NCBI GenBank assembly: GCA_963809895.1 | Contig: CAWELD010000010.1 | Span: 544,001 to 608,000 of the forward strand | Direction: 5' to 3' | Origin: an uncultured Gemmatimonadales bacterium | GTDB taxonomy: Bacteria; Gemmatimonadota; Gemmatimonadetes; Longimicrobiales; Gaopeijiaceae | DNA length: 64,000 nt | Part shown: positions 1-64,000 of the stretch, piece by piece | How the letters are laid out: every line of letters begins with the position of its first letter | Numbering within the stretch: position 1 is the first letter of the stretch | The notes under the pieces: model-generated | Seen by the model: only the letters and a program-made list of their open reading frames with translations | Databases searched by the model: none | What the model was told of the DNA's origin: nothing | Translations under genes and position numbers: made by a program

Positions 1-233
1 TCACCATGCCGGTCCTCATCCTGCAGGGCGAGCTGGATCCCATCGGGTCGACGCCCATCCAGGCGCACGAGTTCGAGGCTCTGGGCACCGGCGACAAGGA
101 GTGGGTGGTGTTGGGGGGATGCGATCACGCGGCGCTGCTGGAGCGTTGCCGGCCGCGCTTCCTGAGGGCGCTGGCGGGGTTCGTGGGCGAGGTGACGGGT
201 CCACGCAACTCCGAGGCGTCCGGCGGCGTCTAA
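1..233 (+). CDS. Alpha/beta hydrolase, C-terminal part (starts upstream of window)
   Basis: PVLILQGELD and GCDHAALLE resemble the catalytic Asp/His segments of the fold. Confidence 0.65.
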   Translation, partial: TMPVLILQGELDPIGSTPIQAHEFEALGTGDKEWVVLGGCDHAALLERCRPRFLRALAGFVGEVTGPRNSEASGGV

Positions 234-422
234 CGGATAGTCGCCACGGACGAAGGTCGTCGGCCGGCACGCGTCGGCGTCCACTCGTCGCCCGCCCTGG
301 AACGAAACCCTACGGGGGCGGAGTACGAAGGGATGAGGGACGAGGGTGTGGCGGGGCCGTCCAGGCCCCGAACGGAACGAGTGGGTCGCGGACCCCTGGG
401 GTGCCGCGACGGCGAGGGAGTC

Positions 423-812
423 ATGACGAAGCTGCTCATCGTGCTGCTGGGGATCAACCTGATCGCGCTGGTCGTGGTCTGGGTGCTCTATCGCAAGGCC
501 AAGAAGGCCCAGAAGAAGCGACGCGTCGAGGCTCCCAACTCGGAATACAAGTCCCGCTACGTCCTGGACGTGGAGTCCAAGGAGCGCTGGGAGCGCCTGG
601 ACCTCAATCGGCTGCACGAGGTCAACCGCGAAGAGGCCGAGAAGGTGCTGGCCAAGCTCAAGGCCACCAGCGTGCGGGCCCTCTCCACCCAGGAGCGGGC
701 CTTCCTGGACCGCATGGTCGAGGCCGAGCGGCGGACGCGTCGAACCGGCGCTCGGCGCCCCGATCGCTCCGGCGGACCCCAGACCCCGACGCCCGCGCCC
801 GGGACGTCCTGA
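423..812 (+). CDS. Small membrane-anchored protein with a C-terminal helical domain resembling DUF6576 (rhomboid-associated)
   Basis: ATG at 423 after GAGGGAG; N-terminal TM helix; LHEVNREEAEKVLAKL...LSTQERAFLDRM. Confidence 0.55.
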   Translation: MTKLLIVLLGINLIALVVVWVLYRKAKKAQKKRRVEAPNSEYKSRYVLDVESKERWERLDLNRLHEVNREEAEKVLAKLKATSVRALSTQERAFLDRMVEAERRTRRTGARRPDRSGGPQTPTPAPGTS

Positions 813-818
813 CCTCTC

Positions 819-1752
819 TCAGTCCTCCGCCGGGAAGCGCTCCGCCAGCGCCCACAGGTGCTCGTAGCGTTCCCGGCACACGCGCTTGGTCGTCTCCACG
901 TCCACCTGATCGTCCCTGAAGCGCCGCTGGCGCCGGAAGTACTCCATGGGATCGGTCCAGGTGGGCTCCTGGTTGATGCGCCAGCGGCGTCCGTCGAAGA
1001 CCTCGTAGAGCGGGAACAGTCCGCTGGACACGGCCGCGCGCACGAGCTCGACCGAGTCGCCGGGCTCCGACTTCCAGCCGGTGGGGCAGGGGGAGTGCAT
1101 GAGGAGGAAGCGCATCCCGCTCATGCCCAGCGCCGGTATCCAGCTTGCGCCGGAAATCCACGGGGTGGGCGATGGAGAGGGTGGCGGCGTAGGGGATCCC
1201 GTGCGCCGACATGATGCGCATGATGTCCTTCTTGGCCTCCTGCTTGCCGGAGGGCGTGGTGGTGGTGCGGGCGCCGGGAGGCGTGGCTGACGAGCGCTGG
1301 CCGCCGGTGTTGCCGTAGATCTCGTTGTCGTAGCAGATGTAGATGATGTTCTCGTTGCGCTCGGCGGCGGCGGACAGCGTCGCGAGCCCGATGTCGTAGG
1401 TCCCTCCGTCACCGGCCCAGCACACCACCTGTCCGCGCTCCTCGTTCAGGTCGCGGATGGCCGCCAGCCCCGATGCCACGGCGGCGGCCGAGGCGAAGGT
1501 GGTGGCCACGGTGGGCACCCCGTAGCTGGTGGTGGGAAACGCCCCGGCCGTGACCGCGCCGCAGCACGCCGGGATGGCCAGCGTGCACGTATCGCCGGCG
1601 TCGGCCAGCGCGCGGCCCAGCATGGTGAGACCCACGCTCATGCCGCAGCCGCCGCAGTTGGTGTTGCCGGCCCGGAGCAGGCACTCCTCGCTGCAGGGGA
1701 TGTCGGGCACGGTGCGGAAGGCGCCGGCGGGCGCCCGGGTCGCGGTGCTCAT
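819..1752 (-). CDS. porB: 2-oxoacid:acceptor oxidoreductase beta (TPP-binding) subunit, with an apparent single-base frameshift near 1133
   Basis: CGGCG, GDGGTYDIG and YDNEIYGNTGGQRS lie in one frame; the C-terminal HSPCPTGW...GLFPLYE continues in another frame. Confidence 0.85.
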
Positions 1753-2939
1753 GCGATCACCTCCTCGCGCTTCACGCCGGTCCAGACCGGCGGGCCCGCC
1801 TCCGTGCGGGCGGCCAGGTCGTCCAGGACGTTCTCCAGCAGGCCGGGCGTGACGTCGCCGCCGCCGATCCCTACCAGGTAGTTCTGGATGAGGGGCTGGT
1901 GGGGGTGTCCCTGGAAGCTGGCGCGCACGTCCTGCCACCACACGCCGCCCAGGCCGGCGGCGTAGTCCCGGTCCAGCACTCCGATCCGGCTGGCGCCGGC
2001 CAGCACGGTCCGCAACTCCTTTTCGGGGAAGGGCCGGAACATGCGGAGCGTCACGAGTCCCACCTTCTCGCCGCGCGCGCGGCGTTCGCGCACGACCTCG
2101 CGTGCCGTGGTGGCCACCGTCGCCGACGCCACGAGCACCGTGTCCGCGTCATGGGTCTCGAAGGTGGAGAGGACGCGGCCCGGGTCGCGCCCGAACACCT
2201 CGCGGAAGGCTTCTCGTGCCTCGTCGAATACGGCCGGCACGCGTTCGAAGGCTTCCTGGATCTCCAGGCGGAGCGACGCGGTGGCGTCGGGCCACACCAG
2301 CCCCCCCAGCGTGCGCGGATCGTCGTGGTCGAGGCGGTGGGGTAGATCCAGGTTCGGAAGGTAGGCGTCGACCTGGTCCTGCGTGGGCAGATCCGTCTCG
2401 GCCTGCGTGTGGGACACGATGAAGGCATCCATGCACACCAGGACCGGCAGCAGGATGCGGTGATCCTCCGCCAGGCGGAACGCCAGCAGCGTGGTGTCCA
2501 CCACCTCCTGGTTGTTCTCGCAGTAGAGCTGGATCCAGGGAAAGTCCCGGAGCATGAGCGTGTCGCCCTGATCCGCCCAGATGTTCCAGGGCGGTCCCAA
2601 CGTCCGGTTCACGGCCACCATGACCACCGGCAGCCGGTAGAAGCCCGCCACCATGATGTTCTCCACCATGTAGGCGAGGCCGTTGGACGAGCTGGCGGTG
2701 AAGGCGCGGGCGCCGGCCAGCGAGGCGCCCAGGGTGACCCCCATGGCGCTGTGCTCGCTCTCCACCGGGACGACCTTCCCCTTGCTGAAGGGAAACGCGG
2801 CCACGCGCTCCACGATCTCCGTCTGCGGCGTGATGGGGTAGATGCCGCACGCCATCCCCCGAGCTCTGCGATTGGCCTCTCCGGCCAGGCTCAGGGCATG
2901 GCCCGCGGCGTGGTTGCCGGTCACGACCTCCAGCGGCAT
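1749..2939 (-). CDS. porA: 2-oxoacid:acceptor oxidoreductase alpha subunit
   Basis: GIYPITPQTEI, ESEHSAM, FTASSSNGL and RMFRPFP motifs; ATGA overlap with the beta gene. Confidence 0.9.
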   Translation of the reverse strand: MPLEVVTGNHAAGHALSLAGEANRRARGMACGIYPITPQTEIVERVAAFPFSKGKVVPVESEHSAMGVTLGASLAGARAFTASSSNGLAYMVENIMVAGFYRLPVVMVAVNRTLGPPWNIWADQGDTLMLRDFPWIQLYCENNQEVVDTTLLAFRLAEDHRILLPVLVCMDAFIVSHTQAETDLPTQDQVDAYLPNLDLPHRLDHDDPRTLGGLVWPDATASLRLEIQEAFERVPAVFDEAREAFREVFGRDPGRVLSTFETHDADTVLVASATVATTAREVVRERRARGEKVGLVTLRMFRPFPEKELRTVLAGASRIGVLDRDYAAGLGGVWWQDVRASFQGHPHQPLIQNYLVGIGGGDVTPGLLENVLDDLAARTEAGPPVWTGVKREEVIA

Positions 2940-2994
2940 GGGTCCCTCCTCTATGCTCTGGGAAGCCGGCGAAGGCTCCCGGACGCTCGATGGA

Positions 2995-5244
2995 TCACAG
3001 ATGGCTCATGAAGACCACGTTGCGAGGGCACTCCGTGACGCAGATGCCACAGCCCTTGCAGTAGGCGTAGTCGAAGACCAGGTCGTGCCCCACGCGCTTG
3101 AGCACGCCTTCGGGGCAGTAGGTCACGCACAGGTCGCACTCGTTGCACACGCCGCAGGACAGGCAGCGGCGCGCCTCGCTGGGGTCCGTGAGGCCCCGGT
3201 GGACCTCCTCGAAGGTGGTGCGGCGCAGGTCCGGGGCGAGGGCGTCGGCGTGGACCGCGGGCTGACGCTCGAACAGATGCATGCGCAGGGCGTCGGGCTT
3301 GATGACCTCGTCGCGCCAGACCTCCACGTCGGAGCGCACACGTCCGGCGTCGCCCTCGGGCGCCACCTCACCGGTGAAGGTCTGGTGGATGTGGAGCGCT
3401 GCCCGCCGCCCGCTGCCGATGGCCCCGGCCACGGTACCGTCGCCGGTGGCCAGGTCCCCCACGGCGAAGACCGGCGTCTCCAGCAATCCCAGGAGCTCGG
3501 CCTTCTCACGCACCTCGGTGCCCTCCGGAAAGACGCTCAGGTCGGGGGATTGCCCCAGCGCCAGGATCACCCGTGTGCAGGGGATCTCGAAGTCCGAGTC
3601 CGGGAGCTCCACCGGACGCCGGCGCCCCGAGGCGTCGGGCTCGCCCAACTCCATGCGGCGGCACAGCAGGCCGTGGCCCGCGCCGTCGCCGTCGGCCTGC
3701 GCCACGGCCTGGAGCATGATCGGTTGCGTCAGGTAGTCCAGCACGATGCCCTCTTCCAGCGCTTCGTCGATCTCTTCGGCGATGGCGGGCATCTCTTCGC
3801 GGGTGCGACGGTAGACGACGCGCACGCTGGCGGCTCCGGTGCGGAGGGCCACCCGGGCGGCGTCCATGGCGGTGTTGCCGCCGCCCACCACGACCACCTC
3901 CTCGCCGTCGACGCGCACGCCGCCCTGGCGGGCCCGGTCCAGGAAGTCGATGCCCTGGAGCACGGTCTCCGAGTCGCCCACGCCCAGGCGCAGGCTGCGG
4001 AGCTCCTGCAGGCCCGTGGCCACCAGCACGGCATCGTAGGAGCGACCCAGCTCGAGCAGGCGGGCGCGATCCACCGGCTGGCCGGTGACGGCCTCGACCC
4101 CGAGGGCCAGGACGCGTCCGACCTCACGGTCCACCACCTCGTCGGGGAGGCGGAAGCCCGGGATGCCGCTGCGCAGCAGTCCGCCCAGCTCGGGACCGGA
4201 CTCGTAGACGGTGACCCCGTAGCCGAATCGGGCCAGGTGGTAGGCGGCGGTGAGGCCCGCCGGTCCCGAGCCCACCACGGCGACCCGTTCGGGCCGGGGC
4301 TCCGTGCGGACCGGCTCGGCATGGCCGTGGTCGCCGGCGTAACGCTCGAGTTGACGCACGTTGACGGCGCCGTCGAGCTGGATGCGGTTGCACGACGCCA
4401 TGCACGGCGCCGGACACACCCGGCCGCACACGGCGGGGAACGGTGAGGTGCGCAGCAGGATCTCCAGGGCGTCGTCGGGCCGGTCGTCGGCCAGGGCGTG
4501 CAGGAAGCCCTGCACGTCGTTGCCGGCGGGGCAGACGTGGTTGCAAGGCGGCACGTACTGCTGGCGGCGCGGCTGCTCCGTGGCCCACTGCCCCGTACGA
4601 ATGGCCGGCGCTGCGCCCCCGGCCCCGTCGAGGAAGCCCGGGAGCCTGGCGGGCGGCTCGGGACGCGGGTGGGAGACCTTCCGCTCCGCAGGGGTGTGCG
4701 GCGCCCCCAGGAGTACTGCGTGGAAGGCCTCCCGAGCCGCCTCTACGTTGCCGCCGCCGAAGCCCAGGTGCTCCAGCGCCGCCAGCATCTCGTCCAGGGG
4801 AAAGTCCAGCAGACGTGCCACCGCACCCGCCAGCGCGGTGTTGACGATGGGCACGCTGCGGGTCCCCAGCTTGTGACGGAGCGCCAGCGCGGTGCCGTCC
4901 ACCGTGGCGATGCGCGCCGTGGGGAACGACGACGCCAGCGACGCGGGCGGCGCATCGGTGTTGAGCAGGATCCAGCCCCCGGGCACCAGGCCCGTGGCCA
5001 CCGTCGGCCCCACCAGGGTGGCGTCCAGCACCACCACGTGGTCGGGCTCGTAGATCAGGTTGCGGTCGGTGATGGGGTCGTCGGAGAACCTGCAGAAGGC
5101 CTGGATCGGGGCGCCGGAGCGTTCGGCGGCGTAGAGCCCGAAGGCCTGAACGGATTGTCCGCGGAGAAAGCGGGAGGTGGCGATGAGTTTCGCCAGGGTC
5201 ACACCGCCCTGGCCTCCGCGTCCGTGGATCCGGATTTCGACCAT
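2995..5244 (-). CDS. Fusion of oxidoreductase gamma subunit, GltD/NfnB-like FAD/NAD(P) Fe-S oxidoreductase and 2x[4Fe-4S] delta domain
   Basis: EIRIHGRGGQG (gamma); PCNHVCPAG, CGRVCPAPC, GSGPAG, GGGNTAMD (GltD-like); CLSCGVCNECDLC and CKGCGICVTECP. Confidence 0.85.
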   Translation of the reverse strand: MVEIRIHGRGGQGGVTLAKLIATSRFLRGQSVQAFGLYAAERSGAPIQAFCRFSDDPITDRNLIYEPDHVVVLDATLVGPTVATGLVPGGWILLNTDAPPASLASSFPTARIATVDGTALALRHKLGTRSVPIVNTALAGAVARLLDFPLDEMLAALEHLGFGGGNVEAAREAFHAVLLGAPHTPAERKVSHPRPEPPARLPGFLDGAGGAAPAIRTGQWATEQPRRQQYVPPCNHVCPAGNDVQGFLHALADDRPDDALEILLRTSPFPAVCGRVCPAPCMASCNRIQLDGAVNVRQLERYAGDHGHAEPVRTEPRPERVAVVGSGPAGLTAAYHLARFGYGVTVYESGPELGGLLRSGIPGFRLPDEVVDREVGRVLALGVEAVTGQPVDRARLLELGRSYDAVLVATGLQELRSLRLGVGDSETVLQGIDFLDRARQGGVRVDGEEVVVVGGGNTAMDAARVALRTGAASVRVVYRRTREEMPAIAEEIDEALEEGIVLDYLTQPIMLQAVAQADGDGAGHGLLCRRMELGEPDASGRRRPVELPDSDFEIPCTRVILALGQSPDLSVFPEGTEVREKAELLGLLETPVFAVGDLATGDGTVAGAIGSGRRAALHIHQTFTGEVAPEGDAGRVRSDVEVWRDEVIKPDALRMHLFERQPAVHADALAPDLRRTTFEEVHRGLTDPSEARRCLSCGVCNECDLCVTYCPEGVLKRVGHDLVFDYAYCKGCGICVTECPRNVVFMSHL

Positions 5245-5365
5245 GAGTTCCCTCCTCGGGCGGGGAGGGAAGGCCGGGAGGGAGGCCGGAGGAGCCCGAG
5301 CGTCAGTGGTGAATCGCTATTCGAAGATGGGGCATCCGGCCCTCGGTGGAAACAGGCTTGATCGT

Positions 5366-5839
5366 TCAGCCGCCGGCCCGTCGCCACACCATGGCTCCCC
5401 CGGTGAGCGTAAGGTACACGGCCAGTGCGAGATGGCCGCGGCCGAGGAGCTCCGTGCGGGCGCTGACCAGCAGGTCCGGCGGAAAGAGACCCGGCGGAGC
5501 CGCCACCGCCCGGAGCCAGGCCAGCAGGAGGTTCATGGTCACGATCGCGGCGATCCCCAGCGCCAGGTGGAGCGTCACGGGACGAACGATGTCGGCGCGG
5601 GTCAGAGGCCAGCGAGCGGCTGCCCACAGCGCCACCAGAGTGGCGGGAATCCACGGCAGGGCGTTGAGGAGCTGAAGCCGGACGAGCAGCGGAAAGGGGA
5701 GAGGAGCCTGTCCGGCGCCACCGGCCAGGTGGATGCGCGCCGCCGAGATCAGCGCCACGGTGATCCAGGCCGCGGTGAGGGCCAGGGCGCCTCGCCAGGG
5801 GAAGCCGGTGGGACGCGGGGAGGAGTCGGGGGTGACCAT
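5366..5839 (-). CDS. Multi-pass membrane protein resembling the sensor part of LytS/YehU-type kinases, with no kinase domain
   Basis: Four hydrophobic segments; WIPATLVALWAAARWPL...HLALG pattern. Confidence 0.45.
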   Translation of the reverse strand: MVTPDSSPRPTGFPWRGALALTAAWITVALISAARIHLAGGAGQAPLPFPLLVRLQLLNALPWIPATLVALWAAARWPLTRADIVRPVTLHLALGIAAIVTMNLLLAWLRAVAAPPGLFPPDLLVSARTELLGRGHLALAVYLTLTGGAMVWRRAGG

Positions 5840-5993
5840 GGCCCGGATTCTGGCGTGTGGGCCGTGGTGCGCCAAGGTCGGTGCACGCGGCGGGGCCGCT
5901 GAGCCGGACGGAGCCTGTCCCCCGACAACGACCGCGCGGGCGACCGTACCTCCGGCCGCCCGCGCGTCTCCGTCCGAGCCGTCGCGAGGCGCG

Positions 5994-6497
5994 TCAGCGC
6001 ATGTTCGGCGGCAGCAGGACCTTGTTGATGACGTGGATGACACCGTTGGACGCCTGCACGTCGGCGGCCACCACCTTCGCGTCGTTGATCATGACGCTGC
6101 CGTCATGGGTCATGATGTCGATGGAGGCGCCGTTCACCGTCTTGGCCTCGGACAGCTTCACCACCTGGCCCGACATGACCTCACCGGGCACGACGTGATA
6201 GGTCAGGACGGCGGTGAGCTTCTCCTTGTCGGCCAGCAGCGCGTCGAGGGTTCCGGCCGGAAGCGCGGCGAACGCCTCGTCGGTGGGCGCGAAGACGGTG
6301 AAGGGACCGTCGCCCTTGAGGACGTCGACCAGCCCGGCGGCCTGCAGCGCCGTGGCGAGGGTGCTGAAGTTGCCGGCGGCCACGGCCGTGTCGACGATGT
6401 CCTTGTCGTTGTTGGCCATCTGGGCCGACGCGGCTGCGGGAACGAGCGCCAGAAGGGCCAGCGCGGCGCCCATGGCGAAGCGATGTGAGCGAGTCAT
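5994..6497 (-). CDS. Secreted fasciclin (FAS1) domain protein
   Basis: Signal peptide; [19 protein letters not shown] and [13 protein letters not shown]. Confidence 0.95.
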
Positions 6498-6541
6498 GAC
6501 AGCTCTCCGGATGAGGTGTGGAAGGTGCCGCAAGGCACCAC

Positions 6542-6640
6542 TTGTACAGCGAATGTGCAACTATGGTAGTGACGTTCTTGGAGGATGTCAAGGGTTTGTG
6601 CAATGTTTAGTTTGACGTGAGTTGTACAGACCCCTAGCTT
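6542..6640. promoter_or_regulatory. Divergent sigma70-type promoters overlapped by a putative CarH operator
   Basis: Minus strand: TTGACA (6591-6586), 17 bp, TACCAT (6568-6563). Plus strand: TTGACG (6612-6617), 17 bp, TAGCTT (6635-6640). WTGTRCA-like repeats at 6542, 6553, 6585, 6596 and 6622. Confidence 0.7.
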
Positions 6641-6647
6641 CTCAGTC

Positions 6648-7604
6648 ATGAACCCGACCCGAATCAGCAACGACCGCAGCGAGCCGCGGCATCCCATCCG
6701 CGTCGTCACCGCCCGAACGGGCCTCACCGCCTCCGCCTTGCGGGCCTGGGAGCGCCGCTACGGCGCCGTGGAGCCTGGACGGAGCGAGGGAGGCCAGCGG
6801 CTCTATTCCGATGCCGACGTGGAGCGCCTTCGTCTCCTGAAGAGCGCCACGGACGCCGGCCGCGCCATCAGCCAGGTGGCGGAACTGGAGGACGACGCTC
6901 TGCGGGAGATGGTGGCGGAGGATCGCCGGTCCCGCCCGCCCCACCCTCCGGACGAGCGTCCTGAGCCGACCTCCCGGGCGGTGACCCTCGTCGAGGCGGC
7001 GCTGCGGGCCGTCGAGGAGCTCGATGCCGAGTCCCTCGAATCGGAGCTTCGGCGCGGCGTGGTGACGTTGGGAGCGCGGACGTTCACGGACGAGTTGGTG
7101 GCGCCGTTGCTGCGCGAGATCGGCGCTCGCTGGAGTCGGGGCGACCTGCGCCCGGCGCACGAGCACGTGGCCAGCGCGGTGGTGGAGCGGGTGCTGGGTT
7201 GGATGCTGGACTCGGCCCGGGCCGAAGGCGCCGCCCCGGTGGCGCTCATCGGCACGCTTCCCGGAGAGGAGCACGGCCTGGGGGCGTTGCTGGCCGCGGC
7301 CACCGCGGCGTTGGAGGGATGGCGCGTGACCCTCCTGGGGCGGGATCTTCCGCCGCAGGACATCGGTCTGGCCGCTCGACGGCTACAGGCTCGGGTCGTC
7401 GGGTTGAGCGTGGTGAATCCCCCCGCACCGCGAGTGCTGGAGACGCAGATCCGCGAGCTGCTGGGCGAGCTGCCCCCGGGCACCGTGGTGGTGGCGGGAG
7501 GGCGTGCGGCGGGGTCGATCGCCATCGGCGATGACGGGCTCAGGCTTCGCACCACCGACACCCTGGCGGCCTTCCGTGCCCTCCTGGCCGAGCTCGCCGG
7601 ATGA
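6648..7604 (+). CDS. carH: MerR-family B12-binding regulator (CarH/LitR-type photoreceptor)
   Basis: LRAWERRYG MerR HTH; W-x9-EH (WSRGDLRPAHEH); ExHxxG (GEEHGLG). Confidence 0.85.
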   Translation: MNPTRISNDRSEPRHPIRVVTARTGLTASALRAWERRYGAVEPGRSEGGQRLYSDADVERLRLLKSATDAGRAISQVAELEDDALREMVAEDRRSRPPHPPDERPEPTSRAVTLVEAALRAVEELDAESLESELRRGVVTLGARTFTDELVAPLLREIGARWSRGDLRPAHEHVASAVVERVLGWMLDSARAEGAAPVALIGTLPGEEHGLGALLAAATAALEGWRVTLLGRDLPPQDIGLAARRLQARVVGLSVVNPPAPRVLETQIRELLGELPPGTVVVAGGRAAGSIAIGDDGLRLRTTDTLAAFRALLAELAG

Positions 7605-8845
7605 GCAACCTGCTCATGCTCCTGGGTCTGGCCGCGGGGTTGGCGCTCGGGCTGGCGGCGTCGATCACAGGCTCACCGGCACTTCACGCCGTGGCTTCGG
7701 GGGTCGCGCCCCTGGGCGATGTCTTCATCCGCGGGCTTCAGATGGTGGTGATCCCCCTGGTCATGGCCGTCGTGTTCACGGGCGTGGCGCGTCTGGGCGA
7801 CACGCGCAAGCTGGGTCGTGTGGGTGGCACGGCGCTGGGCTTCATCTGGCTCACCACCCTCCCCGCTGTGGTGATGGGCATGCTGGCCATGCATCTGGTG
7901 CTGGGCTTCGTGCCCCCGGTACCGGTTCCCGCCACCCCCGGCGCGGCGGAAATCGCACAGGTTCCCGGTATCGTCGACTTCATCGTGGGCCTCATCCCCC
8001 GCAATCCCTTCGCCGCGGCCGCCGACGGGCGGCTCCTGCCGCTCCTTGTGTTCGCGGTGCTGTTCGGCGCCGCGGCGGGCGCCCTGCCGGAGGCTCAGCG
8101 CGAGCGGCTGGTGGAACTGGTGGACGCCGTCGGTGACGCCTTCATCAAGCTGGTGATGTGGATCCTGTGGATCGCGCCGGTGGGGATCTTCGGCCTGACC
8201 GCCCCTGCCACGGCCCGCATGGGTCTGGGGCTGTTGGAGTCGCTGGCCGCGTTCGTGGTCACGGTGGTGGTGACGTTGTTCGTCTTCATGGCGCTGATCT
8301 ATCTGCCCACCGTGGCGCTACTGGGCGGCGTCCGGCCCGGCCGCTTCATCCGCGGCACCCTGGCCAGCTACACCATGGGATTCACCACCACGAGCAGCGT
8401 GGCGACGCTGCCGGTTCTGCTCCGCGACGCGCCGGAGCTCGGCGTGTCGGAGTCGGTGGCGGACCTGGTGCTACCGCTGGCCGCGGCGCTCAACCGTGCC
8501 GGGAGCGGGCTGTTCCAGGGCGCGTCGGTGGTCTTCGTGGCGTGGCTCTACGGTATACAGGTCCCGGGCGGCGCCTGGATGGGCGCGGTGGTCGCCTGCT
8601 TCTTCGCCGCCGCCACGGTGGCACCGATTCCCAGCGCCAGCGTCATGACCCTGGCGCCTGCGCTGAACGCCGTGGGCGCTCCCCTGGCGGGCCTGGGGAT
8701 TCTTCTGGCCGTGGATCGCGTGCCGGACATGTTCCGGAGCGCCACGAATCAGACCGGCCACATGGCCGCTGCGGTCGTGACCCAGGGGCGGGTGGGGGAG
8801 CCCGCGCACCCGGCTCAGAAGCGCCAGCCGACTCCCGCGGCGTAG
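7601..8845 (+). CDS. Dicarboxylate/amino acid:cation symporter (DAACS family)
   Basis: FTTTSSVATLP and AVDRVPDMFRSATN motifs; many TM helices. Confidence 0.9.
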   Translation: MSNLLMLLGLAAGLALGLAASITGSPALHAVASGVAPLGDVFIRGLQMVVIPLVMAVVFTGVARLGDTRKLGRVGGTALGFIWLTTLPAVVMGMLAMHLVLGFVPPVPVPATPGAAEIAQVPGIVDFIVGLIPRNPFAAAADGRLLPLLVFAVLFGAAAGALPEAQRERLVELVDAVGDAFIKLVMWILWIAPVGIFGLTAPATARMGLGLLESLAAFVVTVVVTLFVFMALIYLPTVALLGGVRPGRFIRGTLASYTMGFTTTSSVATLPVLLRDAPELGVSESVADLVLPLAAALNRAGSGLFQGASVVFVAWLYGIQVPGGAWMGAVVACFFAAATVAPIPSASVMTLAPALNAVGAPLAGLGILLAVDRVPDMFRSATNQTGHMAAAVVTQGRVGEPAHPAQKRQPTPAA

Positions 8846-9363
8846 AGGGTCTGCGAGGCATCGAAGCCGTCGTACCAGCGGTGGCGAACCTCACCTCGAA
8901 GCAGGAGGTGGGGGATGACCTCGACGCGGAGCCCGGCGTGGCCGCCGTAGAGCGCGGACACGAAGTCCGCATCGGCCGGGCGGTCGTCGGCGAAATTGAA
9001 GGTGGTCCCGAGGTTGCCCCCGGCATACGGGACGAAGCGCCCGAAGGCCCACTCCGCGTGCATGGCGAAGTCCACGGTCCAGCGGATCTGGTCCACTTCG
9101 TCGGGATCCGTCCACGTCGCATGCTCCACCCCGGGTTCCAGGGTGAAGATCCGTGACAGGGGCAACTCGAACCGGAGTCCCACCACCGCCGCATTGTCGA
9201 CGCTGATGCTGTCGATCCCGTTGTCGAAGGACATGGTGCCACCGATCAGGGAGAGCGCCGGATTCGGCAAGGGCGAATCCTGGGCCACGAGGCCTCCCGC
9301 ATCACTCGCGAGGATCATCCCCGCCGTCACCACCACCCATCCCCATCCACGCGTGAGCCTCAT
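8815..9363 (-). CDS. Small outer-membrane beta-barrel protein
   Basis: Signal peptide, alternating strands (FVPYAGGNLG), C-terminal GVGWRF. Confidence 0.75.
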   Translation of the reverse strand: MRLTRGWGWVVVTAGMILASDAGGLVAQDSPLPNPALSLIGGTMSFDNGIDSISVDNAAVVGLRFELPLSRIFTLEPGVEHATWTDPDEVDQIRWTVDFAMHAEWAFGRFVPYAGGNLGTTFNFADDRPADADFVSALYGGHAGLRVEVIPHLLLRGEVRHRWYDGFDASQTLYAAGVGWRF

Positions 9364-9454
9364 CGTCCGGGAACCTCCGTTCGTGCTGTTGGTGTCGTGG
9401 ATCGGCGCGCCGGCGCGAGCGTGCGGCGACCGTCCGATCGGCGTCCATTGAACG

Positions 9455-9943
9455 CTACATGGTAGAGCTTCGCAGCAGGATTCGCTCGATGGCCCGCTGG
9501 CGGAACCGGAAGATACGGCCGAGCTGCAGCCGCACCACGGGCAGGGCCACCTCGCCCAACGGCCAGGCCGGCAGGCGAAAACGAACGCGATCCTCCATGC
9601 GCGTGCCGCCCTCCACGGGACTGAAGGTGTGCGTATGCACCCAGGTATGGTAGGGCCCTCGGATCTGTTCGTCCGTGAAGCTCATGGGCGGATTCCAGGC
9701 CGAGATGCGCGTGCGCCAGGTGAAGGGGACGCCGAAGAGCCGCAGCCGATAGTCGATCAGGCGGCCCTCGTGGACGTCCACCGGGAGGGGCGTGACGATA
9801 CGGAAGGCGAGCTCGGGCGGGGTGATGCGCTCCAGGTTCTCCGCGGCCGCGAAGAACGGAAAGACCTCGTCGATGGCCAGAGGCAGCACGGTCTCGGTGC
9901 GCAGCAGGTGCTGGCCGCGGTCGAGTCGCTCGAAGGTGATCAT
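9455..9943 (-). CDS. SRPBCC family protein
   Basis: FFAAAENLERITPP and FTDEQIRGPYHTWVHTHTF. Confidence 0.85.
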   Translation of the reverse strand: MITFERLDRGQHLLRTETVLPLAIDEVFPFFAAAENLERITPPELAFRIVTPLPVDVHEGRLIDYRLRLFGVPFTWRTRISAWNPPMSFTDEQIRGPYHTWVHTHTFSPVEGGTRMEDRVRFRLPAWPLGEVALPVVRLQLGRIFRFRQRAIERILLRSSTM

Positions 9944-10091
9944 GGGCTGCAGAACCCAGCGTCCAGGGAATGGGTTCCAGGACCTCGTGGATTGCGGCGT
10001 TTTCGCCGGTGGGGTGACGACCGTACTTTGCGGTCCGGGTCGCTCCCTGGGCGGCCGGAGCTCATCCATCCATCGCGGCGGAGCTTACACG

Positions 10092-12968
10092 ATGCGTTCC
10101 ACGATCCGTGCTTCCGTGCGGGCGGCCGGTGCAGCCGCCCTCGCTCTCCTTCTCCTTGCCGGCCCCACGGCGGCCCAGGAGGGAGCCTCCGACTCGTCCC
10201 CTCGTACCATGACGCCCGACGACTACGGCAAGTTCGAACGGCTGGGGCGCTCGACGCTCTCCGACGACGGCCGCTGGCTCGCCGTGGAGATCCTGAGGGT
10301 GAACGAGGAGAACGAGCTGCGGGCACGGGCGCTGGCGAACCCGGATTCGGTGGTGGTGGTGCCCTACGGCACCAGCGCCGCCTTCTCCAGCGACGGCCGC
10401 TGGCTGGGCGTGAGCCGCGGTGTGAGCTCCGACGAGCGCGAACGTCTGCAGAAGGCGAAGAAGCCGGTCCACGACGACCTCGTGCTGGTCGATCTGTCCG
10501 ACGGCTCGCGCACCGAGGTGGAGGACGTGGCCAGCTTCGCCTTCTCCGCCGACGGCCACTTCCTGGCCATGCGTCGATATCCGCCTCAGGGCGACCGCGA
10601 CGCCAAGGGCGTGGACCTGGTGGTGCGCGACCTCTCCAGCGGCGTGGAGACCGCCTTCGGCAACGTGTCGGAATACGCCTGGGCGGATCAGGGCACGTTG
10701 CTGGCGATGACCGTGGACGCCCAGGAGATGGCGGGCAACGGGGTGCAGCTCTTCGACGCCGGCAGCGGGCGCCTCACGACCCTCGACTCCCACGACACCC
10801 GCTACTCGGGCCTGCGCTGGCGCGACGACGCCAACGATCTGGCGGTCATGCGCCAGATGCCCCGCGACGACGATGGTGAGAAGGCCTGGGCGGACACGGC
10901 GCAGGTGGTTCTCGCGTGGACCGGGATCAGGAGTGGCACGCGTCCCGCCACGCACCTGCTCTCTGCCGCCACCGGGGGATTCCCGGACAGCACGCGGATC
11001 GTGTCGTTCCAACCCCTGCGCTGGTCCGAAGAGGGCGACATGGTCTTCGTGGGCCTGGACGCCCGTGAGGTGGCGCCGCCGAAGTGTGAGCCGGAGGGCG
11101 AGGGTGAGGCCGCGGACGAAGCGGAGGAGGGTGGCGACATGGAGGGCCAGGAGGCGCCGGCTCCGGACGCCGAGGCGTGCGAGAAGGTCGACGAGGACGA
11201 CAAGCCCACCGTGGAGGTCTGGCACGCCAAGGACGTGGACATCGTGCCCACCCAGAAGGTGCAGGCGAACCGGGACCGGCGTGAGAACGACCTGGCGGCG
11301 TGGCACGTGGCCGGGAACCGGCTGGTCCGCCTCGAGGACGACCTCACCGAAGACGTGACCATCCTGCCCGATGCCGATGTGGCCATCGGCAGCGACGCCA
11401 CGCCCTACGAGGCGGACCGCATGTTCGGGCCCGCCTACAGGGACGTGTACCTGGTGGATCTGGACAGTGGCGAGAAGACCAGGGCGCTGGAGCAGGTGGA
11501 GTTCTTCCTGGGGGCCAGCCCGTCGGGACGCTACCTGATCTGGGTGCAGGACGACGACGTCTGGAGCTGGGACGCGCGCGACGGTACGACCACGAACCTG
11601 ACCGGCGACCTGCCGACCTCGTTCGTGGACGTCGACGACGACCACACGGTGGACCAGAAGCCGCCCTACGGTGTGGGCGGATGGCTGGAGGACGACGAGG
11701 CCGTGCTCCTCTACGACAAGCTCGACGTCTGGCAGGTGGCGCCCGACGGATCCGACGCGCGCCAGCTCACCCACGGGGCCGACGCCAACGTGCGGTACCG
11801 GCGCGTGCGCCTGGACTTCGACGAGCGGGCCATCGATCCCGACGAGCCCCAGTACTTCTCGATGTACGACGACTGGGCGGAGGAGTGGGGGTACGGGCGC
11901 TCGAACGACCTGGGCGGAGACGTGCAGCGCCTGGTGTGGGGCCCGCAGAGCTACGGCGGCCTGACCAAGGCAGAGGACGCCGACGTCTACCTGTACCAGG
12001 AGCAGGACTTCGACGACTCGCCGGACTACTTCGTTACCGGTCCCCGGCTGCGGAACCCCCGCCAGGTGACCAAGACCAATCCGTTCCAGGACGACTACCT
12101 GTGGGGGCACACCGAGCTCATCACCTACCAGAACACCTACGGGGACACGCTCCAGGGCGCGCTCTACTACCCGGCGGGCTACGAGCCGGGCCGCAAGTAT
12201 CCCATGATCACGTACATCTACGAAATCCTCTCCAACGGCGTGCGCCGCTACTACACGCCCTCGGAGCGGGACTACTACAACCTCCAGAGCTGGGTGCAGC
12301 ACGGCTACTTCGTCTTCCAGCCGGACATCGTCTACAAGGACCGCGACCCGGGGGTGAGCGCGGTGGCGGCGCTGGAGCCGGCGGTGGCGGCGGTGGTGGC
12401 CAAGGGCGATGTGGATCCGGAGCGGGTGGGCCTGGTGGGCCACTCCTGGGGTGGCTATCAGACCACCTTCACCGTGACCCAGACCGACATCTTCGCGGCG
12501 GCGGTGGCCGGAGCGCCCCTCACCAACCTCTTCAGCATGTACCTGTCGGTGTACTGGAACAGCGGCGGTACCGACGCGCGCATCTTCGAGATCAGCCAGG
12601 GGCGCATGGAGGTGCCGTTCTGGGAAGACGAGGCGGCCTACGAGCGCAACAGCCCGGTCTTCCACATCGAGGATCTGCACACGCCCTTCCTCATGGCGCA
12701 GGGCTCGGAGGACGGCGCCGTGGACTTCAATCAGGGCGTGGAGTTCTACAACGCGGCGCGCCGGGCCGGGAAGGACTTCGTCTTCCTGGTCTACAACGGC
12801 GAGAACCACGGCTTCAGCCAGGAGCCGAACCAGAAGGACTACCACCGGCGCATCATGGAGTGGTTCGGTCACTACCTGAAGGGAGATCCGGCCCCGGACT
12901 GGATGACCCAGGGCGTGCCGTACCTGGAGCAGGCCGAGGAGACGCGGACCTCGCGGGGCGGTGGGTGA
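10092..12968 (+). CDS. Secreted S9 (prolyl oligopeptidase family) peptidase
   Basis: Signal peptide; GHSWGGY nucleophile, EDGAVD acid, ENHG His. Confidence 0.92.
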   Translation: MRSTIRASVRAAGAAALALLLLAGPTAAQEGASDSSPRTMTPDDYGKFERLGRSTLSDDGRWLAVEILRVNEENELRARALANPDSVVVVPYGTSAAFSSDGRWLGVSRGVSSDERERLQKAKKPVHDDLVLVDLSDGSRTEVEDVASFAFSADGHFLAMRRYPPQGDRDAKGVDLVVRDLSSGVETAFGNVSEYAWADQGTLLAMTVDAQEMAGNGVQLFDAGSGRLTTLDSHDTRYSGLRWRDDANDLAVMRQMPRDDDGEKAWADTAQVVLAWTGIRSGTRPATHLLSAATGGFPDSTRIVSFQPLRWSEEGDMVFVGLDAREVAPPKCEPEGEGEAADEAEEGGDMEGQEAPAPDAEACEKVDEDDKPTVEVWHAKDVDIVPTQKVQANRDRRENDLAAWHVAGNRLVRLEDDLTEDVTILPDADVAIGSDATPYEADRMFGPAYRDVYLVDLDSGEKTRALEQVEFFLGASPSGRYLIWVQDDDVWSWDARDGTTTNLTGDLPTSFVDVDDDHTVDQKPPYGVGGWLEDDEAVLLYDKLDVWQVAPDGSDARQLTHGADANVRYRRVRLDFDERAIDPDEPQYFSMYDDWAEEWGYGRSNDLGGDVQRLVWGPQSYGGLTKAEDADVYLYQEQDFDDSPDYFVTGPRLRNPRQVTKTNPFQDDYLWGHTELITYQNTYGDTLQGALYYPAGYEPGRKYPMITYIYEILSNGVRRYYTPSERDYYNLQSWVQHGYFVFQPDIVYKDRDPGVSAVAALEPAVAAVVAKGDVDPERVGLVGHSWGGYQTTFTVTQTDIFAAAVAGAPLTNLFSMYLSVYWNSGGTDARIFEISQGRMEVPFWEDEAAYERNSPVFHIEDLHTPFLMAQGSEDGAVDFNQGVEFYNAARRAGKDFVFLVYNGENHGFSQEPNQKDYHRRIMEWFGHYLKGDPAPDWMTQGVPYLEQAEETRTSRGGG

Positions 12969-12984
12969 GGGCCCAGGAGACCGG

Positions 12985-13662
12985 ATGGCCGACCCTCTAG
13001 CGATTCCGGCGGGAGACGCCGAGGAGCTCCCCGGGCTCCTGGAGCGGCCGCCGGATGCCCACGCGCTGCTCGTGCTCGCCCACGGCGCCGGCGCGGGCAT
13101 GCGCCACGCCTTCATGGAGGCGGCGGCACAGCGGCTCGCCGAGCGCGGGGTAGCCACGCTTCGCTACGAGTTTCCGTACATGGCCGCCGGTGGGCGGCGC
13201 CCCGACCGGCCGCCGGTGGCTCGGGCCGCGGTCCGGGCCGCGGTGGCGGCCGGTCTGGAGTTGGCTCGCGGGCTCCCGGTCTTCGCTGGAGGCAAGTCCT
13301 TCGGCGGGCGCATGACCTCGCAGGAGGCGTCGGCGGGCGGGTTGTCGGGCGTAGCTGGGCTGGTCTTTCTCGGCTTTCCGCTGCACCCGGCGGGGCGGCC
13401 CGGCACCGAACGGGCGGATCACCTGGCGGGCGTCCGGCAGCCCATGCTGTTCGTCCAGGGCACCCGCGACCGCCTGGCGGAGCTCGAGCTGCTGCGGCCG
13501 GTGTTGGACGGCCTGGGCCCGCGGGCGACGCTCCACGTGGAGGAGGGCGCCGATCACGGATTCCACGTGTTGAAGCGCTCGGGCCGGACCGACGCCGGCG
13601 TGCTGGATGCCATCGCCGACGCGGTGGCAGCGTGGATGCGACAGGTGCCGGCGGGGCCGTAG
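12985..13662 (+). CDS. Alpha/beta hydrolase (KANL3/Tex30-like)
   Basis: [19 protein letters not shown] and GADHGF. Confidence 0.88.
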
Positions 13663-13729
13663 CCGGTCGCCCGCCCCCCTCTTCCGCGGTGATCCGTGAA
13701 ACCTGACCATGGCGAGTCTCGTCGGGCGT

Positions 13730-13744
13730 TTATACAATGTAGAA
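13730..13744. promoter_or_regulatory. AT-rich imperfect palindrome, candidate PadR operator overlapping a -10 box
   Basis: TTATACAATGTAGAA; contains TACAAT; 19 bp upstream of the ADOP start. Confidence 0.5.
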
Positions 13745-13763
13745 TCACACGCCACCGACCCTC

Positions 13764-16394
13764 ATGCGCCCACTTCCACAACGTGATCCGCCCCTCGCGG
13801 CCCTGGCCGCGCGTCTCCTGGCGCTTCTGGCCGGCTCCTCGGACGGCCGCGCCATGGCTGACGACCTGGCGGAGGAGCACCGACGCTTCGTGCGTCCGGT
13901 CCGAGGCGGTGCGAGGGCTGCGCTCTGGTACTGGTGGCAGGTGCTGCGGTCGGCGGCGGCGCTGATCGCGGCGCGCTTCGGAGAGGACACCACAACGGCG
14001 AAGGGAGGGGGGATGAGGATGGGCTCCGTCATGCAGGACATCCGGTATGCGTTGCGCGGGCTCCGGTCGAGGCCCGTGTTCACCGTCACCGTCGTGGTGA
14101 CGTTGGCACTGGGCGTCGGGGGCACCGCGGCCATCTTCACCGTGCTGCGGGGCACCCTGCTGCGTCCCCTGCCGTACGTGGCGCCCGACGACACCTACGT
14201 GTTCTGGGACGTCTATTCGTGGCAGCCCAAGGAGTTCGCGCTGCTGCGGGACGACTGGGACGCCTTCGACGCCGTGGGCGCCTACTGGCCGGAGCAGGAG
14301 GTGCTCCAGGTGGATGGGGGCGCAGCGACCGCCGAAGACGGGTTGCTGGTGACCCACGAGATCTTCCAGGCTCTGGGTCGCGACGCGGCGCTGGGGCGCG
14401 TCCTGACGGCCGACGACGAGGGGCCCGGAGGTGGCAGTCCGGCGCCGGTGGCCGTGATCGCCTGGGGTCTCTGGCAGGAGTTGGGCGGCCAGAGGGACAT
14501 CCTGAACCGGACGGTGAGGATCAGCGGGGTCGACACGCGAGTGGTGGGGGTGATGCCGCCGGACTTCTTCTTTCCCGATCCGGGGGTGCGCATCTGGCGG
14601 CCCATGAACATCGACCCGAGGCGCGGAGGCGGGTATCTCGCACTTCTGGGGCGAAGCGCGTCCGGTGTGGGGCCGGGGGAGATCCAGGCGAACGTGGACC
14701 GGGTGACGGCGCGACTGGGCGAGACCTTCCAGTACCCCGCCGAATTCGACCGGACGCGTGATCCCTCGCTCACTCCGGTGAAGTCGTATCTCTTCGGTGA
14801 CACCCGCACCCCCCTGCTGCTGGTGGCCGGCGCGCTGGCTCTCACGCTACTCGTCGCCTGCGCCAACGTGGCGGCGCTACTGGTAGCGCGGACGGATGCA
14901 CGTCGCGGTGAGTTGGCGGTGCGGACGGCGGTGGGCGCTGGCCGGGGCCGTCTCGCCCGGCAGCTTTGCACCGAGACCCTCGTCCTGGGTGGTCTGGCGG
15001 GGCTCGCCGCGGCGGTCGTGGGCTCCGGCGCGCTCCGGCTACTTCGAGGCCTGCTGCCCGTGCCGCCCGGGATGGCGGAGGCGCTCGGCGTCGACGTGGA
15101 GACGGTGCTGGCGGCCGTGGTGGTCGGCGTGACGACGGGCGCCGTGGTGGGGATGGGTCCGGTGCTTCGATTGCTGCGTGGGCATGGGTCGCTGTCGCAG
15201 GGAGGCGCCCGGGGACGGATTGGTGGAAGCCGCCTGGAAAGTGGTTTGGTGGTGGCTGAGGTGGCGCTGGCGCTCCTGTTGGTCGGGGGCGCGGGGCTGC
15301 TCGTACGGAGCGTCAGGGCGCTGGAGCGGGTGGACACCGGCGTGGATCCCTCCGGCGTACTGGTGGTCGATCTGGTGGCGGGGAATGGGGACTTCGGTGG
15401 GCAGGAGCTGCCTGGGCTCTACCGGGAGCTTCGACAACGGGTCGGTGAGCTGCCGGGCGTGACATCGGTGGGACTCACCCAGAAGCTCCCCTTGCGGGGC
15501 CGTGGCTGGATCACCGGCGTGGGTGACCTCGATCAGCCTGGCGGGGACGAAGTGTTTGCCTTCGTGCGCTTCGTGACGCCGGGCTACCTGGAGGCCCTGG
15601 GCGTCCCGCTGCTCCAGGGACGCGGAATGGACGAGGTCCTGGACGCCCCGGGTGCGGACCGCTCGGCCCTCGTGAACGAGACGCTGGCGCACACGCTCTG
15701 GCCCGACGGGAATCCCCTGGGGCATCGCACGTCCGACGCCATGGGCAACGACGTCACCGTGGTGGGCGTGGTGGGTGATGTGAAGGAAGGCGATCTCACG
15801 GATCCCCGCGAGCCGGTCCTGTACGTGCCCCTCATGCAGAACGCCAGCTTCGTGGCCCCCACGATGGTGCTGGCATCGCGGCCCGGAGCCGATACGGAGC
15901 TCGCCGCCTCGGTGCGCGAGGTGGTAGCGGCCGTGGACTCCCGTGTGGCGGTGGACAGGATCGAGTCCATGGACGCCGTCGTTGAGCAAGCCCAGGGTGA
16001 AGCCCTCCGGGTCATGCGGCTGCTGGCAGCGTTGGGCGGTCTCGCGCTCCTGCTCGGTGCGGTGGGCGTATACGGTGTCCTGTCGCACTGGGTGGGCCGG
16101 CGCTCCCGGGTGTGGGCCGTGTCGCTGGCGCTCGGCTCGTCGCCGGCGCGTGTCGTGCGCGGGGTGGTAACCCGGGGGCTCGGCCTCGTCATCGCCGGCC
16201 TGATCCTCGGGGCGCTCGCGTTTCTCGGCACGGCGCGAGCCGCCGCAGGCCTTCTGTACGAGGTGGCGCCGTGGGATCCGGTCGCCCTGGGTGCCGCCGC
16301 GGGCGCCCTCCTGGGCGCAGGGATCCTCGCCGCCTGGCTGCCCGCTCGCCGCGCGGCGCGCGTGGATCCCATGACGACGCTCAGGGGAGAGTGA
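13764..16394 (+). CDS. ADOP-type duplicated MacB/FtsX-like ABC permease
   Basis: QDIRYALRGL, LALGVGGTAAIF, ACANVAALL and AARVDPMTTLRGE. Confidence 0.92.
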   Translation: MRPLPQRDPPLAALAARLLALLAGSSDGRAMADDLAEEHRRFVRPVRGGARAALWYWWQVLRSAAALIAARFGEDTTTAKGGGMRMGSVMQDIRYALRGLRSRPVFTVTVVVTLALGVGGTAAIFTVLRGTLLRPLPYVAPDDTYVFWDVYSWQPKEFALLRDDWDAFDAVGAYWPEQEVLQVDGGAATAEDGLLVTHEIFQALGRDAALGRVLTADDEGPGGGSPAPVAVIAWGLWQELGGQRDILNRTVRISGVDTRVVGVMPPDFFFPDPGVRIWRPMNIDPRRGGGYLALLGRSASGVGPGEIQANVDRVTARLGETFQYPAEFDRTRDPSLTPVKSYLFGDTRTPLLLVAGALALTLLVACANVAALLVARTDARRGELAVRTAVGAGRGRLARQLCTETLVLGGLAGLAAAVVGSGALRLLRGLLPVPPGMAEALGVDVETVLAAVVVGVTTGAVVGMGPVLRLLRGHGSLSQGGARGRIGGSRLESGLVVAEVALALLLVGGAGLLVRSVRALERVDTGVDPSGVLVVDLVAGNGDFGGQELPGLYRELRQRVGELPGVTSVGLTQKLPLRGRGWITGVGDLDQPGGDEVFAFVRFVTPGYLEALGVPLLQGRGMDEVLDAPGADRSALVNETLAHTLWPDGNPLGHRTSDAMGNDVTVVGVVGDVKEGDLTDPREPVLYVPLMQNASFVAPTMVLASRPGADTELAASVREVVAAVDSRVAVDRIESMDAVVEQAQGEALRVMRLLAALGGLALLLGAVGVYGVLSHWVGRRSRVWAVSLALGSSPARVVRGVVTRGLGLVIAGLILGALAFLGTARAAAGLLYEVAPWDPVALGAAAGALLGAGILAAWLPARRAARVDPMTTLRGE

Positions 16395-16395
16395 C

Positions 16396-16740
16396 ATGAC
16401 GAGCTCCGACGATCCGGTCCCGGGAGTGTTCGAGGAGCAGGTCCTGGTGGCCGTGGTGCGATGCGGTGACGACGCCTATGGCATGACCGTGCGCCGGGAG
16501 CTCCAGGACCGCACCGGCCGGGACGTCTCCATCGGCGCCGTCTACGCCACCCTGGACCGTATGGAGTCCAAGGGCTGGGTGAGATCGCACCACGCCACCG
16601 AGGCCGAAGCGCAGGGCGGTGGCCGGCGCCGCTACTTCGCCCTGGAAGAGGCCGGCGCCCGGGCCCTTCTCGAGGTCCGCCGAGTGCGGGACCGGCTGTG
16701 GCAGGGCGTCGATCCGGAGACGATTCTCCCCGAGGGATAG
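16396..16740 (+). CDS. PadR-family transcriptional regulator
   Basis: AYGMTV, GAVYATLDRMESKG and GRRRYF. Confidence 0.9.
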   Translation: MTSSDDPVPGVFEEQVLVAVVRCGDDAYGMTVRRELQDRTGRDVSIGAVYATLDRMESKGWVRSHHATEAEAQGGGRRRYFALEEAGARALLEVRRVRDRLWQGVDPETILPEG

Positions 16741-16906
16741 CGCGACGCTGCCGCACAGTGGGGGGCGCGGGGGCGGCGACTGCCGCCGGGTGGGGGGCGC
16801 GGGGGCGCCGACTGGCCCAGAGGGTGGCGAGCTCGGGGGCGCCGGGGGCGACAGAGGGTGGGGGGCGCGAGGGCGGCGACTGCCGCCGGGCTCGCGCGGC
16901 CGGCGA

Positions 16907-17619
16907 CTGCCGTCAACCCTGCAAGCGCGCGGTTTTTCGCGGCGCCTGCTGGACCGGGGGCGATAATTGCCGTGAACTGTGCGAGCGCCGAGCGGGGTCG
17001 AATCGCGCGCGTGTTTCGCGGCGATTATTGCCGCGAAGTCTGCATCGCCGCTGCCGAGGGCGCCCGCTGCTCGGTTGACGGCAGCGAGGACGTCGACTGC
17101 CGCAGGGTGGGGGGCGCGAGGGCGGCGGGGCCGCAGAGGGTGGCGGGCGCGAGGGCGTCGACTGCCGCCGGGCTCGCGCGGCCGGCGACTGCCGTCAACC
17201 CTGCAAGCGCGCGGTTTTTCGCGGCGCCTGCTGGACCGGGGGCGATAATTGCCGTGAACTGTGCGAGCGCCGAGCGGGGTCGGATCGCGCGCGTGTTTCG
17301 CGGCGATTATTGCCGCGAAGTCAGCATCGCCGCTGCCGAGGGCGCCCGCTGCTCGGTTGACGGCAGCGAGGACGTCGACTGCCGCAGGGTGGGGGGCGCG
17401 AGGGCGGCGGGGCCACAGAGGGTGGCGGGCGCGAGGGCGGCGTGCCGTCAACCCTGCAAGCGCGCGGTTTTTCGCGGCGCCTGCTGGACCGGGTGCGATA
17501 ATTGCCGTGAACTGTGCGAGCGCCGAGCGGGGTCGGATCGCGCGCGTGTTTCGCGGGGATTATTGCCGCGAAGTCTGCATCGCCGCTGCCGAGGGCGCCC
17601 GCTGCTCGGTTGACGGCAC
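16907..17619. repeat. Three near-identical 178-bp elements with 12-bp terminal inverted repeats (16907-17084, 17189-17366, 17442-17619)
   Basis: Each runs (C/G)TGCCGTCAACC...GGTTGACGGCA(G/C); internal hairpin TTCGCGGCGATTATTGCCGCGAA; G-rich linkers of 104 and 75 bp. Confidence 0.92.
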
Positions 17620-17930
17620 CCGCCGCCGGCCGGCCGGTCCACACGCCCGCCGCCACCGCCGGCCTACCCACTCGCCGCCCGCGGTCCGGCCCGCCCGCCC
17701 CCGCCGCGCTCGCCGCCCCGCCCCCGCCGCCTCGCCGGCCCGCCCGCCCCCGCCGCCTCGCCGCCCCGCCCGCACGTCTACCCACCCGCCGCTTGTGGCC
17801 CGCGCTCCCCGGTCTGCCCGTCCCCCGCTCGCCCCCGCCCGCCGCCCCACCCACCCGCCGCCCGGCCCGCGGCACCCTCGATCCATCCCTCTTGAAATTC
17901 GATATGAAACCATACTGAATTCTCTCCGTA

Positions 17931-20648
17931 GTGGCGTTCATGACCGCGACGCCCACCCCACACGATGTCCGCGCTCGGCGAGCGGGAGCCCTCTACCGGG
18001 CCCTGTCCACGCTGCTCCCGGCGGACTTTCGCCGCGCCTACCTGGATCAGGCGGCGGCGGACGTGGAGGATGCGGTGCGGGCCGCATCCCGGCGGGGAGG
18101 TCGCCGGTCCGCGATGCGCGCGACGGTGGCCGCCCTGGCCGACCTTGTGCGCCGCGGCGCGGCGGAGCGGCGGAGACGAACGACCCGAGAAGGAGCGGAG
18201 AGGATGCGGAGCTGGTGGATGGAGCTGCGCCTGGCGGTTCGGGCCCTGGCCCGGCGCCCGGGCTTCACGGCGGTGGCGGCACTGACGTTGGCCCTGGGGA
18301 TCGGTGCGAACCTGGCGATCTTCGCCGTGGTGCACGGGGTGGTCTTGAAACCTCTCTCGTATCCCGATCCGGACCGCATCGTTGTGGTGGAGCACCACGC
18401 GCCGGGTCTGGACATTCCCGACGTGCCCCAGTCCGACGGTACGGCACTGGCCTATCAGGATCACCTGGCGGCCTTCGCGGCCTTTGCCGTCGTCGGCACC
18501 GAGGGCCGCAACCTCGCGCCCATCGACGGCGGCGACGCCACCCGCATCCGTGCCGGGGTGGCGAGTGGCGGCTTCGCGCAGGTGCTGGGCGTGGTTCCGG
18601 CTCTGGGCCGGGTCCTCGGCGAGGACGACTCCCGCCCGGGCGCCCCCCCGGTGGCCATGCTCTCCTACCCCTTCTGGCGGGACAACTACGGCGCGGACCC
18701 CGCGGTGCTGGGCCGCACTCTGGCTCTCGACGGAGTGAGCACGGAGATCGTCGGTGTGTTGCCGCGGAAATTCGTCTTCCCGAGCGAAGGCGACGGACGC
18801 GTCGATGTGCTCTTGCCCGTCGAGTTGGACCCCGACGAAGGCTTCGGCTCCTTCTCCAACATGGGCTTGGCACGACTCGCGCCGGGGCTCTCCCTGTCGG
18901 ACGCGCAACGTGAGGTCTCCGACTTCCAGAAGCGCTTTCCGGAGTTCATCCCGAACCTGCAGTTGGAGTTTCTCGAGATGGCTCAGTGGAGTGTCACGGT
19001 GACCCCTCTCCGGCAGGCCCTGGTGGAAGACATCGCTACCACGCTCTGGATCCTCCTGGGCACCGTGGGCCTGGTGCTTCTCATCGCCGCCGCCAACGTG
19101 GCCAATCTGGTGCTGGTGCGTACCGAGGCACGCCGGCGCGAGGTCGCGGTACGTACCGCCCTCGGGGCAGGGCGCGGAGCGCTCGCGCGGACGTTCCTGG
19201 GTGAGAGCGTGGTCCTGTCGGCGCTGGGCGCCGCCATGGGCGCCGTGCTCGCATGGGGCGCCTTGCGGCTGGTTCTGACGTTGGCTCCGCCGGCGCTTCC
19301 ACGGCGAGACGACATCGCCATGGACGGTTCGGTCATCCTGTTCGGGGTGGGTCTCACCGTGCTCGCGGCGCTCGTCTTCGGCATGCTCCCGCTCATCCGA
19401 TCGCGCATGCACGGGCTCAGCGAGGGACTCAAGGAGGGGCTCCGTGGGAGCACGGCCAGCCGGGGCGCCCTCCGTGGCCGCAACATCCTCGTGGCGGGGC
19501 AGCTGGCGCTGGCGCTCCTTCTGCTGGCGGGCTCCGGGCTCCTGTTCCGCAGCTTCATGCAACTCCGAGCCGTCGATCCCGGCGTGGATCCCGAAGGCGT
19601 GACGACGGCGGTGGTGTCGCTGGACCGGTCGTATCTGGAGCCCGGCGCCGCGCGGCAATTCTATCGCCGGCTCGTGGATCGGGTGTCGGCACTGCCGGGC
19701 GTCGAGGTCGCGGGAATCGTCGACGACGCGCCGCTCTCGGGCCGGGGCATGAGCGCCAGCTCGTTCGAGGTCGAGGGCTGGGACCGTCCGGACGACGCCC
19801 CGCCCGTGGTGGCGCTCCGCAAGGTGATCACTCCCGGCACGCTCGAGGCTCTGGGCATCACGCTGGAGCGAGGGCGTCCGCCGACGTGGCCCGAGGTGGA
19901 GGACCAGGCGCCGGTGGCGGTGGTCAACCACGAGTTCGCCCGGCGCTTCCTGGATGACGATCCACTGTCACACCGCATCAGTCCCGGTGACGAGGGGCAG
20001 CTCTATCAGGTGATCGGCGTCGTCGGCGACGTTCGCGAGCTCGGGGTCGAGGAGGAGATCCGCCCCACCATCTACTGGCTGCTGGACGCGCCCGACGGAC
20101 AGAGCGACCCCCAGCAGATGACGCTCGTGGTCAAGGGACCGTCGGCGGCAGTCGTGACTCCTCGGATCCGGGCGATCCTGCGCGAGCTGGATCCGGGCGT
20201 GCCGGTGTCGGTGGTGGAGACCATGGACGAGATCCTCACGCGCGACCTCGCCTCCACCTCCTTCACCGTCATCCTGCTGGGCCTGTCGGCCGCCATGGCC
20301 CTCGTGTTGGGCACGGTGGGGATCTACGGGGTGATCTCGTACGTGGTGAGCCAACGCACGCGCGAGATGGGTGTGCGCATGGCCCTGGGCGCCGCCGGGG
20401 CGGACGTGCGCCGCATGGTGGTGCGGCAGGGCATGCTGCTCACCGTGGTGGGCCTCGCCGTCGGGCTGGTGGCGGCCATGCTCCTGACCCGCGTGCTCCG
20501 CAGCGTACTCTTCGAGGTGTCGGCCACGGATCCCCTGGTCCTCGCTCTGACCACCAGCCTGCTGTTCGTGGTCAGCCTGCTGGCGAGTTGGATTCCCGCG
20601 CTGCGGGCGTCGCGCGTGAATCCCGTGGAAGCCCTGAGGGCGGAGTAG
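17931..20648 (+). CDS. ADOP-type duplicated MacB/FtsX-like ABC permease
   Basis: TLALGIGANLAIF, AAANVANL, SQRTREMGVRMALGA and ASRVNPVEALRAE. Confidence 0.92.
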   Translation: MAFMTATPTPHDVRARRAGALYRALSTLLPADFRRAYLDQAAADVEDAVRAASRRGGRRSAMRATVAALADLVRRGAAERRRRTTREGAERMRSWWMELRLAVRALARRPGFTAVAALTLALGIGANLAIFAVVHGVVLKPLSYPDPDRIVVVEHHAPGLDIPDVPQSDGTALAYQDHLAAFAAFAVVGTEGRNLAPIDGGDATRIRAGVASGGFAQVLGVVPALGRVLGEDDSRPGAPPVAMLSYPFWRDNYGADPAVLGRTLALDGVSTEIVGVLPRKFVFPSEGDGRVDVLLPVELDPDEGFGSFSNMGLARLAPGLSLSDAQREVSDFQKRFPEFIPNLQLEFLEMAQWSVTVTPLRQALVEDIATTLWILLGTVGLVLLIAAANVANLVLVRTEARRREVAVRTALGAGRGALARTFLGESVVLSALGAAMGAVLAWGALRLVLTLAPPALPRRDDIAMDGSVILFGVGLTVLAALVFGMLPLIRSRMHGLSEGLKEGLRGSTASRGALRGRNILVAGQLALALLLLAGSGLLFRSFMQLRAVDPGVDPEGVTTAVVSLDRSYLEPGAARQFYRRLVDRVSALPGVEVAGIVDDAPLSGRGMSASSFEVEGWDRPDDAPPVVALRKVITPGTLEALGITLERGRPPTWPEVEDQAPVAVVNHEFARRFLDDDPLSHRISPGDEGQLYQVIGVVGDVRELGVEEEIRPTIYWLLDAPDGQSDPQQMTLVVKGPSAAVVTPRIRAILRELDPGVPVSVVETMDEILTRDLASTSFTVILLGLSAAMALVLGTVGIYGVISYVVSQRTREMGVRMALGAAGADVRRMVVRQGMLLTVVGLAVGLVAAMLLTRVLRSVLFEVSATDPLVLALTTSLLFVVSLLASWIPALRASRVNPVEALRAE

Positions 20649-20653
20649 AGGCC

Positions 20654-20986
20654 ATGAGCGACGCGCCTCTCAAACCCCAGTCGTTCCAGGTCCTTCTGGC
20701 GCTTGCCGAAGAGGCCCGCCACGGGTTCGCCATCCGCGAGGCCGTGGAGGCGCGTACCGAGGGTGGCGTGGTGCTGTGGCCCGCGACTCTGTACGGGCTG
20801 CTGCGGGATCTTTCGGCCGAAGGCCTGATCGAGGAGTTGCCGCCGGCTCGGGTGGACGACGACGATGGACGTCGAAAGTACTACGGGCTCACGCCGAACG
20901 GTCGGGAACGGCTGCGGGCGGAGGCCGATCGCCTCGCGGGCTGGGCCGAAGCCGCCCGCCAGGGGCTGCAAACCAGCGAGGGGTGA
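20654..20986 (+). CDS. PadR-family transcriptional regulator
   Basis: RHGFAI, PATLYGLL and RRKYYGLTPNG. Confidence 0.9.
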   Translation: MSDAPLKPQSFQVLLALAEEARHGFAIREAVEARTEGGVVLWPATLYGLLRDLSAEGLIEELPPARVDDDDGRRKYYGLTPNGRERLRAEADRLAGWAEAARQGLQTSEG

Positions 20987-21018
20987 CCGACCCGGTGCCC
21001 TGGGGGCTCAGGTCCGGC

Positions 21019-21708
21019 TCACGTGTCTGGCGAGTCCCAATCCGGTACAGCGCCCCCCGGCGCGTCACCCGTCGCGCCCTCGTCCGCGGGTGCGTCTTCG
21101 GATGCCGGCCGATTCGCCGGCGCGTCAGCCGCCGCCGGCCCATCCTCGGGCGGCTCACCCATGCTGTGCTCCGTGAGCAGCCGGCGCTCGGGGATCGCCA
21201 TGTCGTCCGAGGCCAGCTTGTCGATGCCATCCACGGTGATGGCCAGCAGGCCGTTCTCCTGCACTTCCACGAAGCCGCGCTTTCGGAGGTACCAGAGCGG
21301 GAAGGCCAGGTGCTCGCGAGGGGTGCCCAGGGTCCGTTCGAGGTGCGAGGGAGCGAGCCCGGCCTTGTCCGGGTCGTTGCGTCGGGCGATGTAGAGGAGC
21401 GACAGCAGGGCGTGGAACAGTCTTTGATCGTCGTCACGGTCCGTCTCGGCCGTGTCCTGCCGGAAGATCTGCCAGCGGTCCGCCCGGTCCTGTTCGTACC
21501 TCGCGTCATAGGCGGCCCGGGCCTCGGGATCCGAGAGCACCTCGTACGCCTCGCGCACTTCGTTGAAGCGCCGCGCGTCGCCCGAGACGTTGTTGTCGGG
21601 GTGATATCGCTTGGCCAGGTGCCGAAACACCCGCTCGATCGTCTCGGGATCGGCCGCCGAGCTCAGCTGGAGGATTTCGTAGTAGTCCGACGATGGGCGC
21701 TCAACCAT
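21019..21708 (-). CDS. J-domain (DnaJ-like) protein with a C-terminal helix-turn-helix-like region
   Basis: DYYEILQ, KRYHPD and EAYEVLSDPEARAAYD. Confidence 0.85.
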   Translation of the reverse strand: MVERPSSDYYEILQLSSAADPETIERVFRHLAKRYHPDNNVSGDARRFNEVREAYEVLSDPEARAAYDARYEQDRADRWQIFRQDTAETDRDDDQRLFHALLSLLYIARRNDPDKAGLAPSHLERTLGTPREHLAFPLWYLRKRGFVEVQENGLLAITVDGIDKLASDDMAIPERRLLTEHSMGEPPEDGPAAADAPANRPASEDAPADEGATGDAPGGAVPDWDSPDT

Positions 21709-21712
21709 GGGA

Positions 21713-24700
21713 TCAGCCGCCCCCCCCGGTGCGCCCGGGCCGCCGCCACCGGATCGGCGCCGCGGGCTCCGGCTGCAGCTCCACGGCCTCGGTTTGAAGC
21801 AGGCGCAGCGCCTCCTCGACCGCCGCCTCGAGCTGGGCATCGCGGCCCGCGGCCAGCGAGGCCGGATCGTTCTTCACCTCGATGTCCGGGGCGATGCCCT
21901 TGCCCTCGACGTCCCATTCGCCGTCGACGTTGTAGAATCCCCCGCGAGGAGCCACCATGCGGCCCCCGTCCAGCAGCGGAGGCGTATCCCAGGTGCCGAC
22001 CAGCCCACCCCAGGTGCGCGCACCGACCAGCGGCCCGATCTGCTTGAAGCGGAACAGGTAGGGCATGAGATCTCCGCCGGACCCGGCCCGTTCGTTGATC
22101 ACCATCACCTTGGGTCCCCACAGTCCCGCCATGGGCTGCGTGAAGGGACGATGGTCCCCGGCCCTCGAGTTGAAGTAGCCGGTGAGCTCGCGGCCCAGGA
22201 CGTCGATGATGTAGTCCGCTGCCGAGCCCCCGCCGTTGTTGCGCTCGTCGATGACCGCGCCCTTTCGGTCCTGCTGCGCGAAGTACATGCGGTTGAAGTA
22301 GCTGTAGCCGCCCTGTCCGGTGTTGGGGAGCCAGACGTAGGCCAGGCGCCCGTCGCTGAGCTCGTCCACCAGACGGCGGTTGTGCTCCACCCAGGCCCAG
22401 GTGCGGAGCTGGCCTTCGTTGCCGGTGGGCTCCACCAGCACGTCGCGAGCGCCGTCCATGCTCGGGGTGTCGTTCACGGTCACGCGGATGGTGCGGCCCG
22501 CGGTCCCCTCCAGCAGTTGGAACGGATTCGTGGGCCAGCGGAGCTCCCGGCCGTCGATGGCCAACAGGTAGTCGCCTTCGCGCACGTTCTGCCCCGGCAC
22601 GGCCAGCGGCCCGGTGAGCCCCGGCGTCCACTCCTCGCCGGAGTAGACGCGCGCGACGCGGTAGGCGTCTCCGTCACGCTCCAGATCCACGCCCAGGAGT
22701 CCGGTGCGGGGATTCTCCAGATCCGGATAGTCGCCACCGGATACGTAGGAGTGCCCGATGGACACCTCGCCGCTCACGATGTCCAGGACGTAGTTGAAGT
22801 CCGAGCGGTGATCCACGCCCTCGAGCCAGGGCGAGTACCAATCCCAGATCTCGTTCCAGGGCGCGCCGTGGGTGTTGTCCACGTAGAGGAAGTCGCGCAT
22901 GAAGCGCCACCCCTCGCGAAGCATCTGAGTCCATTCGGCCCGAGGCTCGATGTGGATGCGCAGGTCGGAGAGGGCGAGCCGCCCCTCGCCGTTGCGGGGT
23001 GGCTGGCCACCGGCGTCCGTGATGGCCCAGTAGGCGCCGGCGCGGTACAGGAGTTTCTTGTGGTCGTCGGAGACGGTGGCCTCGGCCACACCCTCCAGGA
23101 ACGTCTCGGACTCTGCGTCGTCGACGGTGTAACGGCGGAGCGTGAGGCCCGGCGTGTTGGGCACCGATTCGAAGACGAAGACCCGGCCGGCGGGCCCCTG
23201 CAGGAGTCCGCCGTAGTTCCGCGCCGGCAATCCCGGAGCATCCACGATGCGTCCGGCCAGACCGTCGAAGTCGATGCGCACCTCGGGCGGCGTCGGAGCG
23301 GTCCCGGTGCCGCCGCCTCGCCCTCCGCCAGCCGCGCTGTCCGGCGTTGGCTCGGGCGTGCTCGTCTCCTCGTCACTCCGCGCCCGGAAGGGGGATTCCT
23401 CGTCGCTCCGGAGCAGGGCCAGGTAGAGGGAGCGCGTCACGGGACGATCGAACGACGTCATGTCCAGCCAACCGGTGTTCAGGCCGTAGTCGGTGGACGC
23501 CAGGAAGTAGAGGTAGCGCCCGCCGGCGTCCCACACCGGTGTGATGGCGTCGGCCATGCCGTCGGTGAGCTGATGCGCCTCACCCGCCTGGATGTCGTAC
23601 ACGAAGACGGCACGGAGCTGGTTGTCGAGCCGGCGCGCGTAGGCGATCCAGCGGCTGTCCGGCGACCAGACCGGGTTCATGCTGCGCTCGGGATGGGCGT
23701 AGCGGTCGGTGTCCACGTGGGTGACCTCGCCCGACGCCACGTCCACCACCAGCAGGCGGTAGTCGGTATCGGTGAAGGCCAGCCTGGAACCGTCGGGCGA
23801 CCAGGTGGGCAGGAAATAGAACGAGGGGTCGTCCAGCGCGATGCGGCGCGGATTCGCTCCGTCCTGGTCGGCGATCACCAGGCCGTACTCCCCGCCCTGG
23901 TCGCTGAACCACGCCACGTGCGCACCGTCGGGCGACCATACCGGCGAACGGTCGGCCACGCCGGAGCTGCGGGTGAGGTTGCGCCAGCTTCCTTCGTCGG
24001 CGGGGACGGTGAAGATGTCACCGCGGTATTCGAAGAGGGCGCGCTTACCGGTCGGCGAGAGCCGTGCGTTGGTGAGCCGGGCAGCGGACACCGCCTCCCA
24101 GCGTGGGCGGGCCCAGTTGAGGTCGCCGGCCACCCGGATGTCCAGGCGTCGCGTGGCGTCGGTGGCGGGGTCGAGCTCGTGGAGCCAGCCAGCCTGCTCG
24201 TACACCACGACCCCGTCGTGGGCGTCCATGCTCTTCACGTCGAAGTCGGCGTGGTGGGTGTGCTGCTTCAGCTCGCCGGTGGCGGGATTCCAGGACCAGA
24301 CGTTGTTGGCCCAGTCACGCTCGGACAGGAAGTAGACCACGCCGTCCATCCAGGCGGGATCGGTCTGACGCTCGCCTTCCCAGGGCGGCGTGCGGCGCTC
24401 CAGGGTCGTCAGGTCGACGACGCTGATGGGTTGCGCCTGGCCGCCCCGGTAGTTCCTCCACTCCGGATCCCAGAATCCCACCTCCTGATACGCCGCCATG
24501 GCGCCGTCGGCTGAGAGCGCGCCGGCGTAGGCCCGGGGGATGGGCAGCGCCTCGGGCAGCCCACCGTCCAGACCCACGGTGTAGAAGCGCCAGAGCTGTG
24601 TGGGATGTCCCTCACGGCCGGACTGGAAGACGACTTTGCCGTCCGGGGTCCACCCCTGCACGACGTCGGCGCCCGGGTGCCAGGTGAGACGGCGTGGCTG

Positions 24701-25003
24701 GCCTCCCTCGGCGGGCACCACGTACACGTCGGTGTTGCCCCCGTACTGCCCGCTGAAGGCCACCCAGCGGCCGTCGGGCGAGAAGTGGGGATCGGTCTCG
24801 GCCCCGTCGGCGCTGGTCAGGCGCATGGCGCCGCCCCCCTGGCGTCCCACGATCCAGAGGTCGTTGGCATGGACGAAGGCGATGTGCGTGTCGCTCACCG
24901 TCGGCTCGCGCAGCAGGCGAGTCCCCTGGGCCGCCAAAGGGGCAGACTGAAGCGTGGCGGCGAGCACGACACCGGCGTGGGCGAGAAGGGACAGCGGGCG
25001 CAT
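21713..25003 (-). CDS. Tricorn-type S41 protease (beta-propellers, PDZ, catalytic domain)
   Basis: PD40 repeats (FSPDGRW), GEVSIGHSY, DERNNGGG, AGSGGD and RTWGG. Confidence 0.93.
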   Translation of the reverse strand: MRPLSLLAHAGVVLAATLQSAPLAAQGTRLLREPTVSDTHIAFVHANDLWIVGRQGGGAMRLTSADGAETDPHFSPDGRWVAFSGQYGGNTDVYVVPAEGGQPRRLTWHPGADVVQGWTPDGKVVFQSGREGHPTQLWRFYTVGLDGGLPEALPIPRAYAGALSADGAMAAYQEVGFWDPEWRNYRGGQAQPISVVDLTTLERRTPPWEGERQTDPAWMDGVVYFLSERDWANNVWSWNPATGELKQHTHHADFDVKSMDAHDGVVVYEQAGWLHELDPATDATRRLDIRVAGDLNWARPRWEAVSAARLTNARLSPTGKRALFEYRGDIFTVPADEGSWRNLTRSSGVADRSPVWSPDGAHVAWFSDQGGEYGLVIADQDGANPRRIALDDPSFYFLPTWSPDGSRLAFTDTDYRLLVVDVASGEVTHVDTDRYAHPERSMNPVWSPDSRWIAYARRLDNQLRAVFVYDIQAGEAHQLTDGMADAITPVWDAGGRYLYFLASTDYGLNTGWLDMTSFDRPVTRSLYLALLRSDEESPFRARSDEETSTPEPTPDSAAGGGRGGGTGTAPTPPEVRIDFDGLAGRIVDAPGLPARNYGGLLQGPAGRVFVFESVPNTPGLTLRRYTVDDAESETFLEGVAEATVSDDHKKLLYRAGAYWAITDAGGQPPRNGEGRLALSDLRIHIEPRAEWTQMLREGWRFMRDFLYVDNTHGAPWNEIWDWYSPWLEGVDHRSDFNYVLDIVSGEVSIGHSYVSGGDYPDLENPRTGLLGVDLERDGDAYRVARVYSGEEWTPGLTGPLAVPGQNVREGDYLLAIDGRELRWPTNPFQLLEGTAGRTIRVTVNDTPSMDGARDVLVEPTGNEGQLRTWAWVEHNRRLVDELSDGRLAYVWLPNTGQGGYSYFNRMYFAQQDRKGAVIDERNNGGGSAADYIIDVLGRELTGYFNSRAGDHRPFTQPMAGLWGPKVMVINERAGSGGDLMPYLFRFKQIGPLVGARTWGGLVGTWDTPPLLDGGRMVAPRGGFYNVDGEWDVEGKGIAPDIEVKNDPASLAAGRDAQLEAAVEEALRLLQTEAVELQPEPAAPIRWRRPGRTGGGG

Positions 25004-25164
25004 GCGGATCTCCCGTGGTGGAGCGAGTGCCAGAAGGGAGGTGGATGACAGCAGAGTAGGCGTCGGGGCCCCCCACCCGCCACCCCGTCCTTGCCCGTCT
25101 CGCGGTGGGCACCGCATCATCCCTCGTCCCGCGCGGTCCCGCCCTCTCCCCCCAAGGTCGCACC

Positions 25165-27606
25165 GTGGCTTCTCAGCGTCGCGTGATCTTCCGCCCCACG
25201 GCCTGGCTGGCCTTTGCGGCGTACCTGGCGCTGGGGTTCCTGACCCTCCGGCCGGAGTGGTTCGGCGCCGACCTGCACCTTCGGCGCGTGGTGTGGCTCT
25301 CCAGCGGCGTCGGGCTGGCCGCGGTGCTCCGCATGGGACCGGGGATCTGGCCGCTGGTCGCGCTGGCCGAGGTCATCATCACCCTGTTCACCAGCACGGC
25401 ACCGCTCCACGCCCTGGGAACGGCGCTCGGGAACAGCCTGGAGGTGCTGCTCGCGTGGTCGCTGCTCCGCGTGGTGGGCATGAACCCGGACCTGCGCCGC
25501 TGGTGGGACGTGGCGGCTCTGGTTCTGGTGGCGGCGGGGGTGGCCGCCTGGCTGGGGGCGGGCGTCTCGACGCTCTCGCTCGTGGTGTTCGAGGGAGTCC
25601 CGTGGAGCTCGTTCCAACGCATCTGGATCCTGTGGTGGCTCACCCACGCCAACGGGATGATCCTTGCGGCTCCCTTCCTATTGGCCATCGGCTCCCGCCA
25701 GTCTCCCTGGACGGGTTCGCGTCGCCTGGAGGCGGTGGTGCTCGCCGTGGGCCTGGTCGTGCTGGGGGCCCTGGTGTTCGCGTCGAACTCTCCGGCCGAT
25801 GTCGGGCGCCGGCTGCTCTACGCACCCTTCCCGTTCCTGTTGTGGGCCGCGTTCCGGTTCGGGCTTCTGGGCGCCTCCGCGGCCAACCTGCTCCTCTCCA
25901 CCCTGGCCATGCTGGGAACGGCCGCCGACCGGGGACCCTTCGTCGCGGGCACGGACAACCAGACGCTCTTTCAGCTCTGGGTCTTCGTGGCGGTGAACGC
26001 CATCACGGCGCTGCTGGTGGCGGGGATGGTGGAGGAGCGTCGGCGCACCGCTCACGCGCTGTCGCGAAGCGAGGGACACCTCCGCTCGGTGGTGGAAGCC
26101 ACGGCCGACGCGCTGGTCGCGGTGGACGCTGACGGCCGCGTGTCGTTCACCAACCAGCGCTTCGACAGTCTGTGGGATCCCGAGGGGGGCGTGGCTCCCC
26201 AGGGGTCGTTGGATCCGGAGGATCCCCGGGTGGAGCGGCTCATGGCGGGGCCCAGCGAAGATCCCTTTCCCACGCTGCGGTCTTCGCATCGGACCCTCCT
26301 GGATCACGTCCGCTTCGAGGACGGACGGACCTTCGAGCGCTTCAGCGCGCCGCTGGTGCGGCAGGGACGGGTCACCGGGCGCATCTGGTCCTTCCGCGAT
26401 CTCACGGAGCGCCGCCGGGCCGAGGAGGAGCGGCAGCGCCTGGAGCAGCAGGTCCAGCACGCGCAGAAGCTGGAGAGCCTGGGCGTGCTGGCCGGGGGCA
26501 TCGCCCACGACTTCAACAACCTGCTGGTCGCCATCATGGGCAACGCCGATCTGGCGGAGGGCGCGCTGGAGAGCACGCATCCGGCCCGGGATCCTGTGGA
26601 GGAGGTCCTGCGCGCGTCGCAGCGGGCCGCCGACCTGTGCCAGCAGATGCTCGCCTACGCCGGCAAGGGACGGGTCCAGGTGGGCCCCGTGGATCTCAAC
26701 GAGGTCGTGCAGGAGATGGGTGAGCTCATGGGCGTGTCCATCTCCAAGGGGGCCCGGCTGCGTCTCGACCTGTCGACCGGGTTGCCCCCGGTCCGGGGCG
26801 ACGTGGTGCAGCTCCGCCAGGTCGTGCTCAACCTGCTCACCAACGCGTCGGATGCCCTGGACCGGGGTGAAGGCGAGATCCGCATGTCGACCTACTCGGC
26901 GGCACCGCACGACTTCGATCCTTCGGCGTCGGTGCTCGACGAGCGGCCCGGTTCCAGGCGGCTCCTGGCCCTGGAGGTCACGGATACCGGCATCGGTATG
27001 GACGAAGGCACACGCGCCCGCATCTTCGATCCCTTCTTCAGCACCAAGGCCCAGGGTCGGGGACTCGGACTGGCGGCGGTCCTGGGGATCGTGCGAGGGC
27101 ACCGGGGCACGCTGGAGCTGTGGAGCCAGCCGGACGGGGGCACGCGCGTGCGCGTGTTGCTTCCGGCCCTGGATTCGGACGTGCGCGCGGACGAGATCCC
27201 GACGCCCGAGCCCCTGGCGCCCGAGATGCCCGACGGCCGCCTCCGGGGCACGGTGCTCGTGGTGGACGACGAGGACCCGGTGCGCACGGTGGCGTCGCGC
27301 ATGCTGCGCGAGGCCGGCCTGACCGTGGTGGAGGCGGCCGATGGCCGCGAGGCGTTGGACCGCTTCGCCACCCTGGGCGGCGAGGTGGACGTGGTCCTGC
27401 TGGACCTCACCATGCCTCGCCTGGGCGGTGTGGAGACGGCGCGCGAGCTCACGCGTCTCGCTCCCGACCTGGCCATCATCCTGTCCACCGGCTACAGCGA
27501 CGCAGGCGCCCGCGACGAGGTGGCCGACGGCCTGCCGGTGCTCCGCAAACCGTACCGGCGGAGCGCACTGCTGAGCCGCATCCGCGACGCGCTGGAAGGG
27601 TCGTAG
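25165..27606 (+). CDS. MASE1-PAS hybrid sensor histidine kinase with receiver domain
   Basis: TM-rich N-terminus; AGGIAHDFNNLL H-box; NLLTNASDA; DTGIG; VVDDE...DLTMP receiver. Start is approximate. Confidence 0.9.
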   Translation: MASQRRVIFRPTAWLAFAAYLALGFLTLRPEWFGADLHLRRVVWLSSGVGLAAVLRMGPGIWPLVALAEVIITLFTSTAPLHALGTALGNSLEVLLAWSLLRVVGMNPDLRRWWDVAALVLVAAGVAAWLGAGVSTLSLVVFEGVPWSSFQRIWILWWLTHANGMILAAPFLLAIGSRQSPWTGSRRLEAVVLAVGLVVLGALVFASNSPADVGRRLLYAPFPFLLWAAFRFGLLGASAANLLLSTLAMLGTAADRGPFVAGTDNQTLFQLWVFVAVNAITALLVAGMVEERRRTAHALSRSEGHLRSVVEATADALVAVDADGRVSFTNQRFDSLWDPEGGVAPQGSLDPEDPRVERLMAGPSEDPFPTLRSSHRTLLDHVRFEDGRTFERFSAPLVRQGRVTGRIWSFRDLTERRRAEEERQRLEQQVQHAQKLESLGVLAGGIAHDFNNLLVAIMGNADLAEGALESTHPARDPVEEVLRASQRAADLCQQMLAYAGKGRVQVGPVDLNEVVQEMGELMGVSISKGARLRLDLSTGLPPVRGDVVQLRQVVLNLLTNASDALDRGEGEIRMSTYSAAPHDFDPSASVLDERPGSRRLLALEVTDTGIGMDEGTRARIFDPFFSTKAQGRGLGLAAVLGIVRGHRGTLELWSQPDGGTRVRVLLPALDSDVRADEIPTPEPLAPEMPDGRLRGTVLVVDDEDPVRTVASRMLREAGLTVVEAADGREALDRFATLGGEVDVVLLDLTMPRLGGVETARELTRLAPDLAIILSTGYSDAGARDEVADGLPVLRKPYRRSALLSRIRDALEGS

Positions 27607-27651
27607 CCCACGAGCCGTGGCGGGCCCCCCGCGCGGGGCCCGGTTCCTCCG

Positions 27652-30228
27652 TCAGCCCACCCGTTCCAGGAGGCGCTCGAGGACGGCCAGCAGTTCGGGC
27701 CTCAGCTCCAGAACGGGCAACAGGGGATCCTCACCCAGCGCTTCCATGCGACCCGGCGCATCCAGGAGCGTGAAGTCCCGGGGACCCAGCTCGGGCGTCA
27801 CCTCGTCCCAGGTGAGGGGCATGCTCACCGAGCCTTCGGGCACCGGCCGGGTGGAGAAGGGCGCCACCAGCAGCTTACCCCATCCGTTCTGCAGGTAGTC
27901 CACGTACACCTTGCCGTCACGCTGCTCGATGGAGCGGGCCACCGTGGCGATGTCGCCCCGCTCCTGCACGACCACCGTGGCCAGGAGCTGGGCGAGCTGG
28001 CGGGTCTGGTCGTGGGTGAGCTGGCCGCCTAGCGGCACCAGCAGGTGAAGCCCCGACGAGCCTGTGGTCTTCACGAACAGGGGCAGGTCGATCTCGTCAC
28101 AGATCCCGCGCAGCGCCAGCGCCACCTCCACCACGTGCTCGAAGGGCGCTTCCTTGGGATCCAGGTCCAGGATGCACCAGTCGGGACGGCCCAGATCGGT
28201 GACCCTGCTCGACCACAGATGCATGAGGAGCGCAGCCGAGTTGGCCACGTACAGGAGCCCCTCCACGCCGTTCAGGACGAAGTAGTCCAGGTCCCGCTCC
28301 GAGCCTTCGCTGTAGACCGTCTCGGTGCGGAGCCACTCCGGTGCCCAGTCCGGGGCGTTCTTCTGGAAGAACGAGTTGCCGTGGATGCCGTCGGGATACC
28401 GCGTCAGCACGAGGCAGCGGTCCTTCAGGTAGGGGAGCATCCAGGGGGCGATGGCCCGGTAGTAGTCGATGACCTGGCCCTTGGTGATCCCGGCCTCCGG
28501 ATAGAGCACCTTGTCCAGGTTGGTGAAGGCCACGGTGCGTTCCACCCCGCCGGTGACCGGGGCGGGCTCGGGCAGCAGCGCTTCGGCATCCTCGTCCTCG
28601 TGGCCCTCGGTGCGGGCCGGCGCCGCGCCGGCGTCCATCAGGCACTCCTGGGGCGGCTTGTCGTCGCGGAGACGCTGGAACGAAGGATGCCGCACCAGTC
28701 CGGCGCCGGTGAGCTCCTTGAAGCGCACTTCGGCCACGAGCTCGGGCTGGACCCAGTGATGGCCCCGGCCCCGGGGCATCTCGTCGCCCGTGCACGGTGC
28801 ATCGTCGCGCTCCAGAGGCTCCAGGCGCGCCAGGATGTCGTCGAGCTGCGCATCGCTGAAGCCCGTGCCCACGCTTCCCATGTAGCGGAGCTCGGCAGCG
28901 GCCTCGCCGGGCACGCCGGCCCACTGCGCCAGGTGCAGCGCGCCGAAGCCGCTGCGGGATCCCTTGGGATCGGTCCAGCCCACCACGACGAAGTCATCGG
29001 TCCGGACCGTGCGGATCTTGTACCAGTTGGTGGAGCGGCCGGCGGCGTAGCGGGCATCGGCCTTCTTGGCCACCACACCCTCGATGCGGAGCTTGGCGGC
29101 GTGCTGGAAGACCGCTTCGCCCTCGCGCTCGATATGCTCCGAATAGCGGACGGGGCCCACGGTCGGGAGCACCTCGCGCAGCAGGCGCTTGCGCTCCACC
29201 AGGGGGAGCGGGCGCAGGTCCAATCCCCCGAAAGACAGCAGGTCGAAGGCGTAGTAGGTGGCCGGAAGCTGGACGGCCGCTACGGCGATGTCGGTGCGGC
29301 GTTGCAGCCGCCCGCGCTTCTGGAGGAGCGAGAAGGAGGGCATCCCGGTGGCGTCGTGGACCACCACCTCTCCGTCCAGGATCATCCCCTCGTAGGGAAG
29401 CCCCCGCACTGCCCGGGCGATCTCGGGGAAGGTCTCGGTGAGGTCGTTGCCGTTGCGGGACCAGAGCGTGGCGCCGGCGCCGGTGCGCTCGGCGACGATG
29501 CGGTAGCCGTCGTACTTGATCTCGAAGAGCCAGCCGTCTCGGGTGAAGGCCTCCTCGCGGGGCGTGGCCAGCATGACCTTCACGTCCGTGCCCCGGACGG
29601 ATTTCTTCTTCGCGCCCGCCTCGGACGCCTGGGCCGCGATGCGGGACTCCTTGGCGCCGGGATCGGCGAGCTCGTCGACGGTGAGCCCCGACAGAATCGA
29701 GTCCGGCGGATAGACTTCGGTGCCGCCCTCGTCCACCAGGGCGTCGCGCTCCTTGATGAGCAGCCAGTGGTTGTCGCCGGCCCGGGGTGTGTGCACCAGC
29801 GTCCAGAGTCCCTTGAGCTTGTAGCCGCGCAGCTCGAAGAGGAGCTTGCCCTGGTCCAGTCCGTGCTTGTCGCCGGGAATCTCGATCCACACCCCTTTGT
29901 CCCAACAGATGGAGGGGCCGGCCCCGTACTGGCCCTCGGGGATGACGCCCTCGAACTCCGCGTATTCGAGGGGATGGGGCTCGACGTGCATGGCGAGCCG
30001 TTTGTCGGCGGGGTTCGGCGAGGGACCCTTGGGTACGGCCCAGGATTCCAGCGCGCCGTTCATCTCCAGGCGCAGGTCCCAGTGCAGGTTCCGTGCGTCG
30101 TGGAGCTGCACGACGAACAGGCGAGGCCCGGGAGGACCACCCTCCTCACGATCTCGCCCGAACGGCTCCGGGGTGGCGCCGGCAGCGCGCTTCTTCCGGT
30201 AGCGCTCCAGGCGGTCGGAGGAGGGCAC
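27652..30228 (-). CDS. ligD: NHEJ DNA ligase D (PE-LIG-POL)
   Basis: HDARNLHWDLRLE and SWAVPKGP (PE); EIKYDGYR (LIG); RYPDG, DLDP, KTTGSSGLH (POL). Confidence 0.95.
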   Translation of the reverse strand: MPSSDRLERYRKKRAAGATPEPFGRDREEGGPPGPRLFVVQLHDARNLHWDLRLEMNGALESWAVPKGPSPNPADKRLAMHVEPHPLEYAEFEGVIPEGQYGAGPSICWDKGVWIEIPGDKHGLDQGKLLFELRGYKLKGLWTLVHTPRAGDNHWLLIKERDALVDEGGTEVYPPDSILSGLTVDELADPGAKESRIAAQASEAGAKKKSVRGTDVKVMLATPREEAFTRDGWLFEIKYDGYRIVAERTGAGATLWSRNGNDLTETFPEIARAVRGLPYEGMILDGEVVVHDATGMPSFSLLQKRGRLQRRTDIAVAAVQLPATYYAFDLLSFGGLDLRPLPLVERKRLLREVLPTVGPVRYSEHIEREGEAVFQHAAKLRIEGVVAKKADARYAAGRSTNWYKIRTVRTDDFVVVGWTDPKGSRSGFGALHLAQWAGVPGEAAAELRYMGSVGTGFSDAQLDDILARLEPLERDDAPCTGDEMPRGRGHHWVQPELVAEVRFKELTGAGLVRHPSFQRLRDDKPPQECLMDAGAAPARTEGHEDEDAEALLPEPAPVTGGVERTVAFTNLDKVLYPEAGITKGQVIDYYRAIAPWMLPYLKDRCLVLTRYPDGIHGNSFFQKNAPDWAPEWLRTETVYSEGSERDLDYFVLNGVEGLLYVANSAALLMHLWSSRVTDLGRPDWCILDLDPKEAPFEHVVEVALALRGICDEIDLPLFVKTTGSSGLHLLVPLGGQLTHDQTRQLAQLLATVVVQERGDIATVARSIEQRDGKVYVDYLQNGWGKLLVAPFSTRPVPEGSVSMPLTWDEVTPELGPRDFTLLDAPGRMEALGEDPLLPVLELRPELLAVLERLLERVG

Positions 30229-30244
30229 GGGGTGGCGCTCGGGG

Positions 30245-31600
30245 TCAGCCGCCGGGGGGCGCGGCCGGCGGCGGCGTCATGTGGCACTGCCTCGGATTCG
30301 CGCCGGCCAGCGCCACCGTGGCGCTGTCGCCCTTGAGCCAGAAGAGGTCGTCGCCCTGCTGGTAGCGCGCGCCGTCGGCGGCCTCCACCTGTGGCATGAG
30401 GCGGCGGCGCCCGTTCAGCGTCAGCCAGGCGCCGGGGGGCGGGCCCTCGACGAAGAGGGCGGAACCCGTGGCGCCGTCGTCACAGGAGACGTCGAAGGGT
30501 CCGCGGAGCCCGAGGTCCGCCAGCTCCGGGTGACCCGCGTGCCACTCGGGGATGGGACCGGACGCGAGCTGACGCACCATGGCCACCGCCGCGTCGATCA
30601 CCGCGGTCATGTGGTCGAAGTCCACCCGGTCGACCTCGTCGGAAGGACGGTGGTAGTCGGTGTGCAGGTTGAACGACGACAGCGTGTGAGCGGGGATTCC
30701 CAGGCGGGCGAAGGCGATGTTGTCGCTCCGCCGGAAGAAGTTCTGGTCCGGGCGCGGATCGGGAATGATGGGGGATCCCTCTTCGGCCAGGATGTCGCCC
30801 ATGGTGGAGAGGCTGTAGCCGGTGAGCCATCCCCGTCCGGGGCCGCCGGCGAGCGAGTCGGGGCGTCCGATCATCTCCACTTCGAGGTCGGCCACCATGT
30901 CGCCCAGCGGGCGGACCGGGTGTTCGATGTACCAGCGGGTGCCCAGGAGTCCCATCTCCTCACCCGTGGACAGCACCACCACCACCGTGCGTGCCGGCGG
31001 CTCGCCCCGGGCCAGTGCCCGGGCCATCTCCAGCACCGCCACCGAGCCCGAGGCGTCGTCGTCGGCGCCGTTGTAGATGGAGTCACCGTTCACGGGCCGG
31101 CCGATGCCCAGGTGGTCGTAGTGGGCGGCGATCTGCACGACCTGGGACTGGAGCTCCGGGTCGGCGCCGGGAATCACGCCCACCACGTTCCACGCCATGG
31201 TGCGGTTCTCCGGGGGCACGGTGTCCAGGTCGACCGATGCGTCGGCCACCCGCCAGCCCGTGCGGCCGCGGAAGGTGGCCTGCACAAGCGGCACGTGCTG
31301 GATGAAGGCGCTGTCGCCGGCGGGCGTGACGCCGTAGCGCTGGAGCTCGCCGGCCAGGAAGTGGGCGGCCCGGTGGGCGCCGGGCGTGGCGGTACGCCGG
31401 CCCTCCATGGAGTCGGCGGCCAGAACGTCGAGCAGGTGCTCGACCCGTTGGCGCCGGGGCACGGTGTCGTCGGGTAGCGGTGCCGCCGCCGCCGCGCCGG
31501 GGCCACCGGCCATGGTGGCGTCCGCGTTGCCCTCGCCGCTGCACGCGCCAGCCGCCACCAACAGTCCGAGGCAGGCCAGTCGTCGAATGTTGCCCGTCAT
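30245..31600 (-). CDS. M28 metallopeptidase lipoprotein with a C-terminal MliC-like domain
   Basis: Lipobox AGAC; AHYDH, GADDDASG, GEE and DYH; tail ADGARY...FWLKG. Confidence 0.85.
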   Translation of the reverse strand: MTGNIRRLACLGLLVAAGACSGEGNADATMAGGPGAAAAAPLPDDTVPRRQRVEHLLDVLAADSMEGRRTATPGAHRAAHFLAGELQRYGVTPAGDSAFIQHVPLVQATFRGRTGWRVADASVDLDTVPPENRTMAWNVVGVIPGADPELQSQVVQIAAHYDHLGIGRPVNGDSIYNGADDDASGSVAVLEMARALARGEPPARTVVVVLSTGEEMGLLGTRWYIEHPVRPLGDMVADLEVEMIGRPDSLAGGPGRGWLTGYSLSTMGDILAEEGSPIIPDPRPDQNFFRRSDNIAFARLGIPAHTLSSFNLHTDYHRPSDEVDRVDFDHMTAVIDAAVAMVRQLASGPIPEWHAGHPELADLGLRGPFDVSCDDGATGSALFVEGPPPGAWLTLNGRRRLMPQVEAADGARYQQGDDLFWLKGDSATVALAGANPRQCHMTPPPAAPPGG

Positions 31601-31755
31601 GCGTCGCTCCCCCGCTTGCCGTCGTTTCACCGTCCCGTCCCCCCTCTACCTTCGAAGCGTGGAACTTCGGGTGCGTGGGTCGCCGACGCCAGACGGGGCG
31701 GTCCGCGGGCGTCGATAAGTGACGTCTGGAGGCCCTGATTTCGACGATTGGCCGA

Positions 31756-31871
31756 TTCGACTCGCTGAGCGAGTTGAAATCGACATGGCGCTGACTGGCG
31801 GAACGACGAGGGTACGAGTTCGACTCGCTGAGGGAGTTGAACCGACGATCCGTCAGTTCAACCCCCTCCAG
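31756..31871. repeat. REP-like palindromic 23-mers: two direct copies and one degenerate inverted half copy
   Basis: TTCGACTCGCTGAG(C/G)GAGTTGAA at 31756 and 31819; TTCAACCCCCTCCAG at 31857. Confidence 0.65.
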
Positions 31872-32182
31872 TGGAACGTTGTCGTCGCGCCGGGGCGGGG
31901 CCGCGCGTTGCCTGAGTCGTCGCCGCGCAGGGGCGGGCGCGCTGTACTGGTCATCGCCGTGCCGGGGTGGGCGCGCTACCCGATCGTCGCCCCGCCGGGG
32001 CCGCGTGTCACCTGTCGTCGCTCCGGCGACTACGCGGTCCGTCGCGGCCGCCCACGGCGGACGCTGGCGTGGGGCTGCAGATGATCGTTGCCCGGCCCGC
32101 CTGCCGGAACGTATGTTTCCGGTCCCTCCTCCGCCGGAGCCCGCCAGGCGCCGCGCGGATCGATCCCAGAGAGGAGCGACCC

Positions 32183-33049
32183 ATGAGCGCACGGGCCATC
32201 GCCTCGTCCACCATCTCGTTCGGCCTGGTCTCCATTCCGGTCAAGCTGTACTCGACGGGAGAGAGCGGCAGCCGCATCTCGTTCAACCTGGTGCACGAGG
32301 CCTGCGGGACCCGCCTCAAGCAGCAGTACATCTGTCCCAAGTGCGATGTCGTCGTGCCCCGCGAGGACATGGTGAAGGGATACGAGTTCGCCAAGGGCCA
32401 GTACGTGCTCTTCGACAACGAAGAGCTCAAGGCCATGGAGGCGACCAAGAAGGACAGCATCGAGATCACCGAGTTCGTGCCCGAGGACCAGGTGGAGCCG
32501 GTCTACATGGACAAGCCCTATTACCTGGGACCCGACAAGGGCGGCGCGCGCGCCTACCGCCTGCTGTCCATGGCGCTCAAGGACGAGAACCGGGTGGCCA
32601 TCGCCAAGTACGCGGCCCGTGGCCGCGAGTACCTGGTGATGATCCGCCCCCATGGCGAGGGTCTGGTCATGGATCAGCTCCGCTACGCCGACGAGGTACG
32701 CACCTTCGACGAGGTGCCCATCGACGAGGCCGAGGTGAAGGACGCCGAGCTGGCGCTGGCCCGGCAGCTCATCGAGCAGGCCGCATCGGACACCTTCGAT
32801 CCCGCGCAGTACGAGGACGACGTTCGCAAGCGCATGCTGGAGATGATCCAGGCCAAGGTGGAGGGCCAGGAGATCACCGTGGCGCCGCAGGAGGAGCCCG
32901 CCACGCAGATCATCGATCTCATGGCCGCTCTCAAGGCCTCGATCAAGGAGGGCGACGAGCGCAAGCCCGCGGCCAAGGCCGGCAAGAAGAAGCCGGCGTC
33001 GGGCGCCGCGAAGAAGGGCTCCTCGAAGAAGAAGGCGGCCGAGGGATGA
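32183..33049 (+). CDS. ku: NHEJ Ku protein
   Basis: ISFGLVSIPVKLY, VKGYE, PYYLGP and IIDLMAALKAS; Lys-rich tail; SD GAGGAG. Confidence 0.95.
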   Translation: MSARAIASSTISFGLVSIPVKLYSTGESGSRISFNLVHEACGTRLKQQYICPKCDVVVPREDMVKGYEFAKGQYVLFDNEELKAMEATKKDSIEITEFVPEDQVEPVYMDKPYYLGPDKGGARAYRLLSMALKDENRVAIAKYAARGREYLVMIRPHGEGLVMDQLRYADEVRTFDEVPIDEAEVKDAELALARQLIEQAASDTFDPAQYEDDVRKRMLEMIQAKVEGQEITVAPQEEPATQIIDLMAALKASIKEGDERKPAAKAGKKKPASGAAKKGSSKKKAAEG

Positions 33050-33630
33050 GGCACGCCGGCCCGCCGGGCGCGGCCCGCCCATCGACGCCCGCACCCCTGC
33101 TGCTGGCGGTGACCCTCCTCCTGGCGGCGCCGTTCATGGCGTCGCCGCTGACGGCCCAGGAGACCTTCGATCCCGAGGCGCGGCTGGCCGAGATGGGCGT
33201 GACGCTGCCCGAGCCGGGGCCCAGCCGGGCCGCGTACGACCGGGCCGTGCGCACGGGCGACCTGGTCTTTCTGGCCGGCCACGGCCCGTGCGGCGAATGG
33301 GACGGGCAGGGCCGGGGCAAGGTGCCCAGCGAAAGGAGCGTCGAGGAAGCCACGGCGGCGGCCCGTCAGGCGGCGATCTGCCTCCTGGGCTCCCTGAAGG
33401 CCGAGATCGGCGACCTGTCCAGGGTGCGGCGGATCGTCCGGGTCTTCGGCATGGTCAACGCCGATACGGACTTCACCGGCCACTCGCAGGTGATGAACGG
33501 CGCATCGGAGTTTCTGAACCAGGTGTTCGGCGAGCGCGGCCGCCACGTGCGGGCGGCGGTGGGCATGGGATCGCTCCCCGCCAACCTCACCGTGGAGATC
33601 GAAATGGTCGTGGAGGTGGAAGGAAGCTGA
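33046..33630 (+). CDS. RidA/YjgF-family protein with a signal peptide
   Basis: ATGA overlap with ku; GDLVFLAGHGP, MNGASE and GRHVRAAVG. Confidence 0.85.
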   Translation: MRHAGPPGAARPSTPAPLLLAVTLLLAAPFMASPLTAQETFDPEARLAEMGVTLPEPGPSRAAYDRAVRTGDLVFLAGHGPCGEWDGQGRGKVPSERSVEEATAAARQAAICLLGSLKAEIGDLSRVRRIVRVFGMVNADTDFTGHSQVMNGASEFLNQVFGERGRHVRAAVGMGSLPANLTVEIEMVVEVEGS

Positions 33631-34457
33631 CGGGATACACCACTCGCGAGGTGGCCCAGGTGGTGGGCCTGCCTCCCCGCCGCATCCGGGCCTTCGCCCG
33701 CGACGGCCTGCTGGACGCCGGTCGAGGGCCGGGTCGGCGCTACCATTTCAGCTTTCCCGACGTCATCCTGTTGCGCACGGCCAAGGAGCTCCACAAGCAG
33801 GGCGTGTCGGCGCGGCGAGTGCGCCAATCCCTCCGCAGACTGCGGGAGCAGCTCCCCTCGGGACGTCCATTGAGCGCGGTGCGCATCGTGGCGCGGGGGG
33901 ACGAGCTCCTGGTGCACGACCGGGACACCGTCTGGGAACCCGTCAGCGAGCAGGTGGCCTTCGACTTCGCGGTGGACGAGCTGGCGGCCCGCGTGGAGCC
34001 CTTCGCCCGGCGGGTGGCCCGGGAGCGAGAGGCCGCCGGCGAGATGGACGCCGACGACTGGTACGATCTGGGCTTCGACCTGGAGGCCGTTACCGCCGAC
34101 GAAGCCAAGCGTGCCTACCGGCAGGCCCTCGCCCTGCAGCCGGGACATCCGGAGGCGCTGGTCAACCTGGGGCGCCTGCTCCACGAGGAGGGCCAGCTGG
34201 CCGACGCGGAGGCGTACTATCGCCGTGCACTCGTCATGGAGCCGCGCCACGCCCTGGCGCGCTACAACCTGGGCGTGGCGCTGGAAGATTCAGGTCGGGC
34301 CGACGCGGCGTTGAAGGCGTACCGCGACGCGCTGGGTGCGGACCCCGGGCTGGCCGGGGCCCACTTCAACCTGGCGCGACTCTACGAGGCGCGGGGCGAC
34401 GTGCAGAACGCCGTCCGCCACCTGGCGGCCTACAAGAGGCTGCGCGATTCGGCCTGA
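33627..34457 (+). CDS. MerR-type HTH plus TPR repeat protein (probable CTG start)
   Basis: YTTREVAQVVGL...FSFPDVILLR HTH; TPRs ALVNLG, ARYNLG and AHFNLA. Confidence 0.8.
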   Translation: MTGYTTREVAQVVGLPPRRIRAFARDGLLDAGRGPGRRYHFSFPDVILLRTAKELHKQGVSARRVRQSLRRLREQLPSGRPLSAVRIVARGDELLVHDRDTVWEPVSEQVAFDFAVDELAARVEPFARRVAREREAAGEMDADDWYDLGFDLEAVTADEAKRAYRQALALQPGHPEALVNLGRLLHEEGQLADAEAYYRRALVMEPRHALARYNLGVALEDSGRADAALKAYRDALGADPGLAGAHFNLARLYEARGDVQNAVRHLAAYKRLRDSA

Positions 34458-34458
34458 A

Positions 34459-35409
34459 TCAGGACCCCCCCTCGCCCGCCTTCTCCAGCAGCGCGTCCAG
34501 CGCCTGGCGAGGATCGTCGAGCGAGCGGCCGTGGCGGCCCATGCCCTGCCAGGGGTCGTCGCGCTGACCCAGGCGGCGTTGGATGTTCTTCACCGTGTAT
34601 CGCCGTGGGCCCAGCTCGGGATCATCCAGCTCGTCCCACGCCAGCGGGGTGGCCACCGGCGCGCCCGGTCGGGGCCGCACCGCGTAGGGCGCTACTGAGG
34701 TCTGGGCGTACGCGTTGCGCAGCACGTCGAGGAACACGCGCTTGCCCCGTTTGTCCTTGCGTTGGGCCACGGTCAGGCGCTCGGGATGCCGCTCGGCCAG
34801 GAGCCGGGCCACGTCGCGTGCGAAGGCCCGCACGTCGTCGAACGACGGGCCCCGGCGGAGCGGCGCGTACACGTGGAGACCCCGGGAGCCCGACGTCATG
34901 ACGAAGGTGGCGAGCCCGACGTCGTCCAACACCGCCCGCACGTCGCGCGCGGCGGCCCGCACGTCGTCGAAGGTGGCCTCCCAGTCGTCTCCGGGGGGAT
35001 CCAGGTCGAAGATCATGCGGTCCGGCTCCCGCACCCGGTCCACGCGGCTCAACCACACGTGGGGCGTGATGCACGCCTGGTCGGCCAGGTACACGAGGGT
35101 GGCCGTGTCGTCGATGACGAGCTGGCGCAGGCTGCCCCCTTCCTTCTCCACCTGCTCCGTGTGGATCCAGCCCGGAAAATGATCCGGGACGTCCTTGTGA
35201 TAGAACCCGTCCTCGTCGATCCCCTCGGGGAAGCGGTGCATGGACACGAGCCGGCCCTGCACGTGGGGCAGCATCACCTCGGCCACACCCTGGTAATGGT
35301 CCACCAGATCGAGTTTGGTGATGCCCGCATCGGGAAAGAGCACCTTGTGGGGATTGGAGATCTCCAATGAGCGTCGTCCTACACGGCGCGTCAGCACGTC
35401 CTCGATCAC
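34459..35409 (-). CDS. Stand-alone LigD polymerase domain (AEP/Prim-Pol)
   Basis: NPHKVLFP, HRFPEG, FDLDP, TSGSRGLH and NAYAQTSVAPY. Confidence 0.9.
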   Translation of the reverse strand: MIEDVLTRRVGRRSLEISNPHKVLFPDAGITKLDLVDHYQGVAEVMLPHVQGRLVSMHRFPEGIDEDGFYHKDVPDHFPGWIHTEQVEKEGGSLRQLVIDDTATLVYLADQACITPHVWLSRVDRVREPDRMIFDLDPPGDDWEATFDDVRAAARDVRAVLDDVGLATFVMTSGSRGLHVYAPLRRGPSFDDVRAFARDVARLLAERHPERLTVAQRKDKRGKRVFLDVLRNAYAQTSVAPYAVRPRPGAPVATPLAWDELDDPELGPRRYTVKNIQRRLGQRDDPWQGMGRHGRSLDDPRQALDALLEKAGEGGS

Positions 35410-36026
35410 GACTCCCCCCCGTCTCCGTCCTCTTCTGCCCCTTCGCTCGCGACCTCCTCCACCGTCCGCCCAGAGATCACCGACTCGGGCTCGGTGCTCA
35501 CCGGGTTGCGGCGCGCGTCGGCCTCTTCGTCGTCCATCTTGACCAGGAGCCAGCGCTCGTCGTCACCCGTGGCGACCCGGGTCAGGGCGTACCCTCCCGG
35601 GACTTTCTGTCCCTCGAGCCAGAAGGTGGCGTGTCCGGATCTCAGCTGATCCGCCATGGGAACCGGGTCACCGTCGTCATCGGTCTTCAGGTTCCGGTAG
35701 GTGCCGTGGTCCCAGACGATGACGGCACCGCCCCCGTACTCGTCTTCGGGGATGACGCCCTCGAACCCGGCATAGTCCATGGGATGGTCCTCGGTGGGCA
35801 CCGCGAGTCGCTTGTCCCGTGGATCAGTGCTCGGTCCCTTGGGCACGGCCCAGGACTTGAGCACGCCGTCGACCTCCAGGCGGAAATCGAAGTGATGCGT
35901 GGAGGCCTGGTGTTCCTGGATGACGAACCGGGGATCCCCCGAGCCACGCTTCACGGGCTCCCCCTTCGGCTCCGGGGTGCGTCGGAAGTCTCGGCGGCTG
36001 CGGTAGCGATCCAGGGCATCGGACAT
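35406..36026 (-). CDS. Stand-alone LigD 3'-phosphoesterase (PE) domain
   Basis: RDFRRTPEP, HQASTHHFDFRLE, SWAVPKGP and EYGGG. Confidence 0.92.
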   Translation of the reverse strand: MSDALDRYRSRRDFRRTPEPKGEPVKRGSGDPRFVIQEHQASTHHFDFRLEVDGVLKSWAVPKGPSTDPRDKRLAVPTEDHPMDYAGFEGVIPEDEYGGGAVIVWDHGTYRNLKTDDDGDPVPMADQLRSGHATFWLEGQKVPGGYALTRVATGDDERWLLVKMDDEEADARRNPVSTEPESVISGRTVEEVASEGAEEDGDGGES

Positions 36027-36226
36027 CCTCCCTCCGGTGTCGGGCGACGAGTGTACCAGCGGTCGCTGCATCCTTCGAAGGATGCGAGTTCCATGCCGCA
36101 GACATCCCGCCCCCCGTCGGTAGCCGACTGGACGCCGGGAGCACGATGAGGTCGCCGCGTACGCGTGGCACGCGCGTTGCACGATATGAAGTGGATGCAG
36201 AGGTCGCATCCAGCAGGAGAAACGCC

Positions 36227-36334
36227 ATGAAATCCGACGCACGATTCGTCGACGCCCAGGGCCACCGCGTTCCGGCGCTGGGACTCGGCACCTGGCAGAT
36301 GGAAGGGGAACCCTGTGCGCAGGAGGCACCATGA
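36227..36334 (+). pseudogene. 35-codon N-terminal remnant of an aldo/keto reductase
   Basis: SD AGGAG plus ATG; VPALGLGTWQM signature; the stop overlaps the next ATG. Confidence 0.6.
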
Positions 36335-38382
36335 GGGACATGGCGAAGCAGCGCAGGCACATGGTTCGCACGCAGCTCGCCGCCCGGGGGATCGGCCACG
36401 ACCCGGTGCTCGAGGCCATGGAGGAGGTCCCCCGGGAGTCGTTCGTCGCTCCCGAGATGGTGGAGTTCGCGTATCACGACTCGGCGCTCCCCATCGACGA
36501 GAAGCAGACCATCTCGCAGCCCTACATCGTGGCGCTCATGGCCGAGGCGCTGGAGCTGGCTCCCGAGGATCGGGTGCTCGACGTGGGCACGGGCTCCGGA
36601 TACGCCGCCGCGGTGCTGAGCCGCATGGTGGAGCAGGTCTTCACCATCGAGCGGCATCGGTCGCTGGCCCAATCAGCACGGCGCCGCTTCGAAGCGCTGG
36701 GCTACGACAACATCCACGTGCGCGTAGGTGACGGTTCGCTGGGGTGGCCCGAGGAAGGTCCCTTCGACGCCATCCAGGTGGCTGCGGGCGGACCGCGGGT
36801 TCCCCAGGCGCTGGTGGACCAGTTGGCGCCCGGCGGACGGATGGTGATTCCCGTGGGCGAGGACCCGCGCCTGCAGAAGCTGCTGCGCATCCGGCGCACG
36901 CCTCAAGGGCTGCGGAAGGAGGATCTGGGCGACGTGCGCTTCGTACCGCTCCTGGGCGTGCAGGGTTGGACGCCGAGCGGTGAGCCGGCGTCGTCGAACG
37001 GACACGCGGGCCGGCCCGGTCCGGACGAGCAACGCGGTAGTCACGCGAGCGCCGGGTCGACCCGCAACGAGCCACCCGTCATCTCTCGCCGCGACCGTCT
37101 GCGTCGCGCCGCCGAGCCCTTCGACGGGATCTCCGAGGTCGACCTGGAACCGCTGCTGGAGCGCATCGGCGACGCGCGCGTGGTGCTCCTGGGCGAAGCC
37201 ACCCACGGCACCTCCGAATTCTACCGCATGCGCACCCGCATCACCCGGGAGCTGGTGGAGAAAAGGGGATTCCGCATCGTGGCGGTGGAGGCGGACTGGC
37301 CCGACGCGACGCGCGTGGATTCGCACGTGCGCGACCGGCCCATGGTGCCGCCCACGCGCACGCCCTTCACACGCTTCCCCACCTGGATGTGGGCCAACGA
37401 GGAGGTGGGCGAGCTGGTCGAGGTGCTGGCCGACTTCAACCAGGGCCGGGCCGAAGACGATCGCGCCGGGTTCTTCGGGCTGGATCTCTACAGCCTCCAC
37501 GCCTCGCTGGCGGTGGTGCTGGAATATCTGGACGAGGTGGACCCCGAGGCGGCGGCGGTGGCCCGACAGCGCTACGGATGCCTGACACCGTGGGAGTCGG
37601 ATCCGTCGAGCTACGGCCACGCGGTGCTCACGGGCGGCTACCGGAGCTGCGAGGACGAGGTGGTGCGCACGCTGAAGGATCTGCTCCAGAAGCGCCTGGA
37701 CTACGAGGAGCGCTCCGGTGCCGATCGCTTCTTCGACGCCTCGCTGAACGCCCGGCTCGTGGCCGACGCCGAGCTCTACTACCGCATCATGTACTTCGGC
37801 GGCCGCGCATCGTGGAATCTGCGCGATCAGCACATGTTCGACACCCTCGAGGCATTGCTCGATCATCACGGCCCCGACAGCCGCGCGGTGGTGTGGGAGC
37901 ACAATTCCCACATCGGCGATGCCCGGGCCACCGAGATGAGCGCCCGGGGCGAGCACAACGTCGGCCAGCTCTGCCGACAGCGGTTCGGCTCCGCTGCCTA
38001 CGCCGTGGGCTTCGGCACCCACACCGGGACCGTGGCCGCGGCCCACGACTGGGGCGACCCGGTGGAGATCATGAGCGTGCGGCCCTCGCATGCGCACAGC
38101 TACGAGCGCCTCTGCCATGATGCCGAGCTGGACCGCTTCCTGTTGCCGCTACGGGGCTCGGATCAGGAAGGCGTGCGCCGGGACCTGTTGCCGGAACGGC
38201 TCGAGCGGGCCATCGGCGTCATCTACCGGCCCCACACCGAGCTGCAGAGCCACTACTTCCACGCATCGCTGCCGCGGCAGTTCGACGAATACGTGTGGTT
38301 CGACCAGACCAGGGCGGTGACGCCTCTCGACGTCCGCACCCGCGAAGAGCGGACGCCCGAGACCTACCCGTTCGGGGTGTAG
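36331..38382 (+). CDS. pcm: Protein-L-isoaspartate O-methyltransferase fused to an erythromycin-esterase-family domain
   Basis: QTISQPY and DVGTGSGY (PIMT); GEATHGTSEFY, WNLRDQHM and WEHNSH (Ere-like). Confidence 0.9.
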   Translation: MRDMAKQRRHMVRTQLAARGIGHDPVLEAMEEVPRESFVAPEMVEFAYHDSALPIDEKQTISQPYIVALMAEALELAPEDRVLDVGTGSGYAAAVLSRMVEQVFTIERHRSLAQSARRRFEALGYDNIHVRVGDGSLGWPEEGPFDAIQVAAGGPRVPQALVDQLAPGGRMVIPVGEDPRLQKLLRIRRTPQGLRKEDLGDVRFVPLLGVQGWTPSGEPASSNGHAGRPGPDEQRGSHASAGSTRNEPPVISRRDRLRRAAEPFDGISEVDLEPLLERIGDARVVLLGEATHGTSEFYRMRTRITRELVEKRGFRIVAVEADWPDATRVDSHVRDRPMVPPTRTPFTRFPTWMWANEEVGELVEVLADFNQGRAEDDRAGFFGLDLYSLHASLAVVLEYLDEVDPEAAAVARQRYGCLTPWESDPSSYGHAVLTGGYRSCEDEVVRTLKDLLQKRLDYEERSGADRFFDASLNARLVADAELYYRIMYFGGRASWNLRDQHMFDTLEALLDHHGPDSRAVVWEHNSHIGDARATEMSARGEHNVGQLCRQRFGSAAYAVGFGTHTGTVAAAHDWGDPVEIMSVRPSHAHSYERLCHDAELDRFLLPLRGSDQEGVRRDLLPERLERAIGVIYRPHTELQSHYFHASLPRQFDEYVWFDQTRAVTPLDVRTREERTPETYPFGV

Positions 38383-38395
38383 AGGCCGTGGGCGC

Positions 38396-38486
38396 GTGAG
38401 GGCGGCGCCGACCGGCGCCGCCTCACCCTGCGCCCGGAATGGGCCGGAAGCGCCCCGGGGGGAGCGACGGGCTCCCCCCGGGGTTT
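38396..38486. terminator. Two GC-rich hairpins between convergent genes
   Basis: Inverted repeat at 38396-38426; perfect 13-bp stem CCCCGGGGGGAGC/GCTCCCCCCGGGG at 38453-38483, followed by TTT. Confidence 0.65.
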
Positions 38487-38498
38487 GCCGTCAGGGCG

Positions 38499-40932
38499 TC
38501 AGCTTCCGGGATCCAGAATCTGGTCGATACGTGCGATGGCGTCGCGGTAGTGCAGACGGGTCGCCCGGTCCGGCGCCCGCCCAACCGCCTGCTGCAGCTC
38601 GGTTCTGAGCGTGACGAGCTGACCGCGCACGTAGGGCGCGATGTCGGTCTGCCGGGCGTCCTCGTCCTCCATGAGCTCGCCCATGCGGTCCAGGTAGGCC
38701 CGCTGCAGATTTCGGCGGTACGCGTCGGTGGCCCGGCCCGCCGAGGCCTCGGACCAGATGCCGTGGCGCAGGTCGTCCATCATCTCGCCCAGCGTGTAGG
38801 CGTCGTCACCGTGGAAGGCCTCCTGCTCCACCAGGCGCTTCATGCGGTCCACGTTGAGCAGCCCGTTGAGGGCGTAGACTTGACGGGCGCGGATCATGTC
38901 GGGCGCGCCGGCGTCCTCGATGCGGTCCAGGATGTCCTCGTCCAGCATCCAGCTCGGTGTGGCGAAGACCTGCCGGTTCAGGTAGTCCACGGCCCGGCGC
39001 TGCATGTCTTCGGAGACCATGGCGTATTGCGGGCCGTCCTGGCCCTGGTGCTTCCGGGTGTAGACCACCCCGCCCACGTTGGTCATGACGTGGCCGATGT
39101 AGCGATTCCACTGACCCACCACGTTCTGGTAGAGCTCCTGGAGCTGCGAATAGTCCTCGCCCTCCTGGAACGTCCAGTCCTGAAGGCTGGCGGTGATCCG
39201 TTTCAGGTTCTCGATGCCGAAATCCGACGCGCGCATGGCATCGTCGCCGATGGCTTCGGTGAGGGCCGTGGGATCGGAGCCGTTGGGGCTGGAGAACCGG
39301 TAGATGGGATCGTCCTGCATCTCCACCACCTCGGCGTTCAGCTCCGCCCGCTCCGCGTCGGGTGAGGCGGCGTCCAGGAGCGGCTTGTAGCCCCACTCGA
39401 TGGCGAACTTGTCGTAGGGACCGATGGCCGGCAGGAAGCAGGTGTCGTCACCAGGCTGCGCCACGTAGTTGAAGCGGGCGTAGTCCATGATGGAGGGTGC
39501 CACGCCCATGCGGCAGGCGAAGTCGGTGCGCAGCGAGTCCACGGGATACGCGGCCGACGCCTGCATGTTGTGCTGGAGCCCCAGCGTGTGCCCCACCTCG
39601 TGCGACGACACGAAGCGGATGAGCTGCCCCATGACCTCGGTATCGAACTCCACCTGCGCGCGCTTCGGGGTTCGCCGCCGCCGTCTGGATGAAGTACCAG
39701 TTGCGGACGAGGTTCATGACGTTGTGGTACCACTGGATGTCGCTCTCCAGGATCTGCCCCGTGCGCGGATCGCTCACGTGGGGACCGGAGGCGTTCTGCA
39801 CGTCGGACGCCAGGTAGCGGATCACCGAATAGCGCGCGTCTTCCGGCGCCCACTCGGGGTCTTCCTCGGGGGTGGGCGCGTCGCGGGCCACGATGGCGTT
39901 GCTGAAGCCGGCTTCCTCGAAGGCCGCCTGCCAGTCCTCGACCCCCTGCTTCAGATAGGGACGCCACTTCTCCGGCGTGGCCGGATCGATGTAGTAGACG
40001 ATGGGCTGCACCGGGTCCACCAGCTCGCCCCGGCGGAAGGCCGCCGTGTCGCTGGGCTCCAGGCGCCAGCGCGTGATGTAGCAGCGCTCCTCGGCCTTCT
40101 GGGCCGGGAGGCCGTAGTCTACCTGGGACACGCTGAAGTACCCAACCCGCTCGTCGCACAACCTGGGGGTCATGGGATCGTCGGGCAGGAGCACCATGGA
40201 GTGGTGCATCTCGGCCGACACCGTGTTGGCCGATGCGTTGCTCGGCGGGCTGGTGGCCTCGTAGGTCAGCACCCGCCGCACCTCCACGTTGGTCGGGAAG
40301 CTGTGGGCCCACTCCACGAAGGTGCGGCTCCCGTCCACACGTCGGACGCCGTACTGGTCGCGCCGGAACTTGGGTAGCCCCAGGAGCGGGACGTCTTCGG
40401 TGAAGAGCGGGGTCACCTCGATGACCACCGCCGACGAGTCGGGCGACAGCGCCTCGATGTCGAAGGAGCGGATGACGGGCTCGAAGTTGGACGCCTTCAC
40501 GGCCCGGGAGATGGGCAACGAGTCGGCCGCCACGTTCTCGTAGCTCACCAGCCGCAGGAGCACCCGATCCTCGCGTCGCTGCCAGCGCACCACCGACGTG
40601 TTCACCTTGGATCCGCCGTATCCGGCGTCTTCGGGAGCACTGGCGAGACGCGTCAGCAGGAGCATCTCCCGATCGAGCTGGTTCAGGGGGATCTCGTAGT
40701 AGAGCTTCTCTCCCACCATGTGGACGTCGAACAGACCCTCGTCCGTGGTGGCCTTGTCCGTGATCACCTCGGAGTAGGGCTTCATGCCCTCCTCCTCCTG
40801 GTCGCCCCGCGACCTCGCTTGCTGCCCGGCGTTGGCCGGGGCGGGGGTGGAGGGTGCCGCCTGACCCGACGAGCAGCCCGCCAGGGCCGCCGCCAGGAAC
40901 AGCAGGGTTGTGGAAAGCACGCCGCGTCGCAT
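38499..40932 (-). CDS. Zn-dependent metalloprotease lipoprotein (DUF5118/DUF5117/DUF4953 type), with a frameshift near 39655
   Basis: Lipobox LAGC; YITRWRLEP and DPRTGQILESDI in one frame; HEVGHTLGLQHN and SIMDY in the second frame. Confidence 0.88.
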
Positions 40933-41139
40933 GATCGTCTTCCTCCCGGTACCGGGCTCGTCGTGATCGCTGGGCCACCGGCTGGCGGCCACGGCACACA
41001 ATTCCCGCGGCCGGCGCCGGGCGCAAGGCGCGGCGGCGTCGGAGCCCACGAGCCCGCGACCTTGTGGGGGCCGGGGTCACCGGGATAGGGTGAGCGTCCC
41101 GCACAGGTCTCCCGCACGGACAGGTCCCGCGGAGCGCGC

Positions 41140-43374
41140 ATGCCCCAGCCCAACGCCAGGCCCCGCTCGACTCCACCCGGCGCCGCGCCCGTAGCACCCG
41201 GACGCCCTGGCGGGCTCGGCACCTTCGGAGGGGTCTTCACGCCGTCGATGCTGACCATCCTCGGCGTGATCATGTACCTGCGCTTCGGGTGGGTCGTGGG
41301 CAACGTGGGGCTGGTGGGCACGCTGACCATCGTCACCCTGTCCACCTCCATCACCTTCCTCACCGCCCTCTCCGTGGCCGCCATCGCCACCGACCAGCGC
41401 GTCAGGATCGGTGGCGCGTACTACATGATCAGCCGGTCGCTGGGGATCGAGACCGGTGGCGCCGTGGGCATTCCCCTGTTCCTGGCCCAGGGACTGTCGG
41501 TGGCGCTCTACACGGTGGGCTTCGCCGAGAGCATCACCGACGCCTTTCCCGGGGTGGACGAGCGCCTGGTGGGGATCATCACCACCGTCGCCATCGCCGG
41601 GCTGGCCCTCTACTCGGCCCGGGTGGCCATCCGGAGCCAGTACTTCATCATGGCGGCCATCGCGCTGTCGCTGGTGTCGCTCCTGTTCGGGCACGCCATC
41701 GAGCCGTCGAGCATCGAGATGTTCGGCGCGCGGCCCGAGCGCTCCGAGTCGTTCTGGGTGGTGTTCGCGGTCTTCTTCCCGGCCGTCACCGGCATCATGG
41801 CCGGGGTCAACATGTCCGGCGACCTGGCCAACCCCGGGCGTTCGATTCCCCGCGGCACCTTCGCGGCCATCGGCGTCGGCTACGTCATCTACATGGGATT
41901 GCCGGTGATCCTGGCCATGCGGGCCGATGCGGTGACGCTCATCGAGGACCCGCTCATCATGCGGCGTATGGCGCTGTGGGGGAACGCCATTCTGGTCGGG
42001 GTGTGGGGCGCCACGCTGTCGTCGGCGCTGGGGAGCATTCTGGGGGCGCCCCGCGTGCTGCAGGCATTGGCGAGGGACGGCGTGCTGCCCCGACCTCTGC
42101 GTTGGCTCGGCAAGGGGAGCGGGCCCGAGGACACTCCGCGGGCCGGGACGCTGGTGACGCTGGCCCTGGCACTGGTGGCGGTGTGGTACGGCGATCTCAA
42201 CCTGATCGCGCCGGTCCTCACCATGTTCTTCCTCACCACGTACGGTGTGCTCAACGTGGCCGCCGGCGTGGAGCGCTTCCTGGGCAGCCCCTCGTTCCGG
42301 CCGCGCTTCCGGGTGCACTGGTTCCTGTCGCTGCTGGGCGCGGTGGGATGCGTGGCGGTCATGTTCCTGGTGAACGCCGCCGCCACCGTGGTGGCCGCCA
42401 TCTTCGTGCTGCTCATCTTCGTGTGGCTCGAGCGGCAGGGGCTGGAGGCCACCTGGGGCGACGTGCGCCGGGGCCTGTGGATGGCGCTCACCCGCTCCGG
42501 CCTCCTGCGTCTTCGGAGTGGCACGGATCCGCGCAACTGGCGGCCGCATTTCCTGGTGCTCTCGGGGGCGCCCACCAAGCGCTGGCACCTCATCGAGCTG
42601 GCCAACGCCTTCAGCCACGGGCGTGGGCTGCTGAGCGTGGCCACCGTGGTGCCACCGGAGGGCATGGTGTCGGAGAAGCGGCGCCAGACCATGGAGAACC
42701 GGGTGCAGGACTACATGGCCAAGCGCGGCGTGCACGGCCTGGTGCGGGTCATGACCGCGCCGGATGCCTTCGTGGGTGCCGAGCGACTGGTGCAGGCGTA
42801 CGGTCTCGGTGCGCTGGTGCCCAACACCATCCTGCTGGGCGACAGCGAGCGCGACGAGCTCCGTCCCCGCTATTGTTCAATGGTCGAGCACTTCTACGAT
42901 GCGCGCCGCAACGTGGTCATCGTGCGGGGCGGTGAGAACCACGGCTTCGGCCTGCGGCAGCGCGTGGACATCTGGTGGGGCGGTCTGCAGGGCAACGGCG
43001 CGCTGCTCCTGATCCTGGGCTATCTGCTCCGCAACAGCATCGCGTGGCAGAACGCCGAGGTGCGCATGAAGATGGTCGTGCCCGACGAGTCCGCGCAGGA
43101 GCAGAGCCTGGAGCGGCTCACCGAGTTGGTGGAGATGACCCGCACCGGGGTCACGCCCGAAGTGCTGGCGGCCGAGGGCCGGCCCTTCGACGACATCCTG
43201 CACGACAGCTCGACGGGGGCCGATCTGGTGCTCATGGGGATGGCCGAGCCCGATGGGGACTTCCTGCAGTACTTCACCGAGCTCCGCGAGCGGACCACCG
43301 GGCTCCCACCCACGGTCTTCGTGCTCGCCGCCGAGGAGATCGCCTTCCGCGAGGTCCTGCTCAGGGGGGAGTGA
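41140..43374 (+). CDS. Cation-chloride cotransporter (SLC12-like, APC superfamily)
   Basis: GVFTPSMLTILGVIMYLR, GGAYYMISRSLG, FFPAVTGIMAG and NWRP. Confidence 0.9.
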   Translation: MPQPNARPRSTPPGAAPVAPGRPGGLGTFGGVFTPSMLTILGVIMYLRFGWVVGNVGLVGTLTIVTLSTSITFLTALSVAAIATDQRVRIGGAYYMISRSLGIETGGAVGIPLFLAQGLSVALYTVGFAESITDAFPGVDERLVGIITTVAIAGLALYSARVAIRSQYFIMAAIALSLVSLLFGHAIEPSSIEMFGARPERSESFWVVFAVFFPAVTGIMAGVNMSGDLANPGRSIPRGTFAAIGVGYVIYMGLPVILAMRADAVTLIEDPLIMRRMALWGNAILVGVWGATLSSALGSILGAPRVLQALARDGVLPRPLRWLGKGSGPEDTPRAGTLVTLALALVAVWYGDLNLIAPVLTMFFLTTYGVLNVAAGVERFLGSPSFRPRFRVHWFLSLLGAVGCVAVMFLVNAAATVVAAIFVLLIFVWLERQGLEATWGDVRRGLWMALTRSGLLRLRSGTDPRNWRPHFLVLSGAPTKRWHLIELANAFSHGRGLLSVATVVPPEGMVSEKRRQTMENRVQDYMAKRGVHGLVRVMTAPDAFVGAERLVQAYGLGALVPNTILLGDSERDELRPRYCSMVEHFYDARRNVVIVRGGENHGFGLRQRVDIWWGGLQGNGALLLILGYLLRNSIAWQNAEVRMKMVVPDESAQEQSLERLTELVEMTRTGVTPEVLAAEGRPFDDILHDSSTGADLVLMGMAEPDGDFLQYFTELRERTTGLPPTVFVLAAEEIAFREVLLRGE

Positions 43375-43560
43375 GGGCGTCCAGGGGGACTTCGCCCAGG
43401 CGCCGGATCAGCCGGTTGCGTTCCTTTCCCATGGAGACGAGGATGGCCGGGTGCGAGCGGGAGCGCCAGCCTCGGAGGAGCGATGCCGGGGTCGCGCCCG
43501 GCGGGGCCTCGGCGGCTTCGCCTTGATGCTCGCGCGCCCGACCCACGTCGTCCCGAGCCC

Positions 43561-46285
43561 ATGACCCAGCCCACATCAACCCCGTTCGTCGGCGAGGACC
43601 GCCAGCGACTGCTGGAGGAGCTCCAGCAGGTGTGGGACGAGGTGAAGGGTGGGGAAGGGGCGCGCCTGGTGACGCTGGCGGCGCCCACCGGGTGGGGAAA
43701 GACCCGGGTCATCCAGGAGCTCTACGGGCGGTTGGTATCCGAAGGTGGTGGCGGTTACTGGCCTGCATCGATGCAGGTTCCCGACACGTCCTGGCTGCAA
43801 GCACGCAAGCGCGTCTTTCCGCCGCCGTTCGACGTGCGCGAGGGAACCACGATCCCGTTCCTGTGGCTGGGGGTGAGCTGCCAGAAGGATCAGATGGGTC
43901 GGCGACTGGCAGCCCTCCAGTATGCCGAAGAGCAGTTCCAGGCCCACGTGGGCCCCATGGCTCGGGCGCTGGCCGAGCGGGGGGAGCGCTGGAAGGCGAG
44001 GCTGGGGGCCGTGGGCGCCGTGGCGGGCCTGTTCGGACTCCCCGACCCGGTGCAGATGGCCATGACCTGGCACGGCATCGCCCGCTCTACGTGGGACCTC
44101 GTCAGCGGCGAGTGGTCGGTCTTCCAGAGCCGCCGTCGGGGGCACGCCGCCCGCCACGTCGACACCGAAGGGCTGGAGTCCGCAGCGGAACGGGCTCGGG
44201 AGCTCGGCGAGCAGCTCGGCGAAGCTGAGCGGTGAGGATCTGCCGGTGGTGCTGGTGGTGGACGACGCCCACTGGGCCGACCCGGGAACGGTGGCGTTCC
44301 TGGACACGCTCCTGGGCGGTACCGGCCATGTGCTCGTGCTGGCCACCGCGTGGCCCGATCAGCTCGCGGTTCAGGCGAGCGAGCCTGGGACCTTCGGTGC
44401 CGCGATGTCCGCGTGGGCGGAGGCCGGTATCGCTCGCCGCATCGATCTCGCACCCCTGCCGGATCCCTCACTGGAGATGCTGGTGCGTGCCCGGGCGCCG
44501 GATCCGGACCAGGTGGAGCCGCAGGTGGTGGCCGCGCTGTGCCGGCGGGCCGGCGGTAATCCCAATCGCCTGGAGGGATTGCTGTCACTCCGGGTCGTGC
44601 GCCGCGCACTGGCGTCGGGTGCCGCGGGTGGAGGGCTCACCGACGAGGAGATCCAGTCGCTGCCTACCGGCGACCGGGAGATCTATCAGGCCATCTGGCG
44701 GGAGCTGCCCGAAGGCGTCCAGGAGGCGCTGGCCCTGACCACCGTGCAGGGGCCGCGCTTCAATCCCCAATGGATCCCGGCGGCCGCGGAGCTCCTGGAC
44801 CTGACCGGCGCCGAGGCCGGGCTGGCCGCGGCGCGGGCTCCGTGGGGCTGGGTGCGCTCGCTGGACGCGGCCCTGGACGCCTTCGTGGAGGCGGGCCTCT
44901 TCGAGCGGGCCCGAGAGGAGGCCGCCAACCTCTTCCTGCCGCGGGAGCTGAAAGAGGCCCGCGCTGCCATGTTGGCGTGGGCGGTGGCCCGCAAGCAGCA
45001 GGACGATTGGTCCGCGCTCTCCACGTCCGCACGCCGAGCGGTTCTGGAGGCGCACGTCACGGCGCTGGAAGACGGCCTGGTGGAGGTGGACGAAAACGTG
45101 TTGGACTCGGTGGATCAGCTCACGCAGCTCATGTCGGAGGGCTACGAGTTGGAGGCACTGACCGCGCTCGCGCGGCGGGGCAGCGCGTGGGCCGAAGACC
45201 GGCCCGCTCTCCGCGGATTCTGGTGGCGGTTCCGGCTCCGGGAAGCCATGGCCATGGGCGAGTCGGGGCGGACCGAAGAAGCGCTGGAGCGCACGGCCGC
45301 GCTGCTGGCCGAAGTCGAGGAGGAAGCAGATGAGGGTCCGGTGGAGGTGCAGGCGATCCGCCGGCTGCGGGCTCATTGGCTCATGGAATCCGGGCGCCTC
45401 ACCGAGGCCCGGGCGGAGCTCGAGGACCTGCTGGCCACCTGGCTGGAAGAGCGGGGTCCGGACCACGTGCTGACCCTCGAAGCCCGGGCCCGGATCGCCA
45501 CCTGTCTACGGCAGGAGGGCAAGGTCCCCGAGGCCCTGGAGCGGCTGGAAGACATCGTGGACGATTCGGTGCGCGTGCTGGGTCCCGATGCCCACGATAC
45601 ACTGCTGCGGCGCCACGAGCTGGCGGTGGCGCTCATGGATGCGGGCCGCATGGATGAGGCGCTCGGATCGCTCCGCTCGCTGCTGGCCAGCCGCTTGCGA
45701 CTCTCGGGCGCCGACGCGTTCGAAACCCTGAACGTGCGGCGAAGTCTGGATGCATGTCTGCTCGGGCTGGCGCGTTGGGACGACGCAGTAGAGGCGCTGC
45801 GCGCGTCGGTCGACGACCATCGGCGCGTCATGGGGCCGGATCATCCCGCCACGCTCCGCGCGCTCGGACACCTGGCCCAGGCGCTCACGGGCAGCGGCGC
45901 GGTGGGCGAAGCCCTACAGGTGCAACTGCACCTCGCAGAGGAGAGGGCACGGGTCCAGGGTCCGGATCATCCCAACACCCTCATCGCTCGCCACAACCTC
46001 GCCTCGACCCTGGTGCGCGCCGGCGAGCTCGATGCGGCGATCAAGCTGTTCAAGGCGGTCCTGTCCCAGCGCCACCACCTGTTCGGCGCCGAACATCCCG
46101 ACACCATGGCCACCATGAACAACCTGGCCATCTGCTATCTACGGTCCGGCAAGCGCGCCGAGGCCGGGCCGCTCCTGGAAGCCGTGCTCTCGTACCGCCT
46201 GGAGACGTTGGGCCCGGAGCATCCGCACACCGAGGCCGCCTGGCGGAACCTGAAATCGTGGGCGGCGGAGTCGGGGGATTCCTGA
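43561..46285 (+). CDS. STAND/AAA-like P-loop NTPase with C-terminal TPR repeats, split by a frameshift near 44218
   Basis: Walker A APTGWGKT; Walker B VLVVDDAHWAD; GGNP motif; GPDHPxTL-type TPRs. Confidence 0.75.
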
Positions 46286-46315
46286 GCGGACGAGCGCCCG
46301 CTACATCCATTCGCT

Positions 46316-47863
46316 TCAATCCTCCAGCTCACCAAGGCGTGCGTCCACGTCGCGGAGCACCGCCTCGAGTGCCTCCTGACTGATCACGCCGCGGTGGTAG
46401 GCGTCCAGCACGTGCTCCTTCTCCACCAACATCAGGTGTCGAGAAGCGCGACGGGCTTCCTCCTCACGGAGCACGGCGCGCTCCATCTGCATGCCACCCA
46501 TGGCCTCCTCCGCCGCTTGCACGCGCTCCTCATAGCGCTCTTGAAGCTGCGCGAGCACGTCAGGATGCACGTGCCTCTTGTCACGCATCTCTCTGAGTTC
46601 GCCCAGGGCAGCCACCGCCGCCTGCAAGCCACCGCGCGCCACCTCGTACTGCACGCGCTCTTTCAACGGGTTGCCGATGCCCAGTTTGCTGAGCAAGGGC
46701 GCCATGGTGAGGCCGTTGACGAGGATGGTCAGCACCACCACGCCGAAGGTGATGGTCACGATCAACTCGCGATGTGGGGCGTCGACGACGGAGAGGCTGA
46801 GGGCGAGCACCATGGAGATGCCGCCCCGTAGGCCGCCCCACGTGAGCGCCGCCGTCCACGCCATGGGGATACGACGTTCTCCGCGCAGCACCAGCGAAGC
46901 GAGTAGCATGACGATCGCGCGCGAGGCCATCACGGCCACGTACGCCACCAGTATGGGAAGCCACGAAACGAGCAGCGCCGTGATGCGCACCTCGAATCCG
47001 ATGAGCAGGAAGACGACCGAGTTGAGGCCGAAGGCGACGTACTCCCAGAAGCTCTCGACCGCGACGCGCGTGGACGGCGACATGCCCGTACGGGCGGCGT
47101 AGTTCCCGCACAGCATGCCGGCCACCACGGTGGCGATGACGCCGGAGGCGTGCACCTGCTCTGCGGCCACGAACGAGCCGTACGCGGCGATGGTGGTGAG
47201 CGTGATCTCGATCATCGGATCGTCGACGCGCTGGATCACGTGGCTCACCGCGAGACCCATGACTCCACCCACCAGCGCTCCCGCGCCCACGATGGCCACG
47301 AAGTCCAGGATCATCCCGGCGGGAGTCAGCACCTCTCCCGCCAGGAAGGCCAGCGTCAGCGTGAAGAAGACGACAGCGGTACCGTCGTTGAGAAGGCTCT
47401 CCCCCTCTACCAACACGGCGAGTCGTCGTGGCACGCCCAGGCTTCTGAAGAGCGCCACAACCGCGATGGGGTCCGTGGCAGCGATGAGTGAGCCGAACAC
47501 CAGGGCGTCGCGCCAGCCGAACTCGCTCTGCAGATCGAGCACCGCGGTGGCGGGCACCAGCAGAAGCACCGTGAGCGCGATGGCGGCCATCACACCCGGT
47601 ACCGCCAGGGCTGCGATGGGCACTCGATTGCGCCAGAACTCCCGGAACTGGAGGTGGTACGCCGCCTCGAACAGGAGCCCCGGGAGGAAAAGGGCGAAGA
47701 GCAGCTCCTTGGTCAGGTGAGGCGGGCTCAGCACCTCCAGCCACCCCAGCACCAGCCCGGCGATGACCAGGGCCACCGTGTAGGGTATGCGCAACCGCCT
47801 CGCGGCGACGGCCACCGTGGTCGCGACCACGAACAGCAGGATGAACACGGTCTCGGTCTGCAT
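46316..47863 (-). CDS. Na+/H+ antiporter (CPA1 family)
   Basis: ATDPIAV, EGESLLNDG and WGGLRG. Confidence 0.92.
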   Translation of the reverse strand: MQTETVFILLFVVATTVAVAARRLRIPYTVALVIAGLVLGWLEVLSPPHLTKELLFALFLPGLLFEAAYHLQFREFWRNRVPIAALAVPGVMAAIALTVLLLVPATAVLDLQSEFGWRDALVFGSLIAATDPIAVVALFRSLGVPRRLAVLVEGESLLNDGTAVVFFTLTLAFLAGEVLTPAGMILDFVAIVGAGALVGGVMGLAVSHVIQRVDDPMIEITLTTIAAYGSFVAAEQVHASGVIATVVAGMLCGNYAARTGMSPSTRVAVESFWEYVAFGLNSVVFLLIGFEVRITALLVSWLPILVAYVAVMASRAIVMLLASLVLRGERRIPMAWTAALTWGGLRGGISMVLALSLSVVDAPHRELIVTITFGVVVLTILVNGLTMAPLLSKLGIGNPLKERVQYEVARGGLQAAVAALGELREMRDKRHVHPDVLAQLQERYEERVQAAEEAMGGMQMERAVLREEEARRASRHLMLVEKEHVLDAYHRGVISQEALEAVLRDVDARLGELED

Positions 47864-47910
47864 GGTGGTGAAGATAGGACCGTGCGCGCTGGAGGGGGAT
47901 CTCCAGCTTC

Positions 47911-48633
47911 CTACTTCATGGCATCGAGGTTGGCCACGATGCGCCGGGCCAGGTCCTGGGCCAGGCCGGGATCCAGCACGTCTTCACCGTCGGTCTTACC
48001 CGTGAACCACACGGTCACGTTGCCGTAGCGGACGCGCACGGAGCCACGGCCGTCCATGGCCGATCCGCTGCCGATGTCGGGCCAGCGCTCGTGGCCCACG
48101 TCTTCTTCGGGCATGGCGTCGACCAGGGCACCGGCCACGGCTTCGTCGGACTCGCTCATCTCGCCCTGCTCGCGCTCGTCGGCCAATTCCTCGCGCACCT
48201 GCTGCTTGGCCTCACCCACCTCCTGGGCGGTGGCGTCTTCGGTGAAGCGCGCAAAGTAGCTCCGGGCCGCATCCACGGATTCGTGGACCCGAACTCCGAG
48301 AACGTTGATGTTGAGGTCGGCGAACTCGTAATAGCAGCCGGAGCCGCCCAGCGAACGCCCTTCGATCTCGTCCTGCGGGGTCCCGGTGGCGGCGGCGAGG
48401 TCGGCGGGGGTCAGCACGGCACAGTCGTCGTCCTCGACGGCCTCGGTGAAGGTGGGCTCCGGCACGTCCGCCGTGGCCGACGCGCCGGGGCTATCGGCCG
48501 CGCCACCCTCGCCGCCGCCGCACGCCGCCAGTGCCAACGCGACGACGACGAGCAGTATGTGGAGGGCCGCGCCGACCGGGCTCGCCGGGGTCACGCGCGA
48601 GCCCGCGCGAAAGTGCGGCGCGCGGGCGCTCAT
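47911..48633 (-). CDS. Hypothetical lipoprotein
   Basis: Lipobox LAAC; CAVLT...GCYY Cys pair; ATGA overlap with the OmpA gene. Confidence 0.65.
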   Translation of the reverse strand: MSARAPHFRAGSRVTPASPVGAALHILLVVVALALAACGGGEGGAADSPGASATADVPEPTFTEAVEDDDCAVLTPADLAAATGTPQDEIEGRSLGGSGCYYEFADLNINVLGVRVHESVDAARSYFARFTEDATAQEVGEAKQQVREELADEREQGEMSESDEAVAGALVDAMPEEDVGHERWPDIGSGSAMDGRGSVRVRYGNVTVWFTGKTDGEDVLDPGLAQDLARRIVANLDAMK

Positions 48634-49952
48634 CCCTCCCCTCCCTGATCCAGGCGCACCAACTCGACTCGACGGTTCTTCTGCTTGCCCTCGGCGGTGT
48701 CGTTGTCGGCCACGGGCTGCGATTCGCCCATCCCCGCGGTCTCGAGGCGCTCGCCCGCAATCCCCTGAGACACCAGGTAGCTCTTCACCGACTCGGCTCG
48801 ACGTTCCGAGAGCTCCTGGTTGTAGGCTTCCTCGCCGTCGGCATCGGTGTGCCCCTCGATGCGGAGGCTCAGGTCGGGATGCTCCTGGAGGATGTCCGTG
48901 ATCTCCTCCAGCGTGGGCGTGGACTCCGGGCGGATGCGGTCCGAGTTCACCGCGAAGAGGATCCCCCGGGTCACGGCGCGTCCGTCGTCCACCAGGTCGT
49001 CGTAGAGATCGGCGCCACCGGCGGCCAGCCGGATGGGCCCGATGTAGATCGGGTTGTCGTCGTTGTTCATGTACATGTTCTCGAGGTAGAGCGTGTTGCC
49101 CCGCCTCAGCTCGGCGTTGGGCACGTTGGCCACGCGCTGTGATCCCACGTAGACCTTGGCGTAGCTGCCGTCGACCATGATGCGGATGGGCACGATCTCC
49201 TCTTCGACCTGATCGGTGCGCACCACCGACTCCACCCCGTCGCTGCGCGGAGCCTTGGCGACCCCGGTCCCTCGCATGGTGCCGACCTGGAAGAAATTGC
49301 CCTGAATGTTGCGCGAGTCGTGACCGTCGGCCGCCGGCGAGTATGTCGCCACCGCGATTCGGTGATTCGGATGCGGCATGTAGGCGTCGAACTCGAGGGT
49401 GAAGCGCTGGGGGATGTCCTCGGGGAGGGGGATCTCCACGGCGGCGTAGCGGCGGCCGGTATTGCGCAGGAAGCGGCGCCCCTCCCATTCGACGATCTCC
49501 CAGTTGCCCTTCACGAAGTTGAGCCGGCGCGGGAAGTCCCCCACGTCGTCGCGGGACCAGTCGTCGTAGAAGAGGATGTCGTCGCCGGGCACGAAGTCGT
49601 AGTTGGCCCACACGCCCTCGCCCGGGACTTCCTGGGGAGGCGCCATGGCCTCGGCCTGATCCGGATCGGTGACCGGAACGCCGTCCTCGTCGGTGATGAC
49701 CTCGCCCTCGTCGTCGACGAAGATCACGTCGTCGCCGGACTCCTTGCCTTTCTCGTAGCAGTCGGAGTCGCCCACCACGCAGCGGATGGCGTCGCGGAGC
49801 AGGTCGTCGATCTTCTTCGAGAGCTCGTTCGCCACCGTGCGCTCGGCCGAGCGCTTGATGCGGTCCACGATCTGACCCCGGGCGCCGGGGGGCGCCACCA
49901 GGGCCGGAAGCAGTGCGAGGGAGAGGGTCAGAGCCAGGGCTCGGCCGCGCAT
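48630..49952 (-). CDS. Secreted protein with a beta-sandwich middle domain and a C-terminal OmpA peptidoglycan-binding domain
   Basis: YDFVPGD, IEGHTD, NQELSERRA and KNRRVE. Confidence 0.88.
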   Translation of the reverse strand: MRGRALALTLSLALLPALVAPPGARGQIVDRIKRSAERTVANELSKKIDDLLRDAIRCVVGDSDCYEKGKESGDDVIFVDDEGEVITDEDGVPVTDPDQAEAMAPPQEVPGEGVWANYDFVPGDDILFYDDWSRDDVGDFPRRLNFVKGNWEIVEWEGRRFLRNTGRRYAAVEIPLPEDIPQRFTLEFDAYMPHPNHRIAVATYSPAADGHDSRNIQGNFFQVGTMRGTGVAKAPRSDGVESVVRTDQVEEEIVPIRIMVDGSYAKVYVGSQRVANVPNAELRRGNTLYLENMYMNNDDNPIYIGPIRLAAGGADLYDDLVDDGRAVTRGILFAVNSDRIRPESTPTLEEITDILQEHPDLSLRIEGHTDADGEEAYNQELSERRAESVKSYLVSQGIAGERLETAGMGESQPVADNDTAEGKQKNRRVELVRLDQGGEG

Positions 49953-50069
49953 GTTCGTCCTCCGGGGGTGCGGGTCGGGATGTCCGTCGCCCGCTACAGC
50001 GAGATCGGACCGGGAAGCCCGCCAGCAGGGGGCGGCGGATATCCTCCCGAAACCCCGGAACGCGCCCGG

Positions 50070-53000
50070 CTACCGACTCTTCACGAGATCCATGATGTTT
50101 CCGGCCAGCGCGCTGATCGTTCGCACCCGGAAGCCACTTGCGGTGGTTCTGTAGCGTATGATTCTCTGATTTCGCCGGTTCGAGAGAATGGCGATGGAGA
50201 TGCCGTCGTTCACGGCGAGCAAGAGCTCCGAGCGGGCTCCCCGCCAGCTTCCGCCGTGCGAGGCGTACTGGGCGTCCATCTCCCATCCCAGGCCCACGAT
50301 CGGCGCCTCCGAGCCATCGCTCGTGTAGGTGGCGGTGCCCGTCCGGGTATTCCAGAGGCGGCTGGTGCGGGACACGATCTGTCCGTCCAGGGCCGCCCAC
50401 CCGAATCTCGCCAGGTCCACCGCGCTCGACTCGATGCCTCCTCCCAGGACCTTCCAACTGTTGTCGTCGTAGTCCGTCGGTTCGGATGGATTGGAGCTCG
50501 GATCTGCGCGGTTCACCAAGGTGTCGGGGCTCGCGGTCGTATCCATCTGTGTGAAGCGCAGGACGTACGGGCGGGCGCGGTCGTAGTCGGGCCGCGGGCC
50601 GCTCGGAGTGCTCATGGCCCGCAGAGACGTGAGCCCCAGGGGGTCGGAGATCTCCTCCTGGATCAGGGTGGCGACATCGGTCCCGGTCCGGCTCTCCAGC
50701 ACCGCCCCCACGAACGAGTAGCCTGGCGTGGAATAGTGGTAGTTCTCGCCCGGCGTGCAGCCGGGCAGCAGGCCGTTGCCCCACACCTGTTCCAGCGCCT
50801 CGGCGCGCCAGCGGTAGAAACGCTCGCTCGGCGTGTAGTCGATGGTGTTGCCGTTGGCGTCTTTGTCCGTGTAGTGCGGCACACACCCGGTCTTGGCCAG
50901 GAGCTGCTCCACGGTGTGGGTGTGCGTGTCGGGGAGAGTCGCGCACTGCCACGGTGGATCGTCGGACGCGCAGGCCTGGTCGCTGGTGGCGTCGCCGGGG
51001 ATGTACTCCCGTGCAGGCACCAGGTAGTCGGCCGTGGGCCGCGACAGGTCCAGTACGCCCTGCTCCTCCAGGCGCGCGGCCAAGGTCGCACCCACGACCT
51101 TGGAGACCGACGCCAGCAGGTAGACCGTGCCCGACCAGGCCCACTGCTGGTTGAAGCGATCCGCCATGCCGAAGCCCCGGCGGTAGATGACCTCGCCGTC
51201 ATCGATGATCGCCACTGACATGCCGGGCACGTCGGCATCTTCACGGTAGCGCTCGATGAGCGCATCCAACTGACCCCGTACCGGATCGCTGTAGCGGTCG
51301 TCGTTCTCGACCCATAGCCCTGCATAGCGCGGGGGACCGTTGCCCGTGTCGTAGGATTCGTAGTCGATCAGTCGGAAACCCACGTCCACGTTCCGCCGTT
51401 GGTGGTTCACGAACTCCTTGAGTGTCTTGTCGAGTTGGATCCGGACCTCACGCTGCGCTGCGGGGGCCTCGAGGATGGCGGCGTAGCGCCGGCCCGCCGG
51501 GGTCTGCCATGACTCGAGGTCGATGGGTTCGAGTCCGCGGGCGCTGGCCTCGTCCAGCCGGGCCTCGAAGGCGTCCCGGTCCTCTCCGGCGACGTAGTCC
51601 CACTCGGCGCCGGCGCAGCTGCGGTGCCAGACTGCGGTGTAGAGGAGCTGGTCCCCCCTGCGGAACGCATCGAAGGCCACCAGCCGGTATCCGTCGGCAC
51701 GCCGTTGGGCCACCTCGGCGTCGAACTCGTCCGGGCTGATCACCTGGTCCCAGGACCAGTCGATTCCTTCGACGTTGTCGGACCAAATGCCGGCAAGGGT
51801 CAGGGCTCCATCCACCTCGTCGACCTCGACGTCGGTGAGCCGCAGCCCGCGGCTGCGGTAGGTCTGGTTGCGGCTCTCGAACTCGGCGACGGTGAGGCCG
51901 TGGGCCTCCTCCCAGTCGAGGCCCCCGGTGTTGGCCTCCCAGATGAGCGAGTAGTGATCGTCGAGCCCCGGAACGACGGAGCGGTCCACGTCGATCACTC
52001 GCCGGGAGCGGGCCGGGACGGGTTCCCAGGCGGGCAGCGCCGAGCGGATCGAGCCCGGGTCGGGATCGGACTCGGTGAGCCCCCATCCCCAGGCGACGTT
52101 CATGACGTCGTCCAGGAGGCCGGTGGCGACGCAGGCGGCTGGGTTCTCGCTGTCCGCGTCGCCGCCTCCGGCGTCTGGCTCATCCAGCCCTCCGCCAGCG
52201 CCGGCGTCCAAGTCCGCGTCGGGCCGCAGCCACACCTGGATCACCCCGTCCACCTCAACCCGCAGCCGCTCGCCGGCCGTGAGTCGGTATCCCGACGAAG
52301 CGTAGTCCCTGGACGGAGTGAGGGCCCGGAGCTCTTCTCGTCCGATGTCCTGCCAGAGGACGTCGCCCACGCGGTAACGCCCCGATGCGTTCGCGGGCAG
52401 ATAGCGCAGGGTGGCTTTGTCGCCCTCGACCCGGATGCGCATGCCCTCGTTCGCGCCGTCGCCGCTGGTACGGAGTACCCACTCGCCGTCGAGGGAAGGG
52501 CCCGCGCGGTCCCAGGTCTGGTCGTTGCCGGGCCCGTTGGAGTCGATGTCGATGTTGAGGCGGTCGCCGTCCAGCGTCATGCGTGCGCTGTAGTACTGCC
52601 CGTCGCTGCCTCGGACCTGGAGCGTGCCATCGGAGGAGATGTTTTGCCACAGGACGTTGCCTTCGCTGAAGAGCTGGGATCCCTGCGGGGGAATGAAGGT
52701 GAGGGTCGCGCGGTCGCCCTGCACCACGGCGCGCATGCCGTCGTTGCGGGCGTTGTTGCTGTCGAAGCGGCGCCAGTTGCCCTGGAGGGCGGAGGGGTCG
52801 ATGGAGCCGGATGCCTCTGCGGGTGGCTGGTCACCTTCCTCGGCAGCGCCCTCATCATCGGCGCCCTCGTTCTCGGCAGCGCCCTCGTCCTCGGCGGGTA
52901 GCTCCGAACCGCACCCCGTGGCGTCATTCTCGAGGAGGACGTATCGGTCAAAGAGGTCGTTGGCCCCCCGCGGTGCCTCGGCCCAGCAGGAGCTCTCCCC

Positions 53001-53411
53001 CAGCGAGACCGCTCGCTCGGTGCTGCCCTCGGTCCTGCGACGGATCTGGATCCGGTCGCCGCCGCTGGGACCGATGCGGACGTAGATGACCCATTCTCGA
53101 TTGCGCCCACAGGCGCCGGGCGCCTCGAAGCGCATGTCCAGACGCTCGCCGGGTGCGAGACGACGATTCTGAAGATCGGGATCGATTCCGTTGAACTTGT
53201 ACGCGAGCGTGTTGATACCGTCCATGTACACGCGGCCCTCCGGAAGCAGGATCCAGACACTCTCGGAGAGATTGTTCAAGCCCCGGATGGCGAATTGACA
53301 GGCCCGCGCCCCCGGCCGCTCGCCAGCGGGCGCCGCCGCGGACCGGACCGACGCGGGTAGCGCCAACGTCACCGCGGCCAGGGCGGGGAGCCAGCGTCCG
53401 AGCGCCTTCAT
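50070..53411 (-). CDS. Secreted multidomain serine hydrolase (beta-lactamase/PBP-like) with four BTRD1-like repeats
   Basis: Signal peptide; SxxK (LASVSKV), YST and HGG; four ~50-aa repeats ending in YAGLW/YTAVW-like motifs. Confidence 0.8.
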   Translation of the reverse strand: MKALGRWLPALAAVTLALPASVRSAAAPAGERPGARACQFAIRGLNNLSESVWILLPEGRVYMDGINTLAYKFNGIDPDLQNRRLAPGERLDMRFEAPGACGRNREWVIYVRIGPSGGDRIQIRRRTEGSTERAVSLGESSCWAEAPRGANDLFDRYVLLENDATGCGSELPAEDEGAAENEGADDEGAAEEGDQPPAEASGSIDPSALQGNWRRFDSNNARNDGMRAVVQGDRATLTFIPPQGSQLFSEGNVLWQNISSDGTLQVRGSDGQYYSARMTLDGDRLNIDIDSNGPGNDQTWDRAGPSLDGEWVLRTSGDGANEGMRIRVEGDKATLRYLPANASGRYRVGDVLWQDIGREELRALTPSRDYASSGYRLTAGERLRVEVDGVIQVWLRPDADLDAGAGGGLDEPDAGGGDADSENPAACVATGLLDDVMNVAWGWGLTESDPDPGSIRSALPAWEPVPARSRRVIDVDRSVVPGLDDHYSLIWEANTGGLDWEEAHGLTVAEFESRNQTYRSRGLRLTDVEVDEVDGALTLAGIWSDNVEGIDWSWDQVISPDEFDAEVAQRRADGYRLVAFDAFRRGDQLLYTAVWHRSCAGAEWDYVAGEDRDAFEARLDEASARGLEPIDLESWQTPAGRRYAAILEAPAAQREVRIQLDKTLKEFVNHQRRNVDVGFRLIDYESYDTGNGPPRYAGLWVENDDRYSDPVRGQLDALIERYREDADVPGMSVAIIDDGEVIYRRGFGMADRFNQQWAWSGTVYLLASVSKVVGATLAARLEEQGVLDLSRPTADYLVPAREYIPGDATSDQACASDDPPWQCATLPDTHTHTVEQLLAKTGCVPHYTDKDANGNTIDYTPSERFYRWRAEALEQVWGNGLLPGCTPGENYHYSTPGYSFVGAVLESRTGTDVATLIQEEISDPLGLTSLRAMSTPSGPRPDYDRARPYVLRFTQMDTTASPDTLVNRADPSSNPSEPTDYDDNSWKVLGGGIESSAVDLARFGWAALDGQIVSRTSRLWNTRTGTATYTSDGSEAPIVGLGWEMDAQYASHGGSWRGARSELLLAVNDGISIAILSNRRNQRIIRYRTTASGFRVRTISALAGNIMDLVKSR

Positions 53412-53553
53412 CGGGCGAAGGCCGGAGCGAACGCGTGGAACGGGCTCGAGAGGGTTCGGGACTGCATGGGAGGCCTCCTCCGCGCTGGGGCGTATCCGTG
53501 GTCGGCCGCCATAGCGAGAAAGGAGGGGGAGGTCCGCCACCCTCCCGCCGCGT

Positions 53554-56160
53554 TCAGCCCCCGTCCTGCTCCGCGTCGGGGGCTGACGCCTCCGCCTGCC
53601 TGCGGTAGACCGCCGCCTCGTCGGGGCGTCCCCAGGCCTCGTACAATTCGACCACCCGCTGCCGTAGGGTCGGCAGGTACCGGCGGTCGTCAGGATGCGC
53701 GTCGGCGAGCCACTCGTAACTCTCCACCAGCAGCGGCTCGGCTTCGGCGTAGCGGCCCTGCACCGCCAGAGCCCGGCCCAGGGTGCTGCGTCCGACCTGG
53801 TAGCGGAGTGAGCTCAGGTCATCACCCGCGTTCCGGAGAATCTCCATCATCTCGCGCAGGATCCGCTCGGCCTCCGCACCCTCGCCCAGCTCGGCGAGCG
53901 TCCAGCCCAGGCCGTGCATCGGGTAGGCGTGACCCAGCGAATCATCGGGGTATGCCTCTCGCCGCCGCCGGAGCACCTCGCGGTAGAGTGGTGCGGCGCG
54001 GGAGTATTCACCCTTGTCACGAAATCGTCCCGCCACGCTGTTCAGCATGTTGAGCGTATGGGCGTGCTCGGGACCGTGGATGCGGGTCTCGATGGCGACC
54101 GCTTGCTCCAACAGGGAGTCTGCGGCCGCGGGGTCGGACGTCTCCAGCATCAGCGCCAGGTCGTGGAGGGTGGCGGCGACGCTGGCGTGGTCGGAGCCGT
54201 AGACCGAACGACGCAGAGCCAGGGCTTCTCGCAGGCGCTGCTCGCCACCGGTCCGCTCACGTCCGATGGCTGCCGCGTGCAGGGCACTGGCCAGGGCGAG
54301 GCGGGTCTCGATGGAGTCCCCGTGACCCCGGAGAATCTCCACGGCCCGGTCTGCCGCGGCCAACTTCTGCCGTTTGCCCGAGGGCTCGGGCCGGGCCTGA
54401 CCCATGATCTCGGCCCAGGTGGTGAGGGCGGTGGCGAGTCGGACGTCGTCGGGGGCGAGCTCGTCTTCGGCCACGGCCACCGCTTCGTCGGCCACGGCCA
54501 TGGCCTGGTCCAGGTCGTGCTGGGTCGTCGCGGAGGCGAGTCGGTCCAGATCCTCGACCAGGTCACCCGGGTCGTGGGGTCCGCTGCGCCGGAGAGCCAC
54601 CGCCTGAACGAGGGCCTCGCGGCTCTCGTCGAAGAGCCCCAGTCGCTGGTACATCTCGCCGATGGAGGCGAGCACGTCGGCGTGAACCTGGGGCTGCCCC
54701 GCCAATTGGCTGTCTGCGCGGGCGCGGCCGACTTCCAGGAGCCGCCGGGCGGCTGTCGGCGAGGCGTCCTGGGCGTTCGGGTCCGCCATCCGGATCAGGT
54801 CGGTGACGAAGGCCGTGACCGTCTCGGCGCGTGCCGCCGCCGCCTGCGCCCGGTCGCGCTCGACGGTGGCATGCCTCGCCTGTACCACAGCCACCCACGC
54901 CGAGGTGCCCAACGCCATCACCACGACGGCCGCCGCCGCGACGGCGACCCGATGGCGTTGCACGAACTTGGCCGCGCGGTAGCCGACCGTGTCGGGCCGG
55001 GCCGCGACCGGCTGTCCCGCCAGGTGCCGCTCCACGTCGTCCACCAGCGCGGCCGCCGATTCGTAGCGTCGCTCCGGCTCGGAGCGGAGGGCGTGCAGGA
55101 CGATGGTGTCCAGATCGCCTGCGAGCCTGCGGCGGAGCGTGCGGGCCGAACTGCTCCGCCGGGTGGCCGTGTCGGGGCTCACGAGCGCACTGGGGCGGGT
55201 CGGGTCGGCCTCGGTGACCGCGCGCTCCGCCCGCGCCGGCGACAGCGCGCGCACCTCGTAGGGAGGATGTCCCGCCAACAGAACGCAGAGCAGGAGTCCC
55301 AGTTGATACACGTCCGAAGCGGTCGTGATGGCCTCGCCGCGGACCTGCTCGGGGCTCGCCCAGGCCGGTGTGAGTGGTCGGAGGCCCGTACGTGTGACGT
55401 CACCCAGTGGGGTGTCGCTCAGGAGCTTGGCGATGCCGAAATCCAGCAGCTTCACGCGCCCTTCGCGGTCCACCAGGATGTTCGACGGCTTCAGGTCGCG
55501 GTGCACCACCAGGCGTTTGTGCGCCCGCTGGACCGCCCGCGCCACATCGCAGAACAGCGAGAGACGGTCCGCCACCGGGAGGCCGCGACGGTCGCAGTAG
55601 CGGGTGATCGGCTCGCCCTCCACGTATTCCATGACCAGATACGGCAACCCGTCGTCGGTCGTGCCCCCGTCCAACAGGCGCGCGATGTGGGGATGGTCCA
55701 GGGAGGACAGGATCTGACGCTCGCTACGGAAGCGTCGCACCACGTCTTCGGTGTCCAGGCCCCGGCGCAGGATCTTCACCGCCACCTGCTGGTCCCACTG
55801 GCCGTCGGCGCGCTCGGCCAGGTAGACGGTCGCCATTCCTCCGCGGCCGATACGGCGTTCCAGGCGATAGTGCCCGCAGCGCTCGCCGCTCCGATCGAAC
55901 GACGCCGTCTCGTGGTCCTGGCCGGCATCCGGGGTCGGCGCCGGAAAGATCTCCTCCCACGGGAACTCACCCAGGTCCTCGACGGGGGATTCCAGAAAGG
56001 AGGCCGATTCGTCGGCGGCGCGCAGGAGGTCGACGACGTGACTCACCAGTTCCGGATCGCGATTTCGCGCTTCATCGAGGAGCGCGCGCCGCTCCTCCGG
56101 GGGCCGCTCGAGTGCGGCTCGGAACAGGGCGTCCACCTCCTGCCAACGCTCCGCCGTCAT
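53554..56160 (-). CDS. Ser/Thr protein kinase with a TM helix and TPR repeats
   Basis: GRGGMATVY, VAVK, HRDLKPSN, DFG and ASPEQ. Confidence 0.93.
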   Translation of the reverse strand: MTAERWQEVDALFRAALERPPEERRALLDEARNRDPELVSHVVDLLRAADESASFLESPVEDLGEFPWEEIFPAPTPDAGQDHETASFDRSGERCGHYRLERRIGRGGMATVYLAERADGQWDQQVAVKILRRGLDTEDVVRRFRSERQILSSLDHPHIARLLDGGTTDDGLPYLVMEYVEGEPITRYCDRRGLPVADRLSLFCDVARAVQRAHKRLVVHRDLKPSNILVDREGRVKLLDFGIAKLLSDTPLGDVTRTGLRPLTPAWASPEQVRGEAITTASDVYQLGLLLCVLLAGHPPYEVRALSPARAERAVTEADPTRPSALVSPDTATRRSSSARTLRRRLAGDLDTIVLHALRSEPERRYESAAALVDDVERHLAGQPVAARPDTVGYRAAKFVQRHRVAVAAAAVVVMALGTSAWVAVVQARHATVERDRAQAAAARAETVTAFVTDLIRMADPNAQDASPTAARRLLEVGRARADSQLAGQPQVHADVLASIGEMYQRLGLFDESREALVQAVALRRSGPHDPGDLVEDLDRLASATTQHDLDQAMAVADEAVAVAEDELAPDDVRLATALTTWAEIMGQARPEPSGKRQKLAAADRAVEILRGHGDSIETRLALASALHAAAIGRERTGGEQRLREALALRRSVYGSDHASVAATLHDLALMLETSDPAAADSLLEQAVAIETRIHGPEHAHTLNMLNSVAGRFRDKGEYSRAAPLYREVLRRRREAYPDDSLGHAYPMHGLGWTLAELGEGAEAERILREMMEILRNAGDDLSSLRYQVGRSTLGRALAVQGRYAEAEPLLVESYEWLADAHPDDRRYLPTLRQRVVELYEAWGRPDEAAVYRRQAEASAPDAEQDGG

Positions 56161-56194
56161 CGGATGTGCTCGTCCCCCTCGGTTCCTGCCGTGT

Positions 56195-56755
56195 CTACGC
56201 TGGTTCGAGTGCTCGGTACAGGTAGGCCTTGGCCCGCGTCCAGTCCCGCTCGGCGGTGCGGAGCGAGACCCCCAACGCTTCGGCCGCGTCCTTCATCGTC
56301 ATTCCTCCGAAGAAGCGGCACTCGACCAGCTTGCCCAGGCGTGGGTCGCGCTCGGTCAGCGCCTCCAGAGCTTCATTCAGGGCCAGCAGGTCGATGCTGT
56401 CGTCGCCGCCGCCGTCCAGGTCCTCACGCAGGGGGATGCGCACCATCCCCCCGCCGCGCTTCTCGGTTGCGCGAGCCCGCGCGTAGTCGATCAGCACGTG
56501 CCGGATGACCGTGGCCGCTACAGCGAAGAAGTGGGCGCGATCCCGCCACGTGGCCGTGGCCTGGTTGACCAGTTGCAGGTAGGCCTCGTGCACCACGCCC
56601 GTGGTGCTGAGGGTGTGAGAGCCCTCGGAGCGGAGGCGACGGTGGGCGATGCCCCGCAGGTCGTCGTACACCACCGGGATCAGGCGCTGGAAAGCGCCCC
56701 GGTCCCCGCTGGCGCACTCCGCCAGGAGCTGCGTCACGTCGCCAGGAGGCATCAT
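56195..56755 (-). CDS. ECF sigma factor of the kinase-associated (TIGR02999-like) type
   Basis: HTLSTTGVVHEAYL, RAHFFAVAA, KRGG and RFFGG...RDW. Confidence 0.9.
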   Translation of the reverse strand: MMPPGDVTQLLAECASGDRGAFQRLIPVVYDDLRGIAHRRLRSEGSHTLSTTGVVHEAYLQLVNQATATWRDRAHFFAVAATVIRHVLIDYARARATEKRGGGMVRIPLREDLDGGGDDSIDLLALNEALEALTERDPRLGKLVECRFFGGMTMKDAAEALGVSLRTAERDWTRAKAYLYRALEPA

Positions 56756-56920
56756 GGTCTGCTGTCTCCGAAGAGAGAGCCGTGGGCGGGCAAGGTTCTG
56801 CGCGTCGAGGCGCTCGGTCAAGTGCACGGTGAGCCTCGTGCGCGCTCCCGTTCAGGTCCAACGCAAGGCCTGCGCCCATCGCGCCATTCCGTCGCCCCGC
56901 GGGTCTGCGGAGGGTGAGGG

Positions 56921-57910
56921 ATGACGCCGCCGACTCCGCTCGAGACCCTCCGCCGCGCCCTGCGCACCAGGCGCTACAGCTCCAGAACCGAGAAGGCCTA
57001 CGTCGGGTGGGCGAGGCGGTTCCTGCATTTCCACCGGCGCCGCGCGCTGGAGTCGTTGGGCAGGAGAGAGGTGGACGCCTACCTGACGCACCTGGCCGTG
57101 GCGCGCCGCGTGAGCGCGTCCACTCAGAATCAGGCCGCGAGCGCGCTGGTGTTCTTCTTCAAGGCGCTGGGCCGGCCCCTGCCCGGCGGGGGCCGAACGA
57201 TCGTGCGTGCCCGGCGCCCGGCGAGGCTGCCCGAGGTGCTGTCGCCAGGCGAGGTGCGGAGGGTGCTCCGGGAGATGAGCGGGCAGAAGCGCCTTGTGGG
57301 CGCGCTGCTGTACGGCTCCGGATTGCGGCTGAACGAGGCCCTCCGGCTCAGGGTCAAGGATGTACGCCTCGAGCTCCGGGAGCTGGTCATTCGGCAGGCA
57401 AAGGGGCGACGGGACCGGGTCGGCCTCGTGCCGGACCGCCTCCGAGAGCCCCTGGCCCGGCAGATTCGCCGTACCCGCCGCCGGTTCGAGTCCGACCTCC
57501 AGCGAGACGCAGGTTGGGTCGAGCTCCCCCACGCCCTCGAACGCAAATCACCCCGACTCGCCCGATCGTTCGGCTGGCAGTTCATCTTCGGTTCCAGCCG
57601 TCTCAAGAAGGATCCCAGAACCCGCCGCCTCACCCGCCCCCCCATGCACCCCAGCGCCATGCAGCGGGCCGTGAAGGTGGCCGCCCGCCGCGCGGGTATC
57701 GACCGCCGCGTCACCTGCCACACCTTCCGCCATTCCTTCGCCACCCACCTGCTCCGTAGCGGTTACGACATCCGAACCGTCCAGGAGCTCCTCGGCCACA
57801 AGAGCGTCCGCACCACCATGATCTACACCCACGTTCTCAACCGCCCCGGCCTCGGCATCATCAGCCCCCTGGACCGTATGGGCGAGGAGGGCGAGGAGGG
57901 CGAGGAGTAG
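56921..57910 (+). CDS. intI: Integron integrase
   Basis: [39 protein letters not shown] and TMIYTH; integron-specific insert [10 protein letters not shown]...WQFIF. Confidence 0.96.
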
Positions 57911-58111
57911 GCCTCGGCACCCGGCCGGAGCCCCGTGCGCGCTGAGGGTCCCGCGATTATCCATGCGAGCCGCCCGCAGCCTCTGGCCCCTCCATCCCCG
58001 GTAGCTCGGGGGCGTTATCCTGCACCCACCGCAAGGAAGCTGACCACGCCGAACCAGACGAGCGCCCGGGCGCTCGGCGACGGAGCCTGCGCCACCCCCT
58101 GGCGTCTAGCA

Positions 58112-58197
58112 TGCGGACGCCGCAAGTTGATCAGAGTTCGCTTCTCTCTGTGCTGCGGACGCGGCGCTGCGGGAGGGTTGGGTAAAGCTCGTTAGGC
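58112..58197 (+). other. Putative attI site
   Basis: Core GTTAGGC at 58191-58197 preceded by GGGTAAA; no attC-like dyad; direct repeat TGCGGACGC at 58112 and 58154. Confidence 0.65.
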
Positions 58198-58219
58198 AGT
58201 ATGCAGAGGCAGGAGGCAC

Positions 58220-59390
58220 GTGATGGACTACGCTCGACATGCCGGCCTGATCATCGTACTCGCTCTTGCCGGGTGCGGCGCGGAAACTCCGGGAGTACCC
58301 GCCACGACGGACTATCACGTGACTCTCGTTGCTGAGATTGGCGGGGGAGAGGGTGAGGGTGCGCTCACCGATGTCTTCGGAGTGGCCGTGTCCCCGGGGC
58401 GGGGCGTCTTCCTGAGTGAGCCGCGCTTCGCCTCGTGTAGTTGAGTTCGACCAGCATGGCCAGTTCACTCGGGTGTTGGGTGGTCGAGGTCGCGGACCCG
58501 GCGAGTTTCAGGTTCCTGGTGGACTGTTCTGGCGAGGTGACTCTCTTGCTGTTCGCCGACTTCACGAGTGGCATCAGCCTCTTCGCACCCGACGGGAGCT
58601 TCGAAGAGCGGATCTCCTTTGTGGTGAACGTGCCGGGGACGCCATTTGGAGGACGCCCAGGCCTGCCACTCGCAGATGGATCCATCGGTGTGGTTGTGCT
58701 CCCAGCGACGAAGCGAGACTGATCCCGGCGACGAGATGTGGTTGAAGACATCTCGCACGGGAACCGTCTTGGACACCTTGGCCCGACTGTCCATGCGGGG
58801 TCGAACGTTCTCGTTCCGAGCGGGGGGCCGACGCCAGATGGGCACGCATCCACTGGCCTGGGCACCGATTATCGCCGTGCCGCCCTCCCTGGAGGCCTTG
58901 GTCATCGTGGAACGCGGTCCTGCCACGACGTCGACCGGAGGGAGCTTCCGCGTCCTGCGCGTGAACCTCGATGGAGATACCATCGCTTCGAACAGATCGT
59001 GTATGTTCCTGTGCCCGTTTCGGACACGATGGTGGATTCGATCGTCGGTGGCATGGCTGGGCGGATGGCGGGGCGCTTCGCTATGTCTCCGTCAGCCCTG
59101 GCCGGGGAAATCAAAGACCAACTCGACTGGCCACCCTACGTGCCGCCGCGTCTCGACGGTGCTGGTTGGAGATGACGGGTCAGTGTGGATCGAGCGAAGA
59201 CGCCTCGGAAAACGGCTCGGTCAAGTGGGAGATCCTGGACGAGAGCTTCGCTGTGCTTGGAGCGGTGGCGCTCCCTTCGAACCTTGAGCCCAAGGTCGTG
59301 TCTCGGGGCGAGTTATGGGCCGTGCAAAAGGACTCCCTGGACGTTCCGACATCTGCTGCGCTTCGAAGATCCGCAAGGGAGCGCGAGTAG
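58220..59390 (+). pseudogene. Cassette 1: 6-bladed beta-propeller lipoprotein with multiple frameshifts
   Basis: SD GGAGG; lipobox LAGC; GGRGRGPGEF, VGDDGSVWIE and DSLDVP fragments fall in different frames. Confidence 0.7.
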
Positions 59391-59419
59391 GCTCACCGGT
59401 GAGATGGCCGCAGACTGCG

Positions 59420-59529
59420 ATCTAACACGGCGTTTGCTACTGCGTGCGTCGACGAGTCGAAAGGGCTCGCGCGCTGAGGCGCGCGGGCGGCATCATGAGG
59501 CACGCAGCAGAATCGCAAATCCGTTAGCG
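59420..59529 (+). other. attC1 (110 bp)
   Basis: R'' ATCTAAC and R' GTTAGCG; dyad CTGCGTGC/GCACGCAG. Confidence 0.88.
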
Positions 59530-59541
59530 TGCGCCGTGTGA

Positions 59542-60052
<511 letters not shown>

Positions 60053-60111
60053 CGATTCGACCACGAAGTATCGCGCCGGATCGCGCGGCCCGTGCCGTTC
60101 GCGGGGGCGCA

Positions 60112-60230
60112 CTCTAACAGGGGTTTGAACCTGACGGAGTAGGCGTGAAGGTCGGACGGTTGTTCGGCTTGCACCTCACAACCGCCGGTTGGCATGTTGC
60201 TCCCGCAGGTTAAACCCAAATCCGTTAGAC
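60112..60230 (+). other. attC2 (119 bp)
   Basis: R'' CTCTAAC and R' GTTAGAC; GGGTTT(G)AACCTG/CAGGTTAAACCC with an extrahelical base. Confidence 0.92.
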
Positions 60231-60263
60231 AGCGATCGATGGGCGATGAAGGAGGCATGCAGT

Positions 60264-61370
60264 ATGAAGACATGGGCCGCTGGGTTCCTGACGGCACTGG
60301 CCATGGTGCCTTCGGACTCTTCAGCGCAAGATGTCAGCCTCCTTTGGGAGTACGGCTCGGAGGCCAACGGCCCCGAAGCCGTTTGGCAATCAATCACTGA
60401 CGCGCAGCTGTGGCGGGGCGAGATCTACGTGCTGGATACGCGCGCCCCCTTGGTTCGGCGCCTGAGTCAGAGCGGCCAGTTCCTGGGCGAGTTGGGTAGG
60501 CGTGGTCAAGGGCCCGGTGAGTTTGCCGTCCCGTTGGGACTCCACGCCTCCGCCGAGGGCCTTATCGTATTCGACGGGGCACCTCCGCGCTGTACGTGGT
60601 TTGACAGCGCAGGAAGGGCCACCAGAACCTCCGCTACCGAGCTTCCCACCGGCTACTCTCTCTTGGCTTGGAGCCAGTCGTTCGATAACGGATGGATCGT
60701 TGGGGCGACGCCCATCATTCAGACTCCCGATGGACGTGACTCTATGCAGCGCGTGCTCGCTTGGAGGGACCCGGATGACCTCCGAGTCCTTGCCGAGTTT
60801 AGATCGCTGGCAGTGGTTGGACGTCTGGGCCAGAATCTCCACCCAACTGCGCTGGCGCCGAAGGCAGGCCCCACTGGCGCCGCGGCGTTGCTCGGTGATT
60901 CGCTCGTGGTGGTCGTAGACGAGTCGGACGGTTTGCGGGTGTTTGGCATCGCACAGGACGGTCCCCAGGTGCGGGCTCGAATCCCCCTCCCAGGGCGGGG
61001 TGGGACGCTCTCGGGCCGAGCTCGCGACCAACTCATGGATAGCGCGGTTTCGAGGCTGGGCGGGGCGATCGCGGTGTCCGACGTCGTTGCCCCAGATCAT
61101 TGGTCGGGCTGGGTCGATGTGGAGGTGGAGGATGTTGGTGTAGTCTGGGTGCGGCGGGGTGGTGGGTTTGGACGAATCAGTTTCGGCGATCATGAGATTG
61201 GTCCGCGGCAGCATTGGGTCAGGGTGCCCCTGGCAGGCGGCCCGCGGGCGGAGATCACGCTGCCGATCGGCGTCGAGGCGATAGGGTTCGCACCCGGCTT
61301 CATCTTCGCTCGTCGCATCGGGGTCTATGGCGAGCAGTATTTCCAGGTCTATTCGGTCGCCCTTCCGTAG
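60264..61370 (+). CDS. Cassette 3: secreted 6-bladed beta-propeller protein
   Basis: SD GGAGG; signal peptide; LGRRGQGPGEF. Confidence 0.8.
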   Translation: MKTWAAGFLTALAMVPSDSSAQDVSLLWEYGSEANGPEAVWQSITDAQLWRGEIYVLDTRAPLVRRLSQSGQFLGELGRRGQGPGEFAVPLGLHASAEGLIVFDGAPPRCTWFDSAGRATRTSATELPTGYSLLAWSQSFDNGWIVGATPIIQTPDGRDSMQRVLAWRDPDDLRVLAEFRSLAVVGRLGQNLHPTALAPKAGPTGAAALLGDSLVVVVDESDGLRVFGIAQDGPQVRARIPLPGRGGTLSGRARDQLMDSAVSRLGGAIAVSDVVAPDHWSGWVDVEVEDVGVVWVRRGGGFGRISFGDHEIGPRQHWVRVPLAGGPRAEITLPIGVEAIGFAPGFIFARRIGVYGEQYFQVYSVALP

Positions 61371-61429
61371 TCGGCCGCCGGATCGAGGCCCGCTGTCTAA
61401 CCAGCGTATCTGGACTCCCCCGACAGCAG

Positions 61430-61680
61430 TGCGCAAGTCGGACAGATAGCAGAGAGGGTCGACTGCAGTCGTATCTCCGGCCCTTGGGTGGGCGCATTCA
61501 GTTGGCCCTGGCCACGATGGAAAGTCGCGCGTGGGGTGCCTATCGATTTCACGGCCCTGGAGGCGCACGTTTGTTATCGGCTCCTCCCCACGCCGGTCCG
61601 CCCGGTCTGCCATCGATGTCGTCTCAACGCAGTTCGTCGATTCAGATCCTCCTTGTTCTGAGTGGCGGGCGTGTGTGATG
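61430..61680 (-). ncRNA. Predicted bridge/seekRNA region of the IS
   Basis: Stem GCGTGGGG/CCCCACGC (61529-61536 / 61586-61593) encloses two target-matching segments; two IS-end-matching segments follow. The RNA ends are not determined. Confidence 0.7.
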
Positions 61681-61681
61681 C

Positions 61682-62704
61682 CTACGCGGCGTGCCGCGGC
61701 TCGAAGTCCCGTTGGTCCCGCCACACTCTCCAGGCGACACGGGCGAGCTTATTGGCAAGCGCGACGGCGGCCAGGTTGAAGTTCTTCCGGTTCTTGAGCT
61801 CCAAGGCCCAGGTGCGGAGGTCGTCCGGTTCGTCGGCCACCATCCCGGCGCGCAGGGCCGAGCGAGCCCCGTGGATGAGGAGCATGCGGAGGTAGGTGTT
61901 GCCGCGCTTGGTGATGCGGCCCAGTCGTCGAACCGCTCCGGAGCTGTGCTCCCGCGGTGTGAGCCCGAGATAGTCCGCGAAGCTCCGGCACGAAGGGAAG
62001 CGCTGCACGTCGCCGACGAAGGCGACCATCGCGGTGGCGGTGAGCATCCCGATCCCGGGTACGCTCATCAGATGGCGGGCGTCGGGCATGTGATGGGTTA
62101 GCCGCTCCAAACGCTGCTCGATGTCCTTGGCCCGAGCCGCGAGGCGTTCAATGTCGTCGAGCAACTCGAGCAGCACCCCGCCGAGCAAGTCCGGCACCGC
62201 CCCCTGCGTGAGCGCCGAGCGCGCGAAAGGAACCACCTTCCTCGCACCGGCGGGGATGTTCACTCCGTACTCGCGAAGGTGACCTCGAACCGCGTTGATG
62301 CGTGCCGTCCGGGTCTGCAGGTAGCCGGAGCGGATCCGGTGCAGGGCTGCCATGGCCTGCTGCTCTTCGGACTTCACGGGCACCGCATCGATGGCCCGAT
62401 TCCTCGAAGCCTCCAGCAACGCCTTGGTGTCGGTCCGGTCTGTCTTGTTGCCGTCCCTATACCGACGGACATCCCCAGCCGGCAGCAGACGCACCTGGTG
62501 GCCCATGGCTCGACACTCTCGGCCCCAGTAGTGCGCCGTGCCGCAGGCCTCCATCAGGATCTCCGACGGTGCCTGTGTCTCCAGGAACCGCCGGAACCCG
62601 GATCGATTGAGCCGCCGGTGCTCGGTGACTTGCCCCACCTCGTGCGATACCGCGATCTCGAACACGCTCTTTGCCAGATCCACTGCCACCTGCGTAGTCT
62701 TCAT
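61682..62704 (-). CDS. IS110-family DEDD transposase/recombinase
   Basis: AVDLAK, MEAC, KTDRTD, SVPGIG and GLTPREHSSG. Confidence 0.96.
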   Translation of the reverse strand: MKTTQVAVDLAKSVFEIAVSHEVGQVTEHRRLNRSGFRRFLETQAPSEILMEACGTAHYWGRECRAMGHQVRLLPAGDVRRYRDGNKTDRTDTKALLEASRNRAIDAVPVKSEEQQAMAALHRIRSGYLQTRTARINAVRGHLREYGVNIPAGARKVVPFARSALTQGAVPDLLGGVLLELLDDIERLAARAKDIEQRLERLTHHMPDARHLMSVPGIGMLTATAMVAFVGDVQRFPSCRSFADYLGLTPREHSSGAVRRLGRITKRGNTYLRMLLIHGARSALRAGMVADEPDDLRTWALELKNRKNFNLAAVALANKLARVAWRVWRDQRDFEPRHAA

Positions 62705-62911
62705 CGGGACTCCTCCTTCGGGCTTGGCCTTCGGGGCCGTTCGTGTCAGTGGCAGAGTGCTGCCACTCCGGAGGGGGAGTCCATCCCATCAATTCCTACT
62801 GCGTGCTCAACGACCGAAAGGGTCGCGCGCGAGGCGCGCGGTCGACATCATGAGGCACGCAGCAGAGTCGCAAATTCGTTATGTGGTCGTCGTCAGCCTG
62901 AAGAAGACACC

Positions 62912-63850
62912 GTGCAAGGAACCGTAGCGAACACCGACCGCGGTTGGTACGAGTTCCTTCGAGGTCGTCCTGACCTCGCCGAGGTCAACTTCTGGTCGCC
63001 ATCTCCGAGGCGAGCCTTCCGCGGCGATCCCATGACCCCGTTCTTTTTTCGACTCAAGGCCCCGCACAAGGCCGTAGCCGGCTTTGCATTCTTCGGGCGT
63101 TACGGACGGCTCCCCGTTTGGCTGGCTTGGGAGGCGTTCGGTGCGGGGAATGGAACGGATTCGCTGGCCGACCTGAAGGATCGACTTCAGACGCTACGGG
63201 ACCACATCCGCTTCGACCCTCCGCCTGGTCCCGACGAGATCGGCTGCACGATTCTGCTCGAGCCCGTTTTCTTCCCCGAAGACTTGTGGGTTCCGGAGCC
63301 GGCGGACTGGAAAGGCCGAACGCAGGGGTATCGGTACTATGACCTTGAGTCCGGCGAAGGCGAACTCTTGTGGAGGCGCTGCCGAGAAGCGGCCCGTCTG
63401 GTATCGGAGCGCTCCTACTCCGAGCCGGCTGCTGTGATTGAGCGGGCCACGCGCTACGGTGCGCCGCATCTCGTGCTGCCTCGAATGGGCCAGGGAACGT
63501 TCCGCATCGCCACCCTCCAAGCGTATGAGAAGGCCTGCGCAGTAACGGGAGAGCACTCCCTGCCGGCCTTGGAGGCAGCGCACATCTGGCCGTTCCATGC
63601 TGGTGGGCAGCACGAAGTGTCCAACGGCATCCTCCTGCGGGCGGATCTCCACCGCCTGTTTGATCGGGGCTACGTCACCGTTACTCCGGATCTGACACTT
63701 CGCGTTAGCCCACGGCTAAGAGCGGACTTCGACAACGGGAGGAGCTACTACCCGTTCGACGAGAAGCCGGTGCGCGTACCGTCCAAGGACACAGAGCGTC
63801 CCAACCCGGAGCACCTGGATTGGCATGGTCGGAATGTGTTCCTCGGGTGA
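62912..63850 (+). CDS. Cassette 4: HNH endonuclease (putative restriction nuclease)
   Basis: CAVTG...LEAAHI...NGILLRADLHRLFD; N-terminal NTDRGWYEFL...EVNFW domain. Confidence 0.85.
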   Translation: MQGTVANTDRGWYEFLRGRPDLAEVNFWSPSPRRAFRGDPMTPFFFRLKAPHKAVAGFAFFGRYGRLPVWLAWEAFGAGNGTDSLADLKDRLQTLRDHIRFDPPPGPDEIGCTILLEPVFFPEDLWVPEPADWKGRTQGYRYYDLESGEGELLWRRCREAARLVSERSYSEPAAVIERATRYGAPHLVLPRMGQGTFRIATLQAYEKACAVTGEHSLPALEAAHIWPFHAGGQHEVSNGILLRADLHRLFDRGYVTVTPDLTLRVSPRLRADFDNGRSYYPFDEKPVRVPSKDTERPNPEHLDWHGRNVFLG

Positions 63851-63855
63851 CGCCC

Positions 63856-63974
63856 ACATAACACGGGTTTCCTGCTGACGCGGCTGGCACCCGGCTCCGG
63901 TAGCCGTTCGCCTTGCAGCTCACGACTCCGGGGCAGCATTGTGGTCGCGCAGCAGAAACCCGAAGTCGTTAGAG
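63856..63974 (+). other. attC4 (119 bp); a fifth cassette begins at the window edge
   Basis: R'' ACATAAC and R' GTTAGAG; CGGGTTT(C)CTGCTG/CAGCAGAAACCCG. Confidence 0.92.
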
Positions 63975-64000
63975 CGCAGCTCTGTCACCGTCGTCTATTG

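What the first reader, a model, noticed from the sequence alone, without database searches (positions are those of the whole stretch)
61430..61680. Readable bridge/seekRNA: four guide segments match the attC target and both IS ends around a CG core
Seen in sequence, read on the transposase strand. An 8-bp stem encloses TAACAAACG (61576-61568; target top strand TAACCAGCG, 7/9) and GAAATCG (61550-61544; target bottom strand GGAATCG, 6/7). Further 3' are CCATCG (61520-61515; IS end CCATCA) and AGATACG (61476-61470; an exact match to the junction at 61411-61405). All four segments end in CG. Established: IS110/IS1111 recombinases use non-coding RNAs with target- and donor-binding loops. Inference: this is an RNA-guided recombinase programmed against the conserved TAAC arm of this integron's attC sites, and a candidate new ortholog.
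Basis: partly seen in the sequence, partly recalled or inferred. Interest (0 to 1): 0.9.

Follow-up and report, generated by a model that had tools for sequence, protein, structure and literature searches.

The report
Guide RNA of integron-targeting jumping gene
This stretch most likely encodes the small guide RNA that steers a jumping gene into integron recombination sites; it is a new example of a kind described in 2024, and its relatives show that the RNA tracks the element's own ends as well as its target, a point the published studies disagree on.

Summary
Observation confirmed. All four segments lie at the stated coordinates; 0 of 20,000 shuffles give all four in order. They sit downstream of an intact IS1111-type transposase in a 1,385-bp element (61407-62791) that splits an integron attC; an empty copy of the site occurs elsewhere in the genome. 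Across homologues the guides track each element's own DNA: in 19 held-out clusters both target guides and the right-end donor guide beat all 20,000 permutations, the latter matching 5/5 in 17 of 19; the other donor guide is weaker. Corrections: the CG core belongs to the target, the element brings CA; only 5 of 21 intact attC arms carry CG in register; the RNA does not fold by itself into the two-loop model. The nearest named relatives (ISPa25, ISKpn4, ISPa21; 47-48%) are known attC-targeting IS1111 elements, and ISKpn4's seekRNA has been shown experimentally. The scan noted the same kind in other genomes. Verdict: new member of a known kind. The added value is comparative support for a donor-binding loop in IS1111 RNAs, which is disputed, and for unmatched cores. 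Expression and activity were not shown.

The parts
61407..62791 (-). IS1111-type insertion sequence, 1,385 bp, opposite in orientation to the cassettes
   Evidence: Boundaries from the empty site at C3:653517 and the second copy at C10:624498-625551 with the same junctions; a contig of run X2 leaves the sequence exactly behind 62791
61682..62704 (-). DEDD recombinase/transposase, 340 aa, open frame; D9, E52, D89, D92 and S255-G256 by motif position
   Evidence: PF01548 + PF02371; NF033542 295.7 bits vs cut-off 140; motif positions; residue roles inferred from the family
62773..62791 (-). Left end: 7-bp extension (62791-62785, begins with the element's own core) plus 12-bp sub-terminal inverted repeat (62784-62773)
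   Evidence: the 7 bp/3 bp rule is stated in PMC11187229
61407..61421 (-). Right end: 12-bp sub-terminal inverted repeat (61421-61410; 11/12 match to the left one) plus 3-bp extension (61409-61407)
61445..61614 (-). Predicted bridge/long seek RNA (about 170-180 nt), closed by a 9-bp outer helix 61614-61606 with 61453-61445; ends not determined
   Evidence: only one copy in the genome by covariance model; expression not shown
61529..61593 (-). Target-binding arm: 8-bp stem, 3-bp stem, internal loop, inner hairpin
   Evidence: compensatory changes in the stem across 27 sequences
61568..61576 (-). Guide 1 (left target guide in IS621 terms), 7/9 to the attC R'' arm plus core
61544..61550 (-). Guide 2 (right target guide), 6/7; followed by AU (61543-61542), the candidate handshake dinucleotide
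61515..61520 (-). Guide 3 (left donor guide), 5/6 plus a G-T wobble to the left end; the weakest-supported guide
61470..61476 (-). Guide 4 (right donor guide), 5/5 to the right end plus the CG core
61395..61406 (+). Left part of the split attC: R'' box (61395-61401), 3-nt spacer and CG core (61405-61406)
62792..62884 (+). Remainder of the split attC, ending in the R' box (62878-62884)
   Evidence: the bottom strand of the intact sister site at C10:619116 folds as a long hairpin, z = -4.5
56921..57910 (+). Integron integrase of the array that holds the element
   Evidence: TIGR02249 388 bits vs cut-off 265

Best explanation
The stretch is the guide-RNA gene of an attC-targeting IS1111-family element and works like an IS110 bridge RNA. 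Shown by sequence: element, ends, empty target, guide order, and covariation of the guides with each element's own target and ends. Inferred from IS621 and ISKpn4/ISEc11 work: the element is copied or excised to a circle whose junction drives transcription through the transposase into the non-coding region. The RNA binds the transposase; guides 1 and 2 open the attC R''/L'' arm, and guides 3 and 4 hold the joined element ends. With the window's plus strand as 'top', the guide order and both junctions fit the IS621 geometry: a top-strand cut 3' of the two-base core, and exchange, giving target-CG-element on one side and element-CA-target on the other. The element is simply inverted relative to its RNA compared with IS621. 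The second core base need not match between donor and target.
For: Order-and-match test 0 of 20,000 shuffles. First set: 43 of 61 loci at >=44% identity could be parsed, 25 clusters; own-pair scores 135 vs 110 (guide 1, n=21), 74 vs 44 (guide 2, n=20), 96 vs 87.5 (guide 3, n=22), 120 vs 111 (guide 4, n=24), each 0 of 20,000 permutations; control flank five bases further out 12 vs 17.6. Held-out set located by covariance model: 28 of 53 matches usable, 19 clusters; guide 1 101 vs 54, guide 2 71 vs 26, guide 4 90 vs 67 (each 0 of 20,000), guide 3 67 vs 62 (67 of 20,000). Guide 4 equals the own right end 5/5 in 17 of 19 clusters, in nine different spellings, and in 41 of 41 first-set loci, including the single-base variant of ISKpn4. 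The last two bases of guides 2 and 4 follow the core (33 vs 20, 0 of 20,000; ISEc11 has AA/AA). The dinucleotide after guide 2 is AU where donor positions 6-7 are AT (24 of 25 clusters have AU) and CU in the ISKpn4 group, whose donor has AG: one compensatory event that fits the IS621 handshake pairing (PMC11208158). Scaffold: 88.7% of cells paired, covariation 0.152 vs 0.086 shuffled, best slid control 0.075. The same scaffold is present in ISKpn4, ISPa25 and ISEc11, and for ISKpn4 and ISEc11 the RNA co-purifies with the transposase (PMC11187229).
Against: No expression or activity data for this element. The two-loop model of this RNA costs -53.5 kcal/mol against a minimum of -72.4, and the fold z-scores are weak (0.17, -1.37, -1.75), so the model needs protein or DNA to be stabilised; a different fold that leaves the four guides unpaired reaches -69.8. 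Guide 3 shows little variation: 1,119 of 20,000 within the close clade, where guide 4 is invariant and so uninformative; 5 of 19 held-out clusters mismatch at guide 3. Permutation counts overstate significance because the elements are related. Guide 1 has two mismatches to both occupied sites. The handshake logic holds only for the target loop: the AC after guide 4 does not follow target positions 6-7. Siddiquee et al. found an 82-nt RNA without a second loop sufficient and more active for ISEc11, and deny a donor loop in it.
Confidence: 0.8

Rival explanations
1. SeekRNA-only model: only the target arm (about 61600-61525) is functional after processing; the element ends are read by the protein through the sub-terminal inverted repeats, and segments 3 and 4 are dispensable.
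For: For ISEc11 the 82-nt RNA was more abundant and gave 42% vs 15% transposition (PMC11187229); the authors state their data support no role beyond target selection (peer-review file). Guide 3 covariation is weak. Long inverted repeats offer a protein-binding site.
Against: Segment 4 follows each element's own right end through ten spellings, and its last two bases follow the core. That requires selection on pairing at some step of the natural cycle. A mixed case (full RNA for circle formation, target arm alone for some insertions) is compatible with both readings and was reported for an IS110 element (bioRxiv 2025.10.25.684509, abstract).
Confidence: 0.13
2. Segment 3 is a structural stem strand that pairs with the upstream CGAUGG (61615-61610), not a donor guide.
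For: RNAalifold on 11 sequences predicted this 6-bp helix with compensatory changes in 2 sequences.
Against: That alignment stopped short of the 3' partner. With it included, the upstream strand pairs more strongly with 61453-61445 or its equivalent in 30 of 31 RNAs; mean pairing probability 0.82 vs 0.01.
Confidence: 0.05
3. The matches are chance or relics of duplicated ends.
For: Three of the four matches are individually common in shuffles (28-83%).
Against: Order test, covariation in two sets, and a negative flank control.
Confidence: 0.02

Closest known systems
attC-targeting IS1111 elements ISKpn4, ISPst6, ISPa25, ISPa21 (IS1111-attC group; seekRNAs in Siddiquee et al. 2024, PMC11187229)
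   Same: Best hits among plasmid records (47.7%, 46.6%, 47.0%); same clade, SH-aLRT 99 in a quick tree; downstream non-coding region, sub-terminal repeats with 7/3-bp extensions, insertion in the R'' arm of attC opposite to the cassettes, same RNA scaffold and guide order.
   Different: Under 50% protein identity. It inserts with 3 bases between TAAC and the core, against 4 in ISKpn4/ISPa25 (21 vs 12 of 37 loci); 17 of 20 rows of its own sub-clade (support 100) are of the 3-base type. It sits in a chromosomal array of a 69%-GC bacterium. The published work describes only the two target matches.
IS621/ISCro4 bridge RNA systems (Durrant et al. 2024, PMC11208160; Hiraizumi et al. 2024, PMC11208158)
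   Same: Four guides around a two-base core, same order relative to the RNA, junctions consistent with a top-strand cut 3' of the core, AU after the right target guide facing donor AT.
   Different: Distant protein (E about 1e-13, C-terminal part only). The RNA lies downstream of the gene. The donor guides lie in a multiloop. The core is CG/CA rather than a shared CT; the first base is constant and the second differs, the reverse of IS621, where the second base is nearly invariant.
Predicted IS1111 bridge RNAs of ISPa11, ISCARN28, ISAzs32 (Durrant et al. 2024, Fig. 6d; text only seen)
   Same: Donor-binding nucleotides predicted in a multiloop in the right end.
   Different: Those were manual predictions for other elements. 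In the supplements I could search, the attC group appears only as a tree cluster (one file unreadable, one cut).

Membership tests
IS1111 family | DEDD transposase of 330-350 aa with PF01548 and PF02371 | tested here: met
   340 aa
IS1111 family | Sub-terminal inverted repeats of 11-13 bp, 7 bp from the left and 3 bp from the right end | tested here: met
   12 bp, 11/12 match, 7 and 3 bp
IS1111 family | Long non-coding region downstream of tnp | tested here: met
   260 nt between stop codon and repeat
IS1111 family | No target duplication; specific target | tested here: met
   Empty site and two copies with the same junction
IS1111 family | Circular intermediate with junction promoter | tested here: inconclusive
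   No circle joint in four contig sets, which cover the element only in pieces; the computed junction creates a -10-like hexamer but no good -35 at 16-18 bases (read by eye)
IS1111-attC group | Inserted in the R'' arm of attC, opposite to the cassettes | tested here: met
IS1111-attC group | Transposase groups with ISKpn4/ISPa21/ISPa25 | tested here: met
   (quick tree; the careful search did not finish)
IS1111-attC group | Exactly the same insertion position as ISKpn4/ISPa25 | tested here: not met
   One base closer to TAAC. The register varies from 2 to 4 across relatives, so I treat it as a variable trait; the original group definitions (Tetu & Holmes 2008, Post & Hall 2009) were not read
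seekRNA | Top-strand match 5' of bottom-strand match (element orientation) | tested here: met
seekRNA | RNA is made, co-purifies with the transposase and is essential | not testable with these tools
   Needs bench work
bridge RNA | Target guides covary with the target | tested here: met
bridge RNA | Donor guides covary with the element ends | tested here: met
   Guide 4 strongly, guide 3 weakly
bridge RNA | Identical core in donor and target | tested here: not met
   CG vs CA here and in 21 of 32 first-set loci with both ends; identical cores in 6 of 32. More distant IS1111 elements mostly have identical cores (20 of 28)
bridge RNA | Independent reprogramming of both loops | not testable with these tools
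   Needs bench work

The most novel reading that the evidence does not exclude
IS1111-family RNAs, including those of ISKpn4 and ISEc11, carry a functional donor-binding loop with IS621-like handshake pairing, so long seekRNA and bridge RNA are one mechanism. In addition, the attC-targeting clade routinely recombines a CA donor core with a CG target core and tolerates a one-base shift between guide 1 and the core. That would give a bridge recombinase lineage without the matched-core rule, in which the top strand alone fixes the product.
Probability: 0.5. Interest if true: 0.65.

Novelty: new member of a known kind. Interest (0 to 1): 0.4.

Why it matters
As a locus it is ordinary: one more attC-targeting IS1111 element, of a kind the scan has met in other genomes. 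Two things lift it a little. First, whether IS1111 RNAs recognise the donor is disputed in print (predicted by Durrant et al., denied for the short seekRNA by Siddiquee et al.), and the right-end guide tracking ten different end spellings names the exact bases for a compensatory-mutation test. Second, current bridge-editing designs pair sites with identical cores (bioRxiv 2025.05.14.653916, methods passages); a lineage that works with unmatched cores would widen the choice of sites. Such elements also split attC sites and so may lock cassettes in place (inference).

Tried and rejected
Rfam: no match in the window at gathering thresholds. Unconstrained folding does not give the conserved two-loop model. 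The first shuffle test used coordinates off by one to two bases and was discarded; one search replaces it. The first guide parsers mis-anchored guide 1 or crashed; one search is the table used. The integrase search used the wrong strand and is ignored. The 'anti-guide' helix was tested and disfavoured. Viral contigs: no match to the RNA pattern. No RNA holder listed among public runs, which says nothing about expression. No circle or empty-site joint in contigs of X1-X4, which cover the element only in pieces. In one search two attC rows (C10:620597, 623011) were mis-registered by the script; their sequences show GG at the core position. In one search the ends of L108 and L136 look mis-called by my repeat finder; they are kept as misses. 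L093 (damaged left end) was left out of three of the four tests, and L065 out of the guide-2 test. The consistent polarity of the core mismatch cannot tell single-strand transfer from two-strand exchange with repair off the top strand, since both predict it. No structure or complex prediction was run, as the protein family is not in doubt.

Full report
1. Observation. The four segments and the junction read exactly as stated. The element runs 61407-62791 (1,385 bp), with 12-bp sub-terminal repeats set 7 bp and 3 bp inside its ends. Removing it restores a 105-bp attC (61395-61406 plus 62792-62884). The same 14-base target stands uninterrupted at C3:653517 and, with one change, at C10:619116; the bottom strand of the latter folds as a long hairpin (z = -4.5). 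A second, broken copy at about C10:624498-625551 sits at the same position of another attC. In 20,000 shuffles of the 260-nt non-coding region the four matches occur singly in 28%, 43%, 83% and 1.0%, together in 18 and in order in 0; the thresholds were taken from the observation.

2. Context. The transposase (62704-61682, minus, 340 aa) hits PF01548, PF02371 and NF033542. An integron integrase lies at 56921-57910 (TIGR02249), and attC-like sites continue to about C10:640 kb. Of 21 intact R'' arms scored, 5 carry CG at the core position; most carry GG (with two rows corrected). Both occupied attC sites share the same nine bases before the insertion point. The guide therefore addresses a sub-family of sites, with two mismatches in guide 1; the best match in the genome is the empty site C10:619116 (7/9 and 7/7). 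Genome-wide, 8 sites pass the observed thresholds, of which 2 are attC. The covariance model finds one RNA copy in the genome.

3. Covariation. From genome, metagenome and plasmid searches, 61 loci had a best segment of at least 44% identity; 43 had a parsable RNA (18 dropped as truncated or lacking the anchor) and fell into 25 clusters. Own-pair match scores beat all 20,000 permutations for each guide; a control flank did not (12 vs 17.6). Within the close clade the two target guides still beat all permutations (96 vs 84.7; 48 vs 34), guide 3 did not (1,119 of 20,000) and guide 4 was invariant. I built a covariance model from 27 RNAs and applied it to 52 further or repeated loci. Of 53 matches, 28 were new elements with a transposase and both ends (5 dropped as already used, 7 without ends found, 13 without an upstream transposase), giving 19 clusters, mostly at 35-39% protein identity and with unrelated targets. 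Guide 1 scored 101 vs 53.6, guide 2 71 vs 25.5, guide 4 90 vs 66.5, the core positions 33 vs 20.4 (all 0 of 20,000), and guide 3 67 vs 62.3 (67 of 20,000). Guide 4 equalled the own right end in 17 of 19 clusters, in nine spellings; ISKpn4 adds a tenth. Relatedness inflates these counts, but many different spellings cannot come from one shared ancestor alone. A close relative in run X1 aligns from 61405 onward; among its listed differences one falls in guide 2 and none in guides 1, 3 or 4 (11 rows not shown).

4. Structure. The conserved model has an outer helix, a small hairpin, a target arm with an internal loop holding guides 1 and 2, then guide 3, a hairpin and guide 4. Counted on 27 sequences (outer helix left out because it aligns poorly): 88.7% of cells paired, 11 of 32 pairs with changes on both sides, covariation 0.152 vs 0.086. 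One pair of the inner hairpin fits only 5 of 27 because the window's RNA has a bulge there. Against the model: for this RNA it lies 19 kcal/mol above the minimum and single-sequence z-scores are weak. An apparent helix between segment 3 and an upstream strand loses to the 3' partner in 30 of 31 RNAs.

5. Mechanism. Taking the window's plus strand as top, the guides run left target, right target, left donor, right donor, as in IS621 (PMC11208158). The reversed order reported for IS1111 (PMC11187229) is then the element's inversion relative to its RNA (inference). A top-strand cut 3' of the core in target and donor gives exactly the two junctions seen. The target supplies CG and the element CA; this pairing occurs in 21 of 32 first-set loci with both ends, identical cores in 6, whereas distant IS1111 elements mostly have identical cores (20 of 28). 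Both top-strand-only transfer (bioRxiv 2025.10.25.684509; 10.64898/2026.08.31.748434) and two-strand exchange with repair of the nicked bottom strand (PMC13626964) predict this polarity, so it does not decide between them. The dinucleotide after guide 2 is AU in 24 of 25 clusters, facing donor AT, and CU in the ISKpn4 group, facing donor AG: a single compensatory event in favour of handshake pairing. The dinucleotide after guide 4 shows no such relation. Circle formation, transcription and binding are inferred from relatives, not shown.

6. Known systems. The best plasmid hits are ISPa25, ISPa21 and ISKpn4, and a quick tree of 48 proteins puts the element in one clade with them (support 99) and in a 20-row sub-clade (support 100) dominated by the 3-base register. 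Siddiquee et al. showed seekRNAs for ISKpn4 and ISPst6, both attC-targeting, and predicted one for ISPa25. Durrant et al. predicted bridge RNAs in 93% of IS1111 elements, with donor guides in a multiloop. In the peer-review file the Siddiquee authors deny a second loop in the short RNA. Five literature searches listed no experimental test of IS1111 donor guides and no IS1111 structure, judged from titles and abstract starts; the PDB search returned only IS621 and ISCro4. The library lacks most subscription papers.

7. What I saw of each paper. PMC11187229: parts 1-5 of 9 of the text, supplementary file 1 as text, passages of the review and source files. PMC11208160: passages, section 12, supplement search. 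PMC11208158: passages, section 8. PMC13626964: passages, Discussion. PMC13604230: passages with Table 1. bioRxiv 2025.05.14.653916: passages. bioRxiv 2025.10.25.684509: abstract, section 7. bioRxiv 2026.08.31.748434: abstract. Post & Hall 2009: title in a reference list only. Tetu & Holmes 2008: recalled and named in earlier scan notes, not read. No figures were visible.

8. Earlier scan notes. Eight notes on other genomes describe the same kind of element; they are unchecked and came after my own reading. None lies near this locus or matches its sequence.

9. Verdict. Real feature, correctly read, new member of a known kind; interest 0.4. The comparative case for a donor loop and for unmatched cores is the part worth a bench test.

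Noticed in passing
G000:C10:624498-625551 (L001, L062): Second copy of the element in another attC, 94.7% identical over 397 bp at its left end; the RNA region and the 3' part of the transposase are replaced by a Mutator/IS256-family transposase fragment (PF00872).
   Followed up: partly
G000:C10:about 630889-631122 (L002): A 0.23-kb element with both IS ends, no transposase and no guides, inserted after a CG in a site that was not found as an attC; a possible non-autonomous derivative or off-target insertion.
   Followed up: partly
window 56921-57910: The integron integrase is on the same strand as the cassettes and points towards the array, not away from it as in class 1 integrons (the comparison is recalled).
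   Followed up: no
window 59542-60052: Cassette with a BrnT-family toxin (PF04365) and a 72-aa downstream ORF, probably its antitoxin.
   Followed up: no
window 62912-63850: Cassette with an HNH endonuclease (PF13391) weakly similar to phosphorothioate-DNA restriction enzymes (NF045808, below cut-off); a likely defence gene.
   Followed up: no
G000:C3:653418-653518 and C3:3237119: attC sites far from the array; the first is an empty exact copy of the target, and the second lies within 5 kb of a distant IS110-family gene.
   Followed up: partly
L065 (G398:C1:about 2410200-2410520): The element's tail (donor part of the RNA plus right end) is tandemly duplicated, and this genome holds several extra RNA-model hits next to full elements.
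   Followed up: no
L003, L005, L022, L029, L126: Relatives inside the attC-targeting clade whose guide 1 lacks TAAC; for L005, L029 and L126 the flank changes with it, which looks like natural retargeting.
   Followed up: partly
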